Shown: piece by piece, positions 1-64,000 of the stretch
How the letters are laid out: each line of letters starts with the position of its first letter
How positions within the stretch are numbered: the first letter of the stretch is position 1
DNA from: Selaginella moellendorffii
Lineage: Eukaryota > Plantae > Lycopodiophyta
NCBI RefSeq assembly: GCF_000143415.4
Contig: NW_003314373.1
Span: 1 to 64,000 of the forward strand
Length of the DNA stretch: 64,000 nt
Direction: 5' to 3'
Notes under the pieces: model-generated
The model's input: the letters and a program-made list of their open reading frames with translations, nothing else
What the model was told of the DNA's origin: nothing
Database searches by the model: none
Position numbers and translations under genes: made by a program

Positions 1-52
<52 letters not shown>
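1..52. repeat. (AT)n microsatellite
   Basis: Perfect AT dinucleotide run at the window start. Confidence 0.97.
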
Positions 53-54
<2 letters not shown>

Positions 55-1432
55 CAAAAAGTTTGCAAAAAATAAGTGGTTTCAAATTGTAAGCATTGAG
101 ACAACCATATATTACACTTGATGAGGCCATTATCCTAACAAAAAAACCACTTACCCTTTAATATAATTTATAGTAAATATCTATATAGTTATAAGCGATT
201 ATATTTTCCATTCTATTTTAGTCACTTAACTACACTTTTAACCACTTAAAGGAGTCTCGTTTACAACCTCCATAAGTCCTATTCCTAACTTAGCCCCGTG
301 AATAACATTTATACTACTCAACCTTTACATTTGGTCTAAATGCTCTACTGTTTAATCCTACGACAAACACCCAAAAGTACCATTAATATATCAACCCATT
401 ATGCTAAAGTCATATTTATTCACCTTTGTTTCATTAGTAGTCCAAGACCACCTATACCAAAATCCTCCCATGTGTCAGTCCTTCTTATATACCTTTCTAA
501 AGATTTATTCATTGATTGCTTCCTACTCATTCTTCAAGCACTTCATTCGTGTAAGCAACCAAAAGAAATAATTTGAGAGACAATTCATAAGGTTCAAATA
601 TAAAAGGAAATAGTTTATGAACAAAAGTACACCCTTTTTTTTGTAAGCCACAAATTTTTCCTTTCCAATTTGCCAGCGTACCTCGTCTATCTGACCAACA
701 CTGATTTGGCTTTTGCTAAGTTTCCTTGCTAAAGTTCCCACCTATTGTATTAGCTCCTACTTAGTCCTACTTGGTTTCAGCTATTCACTGCATGAGTAAC
801 GGAGTGTTAGCCATCCATTCACAGATTCCCAAATCTCTCCTAATCCCCCTCCTCGGGTTAGACTGGACTTAAGGTTCGGCTACACTTTCCGCAAGCACAA
901 ACAGCCAAGCACACCAAGCCTTCAGGTTCCTAACATCCCTTAGTACAATAAGACTTTATCATGGGACCCTCTAAATCCCAAGCCTTAGGTGCAATACTTA
1001 CTTCGGGACATCGGGGCGAAACACCATGGCTTAACAGCCCGTTATGGGTACCTTTACCCCCCCACTTCTATCCCGAAGGGAAGGCCCAAGCCCCTAGGAA
1101 GGGTGAAGACCAATGAGCCACAAGGTACTCAAGTGGGGCACCACTTCACATGAGCCAGGAGCACTATAGTCAATTTTCCTTTCGGGAGTGGGAGTTGCTC
1201 TTGAGCACTTCCTTGGGTGACCCCTCCGGCACCACCCAAGTCCATGCTCCCTCCCACCCAAGGCCCCTTGGCCCTAGTCTCAACCTCAAGTCAGTTTAGA
1301 AACACCACTAGAGAGTTCTTTCAAGACTGGTTTCTGAACCTCACTATCCCTACTATACTTTTGGAACCCCCTGCACCCCCCCCCCCCCCCCAAGGAGACG
1401 CATGCTTTGGGCTTTCACCCTTTGACCTGTAT

Positions 1433-1630
1433 TAGTACTCAGACTCTTAGTACTCAGACTCGGTTTCGGACTCGATCTTGGACTCGATCTCAGACCCAAC
1501 TTCAGACTTGGTCTCGGAATCGATCTCAGACTCGACTTCGGACTCGACCTCGGACTTGGTCTCGGACCCGATTCAGATTTCGAACTCTGTCTCGAACTCA
1601 GTCTCCGATTCGGCCTCGGACTCGGACGGA
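1433..1630. repeat. Degenerate hexamer tandem repeat (GACTCG/TCTCGG-like)
   Basis: Repeated gactcg/gatctc/gacttg units give the low-complexity ORFs (SDSTSD.../RTRSRT...). Confidence 0.8.
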
Positions 1631-1639
1631 ATAGTCTTG

Positions 1640-2165
1640 AGATATTTAGGGTTAATCATCCTTGGGTTTGAATAGTATTAAACTAAGTGACCTTTCGGAA
1701 AGTCTAAATTAAGAAGCATACATTTGGTATTAGAGCAGTTTCAAGTTCAACTCTATTGATTAAGTAAGGGAATTACATCATATGTTAAAATTGATATCTA
1801 GTAGGTCTAGTTTGCTTTGACTGGGCTCAACCCAAAGAGCAAGGTGTCAAGAAAGTGGGGCTTTTAGAGGAGCTATAACTCTCAATTTTTGTTCACAAGA
1901 GTATAAATTTGTAAGGAAGTGTGGTAAATTATAATTTACCAAAATGAACAATTTGAAAGACAATATATAAAAGTTTAAATATAGAAGGAAATGACCCATG
2001 AACTAAAGTGCACCCTTTTTATCAATTGATTAAGGGTTTTTGGATACTTAAGGTTAAGTGTCTTTCGGTTTGAATTGTATTAAGTTGGATGACCTCTCGG
2101 GAAGTCTAAATCGAAGAACTTACAATTCGGAGTTTCAATTTTAGTTTTGACTTTTCGAATTAGAG
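1640..2165 (+). mobile_element. Probable LTR-retrotransposon remnant (LTR end + PBS-like site)
   Basis: CA at 1721-1722 followed by TGGTATTAGAGC (1725-1736), one mismatch from the canonical iMet PBS TGGTATCAGAGC; a diverged copy of ~1660-1760 recurs at ~2065-2160. No intact coding domain seen. Confidence 0.35.
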
Positions 2166-4132
2166 TTTTTAGTCCAAACATGTTACACTCATTAGACTTC
2201 TACATCAATTACTACCATATGGCACAATTTCGGCTCCACTTTGGAGCTTAAGGATTTGTGTCTTATAATGGTATTTAACATGGTATTCAACTATTATATG
2301 TGATTTCTTTGTAGAGTATTATAAAAAATACTGATATAACTACAATGTTGTATACTAAATTTCATATTGTAGTCTTAGTAGAGAAATTAGCCACACCTTT
2401 GATAAATTCAACAACAAATATTTATATATTTTTCAATACGGTTATAAACTAAAGATTTTTATTTTGTGTAGGTTACTACGAAAGGCAATAAAACCACCAC
2501 AATGTCTTAAATGAAAATTATCCCATAGCCAAAGAAACTAAAGGCTATTAGAGTTGACTTTAAGGTAAATTATCATATAAACATATTTTACTATGTAGTT
2601 ACTCTATAAGTTCATATGAACAAACTCTAGAAGCAATATTAAAATTAAGGCTAATGTTATGTAAAAACCATAATAATCTAATTTTATAGTAAAGAATAAG
2701 GTGAATAAACATTTTTTTCATTGAATACATTCAAACTAATTTTTATTGTAGCATAATGAAAAATAAGGGGTGACAACTTTAAAGCCCCCACTAAACAAGC
2801 CTAAATACTCTATGGTGAATATTTTAGTTTTTGTTTGAGATATAGTTATGATTAATTTAGTTCTTTTATAAGAGGCCAAACTTAAGAAGTTAAACATAAA
2901 TATTTTTAAATGCATTGTGAATTTACTCTGTAAAAAGAAATTTACCCTTCAAAACTTCAAAAAGTTTTGTAAGATGGAAGATAAAATTTATCATTTACCT
3001 ATTGTTGATGTACTTTAAATGTTGGGTTGGTATCTTTAGAAACATGGGTGACGAATACTTAAGATGAGATTACATTGATCATTTAGAAAGCTGAAAGATT
3101 TAATGAGATATATGAAAATATATAAGAACTATTCAGTTACATCAAATCGCAAATGCATGTAAAACTCTAGGAAAAATTATAAGACTATTTTTCTAAACTA
3201 CATGTGAAACTATATTTTTAATTGTATAATTAACTATATAATTACCATATATTAAACACATATATATTTATTTCTCAAAAACTATACAAATCCTAGATAT
3301 TTTACCATAAAAATATTTTATGTAGTATTTGATGAAAAAAGTAGAGTAACATCTTTATAAAAACCATAGAAAACACTATACTAAAAAAAATTCGTCACGC
3401 AAATACTTAGACTATATATAATAAAATTATAAAACCATTAGAAAATTATTTTGAATAAACCATAGTTTTTCCGATAAAAAGTTTTCATATTAATTTCTCT
3501 CATCAAATGTTTCATTAAAATTTTGGAAAACCACATTATTTGGCTTGCTGTGGGTTATTGGACCATATTAAGTACAAGCTTAACTTGGTCAATAGGTTCA
3601 TATGGACAATATAATTGGCAACATGCACATGTCTCTCAGCCATCCAACCGACCATGATACTTGAGGAGGGAGTCATGTTAGGTCTTTATGTATGGTATAA
3701 GTATATACTATAGAGACACAAACAAGATTAGCTTGGCTAATCTACATTGCCAACCACTGATTGTCTATATGAGGCACCAATAATCTCTCTTATAATATAT
3801 TTATTTTAAGTGTCCACATAAACTAGGAGGGGAGATTATGCTACTGGAGACAAAGTAGCATTCGAGCAAACAAAAAGTTTCCAAACACTATGCAGTATAC
3901 CTTTTAAGATGATTATAATCTAGCAGAGCCCGGGCAGAGATCCCCACTGGCAGAAGTACTTCAAGTTTGTGTTTGGGAAGCTTAGGAAGACAAAAGTAGC
4001 TTAGCCCGGGACAACAATCTTCTACCCATTAGGCTTTTCCATCTGGAAAAAGAGATGGAGCGAACCACCAGCAATGATAACACTCTGGCACCAACCAGCG
4101 CGTGATTAAGCCTTTCACGAGGCTCGGAGCCA

Positions 4133-5995
4133 TCACATTTCCTCCATTGACATATTTGCAAGCAGTGAGTAAGGTGCTGAATCTTGTCTATCAGAAGTAG
4201 CAGCAAGCAAAGCAACTCGTTGGCCTCGTTGGATATCACTCTGGAGCCTACAAGCTCCAAGCAAGCTTGTCCACGCGACACTATCTGCCGAGTTCGACAG
4301 GCTCGCAATCAGTTCCTCGGCGTAGCTCAGCTCTCCAGATCTTGCAATGATATCTGCCATGAAACCATAGAGCTCATAACTTGGGCTCAAGCCATGGTCC
4401 TCCACCATCGCCACTAAGTGCTCGCGAGCCTCTGCCACCTTTCCACCATAGCTGCAAGCGGTGAGAACCGCAAATGCAGTGAGCTCGTCAGGCTTGATGC
4501 CATCAAGCACCATGAGCTGGAAGAAATGAAATGAATCTTCCATTAGACCATTCTGGGCATACGCCTGGATCATAGAATTCCATGTTATCAAGTTTCGCTC
4601 TTGCGTTATCGAATCAAAAATATGCCTCGCGTGGCTGACCTTGCCAACCTCTGCATAAGCCGCCATCATGGCATTCAATGTGACAATGCTGGCCACTGGT
4701 ATAGCAGAAAATATTCTTTGAGCCGCATCAAGTTCACCCTTTTGAGCATATGTGGTGAGGACAATGTTCCAGGAAGTAATATCTTGCTGGGGCATTCTTT
4801 CAAAAATCTCCAGTGCTTGACTTGTGTCTCCAGCTTGAGCGTGCGCTAACATCAGAGCATTGCACGTAACGGAATTCCGACATGGCATCTCGTTAAACAG
4901 TTTTCTAGATTCTTCTAGATGCCCATATTGGGCATTTGCCGAGACCATTACATTCCAGCTAACCACGTCCCTGACTGGCGCTTTTAAGAATATCTCCCTG
5001 CCCTGTTCAAAGTGACCGTTTAGTGAATAAGCCGATAGTAGTGTGTTCCACGAAACCATGTCGCGATAAACAGCGTCATTAAACAAAGCTCTAGCAGTAA
5101 GAACATGCCCGGACGCGGCATATGCTGTTACCATAGCGGTCCAGGATATAACATCCTGATATGGCATCTTATCAAAAGCGTACTTAGCTTGATCAACCTG
5201 GCCAGTTTGTGTGTAAGCTACTATTATCGCGTTCCAGGTGACTATGTTGTGCTCGGCCATGGTGTCAAAGAGCGAGCGCGCTTCGTCGAGATAGCCATGG
5301 CTGCTGTAAGCGGTGATCATGGCCGTCCACGTCACGACGCTGTGCTGGGGCGCGCGGGCCAGAGCGATCCTGGCCGTCGACAGCTCCCCATTGAGCGTGC
5401 AGCTATGGAAGAAGAAGACGTTCCAAGACACCATGTCTCGCTCGGGCATCCCCTCAAACAGCTCTTTCGCGCTGGCGCAATCCCCATCCTCGGCAACTGC
5501 GGTCATGAGCGCGTTCCACGACACGACGTTCCACTGCGGGAACCGATCAAACAAGAGCCTGGCCTGATCCAAATGCCCCAGATCGCACAGCCCTTGCAGC
5601 ATCGTGTTCCACAGCACCACATCGCCACTGCTGCTGCTGGGCACTGCCGGATCCGCGAAGAACATGGCCATGGCGGGCTGGAGCTGGCCATTGCGGAGAA
5701 ACGCGCTGAGCATCATCGTCTTGGAGAAGCAATTGGGCGCCTGGATGCCATCGTAGATGCTCTTGGCGGCCTGGGCGTTGCCACACTTGCCATACATCTC
5801 GATGAGCTTGTTGGCGAGGTAGCGATTCTTGGCGTGGCTGCTGCCGGCAATCTCGCGGTGGATGGACGCGCCCCGAGCCAGCAGCCTGCCGTCGGTGCAT
5901 CGCTTGATCTCCTCCGCGATGGCGTTGATCTCCGACCGGATCCAGCTCCATTCTTGGTGTGACGCCGCCAAGGCAATTGATCGCAGCACCGGCAT
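4133..5995 (-). CDS. PLS-class pentatricopeptide repeat protein with C-terminal E-type region, no DYW (620 aa, intronless)
   Basis: N-terminal LIEMYGKCG motif, many ~31-aa repeats (VVSWNALMTAYA...A..LFD.MP), terminal VLTACSYGG...MADIIARSG...AWTSLLGAC...PYSLLAN. Confidence 0.93.
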   Translation of the reverse strand: MPVLRSIALAASHQEWSWIRSEINAIAEEIKRCTDGRLLARGASIHREIAGSSHAKNRYLANKLIEMYGKCGNAQAAKSIYDGIQAPNCFSKTMMLSAFLRNGQLQPAMAMFFADPAVPSSSSGDVVLWNTMLQGLCDLGHLDQARLLFDRFPQWNVVSWNALMTAVAEDGDCASAKELFEGMPERDMVSWNVFFFHSCTLNGELSTARIALARAPQHSVVTWTAMITAYSSHGYLDEARSLFDTMAEHNIVTWNAIIVAYTQTGQVDQAKYAFDKMPYQDVISWTAMVTAYAASGHVLTARALFNDAVYRDMVSWNTLLSAYSLNGHFEQGREIFLKAPVRDVVSWNVMVSANAQYGHLEESRKLFNEMPCRNSVTCNALMLAHAQAGDTSQALEIFERMPQQDITSWNIVLTTYAQKGELDAAQRIFSAIPVASIVTLNAMMAAYAEVGKVSHARHIFDSITQERNLITWNSMIQAYAQNGLMEDSFHFFQLMVLDGIKPDELTAFAVLTACSYGGKVAEAREHLVAMVEDHGLSPSYELYGFMADIIARSGELSYAEELIASLSNSADSVAWTSLLGACRLQSDIQRGQRVALLAATSDRQDSAPYSLLANMSMEEM

Positions 5996-6602
5996 TTACA
6001 AACCATTTTCACATATGAAGAGCCAAGAGCCCTTACTTGCTTTGGGATGGCTTTATAATATGCTCACAAATGCCCAATATGGGCATTTTGGCAATGGCGT
6101 GTGATTTAGCTGCGTCTGCCCGAAAAGGGCATGCCAAGGAGGCGGATTTTGGCAATGGAGGGACAAGACTTGTTGCTACAGTGCGGCTGTTAGAGAATGA
6201 AGAAGAACGAGGTCCAACAAAGGAAATTCTCGCTGCTTTGGAATTTATGGCGACATTGGAGCAAGGAGCACACTGCCTCGGCCACTTAAAGGAAAAGGTG
6301 ATCGATCAAGCTCTCTTTTTTTATAATGTCACTGGTCCATGAAAGTCTCGCTTTTGTGCGATGGCCAGCCAGTTCCTGCCATCAAGTTTATAAAGGAAGA
6401 TTGCGACGGCGAGTAGAAAAGATTGACAAACACATCAGTAAGCTTCTCGTTTGCTTTTGTTTGCCGGAAAATGTGAGCTCTTGGTTTCATGTAAAGCCAG
6501 GCTCTCTTTTCTGTCCTCGCATTCATGGTCGTCTTCAAGCGCTATCACCGTTTTATAACCCAAAGCTCGACTCTCCGGCTTCTCCATTCGATCCGGAGCA
6601 AT

Positions 6603-7431
6603 ATGTCGTTCCTGACGCTGCTCCTCCTCCTCTTCTTCACTTCAGGTGAGTTTTATCGCTCGAGATCTCTCATGTTCCTCAAAGCTCGTCCTTGCTGAAG
6701 CTCATGGAGTAACTTTCACGCTCAACAATTCGTGCTCCTTCACTGTATGGCCTGGCTGGTTGAATGGCGATGGAGAGTCCGTTCTCGAAGGTGGCTACAA
6801 GCTCGACCCATCCCACTCCGTCCAGCTCTCAATCCCTTCGGGCTGGGGTGGCCGATTCTGGGGACGAACCGGCTGCCAGTTTGATAGCAGCAACCGCGGG
6901 AGCTGCGAGACCGGAGACTGTGGCAACGGGCTCTACTGCAAAGGCTCCTCCGGCGCCACTCCCGTCACCCTCGTCGAGATAAAGCTCAATGGCTTCTCCA
7001 GCAAGGATTTCTACGACGTTTCTCTTGTCGACGGCTACAATCTCCCAGTGAGGATGTATCCGCTCTCTTCCGGATGCACCAACGTAGGCTGCCACAGCGA
7101 TGTCAACGCGGTCTGTCCCCAGGAGCTCCAAGTTCGCAACAGTGGCGGGCATGTCGTCGCTTGCAAGAGCGCTTGCGAGGCCTTCCAGACGGACGCCTTC
7201 TGCTGTAGAGGGAACCATAGCACTCCCCAGACTTGCTCCCCAACTCTCTACTCGAGGCTCTTCAAGAACGACTGTCCCCAGGCGTATAGCTACGCTTACG
7301 ACGATCAGACCAGCACTTTCACTTGCACTTCTGGTGGCGGATATGTCATCCAGTTTTGTCCGCCTGGAAGCTTTACAAAGTCTCGGCAACACCACGGGAG
7401 AGCTCGGGGACACAGAAGAATCCGGAGCTGA
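6603..7431 (+). CDS. Thaumatin-like (PR-5) protein, secreted; exons 6603-6645 and 6701-7431
   Basis: Signal peptide exon MSFLTLLLLLFFTS, 55-nt GT-AG intron, then NNCSFTVWPG, GRFWGRTGC, DFYDVSLVDGYNLP, CPQAYSYAYDD thaumatin signatures; basic C-terminal tail. Confidence 0.95.
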
Positions 7432-8238
7432 AACAACAACGTAATTAAGAAAGAATTTTTCTCTACCGGAAGTTTTAAATAAAAATGACAAATAAAGAGA
7501 AGTAAATCATCATCGGTTCCTATAAACATCAACCCAGCTCCAAGTGGAAAGGACTAGGATGAAGATGTCTACATATGCACAATCCATTTGTTGCCAAGAA
7601 AGGGACTTGGTGCTTAACAGAATTGATCTTCCTTGGAATTTTCCTCCTCTTCGCATGGATTGTGTCCTGCGCTACTATACATGCTCTCAAACTACTCCCA
7701 AGCGTCAATAGGAGCCAACCTCTTCGATTAAAGTTGATTTTCTTTCCAACAAGTTTAATTGTCATCCATCTTGATGCAAAGCAAGGCTGAGCTCTTTAGA
7801 ACAAGAGTTATCTTTTCCATAAGAGGGTAAGCATGCAAAAAATAGTCTATAAATTTAGAGTAAACTTTTTGTAGTTTTGTGGCTTCTTTCATAGTTAGCT
7901 GGTAAAATTTAAAACCTGGCCAAGGTGGGCGAAACCACCGCAAGAGGTGTATTTTAATATATTCTTACTTCTTTTTTTTCACGATTGACACTGCAGCTCT
8001 GCCACGTCATCAATTAAGCGTTTGGTTTATGGAGTAAACAACCATAAATTAGCCGACATGCATTGGGCAATGCTAGCTCAAGCGAGACAGACTCCTGCTG
8101 TAGAGGCATCCTCAAACATGCGTAGGCACCAACGACTGTCCCCATATGCTTACAGCACTTCCGCTCAACTCTGGTAATCTTTTCTACAGCACAACAGAGG
8201 AAAGCTCAAGAAAAAAAACAGGAATTACCGCTCTATAC

Positions 8239-9662
8239 TTATTGCAGCAAAGCGTTTTGATTCATTTGAGCCTCTCTCAGTGTCTCCGTCGGCACATAAG
8301 ACAGGAACTCTTGAATAAGATCGCGGGCAGCCTGTGACAAATCATAAAAAAATTGTTTACAAGTTTTCTTCTTCTTCTTTTTTTTTTGGAAAAAGTAAAG
8401 CACCTTTGTGGACTGCAGACTGAATCGCACAAACTCAAGCCTGAGCAACAAAGACCAAAGTTGGGTATGAAACAAAACCGTAAAAAACGAGCTTTTGGCT
8501 TACTGGGCAGCCTCGGAAGGTTGGCCAATAGCATCGAAGTAATTGTTGTATTGAGCCTGTTGTGGCGTGACAAGAGAGCCAAGAGAGTCAGAGATGACGA
8601 GAAATAGTGTTGAAAATACCTGCTGGAGATAATCATAGATGGAGTAAGCTAGAGACGAGGCCTTGTCTGCAGCATCTCCATCAAGCCAAGCAGCAGCACT
8701 GAAATTTAGCAAGCAAGAGTAAGAACACATACCATTCAACTTGTGATGGATATGTTGATACCTTAGACAGTTATCTTTCCAGTCACCAGCTGATCTGTAG
8801 ATTTGCTCTAATTGTGCAAGCACTGTCTTTGTATCTACAAAGAAGAACCATCAAGATGGAAAAAAAATAAAAATAAAAAAAATCAAATGAAAGATCAACC
8901 TGAAGTGGATGCTTCCAAGTCTATGAGCTGCTGTTTGAGCTGCATGATCCGCAAGACATAAAACACCAAAGGTTTTGGAGGCTTGATAAGCCCCGCTGGA
9001 GGCTTGAACTGAAACAAGAGAAAACTTTCATTTTACAGCAAGAGAGAAGGAAAAAAAAAAAAAACTTACAAAAGCAAGGCCGATTGCAACAACTGACAAT
9101 CCAACACCGATCAAAAGACGTCTGTAAACGGTCGCATTCTCGTTTCCCTCGTCTTCTTCTTTTTTCTCTTGCGAATCTTCTTCCAACACTTCCTCTTCTT
9201 CTTGCAATTTGGCTTCTGTCAATCCCCACTCCTCGGGCTTCTCTCCCTCCCCTGTTCACTTGAAAGCGCCAGCTTTAAGAAACTTTAGCTCAAAACTCTT
9301 TTGCTTTCTTCTCACCTGGAACACTGAGAAGAGTTTCGCGGTAGCCAGTTCCATCCACTCGCCTATCAGGAACCGCGGGTTTTAGCTTGGCAAGATCAAC
9401 CTCCTTTCTCTTCGCTAGCTCCTTCCTCAAAATCTGTGCTTCGGCTTGAGCAGCTGCGAGCTACATTTTTGTCGATAAACAATCCAATCCAATCCAATCG
9501 AAGTTGGAACCTTGCAATCGATTTCTTAGACATTACCTTTGCCGCGAGCTCCTCCTTGTCAACATCCGCTGCTTCGCCAGCACGAGCCAAGAATCTTCTG
9601 CGCGCTTTCACGATCGAGCTGGGGTTGACAAAGCAGAGAGCCCACCCATTCGTGGCCGCCAT
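8239..9662 (-). CDS. Multi-exon, probably plastid-targeted membrane protein of unknown function
   Basis: Transit-peptide-like start MAATNGWALCF...RRRFLARA, GT-AG introns, acidic stretch, one TM helix (LLIGVGLSVVAIGLAF), helical C-terminal domain ending AARDLIQEFLSYVP...NALLQ*. Confidence 0.6.
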
Positions 9663-9776
9663 AGCTTCACTTCGCTGAAAAAAGAGAGATAGTTTGACAC
9701 GTCACTGCCAAGTGTGCCTGCAGACGTGGCCCTTTAAGGTCTTCTCACAATTATCAGCCGCGGTAGCCCTCGCGCT

Positions 9777-10865
9777 ATGGCGGCAGCGTCCGCCACAGTG
9801 ACGCCGCCCATTCCTCGCAAGGATTCCCCCGATTCCACCGCGACTGGGAGCCGGATTGTCACGCGCCGCGCGGCGCTGGCGTCGCCGATTGCCGGGAGCA
9901 GCGTCAAAAGGGAAATGGGTGAGCAGCATCAAGAACTCCATAGCTCCCTCGCTCCTTCTTCTCATTCCTCTTCCTCTCACCCTAGAAAGATCTCGCCCCC
10001 TTCCAATGGCGCCACGATGATCGCCACCAGCAACGGCGCCGCCGCCGGCGGCGTGGACGAGATCTGGCTGACAATGCGCGAGGAGGCCCGCCGCGACGCC
10101 GAGGCCGAGCCCGCGCTGGCCAGCTACCTCTACTCCACCATCCTGGCGCACAGATCCCTGGAGAGAGCTCTGGCATTCCATCTGGGCAACAAGCTCTCGA
10201 GCTCCACGCTCCTCAGCACGCAGCTCTTCACCATGTTCGTCGACACTTTCATGGAGGACGCGGAGATGAGGGAGACGATCCGGGCCGACATAGCCGCCGT
10301 CCGCGAGCGCGATCCGGCCTGCGTCTCCTTCTCGCACTGCATGCTCAACTTCAAAGGATTCCTGGCGTGCCAGGCGCACCGAGTTTCACACCGGCTGTGG
10401 AACCAGGGACGCCAGTCGCTAGCTCTCGCGCTCCAGAGCCGGGTGTCCGAGGTGTTCCATGTAGACATCCATCCCGCCGCCAAGATTGGGCGAGGCGTGC
10501 TCTTCGACCACGCTACCGGGCTCGTGGTTGGCGAGACCGCCACCATTGGCAACAACGTTTCTATCCTACACAATGTGACGCTGGGCGGGACTGGCGCCAT
10601 GGGTGGTGATCGCCACCCAAAGATTTGTGACGGGGTGTTGATCGGGGCCGGGGCGATCATCCTGGGGCCCGTGAGGATTGGCGAGGGAGCCAAGATTGGA
10701 GCTGGGTCGGTCGTGTTGATCGAGGTTCCTCCGCACACAACTGCTGTGGGGAATCCGGCCAGGCTTGTGGGAGGGAAGCTCAAGCCCACCAAGCTCAAGG
10801 ACATTCCCAGTGAGACTATGGATCACACTTCTTTCATCTCCTCGTGGTCTGATTATGTCATTTAG
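9777..10865 (+). CDS. SERAT: Serine O-acetyltransferase (362 aa, intronless)
   Basis: SATase N domain (EPALASYLYSTILAH, RDPAC, FKGFLACQAHR), hexapeptide repeats (VDIHPAAKIG, DHATG, DRHPKI, GNPARL), C-terminal WSDYVI. Confidence 0.98.
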   Translation: MAAASATVTPPIPRKDSPDSTATGSRIVTRRAALASPIAGSSVKREMGEQHQELHSSLAPSSHSSSSHPRKISPPSNGATMIATSNGAAAGGVDEIWLTMREEARRDAEAEPALASYLYSTILAHRSLERALAFHLGNKLSSSTLLSTQLFTMFVDTFMEDAEMRETIRADIAAVRERDPACVSFSHCMLNFKGFLACQAHRVSHRLWNQGRQSLALALQSRVSEVFHVDIHPAAKIGRGVLFDHATGLVVGETATIGNNVSILHNVTLGGTGAMGGDRHPKICDGVLIGAGAIILGPVRIGEGAKIGAGSVVLIEVPPHTTAVGNPARLVGGKLKPTKLKDIPSETMDHTSFISSWSDYVI

Positions 10866-10962
10866 AGAACTCCTGTAGAAAGTACCAAAGAATATAGATA
10901 TTCTTGTTATTAAAAGCTTCAACAACAAAGTTGTTATTTTTTAAGAATAAGGAAGAGTTGCT

Positions 10963-11028
10963 GAACTTTCTGGGCTGCTGGATCTAGTCAATTGGAGAAC
11001 TTTCTGGGCTGCCGGATCCAATCAATTG
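10963..11028. repeat. 34-bp tandem duplication
   Basis: gaactttctgggctgc(t/c)ggatc(tag/caa)tcaattg occurs at 10963 and 10997. Confidence 0.85.
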
Positions 11029-14000
11029 CAGCTGTCTGATGGGGGGTAACTGTAAAGCTGTTATTTCCTTAACCACATGTTTGCGAATAATCACGCTGCA
11101 TGGGGTGGGAGAGGAAGGCACAGTGATGCGTGTTACATGCAAATGTGTTGACTATGACTGTGGCATCGAGATCGTTTGAGCAACAATAGCAACCCAAGGG
11201 TGCGAGGAAGATCTAACGACTAAAGTAGGACTGATCATCCTCCTAGCAGTGGAGCGAGGTGTCATAACATCTGAATGTGCCACTTGACTAGAATGTAGTG
11301 TTCATCGGCCATGGCAACAAGATCTTCAGCATGGAGATGTTTAAGATCTTCAGGCAGGTGCTGGATTTCATGACAATGTGCCAATTAGGAAGAGTTTTAG
11401 ATGTGGTGACCAGGTATCTTTCTCTCTTTTTCTTTTTATCCATTTTGGCAATGAATGCAAGGGCATTTTGCACTACTCCAGGTACTAGGCTCACCCAGCA
11501 GTAGCATTGCTCGAGCAAGAGGGCTGTAGAGAGATTGGTGATCAAGCAGCCAAAGAAAAACTATAACCAGGTTACACTTTTCAAGATCGTCTCCCAAGAT
11601 CACTAGGAGCTTTTCAGGAAGCAATGTGGAGTATCATCAAGAAATCCATCAAGAAAAGGGAATTTTTGCTAAGAAACCATTTGAACTAAAGAACATACAT
11701 AGCTGTGGTTTTTGCTAGTGTGATTGCTCGCAACTTCCACATTTGCAGCCGATGCTCTCAAGACATGCTCCTGTCTTTTGAAAGAATGCCAGTAATTTTA
11801 TTCTTCTCGTTTGTCCTTCAAGAAGGATGAGTGTTTTTCTCTCTCTCTAGATTGGAGCTCGCTCAATGCATTGTAGATCCTTTGTGCTTGCAAACTTGTA
11901 ACAATCGACCTGACAAGACCAAGTGCAAAGTAAATCTTGAGATTTTGTGTAAAACTTCTTTTGGATCAATTAATCATTGTGATTCATGAATACTTTCAAA
12001 TAAAATGTGGAGACATTTTTGAGAACAAGGTGGTGGACGAATTCAACAATTGCACAGTGAGCCACAAGATGAGGGGCATTTCCCAGTCCCGCCACCTTAG
12101 GGCTCGCAAGTGGCAAGAATACTAAGATAATGTATGCAGTATTTGATTAAGCAGTAATATTTTAAAATCTTTTTCCTAACTGTAAATATAGTTTATTAGT
12201 AAATAATACTATGGAATTATATCATATATATATATTTACAAAAGATTTTGTTAGTAATTATTTTCTTTACTGGATCTGGGTAGTAATATATTAATGTTCC
12301 TAAAAACTTATTGTTTTATATTCTAAGTAAACTGCATAATTAAGTAATGTCTTGCTAATAAAAATGAGTAATAATTATTCTTAGTAATTATTCTCTTAAT
12401 ATAAGTTTATCCCAAATACAAATATAAGAATTTTATATAAACTTTTTTCTGTGTCGGGTATTTTTCTAAATATATTCATATTTCCAAATAATAATTTTTA
12501 TCTAATATTTTTATTAATGAATATTTATTCTTACTTTTCTCTAGGAATAGATTTTGTTCTAAATATTTATATTATCAAGTTTACAAGAATTGACTTTTGT
12601 GTTCATCTAACATTTGCTGGGCATAATTCCCTTAATTCTTCTTTCAAAGTGGAATACAATATTTTTTTTTGGATACTATTCCACTTTTAGTTTTTAATAT
12701 AACAAAATTATAACAATCAAAATAGTATTTTAACTTTTGATTTTAGTATCAAATAGGTTAAGCATTGCAAGTTTAGTAATTTATAAATGGATGTTATTAT
12801 CTAGGCCTTGCACTTGGATTAATTTTTTAGCAGAATTTTCTTTAAATTAATAACGATTTCCCCTTGAGTTTTATCTTCTATTGCTTCTTTCCACTTTCTT
12901 TTATTCCACATAGTAGACATTCAATTTATCAGACAATTAATAGTAGGGAGGAATGGCATAAATGGAAAGAGAAAAAGTGGGATGTGTGTTTATTGCATAG
13001 AGATAATTGAGACAATCGTGCAAGTTGCAAGCTAAAGTTGAGGGAGATACTCCCTACGCCAATAGGCATGAACAGTCTAAACTAGGATTGATCTATGTGG
13101 TGGTAGGTCTTAAACTTGAGATTTTCTTACTGCTTGATAAAATATCAGCTCTTGGAATCTTTAATTCTGCCACCTTGCTAATTGCCACCTCATCTTCCAG
13201 ATCATCTCACCAAATTGCCACATGAATAAACCTTATTCAGACTATAGCTCCAGCTTTCTCTGGCATGGTGGAATGATCACTTATCCTATGCAAGTTAACT
13301 AGTAAAAACAACTTTAATGCATGGTTTCATTCTAATATAGCTTTGTGGTACCATTTTTGCAACCACTGGATGAAAGGGGAAACCTTGAAAAGTCCTTGCA
13401 CTTCCTGGCACTGGGCAGTATGCTCCCATGAACATGAACCTAACAATGCCCATCCCACTCAAATAGATGACATACAATTCTTGAGAAACGGCTGCAAAAA
13501 CTTGCATTTTCTCTTGCTTTATTGCTGCTTAGGCCAATACAAATATAATAGGAGGCTGTAGTAGGAGATATTCCACTAGGTAAATATTCTAGGAGTATCT
13601 ACTACGCTTTTGTGCTGGCAGATATATTGAAGGGAGAAGGCAAGACTTTGACATAGAGCTCCATATTCTCAAATTGATTTGGTGTTGCATGGAACTTTTA
13701 TTAGAATCTTTCATTGTTTGGCTATAATATATCCCTTCATGACCGCAATTCAAGCAATCTTTGACTTATCATTTGTCATATTAACTATTATGACAAGTGA
13801 TCATAACTATCGTCCTAGTCTCCACAGCTCGTTACCTTAGTCCCTACTGCTCGTCCTTGATATGGTCTGGAGTTTAAGATGGTTTCCATCATTTAGTTTA
13901 CAATCTCCTGTTCTGCGATCTTCATTTCCCAAAAGGTGACACATTGCCTTCAAGGATGACATGCACATCACCCGCCCATGGGATACCTCGTTGACGAGGT

Positions 14001-14255
14001 TGGGCAAATCTAAACTCACTTAACATGTCTGGCAGTGGTGTGAGAAGCAACCAGCTGGACTTGGTTTATCATCGCATTGTATCGTGTTTCTCTTGTCAAC
14101 CTTGCGAAGTGCCGCGTACCATGTTACCTGAGAAGCCACCATTCCCTCATGTATAAGTGAGTGAGCGCAAGTTTCCTTGCCCCAGGTGTGTGTGTGATTA
14201 CCAGAGACGAGTGTCAAAATGACAAACTGTAAGCAAGCACGTTAATTTATACTTC

Positions 14256-16124
14256 ATGAGGCAAAGTAAATCATCAGACTACTGGGTTGGGCGCTTAAAG
14301 CATTGCTCAAATACAAGAGATTTATCTGGTGCAAGGAAGCTTCACAAGGAAATCCTATCGACAAACATTATTCTAGGCACTTACATCAGAAATTTACTTG
14401 TACAGATGTTTGGTAAGTGTGGCAGTGTTACTGAAGCGTACGATTGTTTTAACAGCACTCCTCAGCGAAATGTCTATTCGTGGTGCCTCATGCTTGGAGC
14501 ATATACCCAGAACGGGCTTATCAACCAAGCCCAACAAATGTTTGATATAATGCCAGCCAGGGATGAGGTAGCACACACAATATTGCTTACATGCTACGCT
14601 CAGAGAGGTTGTCTAAGAAAATCGCAAGAGCTCTTTGATGTCATGGCGGATCAAAGTGTTGTTGCTTGGAACGCTATAACTTCAGCTTATGCCCAAAACG
14701 GGCATTTGGAAGCTGCCAAGGAAATGTTTGACAGGATGCCTGTTCGCAACGAGAGCTCGTGGAACGGGCTCATGCAAGCTTATGCCGAAAATGGTGATAC
14801 GAAAATAGTAAGGGAATTGTTTGAGCAAATGACCAAACGGAATGAGCTCTCGTGGAACACAATGCTTTCGGCATATGCCCAAACAGGTGACTTTGCTGAA
14901 TTTTTCGACCGGATGCCGTCTTACACGGTCGTTTCTTTCAACACTGTGTTGCTGGCTTACACTGAGAATGGATCTCTAAGTCTTGCAAAGAGAGTTTTTG
15001 AGACAATGTCGCAGAAGACAATCGTGTCATGGACAACGCTGCTCACGGCACTGGCCAAGAGCGGCGAGATCGAGCAAGCAAAGATGGTATTTGAGAGAAT
15101 GTCGGGGCACGACGTTGTAAGTTGCAGCTCAGTGATCCAGATTTACGGCCAGCATGGATTTCTCAGAGCTGCTCAAGACGTGTTTGACCGGATGCACGAC
15201 CGCAATGACCAGACATGGACAGCGATTCTCACAGCCTACGCAGCCAGCGGAGATCTAAAAGCTTGTGAGGCATTTTTCAAGGAGATACCAAATCCGGACG
15301 CGTTTTCTAGGACAGTGATGATGCAAGTATATGCTCAATCCGGGGATTTGGAGCGAGCAACAAGGCTGTTTCTATCGCTGGAGAGGAAAGACTCCGTGGC
15401 TTGGAATGTGATCATCCAGGCTTATGCCCAGAACGGGCATGTCGAGGAAGCTAGAACCATGCTCGAGAAAATGACCGCAGAAGTGGACGTGGTATCTTGG
15501 ACAGCGTTGGTGTCTGGGTATGCCCAAAACGGGCAACTGAGCAAAGCAAAGGATGTTTTTGACAAAATGCCACAGTGGAGTGAAATCTCCTTGACGGCCA
15601 TGGCTGTCGCATATGCCCAGAACGGGCATATCGCAGAAGCAAGAGATATGTTCGAGCGTGGACCTATTGAATCCACTGCCCCATGGTCTGCGATGATCAC
15701 AACATACGCCCAAAACGGGCATCATACTCAAGCTCTCGAGCTTTCGTTGGCAATGGAGCTTCAGGGTGTGATGCCGGATGCAATCGCCTTTCTGGGAGTG
15801 CTCGTTGCTTGCAACCATGCGGGTGATCTACAAAGGGGATTCCAGAGCTTTGTGGCTATGGTGGAGCGGGGCATCAGAGTGACTGCTCAACACTACTGCT
15901 GCGTGGCAGACATGCTTGGGCGTTTGGGACGAGTGGGAGATGCCCACGAACTTATCCAGTGTATGCCATTTGTGCCCGACGATGCGACATGGACAAGCTT
16001 TGCTGGGTCATGTAAACTGCATCTACATACATTAGACTCTGGATCACAGAGTGTTTTAGAACCAATGTTGTGGAGAGATTCTTCTCCCTATGTGTTGATC
16101 TCGCATGCATGTCTTGGAAGATAA
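14256..16124 (+). CDS. PLS-class pentatricopeptide repeat protein with E-type region, no DYW (622 aa, intronless)
   Basis: LVQMFGKCGS, many AYAQNGH-type short repeats, terminal LVACNHAG...HYCCVADMLGRLG...MPFVPD..TWTSFAGSC...SPYVLIS. Confidence 0.94.
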   Translation: MRQSKSSDYWVGRLKHCSNTRDLSGARKLHKEILSTNIILGTYIRNLLVQMFGKCGSVTEAYDCFNSTPQRNVYSWCLMLGAYTQNGLINQAQQMFDIMPARDEVAHTILLTCYAQRGCLRKSQELFDVMADQSVVAWNAITSAYAQNGHLEAAKEMFDRMPVRNESSWNGLMQAYAENGDTKIVRELFEQMTKRNELSWNTMLSAYAQTGDFAEFFDRMPSYTVVSFNTVLLAYTENGSLSLAKRVFETMSQKTIVSWTTLLTALAKSGEIEQAKMVFERMSGHDVVSCSSVIQIYGQHGFLRAAQDVFDRMHDRNDQTWTAILTAYAASGDLKACEAFFKEIPNPDAFSRTVMMQVYAQSGDLERATRLFLSLERKDSVAWNVIIQAYAQNGHVEEARTMLEKMTAEVDVVSWTALVSGYAQNGQLSKAKDVFDKMPQWSEISLTAMAVAYAQNGHIAEARDMFERGPIESTAPWSAMITTYAQNGHHTQALELSLAMELQGVMPDAIAFLGVLVACNHAGDLQRGFQSFVAMVERGIRVTAQHYCCVADMLGRLGRVGDAHELIQCMPFVPDDATWTSFAGSCKLHLHTLDSGSQSVLEPMLWRDSSPYVLISHACLGR

Positions 16125-16473
16125 GTGTCGAGTTTGTCAGGGACACAGTTTTTATATTATGCCTATCATCAAAGTAAATACTGACATAGTTCTAATCTGA
16201 TGCTTGTTTGGACGTACTAACAATTAGGCCAGTCTATTTTGGGCGTGCCTCAAAGTCAGTCGGCAATACATGCTTGGGTAGAATATACCTGACCTTGTTG
16301 AGCGGCTCACACTTTGCTAACAGGGTGACTGTGTGAGCAGGGGAGGTAATCTTGCCCGAGTTGAAGCCCGGCAAACGAGCCAGAGGCATCCTCGTCATCA
16401 CACGCACAACACAAGCACGGTTTAGCCAATGCCAGTTTGTGTGATATGTGTGACGCATTGATAGCCAAAGGAG

Positions 16474-16494
16474 TTTAGGGTTTAGGGTTTAAGG
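16474..16494. repeat. Short interstitial plant telomeric repeat (TTTAGGG)x2-3 / telo-box
   Basis: tttagggtttagggtttaagg. Confidence 0.6.
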
Positions 16495-16596
16495 TCTACA
16501 CAGAGTGGACTTTGATTGTTCATCACAAAGCTTGCATCTGCGATTGGACTGAGCGTGAGTACCTGGTGGAAGGGAATGGAAGGAATGAGTGACATG

Positions 16597-17400
16597 TCAG
16601 ATGCGGGAAGTTGTAGTAGACTGGGAGCTTCGACTTCGCCAACCATCCAAAAGCTGGTTCTTTTTGGCAGCCTTGAGGAGGAGTTCCACGGCTTGGCCGA
16701 CTGGTAAGAAAACCATAGCTGGACCATTGGGATACGGTAATACAACAGTCCCTCCCACATCCCTGCCCCAAATGTACTCCCTTGACACATTTTGAGTATG
16801 GAGCCTGTATGACGCGCTCCAATTGTGGCCCAGTTCGGCTTGGTAATGAGAGGCCACCTTGTCCCTCACTTTGCTTAACTGCTGCTTGCCGTGAGCACTT
16901 CTGCCAGCCTTGATATGCTTTCGAAGGTGCTGCAGCAACAAGCTGGTTGCAGGGACCTATGGGTCAAAGGTGGCACAATGACACAATAATAAATGCAAGT
17001 GAGTTTACAAGCTTACCACATGGCAAGGAGGCATCAGGAAGACGAAATCCGTGTGCAAGATGCTGTCCAGAACAGAGCGCCAGTCACCTGCAATGAGAAA
17101 GCAGAGAGGAATCGGATGACAAGAGAAGAAGTTGACTCACCCCAGAGTGTGTCCAGACAATGAGTTAGGGTCGCACTCTGCCAATTTCACCTCGAGGGAG
17201 GTGCCAAACTCAGAGAAAGCACGAAGCTTGGGGCCGTCATAGCCACTCCCGTCCGGACAACGGGCACAATCCTTGAAGCGACTGGCATGCTGGAGACGGC
17301 GAGACAAAGTAGAGGAGAGCAACAAGCTTGAAGAGGTCGTCGTCAGTGACGAACATAGAGCCGAGGCAAGAACCCATGAAGTGTCCGGCAACACAAGCAA
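16597..17400 (-). other. Possible spliced gene or pseudogene of unknown function
   Basis: Coding-like GC content, GT-AG junction pairs near 17140/17090 and 17020/16960, 114-aa ORF; I could not assemble one clean frame or recognise a family. Confidence 0.25.
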
Positions 17401-17568
17401 TTGCCACAGCGTGCGACTTCTCCTCCGCCTTTTCTCTCGATATATGATTTAGGGTTAAAACAACTTCTTAAGTTTGCAAGGGTGCGAGTTCAAATCCCAC
17501 TCGTGACGTTGAATAAAAAATGCCAAGTGGCACGATAAACCCTAGCTAGCATTTTTTCCTTAAGAGCT

Positions 17569-19894
17569 ATGGCGCCGGCGATCCCTTCCAGGCTTCTCTA
17601 CATCGGAGGGCAATGGCGAGCTCCGGATCTGGGCGGACAGATAGCGGTCATCAATCCAGCGACGGAAGATACCATAGGTGAGAATTGCGAGTTTCTCCTT
17701 GCGCTCATGGATGGAATTTCTAGGCTACATTCCCGCTGCCACGGCCGCCGATGTGGATCTCGCTGTCAAGGCCGCTAGGGAGGCGTTTACCAAAGACAAT
17801 GGGAAATATTGGGCAAGAACTACGGGGAAGTACCGGGCAAAGTTTTTGCGAGCCATTGCTGCCGAGGTAAGTGATGATATGATGGCTTTCGCCTCTCTTG
17901 CGCTAACTTTTTTTTTGTGCTGTTCTAGGTGACTGCGAGGAAATCTGAGTTGGCTGAGCTCGAGGCGATGGATTGTGGAAAACCCCTCGACGAAGCAGCA
18001 TGGGATATGGTAAGACTTTCGGCTTTTCGAGTTGATGCTTTGGAATTTATCCAAGTTTTTTCTAGGACGATGTTGCGGGATGTTTCGACTACTATGCTGG
18101 TCTGGCCGAAGGTTTGGATGCAAAGGGGCACCTGTCCGTAGAGCTTCCAATGGATACATTCAAGACTAACGTCTTAAAAGAACCGATTGGTGTTGTCGGT
18201 CTTATAACTCCATGGTTAGATCTCGCACCTTTTTTTTCTTTTTCTTATGCAATCCTTGACAAGATGGTTCTGCAGGAATTATCCTTTACTTATGTCAACT
18301 TGGAAGGTTGCACCAGCTCTTGCAGCAGGCTGTACTGCCATTCTTAAACCATCAGAGCTTGCATCAGTGTAAGATCGTGAAAATTTTCTTACTTCCCTTG
18401 CACAACGAGTTCTACTGTTTGTCGTGCCAGTACCTGCTTGGAACTTGCGTCAATCGCCGCGAAGGTCGGGCTTCCTGCTGGTGTACTGAATGTAGTTACT
18501 GGATTAGGGAAAGATGCCGGTGCGCCTCTGTCTAAGCATCCTGGTGTTGATAAGGTTGGCTTTAGTATGCTGATGTTTCATGCCTTACTTTTCCTTTTCT
18601 TTCTGTTACAGGTAGCATTCACAGGCAGTACAGCCACTGGAAAATCAATAATGGGAGCAGCTGCTGAAATAATCAAGGTGCTTCGATCTTTTCATACAAT
18701 TCGGTTAGCTTTGTGTCTATCAACAGCCCGTGACGCTGGAACTGGGTGGGAAAAGTGCTATCATCGTTTTCGATGATGTGGATATTGAGAAAGGTACGTT
18801 ATTGAACATTCAATGACATCTAATCCTGACGGGTGGAATCACACAGCTGTTGAATGGACAATGTTCGGAGTGTTTTGGACTAATGGTCAGATTTGCAGTG
18901 CGACATCAAGGCTGTTGCTCCAGGTAATATAATGCGCGGCTGATGGAAGAATTGCCTTACCACTGGCTGTGATGTAACAGGAAAATATCGCATCTGTGTT
19001 TTTGGAAAGACTGGCAGAGTGGACGAAAACGATAAAAATTTCAAACCCCTTGGAGCCGGGATGCAGACTTGGTCCAGTTGTGAGCGAAGGTCAGGTAGTG
19101 TTTTCTTCTTGTTCCTATCTTTGCCTTCTTTAGTTCATACGGTGTACATGTGAGTTCCAGTACAAGAAGGTCATGAAGTACATATCTACGGCACAAGAAG
19201 AAGGTGCTACGCTGCTGTGTGGTGGGAAACGCCCGGAGGTAAGCTTCATCAGTTTTGTGTAAAGCAAGCCGTTGATATTCATTGTCGTGTCTTGGCGTTC
19301 CAGCACTTGAGCAAAGGATATTTTGTTGAGCCGACAGTCTTTGCGAATGTCAGGCCCTCCTCTCAGATATGGAAAGAAGAAGTCTTTGGTCCGGTCCTTG
19401 CAGTTCGGACCTTCAGAACAGAAGAGGAAGCTATAAAGCTGGCCAACGATTCTGAGTAAGCCACATGGTTTTGAGAACTTGCTCAATCTGTCTGTTTGCT
19501 TGAAGGTATGGACTCGCAGGGGCCGTCATCTCGACAGACGAGGAGCGCTGCCAGCGTGTAGCAGAGGTACTTTTTTAGAAAAAACTTATCTCTTGTTGTT
19601 TTTTGCTTGTTTCTAAGCCTGGCCAAAACAGCTGTTGCAAGCGGGAATCGTATGGATCAATTGTGCTCAGCCGACCTTCACCCAGGCCCCGTGGGGTGGT
19701 ACAAAACGCAGTGGCTTTGGACGGGAGCTGGGAGAATGGTGAGTGATATTTGTAGGGATTCTCACCACGTACATCGTTTTCATTGTTTGTCTTCCACTCA
19801 CAGGGGTCTCGAGAACTATTTGTCCGTGAAGCAAGTTACCAAATACATATCAGAGGAACAGTGGGGTTGGTACCCCCGACCTTCGAAAATGTAA
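17569..19894 (+). CDS. ALDH10A: ALDH10A aminoaldehyde/betaine aldehyde dehydrogenase, ~15 short exons, peroxisomal PTS1 (SKM)
   Basis: [48 protein letters not shown] (catalytic Cys), [33 protein letters not shown]. Confidence 0.96.
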
Positions 19895-21428
19895 AGCTAT
19901 CGAGGTACGCCAAGTTTTCTCGGGTTTTAAAAACGTTTTCTTTCCCGGACGAGCCACAGGATGTCTGCTCTAATGGCCTACATGTTATCCTGCAGCCGTA
20001 GTCCTCGACCCCGTAAGCGCGCTCTTCCTTAGCAAGATAGCTTTGCCCAGGAATAAATGGGTCGTTGAGACGAAAGTGATGCGAGCTCACAAGCTTTTCG
20101 CTTGTGGCAGTGTGTGTGTTTGTGTGTGTGCGTCCATACAGGCATTATTGGCGGCCTGTGGCCTCTGGCAAGCAGACTGGTCCATATCTTCCATCCAGTC
20201 CAGCCTTTATCTTGTAAGTAATCTATAGTTGTTTTTCCTTTCCGGATCATCTTTGTCAATTAGAGCTAGCTAACTTGTGATTCTTCTCTCTTCCAGGTTT
20301 GGTGTTTCTCCAAAGCGATGAAACTCGCTCGATCGCTCGCACGTTTAGTCTGTCCTGGGTATTGCGTCCTCTAGTCTCGTTTCTCATATTCTTGTTTTGT
20401 TCTTTGCTCTTGTCGGATTCAAGTCAAAGCTAGCTCGCTAGCTCGAGGACAAGCAATGCAAGGGAGCAAAGCTACTGGTAACCAATAATGACGTTTTTTC
20501 GCTGTTTGGCATTCTCGCATCGTAATTCTCCACTTTCAACTTTCCAGGAGGCAAAATGGAGGAGATAGCTACATAGCCTATGACTCGACCAGAACAAGGT
20601 AAAACATCTTTTTCTTTGTCTCTTGTTTGCTTGTCGTTCTCATCTTCCAGATTAAGCAGTAGAGCCGCTGAATCAGAAAACCCGTGGATGGTGGATTGAC
20701 TCTAACAAAAAATCCAGCCTCCAGAGAGTTTTCGTGCTCACAATGATTCCAAACAGTGAAAGCGAGCAAGCCGGAAGAATGGCAGCGTTGGTATGTGGAA
20801 CGGCGCGGTCTACTCATTTTTCATGATCTTGCGATCTCTCCTGCCTGCCAATGGCCGCTAAGCTGGCCTGCGAGGATCTTCGCTTCCATATTTTAGCGAG
20901 CAAAAAGATAAAGACGAAAAGAAAAGAGCCTTCCTCCTCGGATAGAAACTTGTCTGCCAGAGAAGTTCTCTCTTTCAACCTCACCTTTTCCACCACCGAG
21001 GCACACAAAGGACTTGGAATCAATCGTTCTTTCCCAGCGATCGAATTTTACAAGAAACGAAGATCGATCGATCAATCCAGATCGGGATTCCTTTGCGCGA
21101 CGGCGGGTGGCGAGTGAGAAGAAGCGAGATGGAAAAGAGAAAAGAAGGAAATAAAGAAAGGAAGATCTGGCGCGCGGAGCGCCTCGTTTTCAGTTCTTCC
21201 AGAGCGGCGCCGATCTTTGGTGGGCAATTCAATGCAGATCTCACACCTCCTGGGAAACCCAAAACAAATCCCTCCTCCACTATCCCTCCTCGATCGCATT
21301 CTCGAGGAGGAAAAGAGAGAGAGAGGGAGGCCTCCCTCCCATAAAACCAAGAGATGGAAAGAGCGAGAGGAGGAAGAAGAACCCCACAAGGATCTATAAG
21401 ATCTTTGCCTCGAGTTAGAGAGCGAGCA

Positions 21429-22964
21429 TCAGTAGAGATCCACATTCTTGAAATCCGAGGAGGCGTGCTCGTCGCCCTGGACGAAGAAGATGGCGTGGAA
21501 GAGCTTGAGGAGCTCCAGCGCCCTCTTCTTTGCCCGTCCCGTGCAATCGCTCTGGAGTAGCAGTAGAAGCTGGCGGCGCGCCCCAGCTCTCATGGCGATC
21601 TGGACCACTTGGACGGGGCCCGACTGGCAAACCAGCAGCAACAGCCCCGTCGCGTGCTCGGTCGCCGGCCTCGAGTACCCGACCAGCAGCCGTACCGCGC
21701 AGTGCACCGCCGCGGTACTCTCGCATACCGCGCGGCGCCCCTGCTCCACGGTACACAGCTGCTCCAGTGTCGCCAGCGCGCGCTCGGTTGTCTCCAGCGC
21801 GCGGTCCTCGCCGGAGGAGGACGAGGAGGAGGATGGCGGCGAGGAGGCGGCGAGGAGGAGGTTGACGAGGATCTGGATCGCGCCTTCTTCCACGGCTGTG
21901 GATCGATTGGGCTTGTGCGAGCACGCGAGGTGGAGGAGCTTGACGAGGCCCTTCTTGGAGGAGGAGGAGGAATCGATGAGATCGAGCAGGCCGTGGAAGA
22001 ATTGGGTGGATTGCCCGACCTCGACGCGCATCTCCTCCGTGGCCAGCAGCCGCTTGAGCAGCACCGCGGCGCTCATCCGCGACGCGAGGTCGATCTGGGC
22101 GCTGCCCAGGTGACACACGACGCACTGGAGCGCTCCCGATTCCGACAGCACCGCGCCGATCACCTCCCTGCTCGCGCCGCGGCACAGGAGCGCCAGCAGC
22201 GACATGATCTCCTCGCAGGGGCTGTCCTCGTGCCGCGCGGTAAACCCGTCCGGTGCCACGTGCAGCGCGGTACCGTGCTGTATGAACCCGTCCGGGGACC
22301 CGTACAGCGCGGTCCCGTGCTGTATGAGCTCGTCCGCCAGCATGGACGCCATGAGCAGCGCGCCGCCGGCTTCCACGATGCAAGAACACACCTTCTTGGC
22401 CTCGGGCGGCGTGGGCGACGATCCACACAGCTCCTCTTTCGCCATGGATTTGAGCGTCGCCACCGATTGCCTCACGTCCTGGCCCTTGGCGATCCGGCGG
22501 AGGAGGCCGAGCACTCGCTCGCGGCGGCCCAGATCCAGCGATTCCTGGGGCGAGAAATCGTGGTGGGCGAGGAGGAAGGGCGGAGGAGGAGGCGATGGAG
22601 GAGAAGGAGCAAACATGGCGCTGGCGGATTCCTCCTTGGAGCACCACGCCTCGATGAGCTGCCGGACGATGATGTTGGGGATGAGCGTGAGATCGTGGAG
22701 GTGGAGCATCGTGATGGGGCAGCTCCGGTGGCCATCGCGGATCCATTTCTCGATGCTGGGGCGATCATACGTCTGGCCCGTGCACACGATCACCGGGTCG
22801 CGCATGATCTCCAGCGAGATCGGGCACAGGAAGAGCGCTGGCGCCGCTTGATTCTGTCGCTGCCGCTGCTCCTCGCAATCCTCCTCTCCTCCTCCTCCTT
22901 CGTCTTCGTCCTCCATCGCCCTCCTCCTCGTCCTGGCTATGATCACTCCTCGCTCTTGCCTCAT
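21429..22964 (-). CDS. PUB: Plant U-box E3 ubiquitin ligase with ARM-like region (intronless; alternative start 22916)
   Basis: U-box FLCPISLEIMRDPVIVCTGQTYDRPSIEKW...CPIT...LIPN..VRQLIEAW; C-terminal LLLLLQSDCTGRAKKRALELLKL typical of this PUB group. Confidence 0.93.
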   Translation of the reverse strand: MRQERGVIIARTRRRAMEDEDEGGGGEEDCEEQRQRQNQAAPALFLCPISLEIMRDPVIVCTGQTYDRPSIEKWIRDGHRSCPITMLHLHDLTLIPNIIVRQLIEAWCSKEESASAMFAPSPPSPPPPPFLLAHHDFSPQESLDLGRRERVLGLLRRIAKGQDVRQSVATLKSMAKEELCGSSPTPPEAKKVCSCIVEAGGALLMASMLADELIQHGTALYGSPDGFIQHGTALHVAPDGFTARHEDSPCEEIMSLLALLCRGASREVIGAVLSESGALQCVVCHLGSAQIDLASRMSAAVLLKRLLATEEMRVEVGQSTQFFHGLLDLIDSSSSSKKGLVKLLHLACSHKPNRSTAVEEGAIQILVNLLLAASSPPSSSSSSSGEDRALETTERALATLEQLCTVEQGRRAVCESTAAVHCAVRLLVGYSRPATEHATGLLLLVCQSGPVQVVQIAMRAGARRQLLLLLQSDCTGRAKKRALELLKLFHAIFFVQGDEHASSDFKNVDLY

Positions 22965-23315
22965 CTGCTCTCTCGATTTTCTCGATCGATCGGAAAGGAT
23001 GTGCTACGAGCTCGAGGAATTGGTCCACATTGGCGGGGATGATTCGATTCCACCCATCTCCCAGGAGGAGTGGGAAAAAGAGAGAAAATGGATGGAACCT
23101 TTCTTCTTTCTATCCGCAAAGTTCTTGAGGCCTAGGTGGACATTCCATCGCGGAAGATCCAACCCCACTTTAAACGAGATTACGCGTAACCCTGCGTAAT
23201 TAGCGGGGTAATGGGCCCCATCGCAGCCGTTATGCCCTCGCCGGCATCCAACGGCTGGCAGACGCCGATGCGCGGATATTCTCCCCATGTTCTTGGGGGG
23301 TTAGGGGTTTTGGGC

Positions 23316-24482
23316 ATGGATCGCGATTTTGGAATGCGGCTGGCGCTCACCGCGGCGTCCGCGATCGCGGCGGAATCCGCGACGTTTCCGATCGACATCA
23401 CCAAGACGCGCCTGCAGCTCCAAGGTGAGGGATCGTCGATCGCTCGTGGTTGTAATGCTGGTCACAGAGGGGCATTTGGCACTGTTTACGGGATCGCGAG
23501 GGAGGAGGGATTGCGCGGGCTCTACAGAGGATTGTCGCCCGCGCTGCTGAGGCACGTCTTTTACACCAGCATCCGGATCGTGAGTTACGAGCAACTGCGA
23601 AGCTTCTCTTCTTCCTCGGATCAAAATCAAGCTTTTTCGTCCCTGGCCGAGAAAGCAGTCATAGGTGGTGCTTCGGGAATCATTGGACAGGTATTCCTCG
23701 TTTCTTTAGCATTCTCGCTTACTTTTCTCGATAGAAGTTTTTGATACCTCCAGTAGCTCTCGAGAACGAAGCATTCAGTCACCTCTTCCGCGCTTTTGTC
23801 TATAGAGTTTCTTTCCATATTCTTTAGCGAAGCTCGCTCTCTCTTTCACTATAGACGCTCAGGCTCAGCTATGATCGTTCTTCCTTCTAGAAGCACCTCT
23901 CTGCAGTGCCTTTGGAGTAAACTAACGAGCTTTCTTCGTTTTCGATGCATGCAGGTGGTGGCGAGCCCCGCCGACCTTATAAAAGTGCGGATGCAAGCCG
24001 ACGGGCGACTTGTGAAGCTCGGCCACGCTCCCAGGTACACAAGCGTCGCCGACGCTTTCCACAAAATAATGGCGAGCGAAGGCGTGCTTGGGCTGTGGAG
24101 GGGAGTAGGCCCCAACGCACAGCGCGCCTTTCTCGTCAACATGGGCGAGCTCGCTTGCTACGACCAGGCCAAGCACAAAATCATACAAAATGGCGTCTGT
24201 GGGGACAACGTTGTTGCGCACACTCTGGCGTCGCTGCTCTCGGGGCTCTCGGCCACGCTGCTCAGCTGCCCGGCCGACGTTGTCAAGACGAGGATGATGA
24301 ACCAGGCCGGCCAGAGCTACAGGAGTTCGCTGGATTGCCTGGCCAAGACCGTGACATCCGAGGGCGTCACGGCCCTGTGGAAGGGATTCTTTCCGACTTG
24401 GGCTCGCCTCGGCCCCTGGCAATTTGTTTTCTGGGTGTCGTATGAGCAATTGCGTCGTTTTGCCGGTCTATCATCCTTTTAA
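23316..24482 (+). CDS. UCP3: Mitochondrial uncoupling protein 3-like carrier; exons 23316-23690 and 23955-24482
   Basis: Three PxDxxKxR carrier signatures (PIDITKTR, PADLIKVR, PADVVKTR); GPNAQRAFLVNMGELACYD and WARLGPWQFVFWVSYE match plant UCP3/PUMP3. Confidence 0.93.
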
Positions 24483-24608
24483 AAAGTCCCCTTTTGTCCC
24501 GTTGAAAAGGTTGAAAAAAGGTGGCGGACTATGAAAAGGCTATATAAAGGTTGAAAAGGTGGCGGACTTTAAAAGGTTGGGTTGAGCTCTAGCCCTAAAA
24601 ATAAGGAC

Positions 24609-25202
24609 ATGTTGGTTGTGGACGTTGACGCTATCAATGAGAAGGTGGCGGACATTGTTGCCTTTCGCGGACAAATGGACGAGGAGGTTGCTCGCGTGAG
24701 AAGGGATTTGCGATTGTCAACGCGCAAGGCGAACTTCTATCGCTGCAAGTTCTTGCGGCGCATAATCGAGGCGATGAAGCACATCGATTACATATCGTCG
24801 CAGTACGTCAAGCCCTTGGAGTCCGAGTACGAGGAGATTTACGACCCGGACGACGAGTTCCCGCAACTGGAAGTGAACGAGCTCTTCGCGGAAGTCCAGC
24901 GCTGCAAGGCCACGAATATAAAACTCAAGGAAAAGGAGGAGTCCCTGGTAATGCAGGAAGCGACGCTAAAGCAGGAGGAAGTGGATCTCATCAACGCACG
25001 AAACTGGTGGCTGGCCAAGAAGGAAGAGTATGAAACAAGCACAAGCAAGGCCAAGTTTGAGGTGGAGATGGAGCAAGGCATCCAGCAAATCACCCAGAAA
25101 GTCTGCAACTTTGACAGATACATAAGCTTCCCTGAAAACCCAAACCCAGTGAGTGACACAAAGATCTCAAGCAAATCAATCAATCAATCACATTATGCGT
25201 AG
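24609..25202 (+). CDS. Hypothetical coiled-coil protein
   Basis: ~197-aa ORF with GC3-rich codon usage and E/K-rich heptads; no family recognised. Confidence 0.45.
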   Translation: MLVVDVDAINEKVADIVAFRGQMDEEVARVRRDLRLSTRKANFYRCKFLRRIIEAMKHIDYISSQYVKPLESEYEEIYDPDDEFPQLEVNELFAEVQRCKATNIKLKEKEESLVMQEATLKQEEVDLINARNWWLAKKEEYETSTSKAKFEVEMEQGIQQITQKVCNFDRYISFPENPNPVSDTKISSKSINQSHYA

Positions 25203-25243
25203 GATAAGTTACCTCTCACACGACGAGCTCGAGCTCTCTTCTC

Positions 25244-27280
25244 TCACTCGACTCCAGAAGTTGTGGCGGCTTTCGCAACCTTGACTTTGGCAGCTTCGTG
25301 CCTGGCCAGCTCCGGCGGCACCGGGTTCTTGGTCCGGACTAGCAGCTGCTTGAGATCGTAGAACACCTCGGAGTCATTGAGCGTCAGGAAGGTGGTGGCG
25401 GCGCCGCTCTTGCCCGCCCGCCCCGTCCGCCCAATGCGATGGATATACATCTCCACCGTGGACGGCATGTCGTAGTTGACGATGTGCCCGACGTCGGGGA
25501 CGTCGATCCCGCGCCCCACCACGTCCGTCGCGATGAGGCAGCTCCGCCGCTTGCTCCGAAAGTCCTGGAAGTTGGTCTGCCGCTTCTGCTGCGTCTTGCC
25601 GCCGTGGATGGTCGCCACCTTGATCCCCATGTCGTGGAGCTGCTTCGACACCTTGTCCGCCTGCTTCTTGGTGTTGACGAACACGATCGTCGACATCTCG
25701 CCCAGCTCGTCCAGCAGCCGCCGCAGCCGCTTGGGTTTCTCCTCCTCGTCCACCATTATCACCTTCTGGCTGATGCGCTTGCTCATCTCCTCGATCGTCA
25801 CCACCACCGGGTTCCTCAGGTACTTCTTGGCCAGCCTCTCCACCGCCGGCGGCATCGTCGCGCTGAACATGTACGTCGTCCGGTAGATCCTGTCCTCCAG
25901 CTCCACGTCCTCGCTCTCGGGCTTCATGTTGCTCGACGGCATCGCTTCCAAGGCGTCAATCACCTGTTCCTCGAAACCCAGCGCGATCATCCTGTCGCCC
26001 TCGTCCAGAACCACGTAGTTGCACTGGTGGAGCACCGCGTATCCCTGCTCCAGGCAGTGCAAGAGCCGTCCCGGAGTGGCAATGACGATCTCACACCCTT
26101 GCAGTAGCTTCGAGCTCTGCCCCCCGATGGCTTCTCCGGCGACGAGAGACAGCACGTTGATGTCCATATACTTCGCCAACTTCACGGTCTCCTCCTGGAT
26201 CTGCTGCGCGAGCTCCGTGGTTGGAGCCATCACCAGCGCGTAAGGCCCCTCGATGGCTCTCTCCAAAGTCATCTTCGGAAGCCTGGACACGTACATGAGC
26301 ATCGGTATCACGAAGGCCGCCGTCTTCCCGGAGCCAGTCCCGGCGATCCCAATAACATCTCTCTGCTGGAGTCCCAGTGGAATGGAAGCCATCTGGATGG
26401 GAGTAGGCTTCTTGTACCCGGCTTCTTGCACGGCCCTGAGTATCTCGGGGCAAATCCCAGACTCCTCCCAGTTCCTAGCAGGATTCGGGAACCTCGACCC
26501 CTTGTAGGAAATGTTATAGTCCTCTCGAAAGATCCTCCAGTCCCTCGACGTCATCTCGTGTATCTCCTTCTCGGACCAGTGCCTGTCCACCGGCATGTCG
26601 TCGAAAGGATCATAGCTCGATTTCAGTGATTTGGGTTCGATCTGTCCTTTGGATTCCCGGTCGATCTTTGCCGACTGCTTCTTTTGCTCTCGTCGATCCA
26701 TGCCGGCATAGAAACCCCGTCCAAAGAGAAGCTGGCCGTGGCATATAGGAATCATGTCCTGGGACGTGTCCTCGGTGTTCTCCCAGTCGAACTTGCCGCG
26801 CTGCTTGACAATCACTCTCTTGGCTTTCTTACTCCCGTCCTGGATCGCTGCCAGAGCTTTCATCGATTGCTTGTCCAGCTGCTCGCGCTCTTTGCTATTC
26901 GGCACAAGCTCTTCCTGCTGCTGCTGCTGCTGCTGCTCATCGCGCCTCTCCCACTTCTCACCAGGATTGGGACTCCTTTGCTTCCACTTTCCAAATGCTC
27001 TACTGGAAGAATTGTGCCTGCCGGGCTCATTGTCACGGGATGGGCTGCGTGAAGAATGCCTGCTCCTCCCCCTCCTGTCCGGGCTGCGGCTCCTCTCCCT
27101 GCTGCTCCTCTCCCGATCTCGACCCCTATCTCGGCTATCTCTGTCTCTATCTCTATCGCGATCTCTATCGCGGTTGTGGTGATGGGAGTACTTACGATGC
27201 TTAGAATCCTCGTCCCTGTCGCCGCCGCCGCCGCCGCGATCCGGGCTACTGCTGCGATGGCGCTTACCGTCCCGCGCCAT
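25244..27280 (-). CDS. Prp28/DDX23-like spliceosomal DEAD-box RNA helicase (RH21/RH44-like), intronless, with motif deviations
   Basis: RS/RD-rich N-terminus, [44 protein letters not shown] motif, [19 protein letters not shown]. Confidence 0.93.
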
Positions 27281-27408
27281 GGACGCTCGCTCCGCCCAAA
27301 CCCTTGTTAGGGCTAACTACAATTTTCTTTCCATATTCAGGGCATATTCGTACATTGTACAGGGCATATTCCACGCCCGGAGAATTTTCTCTGAAAAGAG
27401 GATGTGTT

Positions 27409-30400
27409 CTACTCGCTCTCCGAGTCCGAGATGGCGGTTTTCTTGCGCTTGGCTCCTCGATCGCTTTCGTTGTCACTCTCCGGCTCTTCGATGGGTTGAG
27501 ACGGGCGGTCCGTCGCTTCGTCGTCGGATTCTTCCGAGCGAGCGCGCTTGAGACGAGATTTGCCACTCTTCTTCACCTGGAGCAAGAGCAATGAGAGAAG
27601 ATCCCTGGAGGAATAAAACGGGAGCTACTTACCGGTTCTTCCTCCTCTTCCTCCGACGCTACCGGAGCTTCCGCTTCCGCCTCCTCCTCCTCGGGCTCTG
27701 GTTGCGTGCCTTCCTCGGCCTCCACTTCCTCCTCCTCGGCCTGCTCGTTCCGCTGCTTCTTCTTCCTCTTCTTCTTCTCCTTCCTTCGCGATTTCCTCTC
27801 GTTGCCTTCGTCATCGAGGTTGTACTTCCACGTTTCCTGGAAAGCACTGCATTTAGTTTCGAAAGCGCGGAAGTGCTTGCTCACCTTCACGCGCTGGAAG
27901 TGTAGCTCTTGTTCCATGACTCTGCGATGCTCTTCTTCTCGCTTTCGTTTCTCAATCTGGAACCATTCAAACCATAAGAGAGAATACGGAGAAGCAACTC
28001 GAAGCCGCCAACCTGGAGTTTTCGCTCTTCATCGGCTTTCCTTTGAGCTTCTTGAGCCATTGCAAGCTGCCGAGCCACTTCTTGCTTTTGCCGGTTTTGT
28101 TGCTCTTCCCGCTCAGCAGCCTCAAGATGGAGCTTTGCAGCATCTAGCAGATGCTTGCAGTAGTCGACATGCATTCCGATCTTCTTCTCATCGAATCCGT
28201 GCATGTGATGAGAACTTATCAGTGATAGCTGGGTGAAGAGACGAACTGCATTTTTCACTTCTGCTACGGATTGACGAACCTAGAGGTACAAATAAAACTC
28301 CGCCATGCGTGAAAAGAAAAAAAAAGCAAACATACCTCATCGGCAGTGCGTTTCTGTTTTTGAAGTGTTGCAGTAGAGAACTTTTGCATAGTGATTGCAG
28401 CATCGAACCGGAGCATGTAATTCGACGGTGCCATATGAATAGCATGCATAAGTACGCGTTTGCATTCTTGCCATTGCTCCGCTTCATAATGCGTGCGCGC
28501 CAGATAAAGCAAGATGTTCGTTTCGGTGTTAAAGTAGAACCTTCGTAGACAATTCTGATACTGTAACGGATGAAAATAAAATCAGAAATGCTGGCAATAG
28601 TAATTTGAGAAGTACAACCATTTTTACTGCCAAGCCGAAATGACCCTGAGCAAGATATACATGCGCAAGATTTACCCAGACATCAGGCATCTCCACAGCA
28701 ACGTTACCAGAAGCTGCTTCTTGCACCTGGGTTTGGAGCCTCAGAAACTAATGAGTACGAATCAATATGCACCTGAGTGAAGATATCCTTGGCAATGTCG
28801 AACATTCCTTTCTCGGAGAAAACTATTCCTAGTCCGTTTGCTGCGTACATGTTGTTGGACTTTTGCGTCAAAACCTGCAGATGCGACGTGGTCAGAGTAC
28901 CCGCACTCACAGTCCAATATTCTACTTGCCTTTTGATACAATTCTCTAGCTTTTTCCAGGTGTGTGGCTTCCAACTTAGGATCCCGCTTTTCACTACGAG
29001 TTGCTGCGAAATAATTCCAGTTTCCCTGTATTGAATACGTTAATATCAACGTGCATCTGGCACAACGTTAAAATTACCAGCGCCAGGTTCGAAAAACTAT
29101 CTTTCCCGTCTGAGACACTCTGTATTCCCTTCAGAGTATCCTTAGCTTTGAGCCATTCGTCTGCTTTCAGCTCAAGGCTTCCTCGAAAAGATAGAATATC
29201 CACATCATTGTCGTCTTCTTTAAGCCCTTTCTGTACCTGTTATAGAACAACTATATGGTGAAAAGAAAAAAGAAAAACCGCATGCTTACCAATTCCATGC
29301 TGAGACTCAAGTTATTTCTTGCTTCAGCCATGGCTGCAAGACGCAAGTAAGCATCCACGTAACTCGGATGCTTAAAAGAGGAGGAAGTCAGTAAGATAAT
29401 TGATAAGTCTTAACCACTTTACCTTGAAAAGAATAAGCTGATACAATAAATTTGCTTTTTCCGTCTCGTGCAACTGCTCAAATAAGCGTGCCAAGTTGAA
29501 GAGAACAGTTACTTTTTCAGCTGGTATGTCTAGCGAGGTTCCTTGCTCTTCAATTCGTTGAAATACATCAAATTTTTCCAAAGGCCCGTCTCCTCCGGTA
29601 ATGGTAGAAAAATTATTTTCATTGAATTCTTTCCATGGACCTTCACCTAATGCTTCATAATAAGCTCCTTCTGCGAGCTGCATGAAAACGAATCAGCACC
29701 AAGAAAGCACGTAGACACACAAACCTTGTATTCACCACGCTCAAAATGAAGCACGCCGATGTTGTTCAAAAGGCCAAGCGGAACTTTCTCCCCACTCTTG
29801 GTTTGCAGATTGTGTGCCTAGACCCGGAGAGGAGCGTTACTAAAATAAAGGTACGAGAATGAAACCTCACCGTCTTAAACGCATCCAAAGCTGCAGAAAA
29901 ATCTGTAGATACAAGGAGCTCCCCTATTTCAATCCATGCCTGCGTTTTACAAGACTCATCAACTACAGAGATAAAACATACTTTCAACTCACATCAACAT
30001 CCCGAGGGCTCACTTTGGCAGCTTTTCTGAAGCTTTCTAATGCCTTATCGTTTCTACCTTGCTGCAAGTGTATGTACCCGACGACCTACAGAGCAATCCA
30101 TTAGAGGACCAGAGGAGAAAACAACATCGTACCTTCAAAGTTTCACAGTTCTCAGGATGAACGTCCAAAACCTTTTCAAAATTTGACAAGGCTGACTTCA
30201 AGTCATTTAGTTTGAGTTGGACCTGCCCCAAGCCTTGTTGAGTTCAGAAAATTATTGTACTCAGTGCCGAAACACGGAAGTGTCATTGAACTAACCATAA
30301 TAAGGAAGTATAAAATCCTTTGGAGACTTCAGCTCCTGCACGGAGGCCCTGTAGTAGGCGGCAGCTTTGTCGTAATCTCCCTAAGATAATGTCAAAAACA

Positions 30401-31819
30401 AGGCGAGACACACAGGCAATACTCACCTTACTGTGATACGATCGAGCCAAATTAAAATAGGACTGCGATTTTATGAGCGCATTGTCAGTTGACGCCAAAG
30501 CGGTTTCCATCAGCTGCTCAACAACACCGTGTTGCTCCGTATAAAAATAATGATTTGCAAGGTGATTGAGAGCCGTTGCGCAATACGGATATATCTCAAA
30601 AGCCTCGAGCATTTTCTTTGTGCCTTCCTGAACAGACTCCGCTGTAATGTGTTTTTAGTCGACCAGAAACGGAAAATCAAGAACCTCAAAAGTACCATCG
30701 TTAGCGTTGATATCCATAATTCCCAGCGCGACAAGGGCATCTAAATTCTCAGGGTCCAGCTAGATCAAACGAAGTTAGGACACCCGCAACCGAAAATGAC
30801 GAAAAATACCTGAAGAACCCTTTGGAAAGCCTGGCGTGCCTTGCTCAGCTGTCCCAAGCGGTAACGGCAAAAACCGAGGCCAAGCCTGACAGATGCGGGA
30901 CAACCCGGATGCATCTGTAATACTCTCTGCGAGAAAGAAGTTCCTTTCAGAATACGATCAAAATGAAAGAGATTGCACCTTATACAGTCCCAGCGATTCT
31001 TGGAAACGTCCACGGTTAAATTGCGCACAGGCCTGCCAGCTTACTTTCAAGCTCGAGGACACAGGGACATCAAGAGCTTACTTGGCCAAGCAACGCTAGG
31101 AGGTTATCAGGCCGCACATCCAGCACGATCTTAAAAACGTCAAACATCTGCTCGTAGTCCCCCTTTGCAAGGAGCAGCTGACCTGAAATGAACGAAGTAA
31201 CATTACGACGACATCAGAAAGAAACGTTTGGTTTTTTCTTCTCATCTACCTTTTCCGGCCCATGTCGTGGGCTCGTCATAGTCGATTCTAGTGGCTTTGT
31301 TGTAGTAGTGTGTAGCGCGAATAAAGTGCTCATCGCGCTGCTTAAATTCTATCTTCCCAAGGTTCGTGTAGTAAGCACCTAGCGCATTTAGAATGGCTAT
31401 TCGATCGTACTTCACATCGCTATAGTACTCATCGATCTCTTCAAAGAAGAACAAGAAAAAAGTGAGAACAAGAACAGGAAAAAAAAACTATTCGATCCAT
31501 TTACCAATGCTTCTCCTACAAAAACTTCACATACCTGGACTGGAGCCTTCTTCCAATATCTGCAGGAACTCCTTGACTTTGTCCTGTTTGAAATACTCGC
31601 GCTGCGCAAGAAAAAAAACTCATCAGCGCTCCCACATTTGCCATATGTTGCCCTGGAATCGCGAGCGCGAGCACATACCGCGAATGTGAGCCAGAGATGG
31701 AGCGGCGCTTGCTCGGCCTTGAGGATGTCGACAATGTCGGCTGGATCGCGCGGCAGCTGATCGAGCCCTACGCGCACCTCCTCTTGCGAATTCTGGACGG
31801 GGATGTAGACGCACTCCAT
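27409..31819 (-). CDS. CTR9: Paf1 complex TPR subunit CTR9 (VIP6/ELF8), many short introns
   Basis: VYIPVQNSQEEVRV.LDQLP, DILKAEQAPL, ALNHLANHYFYT, SNNMYAANGLG, MPDVWVNLAHVY, acidic/basic C-terminus ending SDSESE*. Confidence 0.96.
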
Positions 31820-31924
31820 CAGACCCCCGCTAGGGCAGGGCACCCCTTTTAAAAAACACCAAAGCCTTTAATACAGGCACACGTGGAAGCCCTTACACGT
31901 AAACGCTGACGTGGCCGCTCGAGA

Positions 31925-33269
31925 CTATGCCATGTAGGCGTGGGGCTTGTTGGCGTTGTCGTCCCAGGGCACTTGGAGATGGTAGCGGATGATGTTTTGG
32001 GCGCCTTCCACCAGTCCCCGGACGACGCTCGCGGCGGGCAAGATCTCATCGATCAATCCCACGCCCTCGCCCGCGTACATTGCCATCTCCTCGATCTTCC
32101 CAGTCGCGGAGGAATTGGGAACTTTTCCAGAGAAGCGCTTCACCTCTTCCTTCTGCAAGAGAATGGAGGGGGCTTAGAAAGATCTTTGGTGAAGTGTGAG
32201 CTCGATCTTACTTTGCCATGGACGATTGTTTCGCCGATCGTCACCTGCCCTTGCTCGGACTCGTCGGGGCCGAGCTTGTCTCTCCACTCCAGGAAAAATG
32301 GAGTTTTGATCACTCTCTGTGGAGCATTTGGCCACCGTTTCCTTCCGAAAATGTTGGTGAGCTCGGTATCGCCAGCGGACGCGGCCAGCACCATTTTCTT
32401 GTAGATCGGATGCGCATTCGACTCCAAGGTAGCAAGAAATCTTTCCAAGAAAAATGTAAGCTTTCGCGGATGAAAACTCAAAAACTATTCGAAACACTTT
32501 ACCTAGTTCCAAGGCAAACTCCCTTCGCACCAAGTGCCAAAGCAGCGACATAGCCACGAGCATCAACGATCCCTCCAGCCGCAATCACGGGAATCTTATA
32601 CTTCCAAACGGCATCCACAACTTTCGGCAACAGCGCGATGAGTCCCTCCTTCACGACCACAATTCTTCTCTACGTAAGTCTTTGAAAGAAAGTTTCAAGA
32701 GAAAATCACCACCTTTCCACGGACGTGGCCGCCAGCTTCAACACCTTGGACGATGATCGCATCCACACCAGCAAGCGCTGCGTCTTTGGCCTCGGCCACT
32801 GATCCTACCTGCGTGTGCGAAAACCCGAGAAAATCACGACAAAGCTGCTATTTTTTTTCTCACGAACCTGATGCACAACTTTCACTCCGCCTTGGTGCAT
32901 CTTGTCGACAAGATGACTCCCAAATTCACCCCAGTAAACCATCAGCACAGCGACACGCTCCTGGATCACAGCCTCGAGCATCTTCTCGTGTGGAAAATCC
33001 AGGATGATCCCCACTCCAAACGATCGATCCGTCAGCTCCCTGGTTCGCTTCACCATCTCCCTCAGCACCTCGGGCTCATCCTGGAGTCATCAAATTCCCA
33101 TTTTTCCTTGCAAAAAAAAAAAAAGGTTTTTTACCTGATCTGGAGCTCGAAGAACTCCAATCGCCCCCGCATTTGCAACCGCTGCTACGAGAGCAGGCCC
33201 CGAGATGTCTGGACCCAATGGCGCCTGGATTATTCCATGATCGAAACCAAGCAATCCTCCCCAAGCCAT
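31925..33269 (-). CDS. Nitronate monooxygenase / 2-nitropropane dioxygenase-family FMN oxidoreductase, multi-exon
   Basis: [70 protein letters not shown]. Confidence 0.93.
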
Positions 33270-33331
33270 AGCCGCGAGCGCCAAAAAGAGAAATGGAAAA
33301 CGTATCTAAGATCAACACAAATACTGGCAGA

Positions 33332-33338
33332 ACAAAAA
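33332..33338 (-). terminator. Putative RNA Pol III oligo-T terminator for the tRNA-Pro pair
   Basis: Minus strand reads ...CCCTA TAGGCTG TTTTT GTTC just past the 3' end of tRNA-Pro(AGG). Confidence 0.6.
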
Positions 33339-33345
33339 CAGCCTA

Positions 33346-33419
33346 TAGGGATGACAGGATTTGAACCTGCGTCCTTTTGTTCCCTAAACAAACGCGCTAC
33401 CTATCTGCGCTACATCCCT
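33346..33419 (-). tRNA. trnP: tRNA-Pro(AGG) with land-plant plastid trnP-type body
   Basis: Minus strand AGGGATG TA GCGC AGATAGGTA GCGC G TTTGT TT-AGG-GA ACAAA AGGAC GCAGG TTCAAAT CCTGT CATCCCT A; all four stems pair; anticodon at 33385-33383; T5 run about 8 nt downstream. Confidence 0.93.
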
Positions 33420-33494
33420 GTGTGTGCTCCACAGCATGCCTCTTCTTTCCTCGGCTTTTTATACTTTCATAGTGTTTCTTTTAACGAACGTCGA

Positions 33495-33568
33495 TAGGGA
33501 TGACAGGATTTGAACCTGCGGCCTTTTGTTCCCGAAACAAATGCGCTACCTATCTGCGCTACATCCCT
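33495..33568 (-). tRNA. trnP: tRNA-Pro(CGG) with land-plant plastid trnP-type body
   Basis: Minus strand AGGGATG TA GCGC AGATAGGTA GCGC A TTTGT TT-CGG-GA ACAAA AGGCC GCAGG TTCAAAT CCTGT CATCCCT A; anticodon at 33534-33532; differs from the neighbour at only 3 positions. Confidence 0.93.
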
Positions 33569-33769
33569 CCTAATCCCTCTCCACACAAGGTGGCGGACTC
33601 CACTTAAAGGATTGCCACGAAACAATGTAGGGCTGCATCAGCATAAAATGACATCGCTGGCCACGTCATTGCCACGTCAACTGACTAGGACGATTTCCAG
33701 CCGTTGGTTCAAGGGTTGCAGCTGAAAGACGATGGTGGTAATCGCTACGCTTACCATCGTTTAGTCGTA

Positions 33770-34189
33770 ATGGAGCAACCGCCCAGGGTGGAGGTCACGG
33801 CGCTGCCAACGCGCTCCTATCTGGTAAGCACCGTGTGGTTCTAGTTTGTGATCAATGCTTCGATTTTTCTTGGCAGGAAAACAGTGTGGTACCTGTTCTG
33901 ACGCAGGGGCTCGAGGCCTTGACGCTACAGAGGTAACAACGAGATTTTTCTTGGGTATTGTTATCGTGTTTCTAGCAGACCGCAAAGGCCATTGGAGTAT
34001 CTGGCGAAGTTCATGCTAAAGAATGTGCCGCCGCGGCCGGATCCTTTGAGCAATGTCAAAGCGGAAGTTATTCGTTTGGTTCCTCGGCCTCTGGCGAACG
34101 AAGTTGATGCTACTGTCACTTATCACAAGTGCACGACTAGCGCGATTCTTCCTGTTCCTCTCGTGTCAACGCAAGCTCCAACAAGCTAG
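33770..34189 (+). CDS. Dpy-30 motif protein; exons 33770-33823, 33877-33932, 33979-34189
   Basis: Spliced product MEQPPRVEVTALPTRSYLENSVVPVLTQGLEALTLQRPQRPLEYLAKFMLKN matches the Dpy-30 consensus (LPTRAYLDQTVVPILLQGL...RP..P.E.LA..LLKN). Confidence 0.85.
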
Positions 34190-34939
34190 CTGATTTTTCA
34201 CGGCGACTAGAAAAGAAGAAAAGAAAGAAAAAGGTCCTCTCGATCAACTGACTCGAGACCTATACAAGTTGAACAGCGATTTGTCTGTGCAATAGGCCAA
34301 AAAACTTGGTTTTTTCTTTCATCCGACAACAGTACAACTCTTTCAAGCGACCGGACGTTTGTCATTGTTTCTCGCTTTCAAAACACTCTGCCTTCGTATT
34401 GCGAGCTCGGGATCAATCAGTTCAATGCCTCGACGCTAAACGGGCAGGGTCAATGAATGGCAGAGCTCCAGTGGTGAATCTTTCTAATATTTATTGCATT
34501 CTTTCGTTTTTAAACACCTGATGAACAATTTTGCAGATCTTTACCATGTGATCGCCTTCAGGAATTCATAAAATACGTGGAAGATGAACTCTTCGTCAAG
34601 CACACAATATGGTATGGAAGAAGTTTTATGCTCGTCTCTCTGGAGGAACGCGTGTACCTTGACCAGCATCGACGTGAACGTCACTCACAAACTCTCCCGG
34701 GAAAAAAGAACAAGAAGAAATGGATCAAGGTCTCATGACTTGATCTCAAATGTTACCTCTTCCTGCGACAGCCTCGAGCAAAAGCCTTCGATCCTATATT
34801 CTGAGGTTAATTTTTAGTGACATTTACGCTTTCGAGCACCGAGACTCGGATCAAACAAGCCATTTCGCGTCAGCCTCGAGCTCTCTCACTTTCATTTCGT
34901 GCCATTCCAGCCAAAATTTTCACTTCAATCCAGTGATCG

Positions 34940-35092
34940 TCCGTCTACAGCGATTGGTTCCTGGATGCCCTGTTTGACGCGCTCCTGGGCGATCCTCTCT
35001 CGGCCACGATTCATACCTCGCGCTCTACAAATGGATCGACGCTAGAATCAACCTCTCCCACTTAGGCGCGGCAAGATCGCGGCCGCGGCAGT
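34940..35092 (+). pseudogene. Deleted fragment of the Hint/Hog gene 3' end
   Basis: cagcgattggttcctggatgccctgtttgacgcgctc...gattcatacctcgcgctctacaaatggatcgac matches 36940-37150 with internal deletions. Confidence 0.8.
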
Positions 35093-35477
35093 GCTTTCAA
35101 ATTTCGAATATATATATTCAACATTTTCTTTCCAGCGATAGGAGTAGTCTCATTCATTCATTCATTAACTATTTACAGGGTATCAGAGTACGAAACTGAC
35201 GAATTAACGTTTTGATGGCCGTTCGTATGAAACCTTGAATGTTTCTTGCAGTGATCATCAATACCTCAGCTTTAGACCGACAAGATCATCGACAAGACGT
35301 ACAATAAGTGAGAGCTACAGTGTCAAGGTCCTTATTCTTAAATAAATCCTTCTTTTCTTAAGTTTTGTTACTCTGTTTACTGTGCGACAAGAAATGAAAG
35401 GACTTATCTACAGCATGTAAAAGGATTGCAAGCAAGCATAGAAGCGCTCATACAGAAAAAGAAAGAGGAGAGAAAGG

Positions 35478-37210
35478 ATGAAAAGTGTCTCGTTTCTTCT
35501 TGTTCTTGCTGTGATCTCCAGCGTTTGCAATGCGCAAGACGTGAGTTTCAAAGCCACGACTCCCAAGATCACCAAAGGCAAGCCAAACACCTTCATTGGA
35601 ACTACTGGCGATCAGATCGCGACATCTCTTCTCGCATCGAAGACTCCCGCATTGCTTTGGGGCTCGGTTCCTGCGAGCGCAATCACCAAGATCTGCCAGA
35701 AGATTGTCAAAACTGGAAGGCTCCAGTATACTGCCAAGGTAAGTGGCGACTGGGGAGGAACCGAGAACCTCAAGCTAAAGGTAAAGAACTAGGCACAAGT
35801 ACCTTTGTTTCTTTGATCTTTCTCATGCTCACGACTGTAAACTATCTCCAGGTGGTCGCAACCGGTGGCTGTGGTGCTGCTCCAGATTCATCCGGGACAC
35901 AGTTCGTGTTCACAGACAACTATGGCCGCAAGAGTGCTGTAAGTTTTAGCGAGCTCCATAGACCATCTTGCAATAACAAAAATCACTGAATGCTTACCAG
36001 ATCGTTTGCCCAAACAACGCTAAGAAGAGCGGCTGTGGTGTGTACATGACCGGCAGTGACGTGGAAAGGCTCTACAAGAAGCGCTTGGAACTCGAGCAGC
36101 ATCTTTCACTCACAAACTCTTCTGGCGATCACCAGGCAGCTCGAAGATTCTTGCTTGGTGACTGCAAAGAAGAAGCAGGGAAAGGTCCCTCGGGATGATC
36201 CATATGTTCTTCTCGTTGAGCTTGTTCCTTCCTTTTTGCAGGAGCAATAGGAGGTGCAATCACGGGAGTGTTGGGAGTTGGAGGTTGCTTGGGACTGGGA
36301 CCATTGGCACCTTTCTGCGTCGTTGGCGTTTTGGGAGTGAGTGCTCAGCTTGGCGCGGCTGCTGGCTGCGTGAGTGCGTGCTTCCCGGGTGATGCAACTG
36401 TGCAAACTTCCACGGGCGAGACAAAGACGATGAGCCAGCTCCAAATCGGTGACAAGGTATCTATCCTGATCATCCATCGCTTCCACTAAACCTTTTTCCT
36501 CTGGTCGTGTCGTGAAGGTTGGGACGCTCAAGGACGGGAGGCTCGAGTTCAGTGAAATCTATGCTTTCGGCCACCGAGACTTGGAGCAGAAGAGTGACTT
36601 CGTCAACCTGGAACTATCCCACTCAAAGACCCTTGAGCTCTCGCCCCTGCATTTCGTGCCAACGCTACTCAAAGCTGGTGTGTGTCATCTCTTCCCTCCA
36701 CCACTTTTTTTTTCCAAGTCCCAAACTGACCAAGCTCACGAACCATTTCTAGGTGGAGTCGAATTCAAGCGTGCGCAAGACGTACTTGTCGGAGATGTGT
36801 TGACCGCTTCATCCTCCGCCAACAATTCGATCATGACTCCATTCCCAGTCACACGAATCTCGATCGTTACAAAGCCCGGCCTCTATAATCCATTGACTCT
36901 CCAAGGAACTATCGTCGTCAACGGAGTCGCCGCCTCGGTCCACAGCGACTGGTTCCTGGATGCCCTGTTTGACACGCTCGGCCTCACTGCTTACCTCCCA
37001 GCAGCATACCAGGCTATCCTCTCCCCGGGGCGATTGCTCTACACACTCCTCGGCCATGATTCATACCTCGCGCTCTACAAATGGATCGACGCCAGGATCA
37101 ATGTCGCTGAGTTCGGCACTGAAAATGGCGGCAAGATTGCAGCGGCGGCGCTGCTGGCGAGTGGAATCGCGTCCCTGCGATTGACCAAAAAGACCCGGAA
37201 TTTCGCGTAG
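35478..37210 (+). CDS. Secreted Hedgehog-like Hint/Hog autoprocessing protein, copy A; exons 35478-35780, 35852-35938, 36001-36184, 36242-36456, 36518-36677, 36753-37210
   Basis: Signal peptide MKSVSFLLVLAVISSVCNA; A|CFPGDATV (Cys codon 36379-36381), MSQLQIGDKV, FSEIYAFGHRD, LELSPLH, GLYNPLTLQGTIVVNGVAASVH, SRR-like YQAILSPGRLLY. Confidence 0.92.
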
Positions 37211-37357
37211 AGCCTATGAGTGTTTTAAATATTTGAATGCCTGTAATGCGCGGTGACAGGAAGCATTCAGAGTACCACTACATGGCTAATACAGGGAATA
37301 TACTACTCGGCTCACTTCCCAGTTTGTGGACTTGTGACCATCGCCCAGTCGTCAACC

Positions 37358-37532
37358 TCTGTCCACAGCGATTGGTTCCTGTTGTTGCCTGTTTGTTCGA
37401 TGCGCTCGGCGCCATTCGCGATTGCTCTATCCTCGGCCATGATTCATACTGCGCTGTCAATGGATTGACGCTAGAATTGACGACGTCACTGCGGCACTGA
37501 CAATGGCAGCAAGATCGCAGGCGCGGCAGCGA
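37358..37532 (+). pseudogene. Second decayed fragment of the Hint/Hog gene 3' end
   Basis: tctgtccacagcgattggttcctg...ctcggccatgattcatac...tggattgacgctagaat...aatggcagcaagatcgc resembles 36937-37150. Confidence 0.75.
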
Positions 37533-38532
37533 GAATGCTCCAGGTTCTTCTCGTGGACTTTTTCAAAATTTCAAATGCCAAATATTTCTTTGGTAATTAT
37601 GTAGAAAACCTATTATTCTTTCACTCAAGCTACTTTTGTAATAGAACTTGCTTCTAAACTGGATCAAAGTGTTGAAAGTTAGAGATGCAAGAATGCTTGC
37701 CACAAAGAAAATCCTACTCTCTAGCAACAAACTGTTTAAAGTTCAAAAGAGGAGCATATTGGATGATAGGTCAAGAGAGAAGTTAGAATTTCCCTTCTGA
37801 GTGTCTCCTTGACTTTCCCATGATTGTCAAGAGGGCTGCTCACCAGCAAAAACCAGCTTTGAATTGTGAAATTCAAGTGAATTTGAAGTGTCCACCTTAA
37901 GAGCAGCTTCAATTGAGGCTTTTCTCATTGGTTCTAAATCCTGGCTGTCATCCTCTAGCTTAATCACGCTGAAAAATGGCTTAAGCCATATGGAGTCATC
38001 CCTCACCAAAGAAGCTAGAGGAGTATTTACAGTAGCAGTTGATTGGAGGGTTTTGTGGCAAGTCTCATAGTTGAGTCATTTACCCCAAAAGTAATGTCAA
38101 GCATTCATCAGTGCATAGAATATTCTGTTAGTGAAGTATTTTAGGGACTCAAATATTACATATATACTAACAATATAAACATAAATATAATGGTATCTTT
38201 GCATGCAAACTTTACCATCTCACTATCCTAGTTTAATATATCAATGCCCCAATTTCTAATGCTTTGCAAAAGAAATGAGATGAATAACCTTGTGTGCATT
38301 TTAAAATTTAAAGCAAGGTTTGCTTAGAAGCATTTATATTAATGAGAGGATACAAACAGCAAGTTAGTAAATTGTCACACTATAGTCAACCATATACCCA
38401 AGTGTGTATTGTTTATATTGGCACAAAACCCTCAGCCCTTTAGTCATAAAAAGAATTTAGAATGGAAAACACATATATTAGTATGTGCATTGGAGAGGAA
38501 TGGGCACAAGTCAATTTGTAACAAATTTTCTT

Positions 38533-38896
38533 TGTTACGGGATAATAGGATAAAGTAAAGGCCTTACAAACAAATGATCTGGTTAGGGTGTAAAGGATAG
38601 AATCTTAATACTGGTATCGGAACCTAATTTGATTCTCATGGCTAACAAATGGGGTAAAAATATTGAAGGAATATTTAACATAGTGGATTTAGAGGGAGAA
38701 TCAAGGTTTGGTAGACCCTAAAAAGAGGATCATAATGACCAAACGGTGGCTTAAATATAATTGCAGACGATCATTCCTTGGCAAAAGAAGGATGTTTAAA
38801 CACTAGGTTAGAATAATAGAATAAAGAAAAGGTCTTAAAAATACGTGATCACCTTTTTAGCTAGTTGCCTTGGGTGTAAAGGATAGGATCTTAACA
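38533..38896 (+). mobile_element. Degenerate TRIM-like miniature LTR retroelement
   Basis: Short diverged direct repeats 38533-38610 and 38793-38896 (shared ataatag.ataaag..aagg.ctta and gggtgtaaaggatag.atcttaa), PBS-like TGGTATCGGAAC at 38612, purine tract aaaagaagga before the second repeat, flanks ttctt/ttatt. Confidence 0.55.
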
Positions 38897-39281
38897 TTAT
38901 TTCTCTCCACTTAAGTAAAGTGGAAAATGGATAATTGGTTAATAAAAGAGGTTTTAATAATTATTTTATCTTTATTTATCCCCCAAAGTTTTAATGATTC
39001 ATAATGACAATATATCCAAATTTTATTTCATGATTATATATTCTACTATTACCCACCCTTTAGAGATGTCAAGGATTAATAACCCTTACTATAAGTCAAG
39101 GGGTCCATTTCCGCATTCAATTTACCAATGCTTTTATTATGTTGGCTAACTAATTATCTACTTATACCATAGTTCTATAGTGGATACTTTCATTTGTGAT
39201 GCCTTACAGATGAAAGACGTACTCATTAATGTCTAATATATATAATTTTCAATTTTATAGATATGAATATACTTTGCTCAA

Positions 39282-39568
39282 ATGCTTTATTTCGTTAAAG
39301 TGGAACTTTTCATTATCCCACTTATGGTGTGTGGCCACATGCCATTTTTATAACAATAATAAAAAATTGAAGTTTTAGCTTTATAATTTATAAATTAAAA
39401 ACTTTTCATATGATTTTGTGTTATAATATTGTGAAATATAAAAAATAAATTAAAAAACTGATAGAAATATTAATAAATATTAATTAAGTACTAGGAAATG
39501 GCATGTGGACACATGCTAATTAATGTCCCACTTTACTGAATAAGTTCCACTTTAACGAAATAAAGCAT
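39282..39568. mobile_element. 287-bp MITE, copy 1
   Basis: 27-bp perfect TIR ATGCTTTATTTCGTTAAAGTGGAACTT, subterminal inverted ccacatgccattt/aaatggcatgtgg, flanked by TCAA/TCAA. Confidence 0.92.
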
Positions 39569-40465
39569 TCAAAAGTATATTATATTTTAAGTAGCCACTA
39601 ATCTATGGGAATCAAATCTGTGTCATTTCCTTTAATATGTATAATACACTCTATCTCTCTCCCCTTTAACTCAATTGAAAAAAGGGTAATTGCTTTATGA
39701 AATAGCCTTTAATAATTATTTTATCCTCATTTCTCCCCCAAGATTCTAAAGATCTATAATAATAGTATATCGAAATTTTATCTCATGATCACGTGTGTTA
39801 CAGTAAGTATATTATAATGCTCTTTACTCTTCATAACACAATCATTGCAATAATTACATAGCTAAAACTAAGAAGTAAAAGCCTAAGAAAGAAAAATTTA
39901 TATTGCACTTTGCAAAACATATAAACACAACAAACCACTGCAATATTAAAAACTTACATGTGTGTTTAAGAACACAAGAATCAATAGAGCTAACACCTTA
40001 TCATGGCTATAATACAAATTATTTACTCAATGCCCCAAACACCAAAAAAAAAACTTTACACTTGCATTTGTGCTCCAATTGATTGTATTTACTTCTACTC
40101 CAATTAATCACTACTTAGATTAGAGTGCCACACCACAAACAAGCTATGAGTAATAAAAGGCTTGCTAAAGCAATTAAAATACTATATTTACATTAGAGTG
40201 TGTTGCAACTGAAAATGAAACACAACCATGTAAAATGAGAGATAAATGGAACATAAGAGAAATGGTAATAATCTCAAGGTCACAAATCTGCATACAATGA
40301 TATAAGAATTGATATAAGAATGGGAAAAGAAAAACTCTCACTAAATTTATAATGACATCATGTTAGATGATGTGGTATTAGTCTTGTGTGCTGAAGTGTC
40401 ATACTCTATACATATATAGTATATTTTATCAGTCAAGTTTATAACAATTGAAAAGGAATTGTATG

Positions 40466-43400
40466 TGTGAGTGCATGGAATATGGAACAGGAATACAGAA
40501 ATGTGCATATCCATTAGCCCAAAAACCCTAGCTTATATACAGGAGCGAGTGGTCCGGATTGAAACCAATCCGACGGCTACCAAAATCCCACTACGCTAAT
40601 ATTAGTATATAGCATCGTAGCCGTACACTTGGCCCTCACATCATCCCCTCCTCTCGGAATAATGGAAGGCCATCAGGGGTCTCTTGTAGATGGGCCGGGA
40701 TCTGGAGGAACGTCAGGAGGAGGCATCGGCAGATCTGTAGACGGTATTAACTGCTCCTGATCCCTTTGTATGAAGCGTTTTAACCGTTGCACATGCACAA
40801 TCTCCGGAGGATCGGCTTGCTGAACGTCATGCCGAACCTCATAAACTTGTGGTCCAACTTGCCGCAACACCTAATACGGTCCTTTCCACTGCGCAAGGAG
40901 CCCCTTAGATAAACCACGTACCGTAAGATGGGGAAAACGGACTAACACCAAATCATCCACTTTGTACTCCGCAGATGGACGATGATGGGAATTGTAGCGC
41001 CGTTGTTGTCCCACTTGTACGCGGCCTAAGTGTTCAGCAGACTCTGCTCGGACAAGTGGAAGAATGCTTGTCAAATATTGATCCCATGACCTAGCATCAG
41101 GAGCTCGTGGCAATCGCGAAGGTAAACCCAGCTCTGTTGGTAATATTGGATCATGACCATATAGAAGTTTATATGGTGAAGCACCAACAGAACTCTGCAC
41201 CCCTGTGACATAGGCATACCGAAGAGACGGCAAATAATCATCCCAATCCGAATGCTGAAAGTTCACATACTTCGCAATCATCCCTTTGAATGTCCGAACA
41301 AGCCGTTCTACCAGACCGTCTGATTGTGGATGATAAGCACTCGTAAAAGTGTGGTGTATCCCCAACTGAGATGTCAAAACATGAAATACCTCAGCCATAA
41401 ATGCAGGACCATTATCCGAAAGAATCCGCTCTGGACAAGAATGCTGGAACACCACTCGATTGAGGAGGAAGTATCCAACAGCAGTTGCAGAGGCACTAGC
41501 AAGAGCACCAACTTCCACCCAACGAGTCAAGTAGTCAGAAGCAATAATAACATACTCATTGCCAACAGTCGATCGTGGAAAAGGTCCCATAAGATCAAAC
41601 GCCACCAACTCAAACGGACGGGAAACTGCAATTGACTCCAACCGTCCTTCCGCAGCACAAGGAGGAGTATTACGAGCTTGGCACCAAACGCAGCTACGCA
41701 CATACCGGATAATATCATGTCGCATCTCTGGCCAATAGAAAGACCTGCGCAGCTTCTCGGTGACACGACGGTGTCCCATATGCCCACCTAGAATAGAAGA
41801 ATCATGGTAGGCATGGAGAAACCATGGAATAAACACCAAAGGCACCACCAGCCGTAAATGATCATCAGGATCCGTCCCCACAAAATAAAGAAGGCCATCT
41901 TCAAGGCGATATTGAGAATGTAAATGCCGAAAAGGCAAGTCATCAGCAAGTGATGCAGGATTCTCAAACCCATCTCGAAACCTTCGAATCCACGGCTCAA
42001 TCTTTTGAGCCGCGCGAACCTCATCAAGAGAAGGTAGATCTTGCTCTGCGCCCTGTGGACACTGAACGTCAAGGACAGCAACCGCCGACGGCACAGAATC
42101 CTCATCTAGAAAATCCACAGATGCTGGAACAACAAGTTCGTCAGAAACATGAGAAAGGAGTGGAGAAGGAAGAGGAGCTCGAGAAAGGGCATCAGCATCA
42201 GCCATAGAACTCCCTGGGCGATGAACAACATCGAAATCATATATCTGAAGCTTCAAAGCCCATCGAGCCGTACGACCAACCAGGTTCTTCCGCTTCAATA
42301 ATGAAGTAACAGCAGCATGGTCACCTTCAAGTAACGTCCGAGAACCATGTAGATATGCATGAAGTTTCTCGAAACCCCAGACTGCTGCTAAACACTCCTT
42401 CTCCGTCGTGGAGTAGTTCATCTCCGCTGGTTGTAATGTACGGCTTATGTATGCAATGGGATGGCGTTGACCAGGCACACTCGAGCTCTCTTGCATCAAC
42501 ACACCTCCAAGACCAATGTCAGAAGCATCCACGCGCAAAATAAAAGGTCGAGTGTAGTTAGGATATGCCAAAACTGGAGGAGTCGTCAACAGCTCTTTGA
42601 GATTCACGAACGTTCGCTCACAATCCGGAGACCAGATGAAAGATGACGTTGATGACTTCAGCTCGCAATGGTGTAGTGCGATCGGAAAGATGATCCACAA
42701 AACGACCGAGATACTGCACCTTACCCAAAAAGCACTGCACATCATTCACACACTTCGGAGTAGGGAACTTTAGAACAGCCACAAGTTTGTCAGGATCAAC
42801 TTGCAAACCCTCACGAGAAATACGGTACCCAAGATAAGTTGTGTCCTTGGACCCAAACACGCACTTTGACCGCTTCAACTTTAAACCAACGTCGCGTAGC
42901 CGATCCAATACTTTACAAACATCACGAACGTGCTCCTCCCACGTCCCCTCCGAGTGGATCAAGACATCATCAATGAAGTCAGCCGTCACCTCCAGCATAT
43001 CGCAAAGAACTTCGTCCATCATCCGCTGAAAAGTTGCTGGAGCATTGTTCAAACCAAACGGCATCACCAAGAACTCGTACAAACCAAATGGTGTACGAAA
43101 AACAGTCTTAGGAATATCTTCTTTGGCCATCGATACTTGCCAATACCCAGAAGCAAGATCTAGCTTGGTGAACCAACGACTTCACCCCAAACGATCCAAG
43201 AGATCAGCAGTGTGAGGAAGAGGGTACACATCCGGGATTGTCACTTCATTTAACGGACGATAGTCGATGCAGAAACGAATACTCCCATCAGGCTTCATCA
43301 CAAGATGAGGTTCACATGCCCAAGGACTCCGCGACTTCCGAATAACACCCTTCTCCAACATCTCCTTGACGTTTGCACGTAAAATTTTGATCTCCTTGGG

Positions 43401-45471
43401 TGACCGACGACAAACAGGAACCTTGATTGGACGAGCATCCCCGGTTGGAATGGGATGACGTGTGGCAATCTTGGCCCCAGACGATAGGTCAAATTCAAAG
43501 AGATCAGAATACTCCTTCATGAGCTGGTCAACAGCTGCAACACAAAGATCATCGTAGGGATCGGAAAAGGGAAGAGCAGAACAAGATGGAAACACAAGAG
43601 GAAATAGTGGAGGAACAAAAGTAATGGAAGCAGAGGTAGAAATAGAGGGACGAAGAGGTATGGAAGTGAGAGGAATGGATGAAACATAAGGAAGTATGAG
43701 ACAAGGGGGAGAAGCTTCAAAGTCACACTTGGCATGATTGCACTACAACCAATCCATACCAAGAATGAGGTCAAAAGCTTGACTCGGCACCACCCGCAAC
43801 GACTGCAACTCAAGCTCGAGATTGCCCACACGCACAACCAGGTCTGCCTCATCTTGTGCACATGCATGTGTACGGCCGTTGCCATAAAGAATGAAGACTG
43901 GATCCGCCGCACGACGCAAGTGTAGACGACAATGTGTGGCAACAGGTCGAGCAATAGAAGATAAACTCGAACCTGTATCAACCAACACGGAGAGAAGAAT
44001 AGGAGACCTCTTGTTATAAAAACGAGCTTAGAAAGTAAACACTGGATGAACCGGTGCCGAGTGAACCCCTTGATGATACTCCCGAAAGAAAGATGGAGGG
44101 GTCACTAACTTATTCGCGCAAGGTCCCTCCATTACTCGCGCGACTCCTCGTTTCCCGAATGCACCTCGGTATCCAAACCTTCCACCGCAGCAGCACCAAC
44201 GGGACGTTGCTAACGCCAAGGTCTCCACCCAGGAAATGGAGGTCGCCAATCCGGAAAGCGCCGATAACGCCGATAAGTATGACCAACTTCATCACACGCC
44301 CAGCAACGAACATCACGGCCACGACCACGTCCTTGCCCTTGTCCTTGGACTCGAGTAGCAGCAGCATCAACCTCCATTGGAATAGGACTATCACTCATAG
44401 GAAGTGGAGCTGAAGGATGTGCAGCGAGAAGCGGAAGAGGCGACGTCTCATAACGTTGTGTCAAGCGAAGAGCATCGTCAAGGGTGGCAGGAGCAAGTGC
44501 ATGCACAAGGCCAACAAAATCTTGACGAAGTGCTGGCCACAACATTCCTAGCTTGATCCGCTCCGACATATTAGGCTCCGCACGAAGCAAAAGACTTCGG
44601 AAACGAACGCCAAATTGCATCACCGACTCAGATGGTCCTTGGCGAAGACGATGCAATTGTTGGAAGGCATCATCACAATCGTCGGCATGTCCGAAGGCGC
44701 GTTTGAAGACGTCCAGAAGAACACTCCAATCCCCACGAGTGGCCGCACTCAATCCATTGTACCACTGCAAACCATCCCTTGGAGACACGTGGGAAACTCA
44801 CGCAAACATCGAGCATCATCCCAAGAATGATATGTGGCAATCACCGTGAAGTGATAGAACCAATGGTACACATCATCCCCAGGATTCCCACAAAAGAACT
44901 CCGGCCGAACGCGAGGATTAGCACCAAGAGCAGGAAGAGTTGGACCACGTGCTGTGAATGCCGCCATCAATTGAGTTTGGTTGTTCAATTGCAAGTGCAT
45001 AGCATCAAACAAGTGAACCAACTGCTGCTCTAGAGTCAAAGGAGGAGATTGCGGATCGGCTATGAAGATGAACGAAAAAGAAAAAGCAAAAGAAGAGAAA
45101 TGACAAAAAGCTGGAAAGAAATGGTAGATCTAGACAATGCAAAAAGCTAGATCTAAACCAAAATCCTGAAAGGAAAGAACAAAAGAAAGGAAATGGAAAA
45201 AACTAGATCTAGACGATGCAAAAGCTAGATGTAAATCAAAATCCCAAATCCGAGCACTCCCCAGGGACAATCAAAGGTGCCCTTTATCTCCACCAATGTA
45301 AGTGCATGGAATATGGAACAGGAATACAAAAATGTGCATATCCATTAACCCAAAAACCCTAGTTTATATACAAGAGCAAGTGGTCCGGATTGAAACCAAT
45401 CCGACGGCTACCAAAATCCCACTATGCTAATATTAGTATACAGCATCGTAGCCGTACACTTGGCTCTCACA
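40466..45471 (-). mobile_element. Full-length Ty3/gypsy LTR retrotransposon (~5.0 kb, no chromodomain), ORFs interrupted
   Basis: 175-bp LTRs 40466-40640 and 45297-45471 (TG...CA), TATG/TATG TSD, PBS TGGTGGAGATAAAGGG, PPT GAGAGGAGGGGA; gag, protease LVDTGSS, RT (IDYRPLN, MPFGLNNAPATFQ, FIDD), RNase H (VDASD, TEKECLA), integrase (H..GHMG, CVWCQ, SDNGPAF, DGLVER). Confidence 0.97.
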
Positions 45472-45849
45472 TATGCATAATATTTTTGCAAAAAACTCAA
45501 AGAAAAAAGAGTATATCTAAATATATGTAAATATATAATGCTCTCATATACAATCATATATTTGTTATGGATTAGAGGGAATAATCTAATCCCAAAATAT
45601 TCCAGAGCCTTGTCCAAATTGTGTACTTTCTTAGTCGTTTTTTCTTGGTTTGAAGTTTAAGACTTTGGCACCTGATTTCTCACGTTCTAAAGCACTATTT
45701 CTCTTGTTAATTTGCAAGATAGATCTTGTTTCTTGTTTTGAGATTTTATTTATATCACTCTGTCAGAAGAAAGCTTTAGCATGATTTCTTATTCTCCGTC
45801 GTTTAAGCTAAGATCCAGTTTCCAAGCTGCAGCAAATACCGGTACCCTT

Positions 45850-47538
45850 TCACATAGGGTTCTTGAGCAATCGCAGGGACGCGATTCCACTGGCGAGCAG
45901 CGCCGCCGCTGCAATCTTGCCGCCATTTTCAGTGCCGAACTCGGCGACATTGATCCTGGCGTCGATCCAGTTGTAGAGCGCGAGGTATGAATCATGGCCG
46001 AGGAGTGTGTAGAGAAATCGCGCTGGGGAGAGGATAGCCTGGTATGCCGCTGGGAGGTAAGCAGTGAGGCCGAGCGCGTCAAACAGGGCATCCAGGAACC
46101 AGTCGCTGTGGACCGAGGCGGCGACTCCGTTGACGACGATAGTTCCTTGGAGAGTCAATGGATTATAGAGGCCGGGCTTTGTAACGATCGAGATTCGTGT
46201 GACTGGGAATGGAGTCATGATCGAATTGTTGGTGGGCGATGAAGCGGTCAACACATCTCCGACAAGAACGTCTTGCGCACGCTTGAATTTGACTCCACCT
46301 AGAAATGGTTCGTAAGCTTGGTGGAAAAAAAAGTTTTGGAAGGAAAAGATGACACACACCAGCTTTGAGCAGCGTTGGCACGAAATGCAGGCGCGAGAGC
46401 TCAAGGGTCTTTGAGTGGGATAGTTCCAGGTTGACGAAGTCACTCTTCTGCCCCAAGTCTCGGTGGCCGAAAGCATAGATTTCACTGAACTCGAGCCTCC
46501 CGTTCTTGAGCGTCCCAACCTTCACGACACGAGCAGAGGAAAACGGTTTAGTGGAAGCGATGGATGATCAGGATAGATACCTTGTCACCGATTTGGAGCT
46601 GGCTCATCGTCTTTGTCTCGCCCGTGGAAGTTTGCACCGTTGCATCTCCAGGGAAGCACGCACTCACGCAGCCAGCAGCCGCGCCAAGCTGAGCACTCAC
46701 TCCCAAAACGCCAGCGATGCAGAAAGGTGCCAATGGTCCCAGTCCCAAGCAACCTCCAGTTCCCAACACTCCCGTGATTGCACCTCCGATTGCTCCTGCA
46801 AAAAAGAAGGAACGAGCTAACATATGGATCACCCCGAGGTACCTTTCCCTGCTTCTTCTTTGCAGTCACCAAGCAAGAATCTTCGAGCTGCCTGATGATC
46901 GCCAGAAGAGTTTGTGAACAGTAGTTGCTGCTCGAGTTCCAAGCGTTTCTTGTAGAGGCTTTCCACGTCACTGCCGGTCATGTACACACCACAGCCAGTT
47001 CCTCCAGCGTTGCTTGGGCAAACAATCTGGTAAGCATCCAGTGATTTATGTTGCTGCAAAATGATCACTCAACTTACAGCACTCTTGCGGCCATAGTTGT
47101 CTGTGAACACGAACTGCGTTCCGGATGAATCTGGAGCGGCACCACAGCCACCGGTTGCGACCACCTAGAGATAGCATCCAGTCGTCAGCAAGAGAAAGAT
47201 TAACGTAACAAAGGTACTTGTCTAGACTCTACCTTTAACGTGAGGGTCTCGGATCCTCCCCAGTCGCCATCTATCTTTGCAGTGTATTCCTGTCTTCCAG
47301 TCTGGACAATCTTCTGGCAGATGGTGGTGATTGCACTCGCGGGAACCGAGCCCCAAAGCATTGCGGGAGTCTTTGATGCGAGAAGAGACGACGCGATCTG
47401 ATCGCCAGTGGTTCCAATGAAGGTGTTTGGCTTGCCTTTGGTGAGGCTGGGAGTCGTGGCTGTGAAACTCAAATCTTGCGCATTGCAAACGCTGGAGATC
47501 ACAGCAAGAACAAGAAAAAACGCGACGAGACTCTTCAT
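45850..47538 (-). CDS. Secreted Hedgehog-like Hint/Hog autoprocessing protein, copy B (6 exons, same structure as copy A)
   Basis: MKSLVAFFLVLAVISSVCNA signal; A|CFPGDATVQ, LELSRLH, GLYNPLTLQGTIVVNGVAASVHSDW; ends LRLLKNPM*. Confidence 0.92.
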
Positions 47539-48149
47539 TCTCTCTCCTCTATAAACTTCTTTTTCCAACTCTGAACTTCTATGCTTGCTTGCAATCCTTA
47601 TAAATGCTGCAAGTCCAAAGTTCTAAGAAGAGAGATTTTTTCATGACCAACCACACTGCAACACCTGAAAGAGCTAAGAATATTACAAAACAAAAAGAAT
47701 CTGTAGCTCTTGCTTATCTGTACCAGAGATGAGAGAAGGCCTTTAAATCGATTGATCTTGTCCGTTTAAAGTGGAGGTATTGATGTCACCTACGGCAAGA
47801 AAAATTTAAGGTTCCTTCAGGGGCAGGGAATCAAATCTAGACACAAGGTTGATAGTGTCATGCATTGCTGGAAAGTAGATGTTTCCATTGATTAATCTAA
47901 TCTCCTTGTCCCGTATATGAAGAATATTCTGGGATCTAGAATAATAGACTTGTGTCGTGGTCAAGACGCCAAAACTTTCGCTGCATGCTGTGTGACAAAA
48001 ACTTTGCGTTAGTTTTGTGCTGAGCAGGGAGTGGATTACTTGAAGTATGACAATTGTCACACCGATGGAATCTCACCGAGAATCCGGTAAGAAAACTGGA
48101 AGAATCGCTCGGGTAGAACAAACCCTTAGAGTTGCCGACCAGAACCACG

Positions 48150-48800
48150 ACGTTGTTATTGTTGCAAAGGTTGCGAAGAGCTCCGGTCAAGAGCCCCAGC
48201 ACGCCGGTTGGAATTGCTCCCACAGGCTTGGAACCATACCCTCGGTGGAAAAAATCTTGGCCCCAACGTGGTTGACAGTGGTGGTCACTGCAAATATCGC
48301 TTTTGCTGCAGCACTGTGAGCGACTGTGGATCCATTCTTGAGCAACGCGAGCAAAGGCGGAACGCATCCCCCGAACTTTCATTCTCTGCTCCTCCTCCTT
48401 GCACAGAAGGGCCATGACCGCCGCTACGTTGATCTTAGAACTGGTGGTACCTGTTCTCAGCAAATTCACCAGCAGTGGTATCGCTTACGTGTGAGATGTG
48501 ATCGCCTTCTTGGCATTTTGATCTCGCTCCTCCATGAGTACCAAGAGCTGCTTGCAGGCATTCTCTTTCTCCTGGGGGCTGAAGCTTGCTCCTCTCAGCT
48601 GCTCGATGCACAGTGCTACACTGGCCAGGACACCGTCCGGGTCCTCCATAGCCGAGTCCCTGGAAGGAAAACAAAGAAAAACCATCAATGTGGACAAGAC
48701 TCCACCAAGTAGAGCTCAGATCTAAGCTTACCTCACAGCTCTGGTGCTCGTGACGGACCGTGGAGTCGCAGGCTCAACATGGTTCTTGAGAGACTTTGAA
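48150..48800 (-). pseudogene. CSI1: 5' fragment of CELLULOSE SYNTHASE INTERACTIVE (CSI1/POM2-like) ARM gene, with stop and frameshift
   Basis: EPATP...[21 protein letters not shown]...SHT*AIPLLVNLLRTG...LCKEEEQRMKV; later GAKIFSTEGMVP.LWEQ and LLTGALRNL; the rest of this ~2100-aa protein is absent. Confidence 0.8.
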
Positions 48801-48984
48801 ATTTGCTGCAAGGCTGGGCGAACAAGCGGCTCGTGCTCCTTGGACACCATTCTGGAGCACGAGGGTCAGCTCGGCCGAGAGTGGATGCGAAAAACCGAGA
48901 ATGCAGGCACAGATCCTAGCTACAAACCCACCTGGAGTTGGATCCGAGCGATCAACCATGCAGCGCCAATGGATCTGGAGCTGT

Positions 48985-49170
48985 GCTGGATGCAACGATG
49001 AACCTGCTGGGTGGCGGCCTGAGAATTCGTGTTTTCCTCCACGGCAAGAGAGTCCCTGACGAGGAAGCCACACTGGCTCAAGTCGGGCTTTCGGCTCAGG
49101 CTGGAAAGAGCGGCTCTCTGGGATTTATGTTGGAGCCAGCATCCTCTTCCAACTCCGAGGATGCTCTTCG
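48985..49170 (+). pseudogene. Fragment of a telomere-repeat-binding (TRFL/TRP) protein ubiquitin-like domain
   Basis: DATMNLLGGGLRIRVFLHGKRVPDEEATLAQVGLS...GSLGFMLEP resembles the TRFL motif (LGGGLRVGV.L.GKKVRDD..TL.Q.GIS...LGF.LEP); no Myb domain present. Confidence 0.65.
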
Positions 49171-49548
49171 AGAAGGCGATAATCAAATTGCCATTCAAAA
49201 ATATAAAAAAAATAGCTTGTCTTCCCTATCACTTGCATTATTAATTAATTGTGTGTAATGAATAGTAGTAAATTTCTAGATAAAGTTAACCATGTAGATA
49301 ATCAAAATTCCTAACATTGCTATCTATTTGAAAATTTACTGCAGATCCCCTGAAAAATTATTTGCATTTTTCACATCCACAAATAAAATATTCTAGATTA
49401 TTCTAGTTGAAGGGTGAGTAAAGGTAATTTTGTAATTTTGTAGGGTCAGAAGGAGAGTGGAGAACTCCTGGCAATCTCTTCAACCATTCTATTCCCTGCG
49501 TCCAGGATGTGTGAGATTGTGGCACAGCTCCAGGCAGTGGTTTTTAGA

Positions 49549-52500
49549 TGTTGGAGCCGAAATCTAAGGTGTGATAAGTGCCTTGAATCATAGAGATTAA
49601 GGACCAAATTCAATGGCAAATTTCAGGAGAAAATTCTGGATGTAACTAATATATAGTTAGTGTTTCTTTCTTCTTTCATAAAAAAAAACAGTTGTTTCTA
49701 GTTTCCTTCTGAAAAGATCCTATTCATTCTTTGCCTTCATTCTAGCATTCTAGCTCTTTGTTATGGTATTGAAGCAAAATCAAAAGGATGGAAATGCTGC
49801 CACTGTCACTTTCTCAAATGGCCATTCCATTTCCATTTTTGGAAAAGCATGTAAAAGGGAGTCATGTAGCTTTACTGTCAATGTGTATGTTAAGTTGGGC
49901 TTTGTGAGTCAAAAAATGGTGGTCTGGAAACTTCTCAAGCTGGAGGTGCCAGATGGAGCTCATCCTCAAAGGTGAGGGAGTTTGGGGCATTGTCAACAGT
50001 GACAAGCTGAAGCCAAAAGCTAATGCAAGCTATCAGAAGGTGGATACCTTGAGTCGGCGTGAGGACAAAGGCATGGCAACAATCAGACTTGTGGTGACAG
50101 AGAGTGTGCTGCCCTTAGTGAGAATTACACTAGCAGCGAGCTGTGGAAGAAGTTGTGCGAGAAGCACAAGTAGCAAACGCATGTCCAGATTGGCCATCTC
50201 TACATAAAGATGGTCAACATGAGGTGGACAGAGTCAAAAGCTTTGACTAGTTCGTGGATAACAGGAAAAACATATATTGGCAAATCAAGGAGTTAGATAA
50301 GGAAAACAAGTTTTCTCTTCTTCAGAATTATTTTTTTCTTCATGCTCTTCTTAATTCCTTCCATTCTCTTTGAAATAATGATGTAAGTTGACAAACTTTA
50401 ACTTAGTTGTGCCATATTTGCCATCAAGGAGGAAATCATCATGTAGAAGGATGTTAGAATTCTTCACTTCAAATCTGATTAGGCTTTATTCGCTAGAAGC
50501 TCTTCTAAGCAATTTGTGAAGAAGAAGAACAACAATAAAATTTCAAAGGATGGAGGTTTTTCTAAGGCAAATGAGAGCAATGTGAAGTCTAACAAGGACT
50601 CTAAGAAGAAGAAATTTTGATATTATTGTAACAAGTCTAACCATGAAGAAATTGAATGCAAGTTGAAGATGAAACACCTTCAACAATAGCTAGAAGATTT
50701 CAAATCTTTAAAATCTATAGCTCACTATGGACAGCTTTTGGATGAAGTTTGTGTTGCTAAGGTCAAAATTGAGTTTTGCAACAATGCCATGGTAACTAAC
50801 TCTTTTGTGATTGATTCTGGAGCTACTACTCATCTATCTTGGCACAAAGATCATTTTGTCAAATATAAAAATTGTCTTGGCCAGCATGCTATGCAGTTAG
50901 GAGACAATAGTGAGCATGGTGTTCATGGCATTAGTGACATCAATGTTCAGACATCTCATTGGAACTTAACTCTGACTGGGGTAATATATGTTCCTACCCT
51001 TCACAAAGATTTGCTTTCTGTTGCTAAGATTGTTGGGAACAATCTGTGTTTTGATCATCAAGTTTGTGTTATTTAAAATGCACAAACTCATGATATGGTT
51101 GCTATAGCTCCTAGGAAAGGAAATCTATGGCAACTCAAGGACAAAGAGTCCACCAGCTCTTTGATTTTTGCCTCTATTGGTAAAGGCATATGTGATCTAT
51201 GGCATAAATGACTTGGCGATTACATATTGTCTGGGATTTCCACCTTAAGGAACATGGTAAATGGTTTAGATGTATCTAACAAATTAACTTTTGCTCCATA
51301 TGAAGCATGTGCATTTGGAAAGCATCATCATTACCCTTTTAAAATGATTGGAAGTCGAGTAAGTAATTTGCTTGAACTTGTCCATATTGATGTTTGTGGT
51401 CCAGTACAAGTTCCATCTTTCAAGAAGGCTAAGTATTTCTTGATTTTCATAGATGATCTTAGTCACAAAACTTGGGTTTATTTTCTGAAGAAGAAATTTG
51501 AGGTCTTGGATTGCTTTGTAAATTGGAAAGCCTTGGTTGAAAACCAAATTGGTTGTCAAATCAATAAGCTATACATGGATAATGGTGATGAATTTGTGAA
51601 TAATGCTTTAATAGCATTTGTTCCCAAGCCAGAATCTAGCCAGCTCACCGAACCATATATGGCTCAACATAATGGGGTGGCAGAATGTAAGAATCACACT
51701 ATTGTGAATACAACACAATACCTTCTTGCTCAATCTCACGCTCCACCACATTTTGGGTAGAGGCAATTAGGTATGCTATTTTTCTCCTTAACCATTGCCC
51801 TATTGTGCTCTAGAAGAGTGCTTTAAACCTAATGTGGCACATGTATAGATTTTTGGATGCACAATATATTGGCATGTTCCACAAGAGATATGCACCAAGT
51901 TTGATCTAACTGGGGAAAAACTCATGTTTGTTGGCATGTCTAATTTTAATTCTCATGCTTACAAATTGATGGATCTTATAACAACCATGGTTCACATTTG
52001 CAAGCAGAAAGAAGTGGTACTTTTTGAGAAAACCCCTTTTTTTTGTTTTATTCTTGATTTCAACTTTGTGAATTTTCCAAATTCTTGATTTTGGAATGAT
52101 GTTATTCTTGATGTTGATTTTTGGAATGATGCTCAACACGAAGAAGCACTTAAGCAAAGAGGAACTGATCCAATCATCGAAGTCCCAGCTCAACTTTCTC
52201 CTCCAAGATTTGATACTGTTTTGACTCCAATGGCATCTCTAACATTCAATGAGGCTACTCTTGAGCCACTTGGATAAGAATTTTTCAAGTAGAAAGACAC
52301 TTGAAAATGTTGAATGCTCCTATGCTATTACCTTTGATTTGTTGGAGTTTTATGTAGTCGCATGTACACTTGAGCCTTCCTCATTCATGGAAGCTATAGC
52401 TAGTTCAAATGCAAGCCATTGGAAGTGAGCAATGAACCAAGAAATTAAGTCCATCATTCGTATGCACACTTTTGATGAAATGGTTCTTCTAGTTGGAATT

Positions 52501-54460
52501 ACAACTCTTGATAGTCAATGGGTCTACAAAATGAAGCTCAACCCTGATAATTTCATCAACTATCACAAAGCTCAATTTGTTGCACAAGGCTACAAACGAT
52601 AATATGGTATGGATTATCTCAAGACATATTCTCCAGTGGTAAAGATGACAAGTGTTCTAATTTTGCTTGCTTTTGCAACTTATTTTGATCTTGAGATTTA
52701 TCACACTGACATCAAAATTGCTTTCCTGAATAGAGACTTGCAGGAAGATGTTTATATTCAACAGTTAGATGGCTACACCCAACCTGAGAAGCAATATCTC
52801 GTATAGAAACTCAAGAAAGCTCTTTAAAGCCTAAAGCAAGCCTCGAAAGTATAGTGGTAGAAAATCAATGTTTTCTTCAAAGTTGAAGGATTTTCTCTTA
52901 TCACTTACATCAAGCAAGAAGAAGGGAAGATTTTACTTATTGTTGCTCTCTACGTTGATGACTCACTCTTGATTAACAACAACTACAAGTATTTGCAAAT
53001 TTTCAAGGCTAAACTTGGAAAAGCTTTTGCTATTAAGGACTTTGGAGAAGCTTGATATTTTCTTGGTTTTGAGATTCATTGTAATAGGAAAATAAGCTCA
53101 ATAACAATATTTAATGAAAGTACTTGAGAGTTATGGATATATTGATTGCAATCCTTTTCATTTGCCCATGGAGCTTAGTAACATCAAGTTCTTGACAAAA
53201 GTTAAGTGTCCTTCCACCAAGAAGGAGCATTAAGCAAAAGTAACATTTTGAAATTTGCTTGGGAGTTTGATATATGCTATAGTGTGTAGTTGTCTAGATT
53301 TGCTTTATGTTGTCATCACTCTTAGCTAATTTTCTACTAATCCTGGCAAGAAACATTGGGACATGACCAAATTTGTGATGTGTTATGTAAAGCAAACTCT
53401 TGCTTTTGGACTATTATATAGTTTATATAGTGGTTTTTCTATTGTTGCTTATAGTAGCAGTAACTTGTCAGATGATAAAGATAGCCATAAATCCATAATA
53501 GGGTTTTGCTTCCAACTTAGAACAAACTTTGTTCTTTGGGCTAACAAGAAGCAAGCTCATGTTGGTCTTTCCTCCACAAAAGCAAAGTATCTTGCTACTT
53601 TAATTGCTTCCAGAGAAATTCTTTGGTTTCAAGAATTTCTTGGAGCTCTTAGATGCTTTATTTCGTTAAAGTGGAACTTTTCATTATCCCACTTATGGTG
53701 TGTGGCCACATGCCATTTTTATAACAACAATAAAAATTTGAATTTTTAGCTTTATAATTTATAAATTAAAAACTTTTCATATGATTTTGTGTTATAATAT
53801 TGTGAAATATAAAAAATAAATTAAAAAACTGATAGAAATATTAATAAATATTAATTAAGTACTAGGAAATGGCATGTGGACACATGCTAATTAATGTCCC
53901 ACTTTACTGAATAAGTTCCACTTTAACGAAATAAAGCATTTAGGCAATCCTCCACACCAATTACTCTCCATATTGACAACAAGAGAATTATCAATTGGTG
54001 CAATAGTGAAGTGCAACATTGAAAGTCTTAACATGTTGTCAAGCACTATCACTATGTTAAGGATTTGGTACACACAGATTTGTTAATAGTTCAATATATT
54101 TCTTCTCAACAATAACTTGCTAACATCTTTACAAAACCTTTGGCTAAAGTTCTATTTGTGGAACACAGGAATTCCATTGGAGTTGTGGCCAAGCCTTAAC
54201 TAAGGAGAAGGTAGCAACAGCAGTCACACCCTTAGCTTTAGGAAAAGTGTTAGAGTCGAAATCCAAGGTGTGATAAATGCCTTGAATCATGGAGATCGAA
54301 GGCCACATTCAGTGGCAAATTTCAAAAGAAAATTTTGGATGTAACTAGTATATAGTTAGTGTTTCTTTCTTCTTTCATAAAAAAAAACCAATTATTTCTA
54401 GTTTCCTTCTGAAAAGAAGGAAATTTGTTCATTCTTTGCTCTCATGTTGGCTCTTTGTCA
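49549..54460 (+). mobile_element. Decayed full-length Ty1/copia LTR retrotransposon
   Basis: LTRs ~49549-49763 and 54248-54460, degenerate PBS TGGTATTGAAGC at 49764, flanks TTAGA/CTAGA; gag, zinc knuckle remnant, protease IDSGATTH, integrase LELVHIDVCGP, RT DYLKTYSPVVK and LYVDD, RNase H; many stops. Confidence 0.93.
53653..53939. mobile_element. 287-bp MITE, copy 2, nested in the copia RNase H
   Basis: Nearly identical to 39282-39568, same 27-bp TIR, flanked by TTAG/TTAG. Confidence 0.93.
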
Positions 54461-54539
54461 CTAGACGTGGCAATCATCGATTGGCAAGAAGATTTGCATG
54501 GGCTATGGATGCCATGCCAATCTCAGCCAAGAAGATTTG

Positions 54540-57010
54540 GAATGTCGGGAAGACCAAGAGGTTTCGGAATGCTGGGAGTGAAAGAGGAGATGGCTAGAAG
54601 GTCAGTCCAAGGCATTGGAGCTGCTGCGATCGTGATCATTTGTCATCAACACCTGGAGGACCTGTTTGATGATTTTGAAGATTTCAATTCTGACACCAAG
54701 CTAAGATATCTGGATCAGCTATTTGTTGTCCCCAGGGCAGCAAGAGGAATACGAGGCCTTGGCCCAGAGTATGTGCTTGAACAGGCGCTGCAACAAGTAG
54801 ATAACAAGACGCGGGAATCAAAAGTGAGAATGGTGTTGGAGAAGTACCCAATGCTTCTTTTTGAATCTTGGAAGTCCATCCTCGAGAAGTTGAATGGCGA
54901 GGAATGGTTTGATAATATCCATGGAGCTGGCTGGTACAAGCTGACACTGGAGGAAGAGGAGCAGTACAAGGACTTCCGTCTACTACATGCCATACTGCTA
55001 ACGACAGCGAGTAAGTGTGTCAGTTTGCATGAATGTTTATGTTTGCTGCTGCTACAGGTCAAGCATTTGAGACTCACTCCTGAACAAGATCAAGGAGGAG
55101 ACTGATTTTTCACGTGTCGTTAGTCTCTTCCAGTCCAGCAGCTGGGGTAAGTTGCGGGTGGTTCAAGAATTACATTGGAAACAAGTTTGGGTCAATTACT
55201 TGTCGTTGGGTTCTGGCACCTGTTATTCTGAGCCTTCAACATTTAGTAGCACTTTCCGCTACCGTGCAAGGCACTGGGAAATGGAGATCATGTAGGCCAT
55301 CTCAAATGCATGACCTACTGTCTGGAATATTGGATTGCATGCATTGAGGAGCTGGGTGGAGGACTAAGGAAAGAGGAGCCGTGGACACGACAGGTGTTTT
55401 CAGACATGATGACGATATCTAGTGAAAAGGGCTTTTGGCCAGGAGTGGAGAAGCGGATAAAAGAATTTGAACAGGGATTTAAGTTTCTCGTGAAGATAGA
55501 GGCTACTACTCAGTTTAGCCACTGAAGTCTTCAACAAGCATATTCATGAGGTCCCTACTTTGGGAATTGGTGGGGAGATGACAAACCAACATTTGAAGCT
55601 GTTGTTCGTCTTTGATGAAGCTGTTACCTTCCAAAGATGGACAGTGGTAAGAAAACGTGTGCATCCCACTTCGAAGATCTGTTTAACTCTGTTCATGGAC
55701 ACTACATCCAGGGTCGCCAATTTCTTAGGACCCGAGTGGTGCGATCCTTCTGCGCGTCCCTAGGTTTAATCTTCCGTCTCCTTTAATTGCCTTCTTTAAG
55801 GGAGGGGAAAACAGCGAAATTGTTTTGAGGAGGTGGTTAGTAATGAGTGGATGATCAAGTATGGCCAGGTCTCCCTACTTGAGCAACCTCGCCAAGAATT
55901 CTACCTCTGAATCCTGCTTAGGAGCTACAGATGCAGTTAAAGTAGAGTTGTTTCAAGAGGTATTTGGGCTTGCACAGTATAAGCTTACTTTGGTTACGAT
56001 TAGATATATCACCCAGTACAGCAAGCATGCATGCATTGCCATGTTGGGAATTAGATATGGGATTTTTATAGATCCTTTGCCAATCTTGTGGAGGATCTAA
56101 TTGCGAACCATATGATGATTACATTATGTGTGACAAGTTGTTGAACTCGATTATTCTTTACGTGAACAACTGAGCCACTTGTTTCTGAAGTTGCATTGGT
56201 ATTGTATCCAACAGTTCAAGAAGGGACCAGATGGCTACAGACTTCTGTTACAAAGGCAAACAGGAGGAGCTACTTCTAAGGATCATACTCTTAGAGACAG
56301 TAGACAAGGCATGGGAAATGACTGGAGAGAAATAATCTTGGTGTATAGTGGAAGAGTTTTTCTCTCAATTGGTGAAAATGCCACTCAGCAAGCTTGCACA
56401 GCAGAAGAAGTTGTCTCACTAGGAGAAGGTGCGAGCTATCACACAAGGCAAGATACTGCTTCTGCAGGATCTATAAAGCCAAGATAGACTTGTCTGATCT
56501 CCTTGAGGCATTTAAAAGGCGTTGTGGGATAGTATGCTACCATGGTGCGTCAGGTGTGGACTTCTTAGTGCCCATTCATTTGGGAGATATGAAGGACAGG
56601 CTGAACGTGAGTGTGCTCTTCATTCAGGCAAAAGATATGAATAGGTCATCGAGGCTGATTGATCTTGCAGAAAACTCTCCACAATTTTAGGCCTCGGATG
56701 TTTGGATGAGTCACCGTATCTGAGTTTATCTATGATTCTGGGAATGTGAACAAACTGGAGATGGTGGCGCTGGAGCACGTTTGGGATGCAGTTATTTCAT
56801 GTAAAGAGGCTCAGAAGGCAGTGCAGCAGCTGGGGTTTAAGGTGGATGAAATTCGAAAGATAATAAATCCAAAAGAACAGGCACTTTTATATCATCTCTT
56901 TTCTGATTGTTTCTCTACAATATGGAGGCCAATACAAAACTAATGAAAGAGATGATACAACACCAAGAGAACCTGTTCTTGTTGAGCTCCCTCTCCATAG
57001 TCAGACCCTA
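54540..57010 (+). pseudogene. Decayed Crinkler-like NTPase + PD-(D/E)xK nuclease gene
   Basis: Broken ORFs with Walker-B-like LLFVFDEA, LFMDTTSRVANF...DPSAR, and nuclease-like GVDFLVPI...SVLFIQAKD. Confidence 0.5.
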
Positions 57011-59520
57011 GCTGAAAATCCAGTAAATCCAAAACAGGTTTGTGTTGGCACTTTTATATTTTTCCTGATTCTTTTTGTATGGTACAGTATAAAGGGAAGA
57101 ATCCAACTCAACAAGAGCAGGTTCTATCTCTTTTCTTACTCTTGTTTTATGGTGCAGTCTTAGGGAGGGAAGGAAGTAGTCATTCAACGTTGGAAAGAAT
57201 GGATGACAGCAGACATAAAAAAATCAGATCATAGTCAAAACTAAAGTCATGGACTGCTTGTCATTGAATGCTGACTTGCTGAAGAGTTTAGATGATATAA
57301 AGAATGTTCAGATGCTGCCACGGGAGATTGTTAAGATGATGCCAAAAGATGGCTTCAGGAGGCACCAGGTCATTAAGTAGGTTTGGGAAGTGCATGAGCC
57401 ATTTTTGCAGGAGATGTTTGGGATCTTGAATATTAATGAATTGACTGTAAAGTGAGTGGAAGAGTCACTGTAATTGTCTTGGTGCAGTTTTCCCAAACAC
57501 AAAAGAGTACTAGCCTGGTTTAACTTATAAGTTTGTCAACATCTTGTTGCTCAGAAGGCGTCCAAAGAGATGTATTATTTTTGGGATCCATTATAACTAT
57601 TTGGATTGATTAGGTTTCTTTCTTCTACTCTTCTTACAATTCCCAGATATTTTAAAGCATGGAGACACTCCCCAATCCAAAACATCTTTAGCACACCTTT
57701 AACTCTAGTATAATGCTTTAGCTATTGTGCTTTCCATGCAATATGCTTATGCTAATGATTAGCTCTTTACTCCAGTGTCATAAATTTCTATAGCAGCTCT
57801 TCTATTTTTCATGTCTCATATTAAACAATATGCTATTTTATTTATATGTTAGTGGCATTTTGTTTTATTTTTTCTAGTGGACACTCCTTTATGTTTTAAT
57901 ACATGTGATTATAGGATGAAATTTAGATATGCTGTCACTATGGATCTTTGAAACTTTGAGGGATAATTTAGATAACATAACCATTAAGAGCTCTTTATTA
58001 AGCAAATTCTTTTTTAGTTGGTTTAAGGGAAAAACAATAAAATACACTACATTTATATGTCGTTGATGCCCTCTCTCATCTATTACTGATACATCCTCCC
58101 ACCCATACCTCCTACCTGCCCACTCATGTTTTTTGCTTGTGACTCCTATTTGTAATTCCCATACTTGCAACTCTCAGCATATATTTTATTTAATTCCTAT
58201 ACCAATTTCATTATATTAAAAATCTTGTATTTTTTCTATGGTATCAATTTTTAAAGGTAAATAATAAATTTAACTTCATATTTCTTCAAGAAAATCATTC
58301 AGAATCAATCATGGCTTGATAAAATGCAATGATCTATAAAAATATAGATTATTTAGATTGAAATTTATTTAAATCAAATGAAACTATAATCCTATTATGT
58401 ATATATTACACAAATGTGTGAATAAGTTTTTAGATGGTAAGAGGAGACAGAGTGATAAAATAGATTTTTGGAAATTCTCCAACAAAAATCATGATCATAA
58501 AGATTTGAAACAACCCCAAAACATTAAAGTTTATCATCAATTATGTATTTTATTTAATAAAAAATATTGTTACTAATTTTATGATACATGATAATGAATG
58601 ACAATAAGTAAAAAAATATCCATCAAAATATGCAACATCAGCAAAATCTAATTAAATACTAAAATAGAGATAATTTATACTACATAAAATTTAGATGTGA
58701 ATATATCACTTAAACTATTCCTCCATCAAAAGTTATAAAAATTACTTTACAATAAAAGATGATAAATATTTTATAAAATTTTTCTCATGAAAAAGTTAAT
58801 GAAACTCGAAAATGATACAATAAAAAGTTCTAAGTTTAAAGCTAGGCCAAATGATCTTATTTATATTATAGTAAAATTTCAATAACACATTTATAGTTAT
58901 AGTACATCTTTAAAACAAACAAAACCTTGAATAACATATAAAAAGAAAAATTTTAATAGTTTAAATAAAAAAAATTTTCTAGGTAAAAAAGGATTTTAAA
59001 AAAAAGTTTAAATGAAAATTTTAATTTTAGCAAATAATAAATGAAAAAGTTGGCAGAACTCATTTTATCAGTGTGTTATATTAAAGTGCATTAAAATAGT
59101 AAAATATAACTAAGGGTAACATAGAATAAATTTAAAGTGTGCATTGATTGAAATTTAAAAAAATTAATTTAAATTTGGTTAAATGAATGTGAAAAAAAAA
59201 GCCTATAAATCATATAAATGGAAAGAGTGAAAGAACATATTTAATAAGAGAATACTTACCTATCATGTTATATTACTACTCCTTTGTTTAATGTCTGCCA
59301 CGTAGGCTTGCGCCACGTCGGACAGTAATGGCCACTAGTTTTCTTTGTGCCACGTATCCTCCAGTCTAGAAGCACGTATCGTTGTGTCAAGGCGCCAAGC
59401 CAGGAGCCAAGCGCTCCACACATCGCATTGCGCGATCCAGCAAGGTATTTTAGGGACTCTAGAACTCCAAATCCTCGCATTAGCAGTGTAGCTCGCATTG
59501 GAATCCACGATCGTCTAGCA

Positions 59521-61774
59521 ATGGCGTCGGCCACAGCCAGCGTTGTGGCGATTCGAAGCCCTAGCTCCAGCGCGCTGGGCAAGGATTACCTCGGCCACAA
59601 GCTCGCGGTAAGCATCCAGCCTCTGGCAGTGCAGAGCTCGAGAATCCATGTCGTCGCATCCCAGCAGCAAGATTCTAGTGGCAGTAGCACCGGTAGGAGA
59701 GGATTGCTGAGAAAGATCGGTCTAGGCGTGGCTGGAATCTCGTCCTTGGTAGCTCAAAAGGCTAGAGCAGCGGAAGAACAGCAAGGGGTGGCCTCGTCAA
59801 GGATGTCCTACTCGAGATTTCTGGAATACTTGGACATGGATCGAGTTAAAAAGGTGGATCTTTTTGAGAATGGAACAGTGGCAATCGTGGAAGCTGTGTC
59901 ACCCGAGCTTGGAAACAGGATCCAGAGAGTGAGAGTCCAGCTTCCAGGATTAAACCAAGAGCTGCTACAAAAATTCCGGGAGAAGAACATCGACTTTGCT
60001 GCTCATATACCACAGGAGGATCTGGGTTCCACCGTCGTCAACTTGCTTGGAAACTTAGCGTTTCCTCTTTTGCTCGTGGGTGGGCTCTTTCTTTTGTCAC
60101 GAAGAGGAGGTGGAGGAATGCCGGGCGGGCCAGGGAATCCTCTGGCTTTTGGAAAGTCCAAGGCCAAGTTCCAGATGGAACCAAACACTGGGGTGACGTT
60201 TGCGGATGTTGCTGGAGTTGACGAGGCAAAGCAGGATTTCATGGAGGTGGTAGAGTTTCTAAAGAAGCCCGAGAGGTTTACTGCTGTGGGTGCAAGGATA
60301 CCGAAAGGTGTGCTGCTGGTTGGGCCTCCAGGGACGGGGAAAACTTTGCTGGCCAAGGCCATTGCTGGAGAAGCTGGCGTGCCGTTTTTCTCAATCTCGG
60401 GGTCAGAGTTTGTGGAGATGTTTGTCGGGGTTGGAGCTTCGAGAGTGCGGGACCTGTTCAAGAAGGCCAAGGAGAATGCTCCATGCATTGTTTTCGTCGA
60501 CGAGATTGATGCGGTGGGAAGGCAGAGAGGCACAGGAATCGGAGGAGGAAACGACGAACGAGAGCAAACTTTGAACCAGCTGTTAACGGAGATGGATGGC
60601 TTTGAAGGCAACACGGGTGTTATAGTGATCGCCGCCACCAACAGGTCAGATATTCTCGACTCTGCACTGCTGAGGCCAGGAAGATTTGACAGACAGGTAA
60701 GTCTGAAGATGCAATGCTCGTTCATCCTAAATGGTTTTTCTTTCCTTCGATAGGTGACTGTAGATGTGCCAGACGTGAGAGGCAGAACTGAGATTCTGAA
60801 AGTTCACGGAGCAAACAAAAAGTTTGAAGAGGACGTCAAGCTGGACATTGTTGCAATGAGAACTCCTGGCTTCAGTGGAGCGGACCTTGCGAACCTTCTG
60901 AACGAGGCAGCAATCCTGGCTGGGAGAAGAGGAAGAAGTGCGATATCCGCAAAAGAGGTGGATGACTCCATCGACAGGATTGTAGCTGGAATGGAAGGAA
61001 CCGTCATGACCGATGGGAAAGTGAAAAGCCTGGTTGCTTATCACGAAGTCGGTCACGCTGTTTGTGCGTAAGTATCCGGCTACGTTTTCAGTCTTCCATG
61101 ACTATCAATGTGTTTTGCAGAACACTGACACAGGGACACGATCCCGTCCAGAAACTGAGCCTGGTTCCACGAGGACAAGCTCGCGGATTGACATGGTTCA
61201 TACCAGGTGAAGATCCAACTCTTATCTCCAAGCAGCAAATCTTCGCCAGAGTCGTGGGAGCCCTGGGTGGCCGAGCTGCGGAAGAGGTTATCTTTGGAGA
61301 GCCAGAGATGACAACCGGTGCTGCGGGCGATCTGCAGCAAGTCACACAGATGGCTCGCCAGGTACTTTGCGTGCTCCATTCCATGAATCCACAGGGAGAG
61401 GCTGAGCTCATGACGATGATTTTTTGCAGATGGTGACGGTGTTTGGAATGTCGGAGATCGGTCCTTGGTCGCTCGTCGATCCCTCGGCACAAGGTGGCGA
61501 CGTGATCATGCGGATGATGGCGCGCAACAGCATGTCGGAGAAGCTCGCCGAGGACATCGACAGGTCTGTGAAGTCCATCGCGGACAAGGCGTACGAGATC
61601 GCGCTGGGTCACGTTCGGAAGAACAGAGCCGCCATCGACAAGATCGTCGAAGTTTTGCTGGAGAAGGAGACGATGGCGGGTGACGAGTTTAGAGCGTTGC
61701 TGTCGGAGTTCACAGAGATTCCTGCGCTCAACAAGGTGCCTACAGCTCCAGAGGATGCTCCACTCCCAGTTTAA
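59521..61774 (+). CDS. FTSH2: Thylakoid FtsH protease, type B (FtsH2/FtsH8, VAR2); exons 59521-60696, 60754-61067, 61121-61361, 61430-61774
   Basis: Transit peptide, twin-Arg [20 protein letters not shown], Walker [31 protein letters not shown] zinc motif, [13 protein letters not shown]. Confidence 0.97.
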
Positions 61775-62592
61775 AAGGGACCTGTAAAAACGAGTTATAC
61801 TAACTTCATGAGTGAATGTTTTGGGTTGGAACTAATAATATAATATCCTCTTAGAATATTCATGTATTTTGAAGTAATTTGCAAGACCCAAATGCTCAAG
61901 ATTTTAAATGCCTCACCAATTTGCCTAGTGCATTGCCATGCCCAAGCTCCACTGCTGCATCACACGTAGCATACCAATTCCTATTGCCACGCCTAAATCA
62001 CATACCATTAATGTTAATGTTATACGAATATAATAGCAGAGGACGGACTTTGGCCAAGCCTTTCCAAGCAAATTATCTCGGCAATCCAAAGAAAAGAAAA
62101 GCTCGATGCCCAGGGAGAGGAGAGCATCATGTGGTCTCACTCCCATCGCCATGCCTGTGTTGCCACAACCTAGAGCTTAAAACTTGAGAACTGCATGTCT
62201 CTGCATCTATTATTCTCCCAAAGTTTAGCAAAAAAGATGTGAGAGCTTGTTCTTTAGAAGGCTCGCCCACATTTTGGCGATCAAATAATGAACCACTGGC
62301 AGCCCAACAGAATTATATTGCGGTGGAGAATTCCAAAGAGACTTGTTCTCTGGCGATCCAAACCCTGTGGATCCCAAAACCTTTGCGTCGATTCCAGTGG
62401 CTCTTATCAATTTCATCCCAGCGCAAAGACAAGACACAGCAAAGAGTGCTCGAGTTGAGGTTCTGTGTAGCGTGCCGCACTAAGGAGACCAATAGCAATC
62501 ACACTTGTCTCGCAAGTTCTCCAAGACAAAAACACTACGCTCCTACCTTCTCCCCCAGCCCAGCCCAAAAGTGACCAGCTTGGGAAAAGAGA

Positions 62593-62629
62593 GGGGTACC
62601 GAGAATTGAACTCGGGACCTCTCATACCA
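62593..62629 (-). pseudogene. 3' half of a cytosolic-type tRNA-Pro (truncated)
   Basis: Minus strand GAGAGGTCCCGAGTTCAATTCTCGGTACCCC then CTCTTTT; matches the plant cytosolic tRNA-Pro variable loop and T-arm; 5' half missing. Confidence 0.65.
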
Positions 62630-63016
62630 TAATGATATAATATGCCCTTAGAATATTCATTTTTATTTTGAATAGTAAAAGCTTGGAGTTAACTAATCTA
62701 ATGTATAATTTATAGATTGCTGTTCAACAACTGGAAACAGAAAGATCTGTAACATTACAGACACAAGAAAATATCTAACATTGCAGCACACAAATTAACT
62801 GAAATTAAGCGAGTGTAAACACCGGGAATGCAAAACAAGTAATCGGAAGATGCTGCAGTGAGCAGATTAAGGCAAGTAAAATGACCCCCACCGCCATTTT
62901 CTTGCACAGCAAGCCAACCTTGATTCATCTCGGAAATGAATACCCAAAGGTGACTTGCCTAGCACTCATAAGTTGGTTGGAAATCAGTATTTTATTCACT
63001 CACTGACTTGTGCAAG

Positions 63017-63045
63017 GCTTCTTCTTCTTCTTCTTCTTCTTCTTC
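63017..63045. repeat. (CTT)n microsatellite in the NAC upstream/5' UTR region
   Basis: About 9 perfect CTT units. Confidence 0.9.
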
Positions 63046-63364
63046 CAAGGTTTGGTTTTCCCTTCCTTCGCATGCACACCACTTCGGATCTCTTCCATAG
63101 TCTCTCTTTCGCTCTCTCCTCTTACCCTTTTGGTGGCATTTGCACAGTGCTGGCACCTCTCGAATTCCATCCAAAAGAGCTCCAGCTTCCATCATTTGAG
63201 CTTCTTTCTTTCGGGGTCTGAGCTTCGTCGCAAGAGCTGGATGAACTGACATAGCCGAGCTCCATCGAAGCAGCAGCGAGTAATACAATCACCCGAGAAT
63301 TCACGATCCAATGACTTCGCGCTTAGATTTGTACTTACAGGTTTAGTTTTTTTGCAGGACAGGA

Positions 63365-64000
63365 ATGTCTCCGTTTATGCACGGCCACTCGCACGTCCCT
63401 CCGGGTTTTCGGTTCCACCCCACGGACGAGGAGCTCGTCGGCTACTACCTGTACAAGAAGGTGTCCTCGGAGGCCATCGATCTCGACATAATCCGGGACA
63501 TTGATCTCTACAAGATGGAGCCATGGGACCTGCAAGGTATGGAAGAATTTGTAGCCTCTAGACTCTAGAGCATTCCAACTTCTGCAAGAATGGTAAATCT
63601 TTGACAAAGGTTGGGATCACAGAGGATTGCGCGAGCTCGGCAGATCAGAGCGAGTGGTACTTCTTCAGCCACAAAGACAAGAAGTATCCGACCGGGAGCC
63701 GAACCAACAGGGCCACAACAGCGGGGTTCTGGAAGGCAACAGGGAGGGACAAAGCCATCCACACCAAGTTCAAGCTGATTGGGATGAGGAAGACGCTGGT
63801 GTTCTACAAGGGACGGGCGCCAAACGGGCAGAAGACCGACTGGATAATGCACGAGTACCGGCTGGAGGACGAGCAAAGCGGCAGCGTAAGCTAGAAACTT
63901 GGAATCTATCTTTCTCATCTTAAAAGTACCCCAATTTTTCGCAGGAAGAAGGATGGGTGGTGTGCCGGATGTTCAAGAAGAGGCCGCCGCAGCGATGCCA
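63365..64000 (+). CDS. NAC transcription factor, VNS (VND/NST/SMB) type, runs off the window; exons 63365-63536, 63623-63885, 63945-
   Basis: [89 protein letters not shown]. Confidence 0.93.

Follow-up and report, generated by a model that had tools for sequence, protein, structure and literature searches.

Two tRNA-Pro genes with the anticodons AGG and CGG were identified in nuclear DNA of Selaginella moellendorffii, and most likely they are functional nuclear genes that derive from plastid trnP-UGG and serve translation in the organelles, import of their products being postulated by analogy with Selaginella kraussiana. In the window, i.e. the whole 64-kb stretch of DNA that was analysed, ARAGORN called exactly these two tRNA genes, both for proline and both on the minus strand. 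The genes and neighbouring features were located as follows.

33346..33419, minus strand: tRNA-Pro(AGG) gene with plastid-type body, 74 nt (ARAGORN, Rfam, cloverleaf fold).
33495..33568, minus strand: tRNA-Pro(CGG) gene with plastid-type body (A1-U72, A73), 74 nt (ARAGORN, Rfam, fold).
33134..33269, minus strand: first coding exon of a nitronate-monooxygenase-like gene (Pfam PF03060 and translation).
33080-33133, minus strand: GT..AG intron of the nitronate-monooxygenase-like gene, 54 nt (spliced RNA contigs from two studies).
9777-10862: serine acetyltransferase ORF, found exactly once in the public gene index, on scaffold GL377677.1 of assembly GCA_000143415.2 with coordinates matching those of the window, which forms the start of that scaffold.

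Both tRNA genes scored far above the gathering score of 29 for Rfam family RF00005, with 68.6 bits for the AGG gene and 70.1 bits for the CGG gene, and the minimum-free-energy structure was a full cloverleaf for each. Common to both are the acceptor stem AGGGATG/CATCCCT with A1-U72, the discriminator A73, a GCGC D-stem, the anticodon stem TTTGT/ACAAA, the motif GGTTCAAATCC, and a single G-U pair in the T-stem. An earlier note, made from the sequence, had described two 74-nt tRNA-Pro genes with perfect cloverleaves; the three methods confirmed the genes and their fold, ARAGORN returned the same anticodons, and each of the structural elements listed in that note was found in both genes. The two sequences are identical at 71 of 74 positions, with one mismatch at the wobble base (gene position 35) and the others at gene positions 27 and 48. 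A34 of the AGG gene is a candidate for conversion to inosine. Over 50 nt on each side, identity between the flanks was 10/50 and 11/50, which is the random level; both genes have thus been kept intact while their flanks diverged to random identity.

The nitronate-monooxygenase-like gene was assigned by a PF03060 match with an E-value of 4.3e-06 and 26.8 bits, slightly under the curated cut-off of 28 bits. Its ATG at 33269 lies 76 nt past the AGG gene on the same strand, and the tRNA units are accordingly situated 76-300 nt upstream of this start codon. The pair is contained in a 500-bp interval (33270-33770) between divergent ORFs, with the minus-strand ATG at 33269 and a plus-strand ATG at 33770; the plus-strand region at the latter was not covered by any RNA contig from the two RNA runs inspected. 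Elsewhere in the window there are PPR genes, a gene for a DEAD-box helicase and a retroelement ORF; a look-up of the exact proteins gave no match for two of the PPR ORFs or for the helicase ORF. A 624-aa ORF at 40871-42745 on the minus strand carries RNase H, integrase zinc-binding and integrase core domains and represents part of an LTR retroelement pol.

The window is nuclear DNA, and the neighbours of the tRNA pair are spliced nuclear genes. In X1, an independent set of DNA reads from the same organism, contigs bridged every junction between gene and flank, with spans of 33124-33431, 33402-33523 (in two alleles) and 33546-33775, and RNA contigs linked the tRNA region to the spliced mRNA next door. 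An assembly chimera, a possibility raised in the earlier note, was ruled out by these DNA contigs across the junctions together with the RNA contigs that continue into spliced mRNA.

For the ancestry of the genes, metagenome contigs were scanned with a pattern in which the 5′ acceptor strand and the D arm were fixed and the other 48 positions left free. The scan retrieved 120 plastid-type loci, all with the anticodon UGG; AGG or CGG occurred in none of the 120, consistent with the claim that land-plant plastomes do not use these anticodons for proline. A tRNA-Trp(CCA) gene followed 110-360 nt downstream in 96 of the 120 reference loci, and one of the loci closest to the S. moellendorffii genes (L065) had the Pfam-confirmed order rps18-rpl33-psaJ-trnP-trnW-petG-psbE. 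The reference loci with this trnP context are land-plant plastomes.

The nearest relatives retrieved were land-plant plastid trnP-UGG genes, with 6 differences in 74 positions for the AGG gene and 7 for the CGG gene; overall identity of both to plastid trnP-UGG is 91-92%. In comparison with 19 distinct intact plastid-type sequences, every difference was unpaired and all 21 stem pairs were identical to the plastid state, to which the G-U pair in the T-stem also belongs. The D loop and the variable loop contribute two differing sites each; the others are position 38, the wobble base and, in the CGG gene alone, position 26. The proposal that the body is that of plastid trnP-UGG was thereby supported, with the closest sequences standing in a verified plastid context, and the expectation that differences would fall in loops or preserve pairing was borne out, all of them lying in loops.

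Four derived loop states, A16, A18, A38 and G46 by gene position, are common to the AGG and CGG genes. In a maximum-likelihood tree the two were sisters (98/91) inside the plastid-type group; the split between plastid-type and Bacteroidota-type sequences in the same tree had weak support (59/76), as expected on 74 columns. With derived loop states in common and each gene closest to the other, the pair goes back to one transferred copy that was duplicated in the nucleus, as the earlier note had proposed. Plastid origin is the best reading of the sequence comparison and agrees with the published phylogeny of the S. kraussiana genes (PMC11573648). According to the preferred reading, one copy of plastid trnP-UGG moved to the nucleus and duplicated there, and the wobble U then became A in one gene and C in the other. 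Ancestry, shared loop states and sister grouping all favour this course of transfer, duplication and anticodon diversification, which the note had put forward.

Eukaryotic cytosolic (E-type) tRNA-Pro is defined by C72/C73, whereas A73 marks the prokaryotic and organellar type (PMC12152171). Both S. moellendorffii genes end in ...CATCCCT-A, with U72 and A73, and are therefore of the P-type and not of the E-type; U72/A73 is incompatible with the eukaryotic C72/C73 type (PMC12152171). On these two positions and the published type definition, affinity with cytosolic tRNA-Pro is excluded, and the claim that the genes are unlike cytosolic ones is upheld.

A third copy, with the anticodon UGG, had been expected in the earlier note and was present in the S. 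moellendorffii transcriptome, in RNA contigs from two studies. The contig (1127 nt in run X5 and 160 nt in run X6) matches 33347-33420 with 7 differences, among which 33385 T>A changes the anticodon of the AGG gene to UGG and 33381 T>A yields U38 as in plastids. Its flanks are unrelated to the window, and in the first 30 bases downstream of the copy there is no T-run. The discriminator base of this contig is seemingly not A. From the RNA contigs alone, the UGG copy may be either nuclear or encoded in the plastome; the S. moellendorffii plastome has 14 different tRNA genes (plastome papers).

Nuclear genes for tRNA-Pro of a plastid-like (plike) kind with the anticodons UGG, CGG and AGG have been described in S. 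kraussiana by Berrissou et al. 2024, PNAS (PMC11573648), where they group with plastid trnP and were traced to a plastid UGG gene that was transferred, triplicated and altered by mutation at position 34. In S. kraussiana each of the three tRNA species is expressed, and A34 of the AGG species is inosine (PMC11573648). In plastids of that species only the plike tRNA-Pro are enriched and the eukaryotic-type stays out (PMC11573648). A and B boxes and a T-stretch downstream are present in the genes, two of the three also have CAA upstream, and in total RNA the plike UGG and CGG species are as abundant as the eukaryotic ones (PMC11573648). Selaginella plastomes vary in tRNA content, and proline tRNAs were reported lacking in most of those studied (PMC11573648); the S. 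moellendorffii mitogenome has no tRNA genes (PlantRNA 2.0 preprint). The caution in the earlier note, that import into Selaginella chloroplasts might already have been reported, was thus justified for S. kraussiana (PMC11573648).

By extension from S. kraussiana, the mature S. moellendorffii tRNAs would receive CCA, A34 would be converted to inosine, and the molecules would be imported into chloroplasts (PMC11573648). Inside the chloroplast they and a UGG copy would take the place of the plastid proline tRNA, and the same tRNAs may also serve the mitochondria, which encode no tRNA, and the cytosol.

The genes could instead encode functional tRNAs that in S. moellendorffii act solely in the cytosol or solely in mitochondria and do not enter the chloroplast. 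The high abundance of plike UGG and CGG species in S. kraussiana total RNA suggests some cytosolic use (PMC11573648), plastome tRNA content differs within the genus (PMC11573648), and a mitogenome devoid of tRNA genes (PlantRNA 2.0 preprint) points in the same direction. Nevertheless, the enrichment of all three plike species in S. kraussiana plastids to the exclusion of the eukaryotic-type tRNA-Pro, and the lack of proline tRNAs in most Selaginella plastomes studied, make this restriction unlikely (PMC11573648).

The following sequence elements were considered as signals for expression of the two genes.

33420..33494, minus strand: spacer between the two genes, 75 nt, without any run of at least three T by direct reading and script, and covered by RNA contigs.
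33334..33338, minus strand: run of five T (T5), 8 nt past the AGG gene, possible site of Pol III termination for one gene or for both.
33603..33608, minus strand: TTTAAG, TATA-like by consensus resemblance only, at -40 to -35 of the CGG gene.

An A-box-like TAGCGCAGATAGG and a B-box GGTTCAAATCC are present in both genes; such internal boxes are carried by any bacterial-type tRNA. Within the spacer, TATAAAAA occupies 33463-33456, i.e. -44 to -37 of the AGG gene. CAA was absent at -10 to -1 upstream of both genes, and the spacer contains no T-run after the CGG gene. At the T5 site (33334..33338), an allele in the X1 run has T4 according to a reading of the listed changes. A simple model of Pol III expression is not matched in one respect: the AGG gene is followed by T5, whereas the CGG gene lacks a T-run of its own. 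A scan for sigma-70 promoters and intrinsic terminators gave nothing relevant, as expected for a eukaryotic locus.

The tRNA region is transcribed. RNA contigs from two studies covered 32900-33079, skipped the intron, and resumed at 33134-33530 (X5) or 33134-33499 (X6). On the minus strand, this coverage begins within the CGG gene, takes in the spacer, the complete AGG gene and T5, and leads into the spliced mRNA. About half of the CGG gene was covered, and no RNA contig reached its 5′ part. About a dozen RNA runs from several studies contain a comparable share of the stretch; run X18 (0.17 of sampled words) was dropped as unrelated to the tRNA genes. These data are assembler contigs of mRNA-type libraries, and mature CCA-tailed tRNA lies outside their evidence; as contigs can merge overlapping transcripts, their continuity indicates neither the polymerase nor a single transcript. 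The X6 contig has a length of 4585 nt and extends about 4 kb beyond its mapped part, far longer than one nitronate-monooxygenase-like mRNA. A34 of the AGG gene was unchanged in the long transcripts, which as mRNA-type contigs are uninformative on the mature tRNA. In X5, contig sequence gives way to Illumina adapter after 33530, a position that lies one base 3′ of G37 in the CGG tRNA. As a single hint, this end could reflect a reverse-transcription stop at m1G37 on a 3′-extended precursor, or cleavage in the anticodon loop.

Transcription would proceed from the internal A and B boxes with the TATA-like elements upstream. Termination by Pol III requires a T-run, and as the spacer contains none, Pol III that initiates at the CGG gene is not expected to stop before it has passed the AGG gene. 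Transcription from the CGG gene to T5 would then yield a two-tRNA precursor to be cut by RNase P and RNase Z. That the two genes are transcribed as a single unit, either as such a Pol III precursor ending at T5 or with the tRNAs cut from the leader of the nitronate-monooxygenase-like mRNA, is a tentative suggestion, somewhat doubtful at present. Should it hold, the supply of both organelle-bound proline isoacceptors would be coupled, possibly also to a protein gene, and the fragment end beside G37 would be a reverse-transcription stop at m1G37 on the unprocessed precursor.

A related alternative regards the tRNA units as mainly elements of a Pol II 5′ leader of the nitronate-monooxygenase-like mRNA, acting as processing or regulatory signals, with tRNA as a by-product or absent. 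Their position on the same strand 76-300 nt upstream of the ATG would suit such a leader, as would the RNA contigs of two studies that run from the CGG gene interior through the AGG gene into spliced mRNA. On the other hand, contigs merge overlapping transcripts, the X6 contig is too long for one mRNA, and an upstream Pol II start would have been expected to give contigs past the 5′ part of the CGG gene. Moreover, anticodon diversification combined with strict conservation of the whole cloverleaf points to decoding, and the leader alternative appears distinctly improbable.

Constraint on the two genes was supported by variation within the species. In the X1 run, the flanks and the spacer, 358 nt together, carried 17 SNPs and 6 indels, of which 8 SNPs and 1 indel fell in the 75-nt spacer, and the tRNA genes had none. 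With a uniform rate assumed, the Poisson probability of zero variants in 126-148 nt of gene sequence is 7e-5 to 2.5e-3. This pattern in S. moellendorffii is consistent with a signature of purifying selection within the species. Furthermore, a blastn comparison of the whole 64-kb window with the 120 plastid loci gave matches only at 33344-33422 and 33493-33583, which verified the statement that no plastid DNA flanks the genes.

In the same metagenome scan, decayed plastid-type trnP copies were encountered in four loci (L009, L077, L049 and L111) on contigs of about 33-44% GC, the contigs of L009 and L077 having about 44%. The four have deletions of the anticodon arm or T arm, and stem breaks occur among the decayed copies. 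Probably they are pseudogenes of plastid descent that reside in the mitochondrial or nuclear DNA of plants.

That the S. moellendorffii pair represents two dead, functionless trnP copies in a decaying NUPT is conceivable in so far as nuclear genomes harbour many organellar tRNA copies (PlantRNA 2.0 preprint) and the CGG copy lacks a separate terminator. This reading is nonetheless very improbable: the flanks are free of plastid DNA, the stems are all intact with the 6-7 changes confined to loops, the genes carry no variants against about 23 in the surrounding 358 nt, and the new anticodons fall exactly in the set of the expressed S. kraussiana genes (PMC11573648), while truly decayed copies (L009, L077 and L049) show deletions and stem breaks.

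The identical search pattern was run on 185,579 bacterial and archaeal genomes and returned 25 loci. The genuine bacterial loci belong to Chitinophagales, Saprospiraceae and other Bacteroidota and have 10-18 differences in 74 positions. The tRNA-Pro(UGG) genes of Bacteroidota (L123, L125, L128, L130, L132, L135, L137-L139 and L146) have the same A1-U72/A73 acceptor and T arm as plastid trnP and differ mainly in the anticodon stem. Loci with 7-8 differences were situated on short low-GC contigs (L122, L124, L127, L133, L136, L140, L142, L143 and L145) labelled as Zoogloea oryzae, Streptomyces griseoloalbus, Photobacterium alginatilyticum, Modestobacter italicus and others, and their tRNA-Pro is identical or nearly identical to angiosperm plastid trnP-UGG. 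These contigs are probably plant chloroplast contamination of the bacterial assemblies. One metagenome contig with 57.7% GC (L112) carries at 558-946 a cluster of tRNA-Pro(UGG), tRNA-Trp(CCA) and tRNA-Arg(CCU), in which the tRNA-Pro has a plastid-type acceptor and T arm, an anticodon stem richer in GC, and A38.

That a bacterial tRNA-Pro gene was acquired horizontally, from Bacteroidota for instance, in place of plastid transfer is highly improbable: the acceptor stem and T arm are shared with tRNA-Pro(UGG) of Chitinophagales and Saprospiraceae and the S. kraussiana nucleus does possess a bacterial-like tRNA-Arg (PMC11573648), but the 10-18 differences of the bacterial genes include the whole anticodon stem, plastid genes differ at only 6-8 positions with the anticodon stem TTTGT/ACAAA in common, and the S. 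kraussiana homologues group with plastid genes in the published phylogeny (PMC11573648).

The concept of plastid-derived nuclear tRNA-Pro genes was published in 2024 for S. kraussiana (PMC11573648), and the S. moellendorffii genes are a further example and not a discovery; with the central claims already published, the pair opens no new question. S. moellendorffii is unmentioned in the main text of that study (PMC11573648), the text of PlantRNA 2.0, which includes the species, is silent on plastid-type tRNA-Pro genes, and a full-text literature search for the combination returned nothing relevant. New are the S. moellendorffii copies themselves with their purifying-selection-like signature within the species, and their tandem layout, which has no internal terminator and is situated where the 5′ region of a nitronate-monooxygenase-like gene is transcribed. 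S. moellendorffii, a reference species, thus also has the plastid-derived tRNA-Pro family of S. kraussiana, in an intact and apparently constrained state, which suggests, without proving it, that transfer and anticodon diversification are older than the split of the two species. A second, well-assembled genome thereby becomes available for the question of how a bacterial-type tRNA gene became nuclear with its product returning to the organelles, and tandem genes that lack an internal terminator constitute a concrete, testable expression model.

Among known systems, land-plant plastid trnP-UGG shares with both genes the A1-U72 acceptor, A73, the D-stem, the anticodon stem and the T-stem. The nuclear genes differ from it in having AGG or CGG as anticodon, A38 for U38, and changes in the D loop and variable loop, and they have neither trnW-CCA downstream nor the psaJ/petG context. 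NUPTs with tRNA pseudogenes likewise place plastid-derived tRNA sequence in nuclear DNA; unlike these, the S. moellendorffii pair has no plastid flanks and no decay, and is constrained with changed anticodons.

Dicistronic Pol III tRNA units are known, e.g. the yeast tRNA-Arg/tRNA-Asp unit, as are tRNA-snoRNA units in plants. The S. moellendorffii arrangement resembles them in that a tandem of two small RNA genes is closed by a single terminator, behind the second. It deviates in that the 75-nt spacer is long, the second gene has a TATA-like element of its own, and co-transcription is predicted.

The bacterial-like nuclear tRNA-Arg(UCU) of S. kraussiana is similarly of prokaryote type, expressed from the nucleus and located in plastids, but it concerns another amino acid, is of bacterial or mitochondrial origin and is a single gene, in contrast to the plastid-derived proline pair (PMC11573648). 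In comparison with the description of the S. kraussiana plike tRNA-Pro genes, the S. moellendorffii pair is in tandem, 75 nt apart with no terminator between the genes, and it lies directly upstream of a same-strand protein gene and lacks CAA at -10 to -1. By that published description, the genes of the two species are nevertheless alike in being nuclear genes within one genus with a plastid-type body and the anticodons AGG and CGG, with internal A and B boxes and a T-stretch behind at least one gene.

What the first reader, a model, noticed from the sequence alone, without database searches (positions are those of the whole stretch)
33383..33385. A34 anticodon on an organellar tRNA scaffold: predicted inosine editing
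Seen: anticodon AGG on a plastid-type body. Established: tRNA-Pro(AGG) is a eukaryotic cytosolic isoacceptor converted to I34 by ADAT2/3 (TAD2/3), whereas bacterial and plastid TadA essentially edits only tRNA-Arg(ACG). Inference: the transferred gene adopted the eukaryotic decoding scheme (IGG reads CCU/CCC/CCA, CGG reads CCG). This pair alone could then read all four Pro codons, replacing the plastid U34 superwobble.
Basis: inference. Interest (0 to 1): 0.7.

Follow-up and report, generated by a model that had tools for sequence, protein, structure and literature searches.

The report
Chloroplast-derived nuclear proline tRNA, AGG anticodon
The spikemoss Selaginella moellendorffii carries in its nucleus a proline tRNA gene of chloroplast ancestry whose anticodon begins with A; the predicted A-to-inosine editing was already shown in 2024 for the same gene family in S. 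kraussiana, so this is another example, not a discovery.

Summary
An intact 74-nt tRNA-Pro with anticodon AGG lies on the minus strand at 33346-33419, with A34 at 33385. A sister tRNA-Pro(CGG) lies 75 nt upstream at 33495-33568.

The window is Selaginella moellendorffii nuclear DNA. Both tRNA bodies are 68/74 identical to land-plant plastid trnP-UGG. All 85 plastid copies I fetched carry U34. The plastid similarity stops exactly at the tRNA ends.

Berrissou et al. 2024 (PMC11573648) describe three nuclear "plastid-like" tRNA-Pro genes (UGG, CGG, AGG) in S. kraussiana. They are expressed and imported into chloroplasts, and A34 of the AGG species is modified to inosine.

I could not show editing in S. 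moellendorffii. Only ordinary RNA-seq runs were available. Their long reads across the gene show unedited A34 (0 of 6 reads, plus two contigs), and mature tRNA was not sampled.

The claim that this pair replaces a U34 tRNA is not supported. A third copy with a UGG anticodon is present in this species' transcript data.

This scan had already followed up the same gene pair on another piece of this genome, probably the second haplotype, and reached the same verdict.

Verdict: a real, probably functional orthologue of a known system. Interest is low.

The parts
33346..33419 (-). Nuclear, plastid-derived tRNA-Pro(AGG) gene, 74 nt, with A73 discriminator, A1-U72 and G37
   Evidence: ARAGORN. Rfam tRNA 68.6 bits. 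Cloverleaf fold, z = -3.2. 68/74 identical to plastid trnP-UGG.
33383..33385 (-). Anticodon AGG: A34 at 33385, G35 at 33384, G36 at 33383. A34 is the predicted inosine site.
   Evidence: Sequence. None of the 85 plastid copies has A at this position. 0 of 6 long RNA-seq reads show a change here.
33495..33568 (-). Sister gene tRNA-Pro(CGG), 71/74 identical to the AGG gene
   Evidence: The differences are at positions 26, 34 and 47, all unpaired.
33420..33494 (-). 75-nt spacer between the two genes with no run of four or more T, so the CGG gene has no Pol III terminator of its own. Holds TATAAA at -44 of the AGG gene.
   Evidence: Minus-strand RNA-seq reads and contigs cross it in three studies.
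33334..33338 (-). TTTTT run 8 nt downstream of the AGG gene, a likely RNA polymerase III terminator
33090..33284 (-). First coding exon of the neighbouring nitronate monooxygenase gene. Its ATG at 33284 lies 62 nt downstream of the tRNA. This is context, not part of the tRNA.
   Evidence: Pfam NMO hits on separate exon ORFs. RNA-seq depth rises from about 33335 downwards, with molecule ends at 33310.

Best explanation
This is the S. moellendorffii member of the Selaginella 'plastid-like' (plike) nuclear tRNA-Pro family.

An ancestral plastid trnP-UGG gene moved to the nucleus. It kept its internal A and B boxes, which serve as an RNA polymerase III promoter, and it was duplicated. One copy stayed UGG at another locus. 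A second copy was duplicated in tandem, and position 34 changed to C in one gene and to A in the other.

The AGG gene is most likely transcribed by Pol III, possibly as a CGG-AGG two-tRNA precursor that ends at the T5 run. A34 would then be deaminated to inosine, most likely by the nucleo-cytosolic TAD2/TAD3 (ADAT2/3) enzyme. The resulting IGG tRNA would read CCU and CCC, and more weakly CCA. It would be imported into chloroplasts, which have lost trnP, and perhaps into the tRNA-less mitochondria.

Shown here: gene integrity, plastid ancestry, nuclear location, and constraint on the cloverleaf. Taken from S. kraussiana by homology: expression as mature tRNA, I34 and plastid import. Inferred: the enzyme and the order of steps.
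For: Nuclear S. moellendorffii context: PPR, plant U-box and Ty3/gypsy genes. The helicase is 97% identical to SELMODRAFT_149865. The window's own proteins sit in 90% clusters holding only S. moellendorffii entries.

Plastid ancestry: 85 of 85 pattern matches are plastid trnP-UGG next to trnW-CCA. Similarity to plastid DNA is confined to the two 74-nt bodies.

Constraint: the bodies are 71/74 identical, while the 60-nt flanks are no more alike than shuffled sequence. All 8 sites that vary among the AGG, CGG and UGG copies are unpaired (hypergeometric P = 0.0007). The heterozygous differences listed in the reads all lie outside the tRNA bodies.

Pol III signals: A box TAGCGCAGATAGG, B box GGTTCAAATCC, and a T5 run 8 nt downstream.

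Published evidence: in S. kraussiana the plike tRNA-Pro UGG, CGG and AGG are expressed and enriched in plastids, and A34 of the AGG species is inosine (PMC11573648). ADAT needs a full tRNA and modifies up to eight tRNAs (PMC8216470 abstract).
Against: No direct evidence for I34 or for a mature tRNA in S. moellendorffii. The runs found were ordinary RNA-seq. In these, 0 of 6 raw reads and both long contigs that cross position 34 show the genomic base. These are long transcripts, not mature tRNA, so the result weighs little.

Orthology with the S. kraussiana genes rests on the description in that paper.

Neither upstream region has a CAA triplet near -1 to -10.
Confidence: 0.78

Rival explanations
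1. The tRNA is made and used, but A34 stays unmodified in this species. It would then read mainly CCU, as the few natural unmodified-A34 tRNAs do.
For: 0 of 6 long reads and two contigs show unedited A at position 34. Unmodified A34 tRNAs exist but are very rare (PMC11066159 abstract).
Against: The reads are precursor or read-through RNAs, not mature tRNA. The plike tRNA-Pro(AGG) of S. kraussiana is inosine-modified. Eukaryotic ADAT recognises whole tRNAs rather than one particular anticodon loop (PMC8216470 abstract).
Confidence: 0.08
2. A34 is deaminated inside the chloroplast after import, by the bacterial-type plastid deaminase (TADA), rather than by cytosolic TAD2/TAD3.
For: The body is bacterial or plastid in type and the tRNA ends up in plastids. 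Some bacterial TadA enzymes also edit tRNA-Leu (PMC8266599 abstract).
Against: TadA-type enzymes act on the tRNA-Arg(ACG) loop, and this tRNA has G35, not C35 (established knowledge). Berrissou et al. saw no difference in modification identity or level between the plastid and total fractions.
Confidence: 0.08
3. The genes are dead relics of a nuclear plastid-DNA insertion (NUPT), and the A at position 34 is a neutral mutation.
For: Organelle-derived tRNA sequences in nuclei are usually non-functional (discussion of PMC11573648). Neither gene has a nearby upstream CAA motif.
Against: No plastid sequence survives outside the tRNA bodies. Two copies keep a perfect cloverleaf while their flanks are randomised. 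All variation is at unpaired sites. The same AGG/CGG/UGG set is expressed in S. kraussiana.
Confidence: 0.03

Closest known systems
Plastid-like (plike) nuclear tRNA-Pro AGG/CGG/UGG of Selaginella kraussiana (Berrissou et al. 2024, PNAS, PMC11573648)
   Same: Same genus and the same three anticodons. Both have a plastid trnP-UGG body in the nucleus with A and B boxes and a downstream T stretch. In that species the AGG tRNA carries I34 and all three are imported into chloroplasts.
   Different: A different species, and the paper's main text does not mention S. moellendorffii. Here the CGG and AGG genes are in tandem, the CGG gene has no terminator of its own, and neither I34 nor import has been measured. 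I could not compare sequences because the paper's supplements are not held.
Eukaryotic cytosolic tRNA-Pro(AGG), a substrate of ADAT2/ADAT3 (plant TAD2/TAD3)
   Same: A34-G35-G36 anticodon with G37, transcription from a nuclear gene, and expected decoding as IGG.
   Different: The body is of plastid (bacterial) type, with A73 and A1-U72. The tRNA's destination includes the chloroplast.
Land-plant plastid trnP-UGG
   Same: 68/74 identical. All stems match those of the plastid copies fetched, though the search pattern fixed most stem positions.
   Different: All 85 plastid copies have U34 and U38, lie beside trnW-CCA, and sit in AT-rich plastid DNA. The window copies have A34 or C34 and A38, and sit among nuclear genes.
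Bacterial/plastid TadA (TADA) with tRNA-Arg(ACG)
   Same: A-to-I at position 34 on a bacterial-type tRNA that works in an organelle.
   Different: The anticodon loop differs (G35 instead of C35). The tRNA is nucleus-encoded, so the eukaryotic enzyme can reach it first.

Membership tests
Selaginella plike nuclear tRNA-Pro genes (Berrissou 2024) | Body derived from plastid trnP-UGG | tested here: met
   68/74 identical to plastid trnP-UGG. The 85 matching copies were all UGG; the nine contigs checked all had trnW-CCA adjacent and one had full plastid gene order.
Selaginella plike nuclear tRNA-Pro genes (Berrissou 2024) | Located in the nuclear genome of a Selaginella species | tested here: met
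   PPR, U-box and gypsy context. S. moellendorffii protein matches. No plastid sequence in the flanks.
Selaginella plike nuclear tRNA-Pro genes (Berrissou 2024) | Three isoacceptors: AGG, CGG and UGG | tested here: met
   AGG and CGG are in the window. A UGG copy with 7 differences appears in 984-1127-nt contigs and 11 raw reads from another locus. Its nuclear location rests on first-stage note s1-405377, which I did not check.
Selaginella plike nuclear tRNA-Pro genes (Berrissou 2024) | Pol III signals: A and B boxes and a downstream T stretch | tested here: met
   Boxes are present in both genes. T5 lies 8 nt after the AGG gene. The CGG gene has no T run of four or more before the AGG gene.
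Selaginella plike nuclear tRNA-Pro genes (Berrissou 2024) | Expressed as mature tRNA and enriched in chloroplasts | not testable with these tools
   No tRNA-seq or small-RNA run of this species was offered. Only long minus-strand RNAs across the genes were seen.
Selaginella plike nuclear tRNA-Pro genes (Berrissou 2024) | A34 read as G (inosine) in RNA | tested here: inconclusive
   0 of 6 raw reads changed at 33385, and contigs in two runs show the genomic base. These are long transcripts, not mature tRNA.
ADAT2/3 (TAD2/TAD3) substrates | A34 in a complete, foldable nucleus-encoded tRNA | tested here: met
   Cloverleaf fold and tRNA model scores. The need for a full tRNA is from the abstract of PMC8216470.
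ADAT2/3 (TAD2/TAD3) substrates | Deaminated by the enzyme | not testable with these tools
   Needs an in vitro assay or tRNA-seq.
TadA/TADA substrates | tRNA-Arg-type anticodon loop (A34-C35-G36) | tested here: not met
   The loop reads U-U-A-G-G-G-A, with G35. The loop requirement is from established knowledge.
NUPT (nuclear plastid DNA insertion) relic | Plastid sequence extending beyond the gene, with decay of structure | tested here: not met
   BLAST hits end at the tRNA borders. The cloverleaf is intact and all variation is at unpaired sites.

The most novel reading that the evidence does not exclude
In S. moellendorffii the CGG and AGG genes may form a single Pol III two-tRNA unit: there is no terminator between them, and RNA coverage begins at about the CGG 5' end. 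The AGG tRNA might then be deaminated not by cytosolic TAD2/TAD3 but inside the organelle, by a plastid TadA-type enzyme with widened specificity. That would put inosine decoding of proline codons on bacterial-type ribosomes in both chloroplasts and the tRNA-less mitochondria.
Probability: 0.06. Interest if true: 0.55.

Novelty: new member of a known kind. Interest (0 to 1): 0.2.

Why it matters
The finding shows that the AGG/CGG/UGG set of chloroplast-derived nuclear proline tRNAs also exists in the reference spikemoss genome, not only in S. kraussiana. The transfer and the anticodon changes are therefore probably old within the genus. The biology has been published since 2024: a functional organelle-to-nucleus tRNA gene transfer, I34 on a plastid-type body, and re-import into chloroplasts. 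What remains open is which deaminase acts, which prolyl-tRNA synthetase charges these tRNAs, and whether they also enter mitochondria.

Tried and rejected
1. Direct test of editing. The look-up of sequencing runs offered no tRNA-seq or small-RNA run, only RNA-seq. Read laying (501 letters, inside the 6,000 limit) showed long transcripts with unedited A34, which is uninformative for mature tRNA. One run (X16) laid nothing.

2. Sequences of the S. kraussiana plike genes. The paper's supplements are not held, so no direct alignment was possible.

3. Second-haplotype locus. The look-up of encoding contigs with SELMODRAFT_149865 found no record. Other exact-match genes lie more than 10 kb from the tRNAs, so I did not pursue this.

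4. Bacterial-type promoter or terminator scan. It found nothing relevant.

5. Bacterial origin. The only two matches in 185,579 bacterial and archaeal genomes are plant plastid contamination, so a bacterial origin is rejected.

6. NUPT relic. Rejected; see the rival explanations.

7. The neighbouring NMO gene was searched exon by exon, by reference. I did not build the joined spliced protein.

Full report
**Observation**

The + strand reads CCT at 33383-33385, which is anticodon AGG on the minus strand. ARAGORN finds exactly two tRNA genes in the 64-kb window, both on the minus strand: tRNA-Pro(AGG) at 33346-33419 and tRNA-Pro(CGG) at 33495-33568. Rfam's tRNA model gives 68.6 and 70.1 bits against a gathering score of 29, and nothing else in the window reaches any Rfam threshold. 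Both fold into the standard cloverleaf.

**Where the window comes from**

Long ORFs encode two PPR proteins, a plant U-box/ARM protein, a DDX23-like helicase, a serine acetyltransferase, an FtsH-like AAA protein and a Ty3/gypsy polyprotein fragment. This is land-plant nuclear DNA.

- The helicase is 97% identical to SELMODRAFT_149865 of Selaginella moellendorffii. The next best hits are about 64% identical.
- Two of the window's ORFs are themselves in the public collection, on a 557,149-bp contig. Their 90% clusters hold only S. moellendorffii entries located on other scaffolds.

I therefore read the window as one haplotype of the S. moellendorffii nuclear assembly.

**Is the body plastid-type?**

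I scanned the public collections with the 74-nt body, left open at position 34 and 12 other positions.

- 83 metagenome contigs and 2 contigs filed under bacterial genomes matched. All 85 carry anticodon TGG, and the median G+C of the loci is 33%.
- All nine contigs I checked have trnW-CCA about 40 to 150 nt downstream of trnP.
- L004 carries clpP, rpl20, rps18, rpl33, trnP, trnW, petA, cemA and ycf4, the usual land-plant plastid order.
- The window's AGG and CGG genes differ from the nearest plastid variant at 6 of 74 positions (16, 17a, 34, 38, 45, 47), all in loops. The pattern fixed most stem positions, so this last point is partly built into the search.
- BLAST of the whole window against these plastid loci hits only the two tRNA bodies and stops at their ends.

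The transfer is old enough that no plastid flank survives.

**Are the genes alive?**

- The two bodies are 71/74 identical. Their 60-nt upstream and downstream flanks are no more alike than shuffled sequence: 0.43 against 0.49 upstream, and 0.40 against 0.43 downstream.
- A third copy with a UGG anticodon shows up in transcript data from another locus. It has 7 differences from the AGG gene and appears in 984-nt and 1127-nt contigs in two studies and in 11 raw reads in a third. A first-stage note of this scan (s1-405377) places a solitary plastid-type tRNA-Pro(UGG) on another nuclear piece. I did not check that note.
- Across the three copies, all 8 variable sites (16, 17a, 26, 34, 38, 44, 47, 57) are unpaired. 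The chance of that under random placement is 0.0007.
- AGG and CGG share five states that differ from the UGG copy. They therefore arose by a tandem duplication after the split from UGG.
- The reads also carry heterozygous differences: 33280, 33339, a 9-nt deletion at 33314, an insertion at 33333, and four changes in the spacer. Every listed difference lies outside the tRNA bodies.
- The A box (TAGCGCAGATAGG) and B box (GGTTCAAATCC) are present, and a T5 run lies 8 nt after the AGG gene.

**Local anatomy**

The CGG gene has no run of four or more T before the AGG gene. In three independent RNA-seq studies, minus-strand coverage begins at about the 5' end of the CGG gene, with none above 33573. 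It then runs through the spacer and the AGG gene. This fits a two-tRNA precursor, but read-through into the next gene is an equally simple reading.

That next gene is a nitronate monooxygenase (Pfam NMO on separate exon ORFs). Its ATG at 33284 lies 62 nt downstream of the tRNA, and its transcripts appear to start near 33310. I searched its exons separately by reference and did not join them into a spliced model.

**The editing claim**

The only runs offered were ordinary RNA-seq. At 33385, 0 of 6 raw reads on the tRNA's strand differ from the genome. The long contigs of two other runs also carry the genomic base. All reads that show a change at that position belong to the UGG copy.

These are long transcripts. 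Mature 74-nt tRNAs are not captured by such libraries. Human I34 is reported at the precursor-tRNA level (PMC4446420 title), so some editing might have been expected here, but six reads cannot decide the matter. In this species the claim stays untested.

**What is already known**

Berrissou et al. 2024 (PNAS, PMC11573648) report the following for S. kraussiana:

[quoted passage not shown] One kind is closely related to plastid trnP-UGG and was named plastid-like (plike).
- The authors conclude that the plastid gene moved to the nucleus, was triplicated, and mutated at position 34.
- By mim-tRNAseq all three are expressed, and only the plike forms are enriched in chloroplasts.
[quoted passage not shown] - They ask which ProRS charges these tRNAs and suggest the tRNAs may also enter mitochondria.
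- They saw no difference in modification between the plastid and total fractions.

S. moellendorffii is not mentioned in the main text. The only paper in the library combining Selaginella, tRNA-Pro and inosine is this one. S. moellendorffii mitochondrial DNA has no tRNA genes at all (PMC5654404).

**Mechanism I commit to**

The steps are: Pol III transcription of a nuclear gene of plastid ancestry; processing; deamination of A34 by the nucleo-cytosolic TAD2/TAD3 enzyme; then import into chloroplasts that lack trnP.

- Shown here: ancestry, nuclear location and selective constraint.
- Carried over from the congener: expression, I34 and import.
- Inferred: the enzyme. ADAT needs a whole tRNA and accepts up to eight different anticodons (PMC8216470 abstract), whereas TadA-type enzymes act on the tRNA-Arg(ACG) loop and this tRNA has G35.

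The AGG/CGG pair does not replace a U34 tRNA, because a plastid-type UGG copy persists. The system mirrors the eukaryotic three-isoacceptor set.

**Earlier work in this scan**

A follow-up on a 223-letter stretch on another piece of this genome (s1-421931) reached the same conclusion. That piece is probably the second haplotype, since the alternative allele in the reads has one insertion and one deletion in the spacer and so keeps the same length. I reached my reading before seeing that note.

**Verdict**

This is a real, constrained and very probably functional gene: the S. moellendorffii counterpart of a system published in 2024. The predicted inosine is likely, at about 0.8, but was not measured here. 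Novelty is low.

Noticed in passing
L084:994-1292 and L085:44-345: Two contigs filed under bacterial genomes carry land-plant plastid trnP-UGG plus trnW-CCA. One is a MAG labelled 'uncultured Clostridia' (CAMUZI010000037.1). The other is a 684-bp contig of Zoogloea oryzae NBRC 102407 (NZ_BSPX01000288.1). Both look like plant plastid contamination of those assemblies.
   Followed up: partly
window 33420-33573: tRNA-Pro(CGG) has no T run of its own. Minus-strand RNA-seq coverage starts at about its 5' end and continues through the spacer into tRNA-Pro(AGG) in three studies. This could be a two-tRNA Pol III precursor.
   Followed up: partly
window 33090-33345: A nitronate monooxygenase gene starts 62 nt downstream of the AGG tRNA (ATG at 33284, transcripts from about 33310). 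The tRNA pair therefore sits in that gene's promoter region, and some transcripts include the tRNA in their leader.
   Followed up: partly
window 33280-33469: Heterozygous differences are visible in RNA reads: 33280 G>T in 14 of 29 reads, 33339 C>G, a 9-nt deletion at 33314, an insertion at 33333, and four changes in the spacer. Every listed one lies outside the tRNA bodies.
   Followed up: no
another locus of the same genome (not in the window): A plastid-type tRNA-Pro(UGG) copy with 7 differences lies inside transcript contigs of about 1 kb. In the stranded run its reads lie on the opposite strand from the NMO gene's reads, so that transcript appears to run antisense to the tRNA sequence.
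   Followed up: no
window 40871-42745 (-): ORF for a Ty3/gypsy-type polyprotein fragment holding only RNase H and integrase domains.
   Followed up: no
window 35478-37210 (+): The first-stage reader flagged a Hedgehog-like Hint-domain gene here (note s1-375107). I did not examine it.
   Followed up: no
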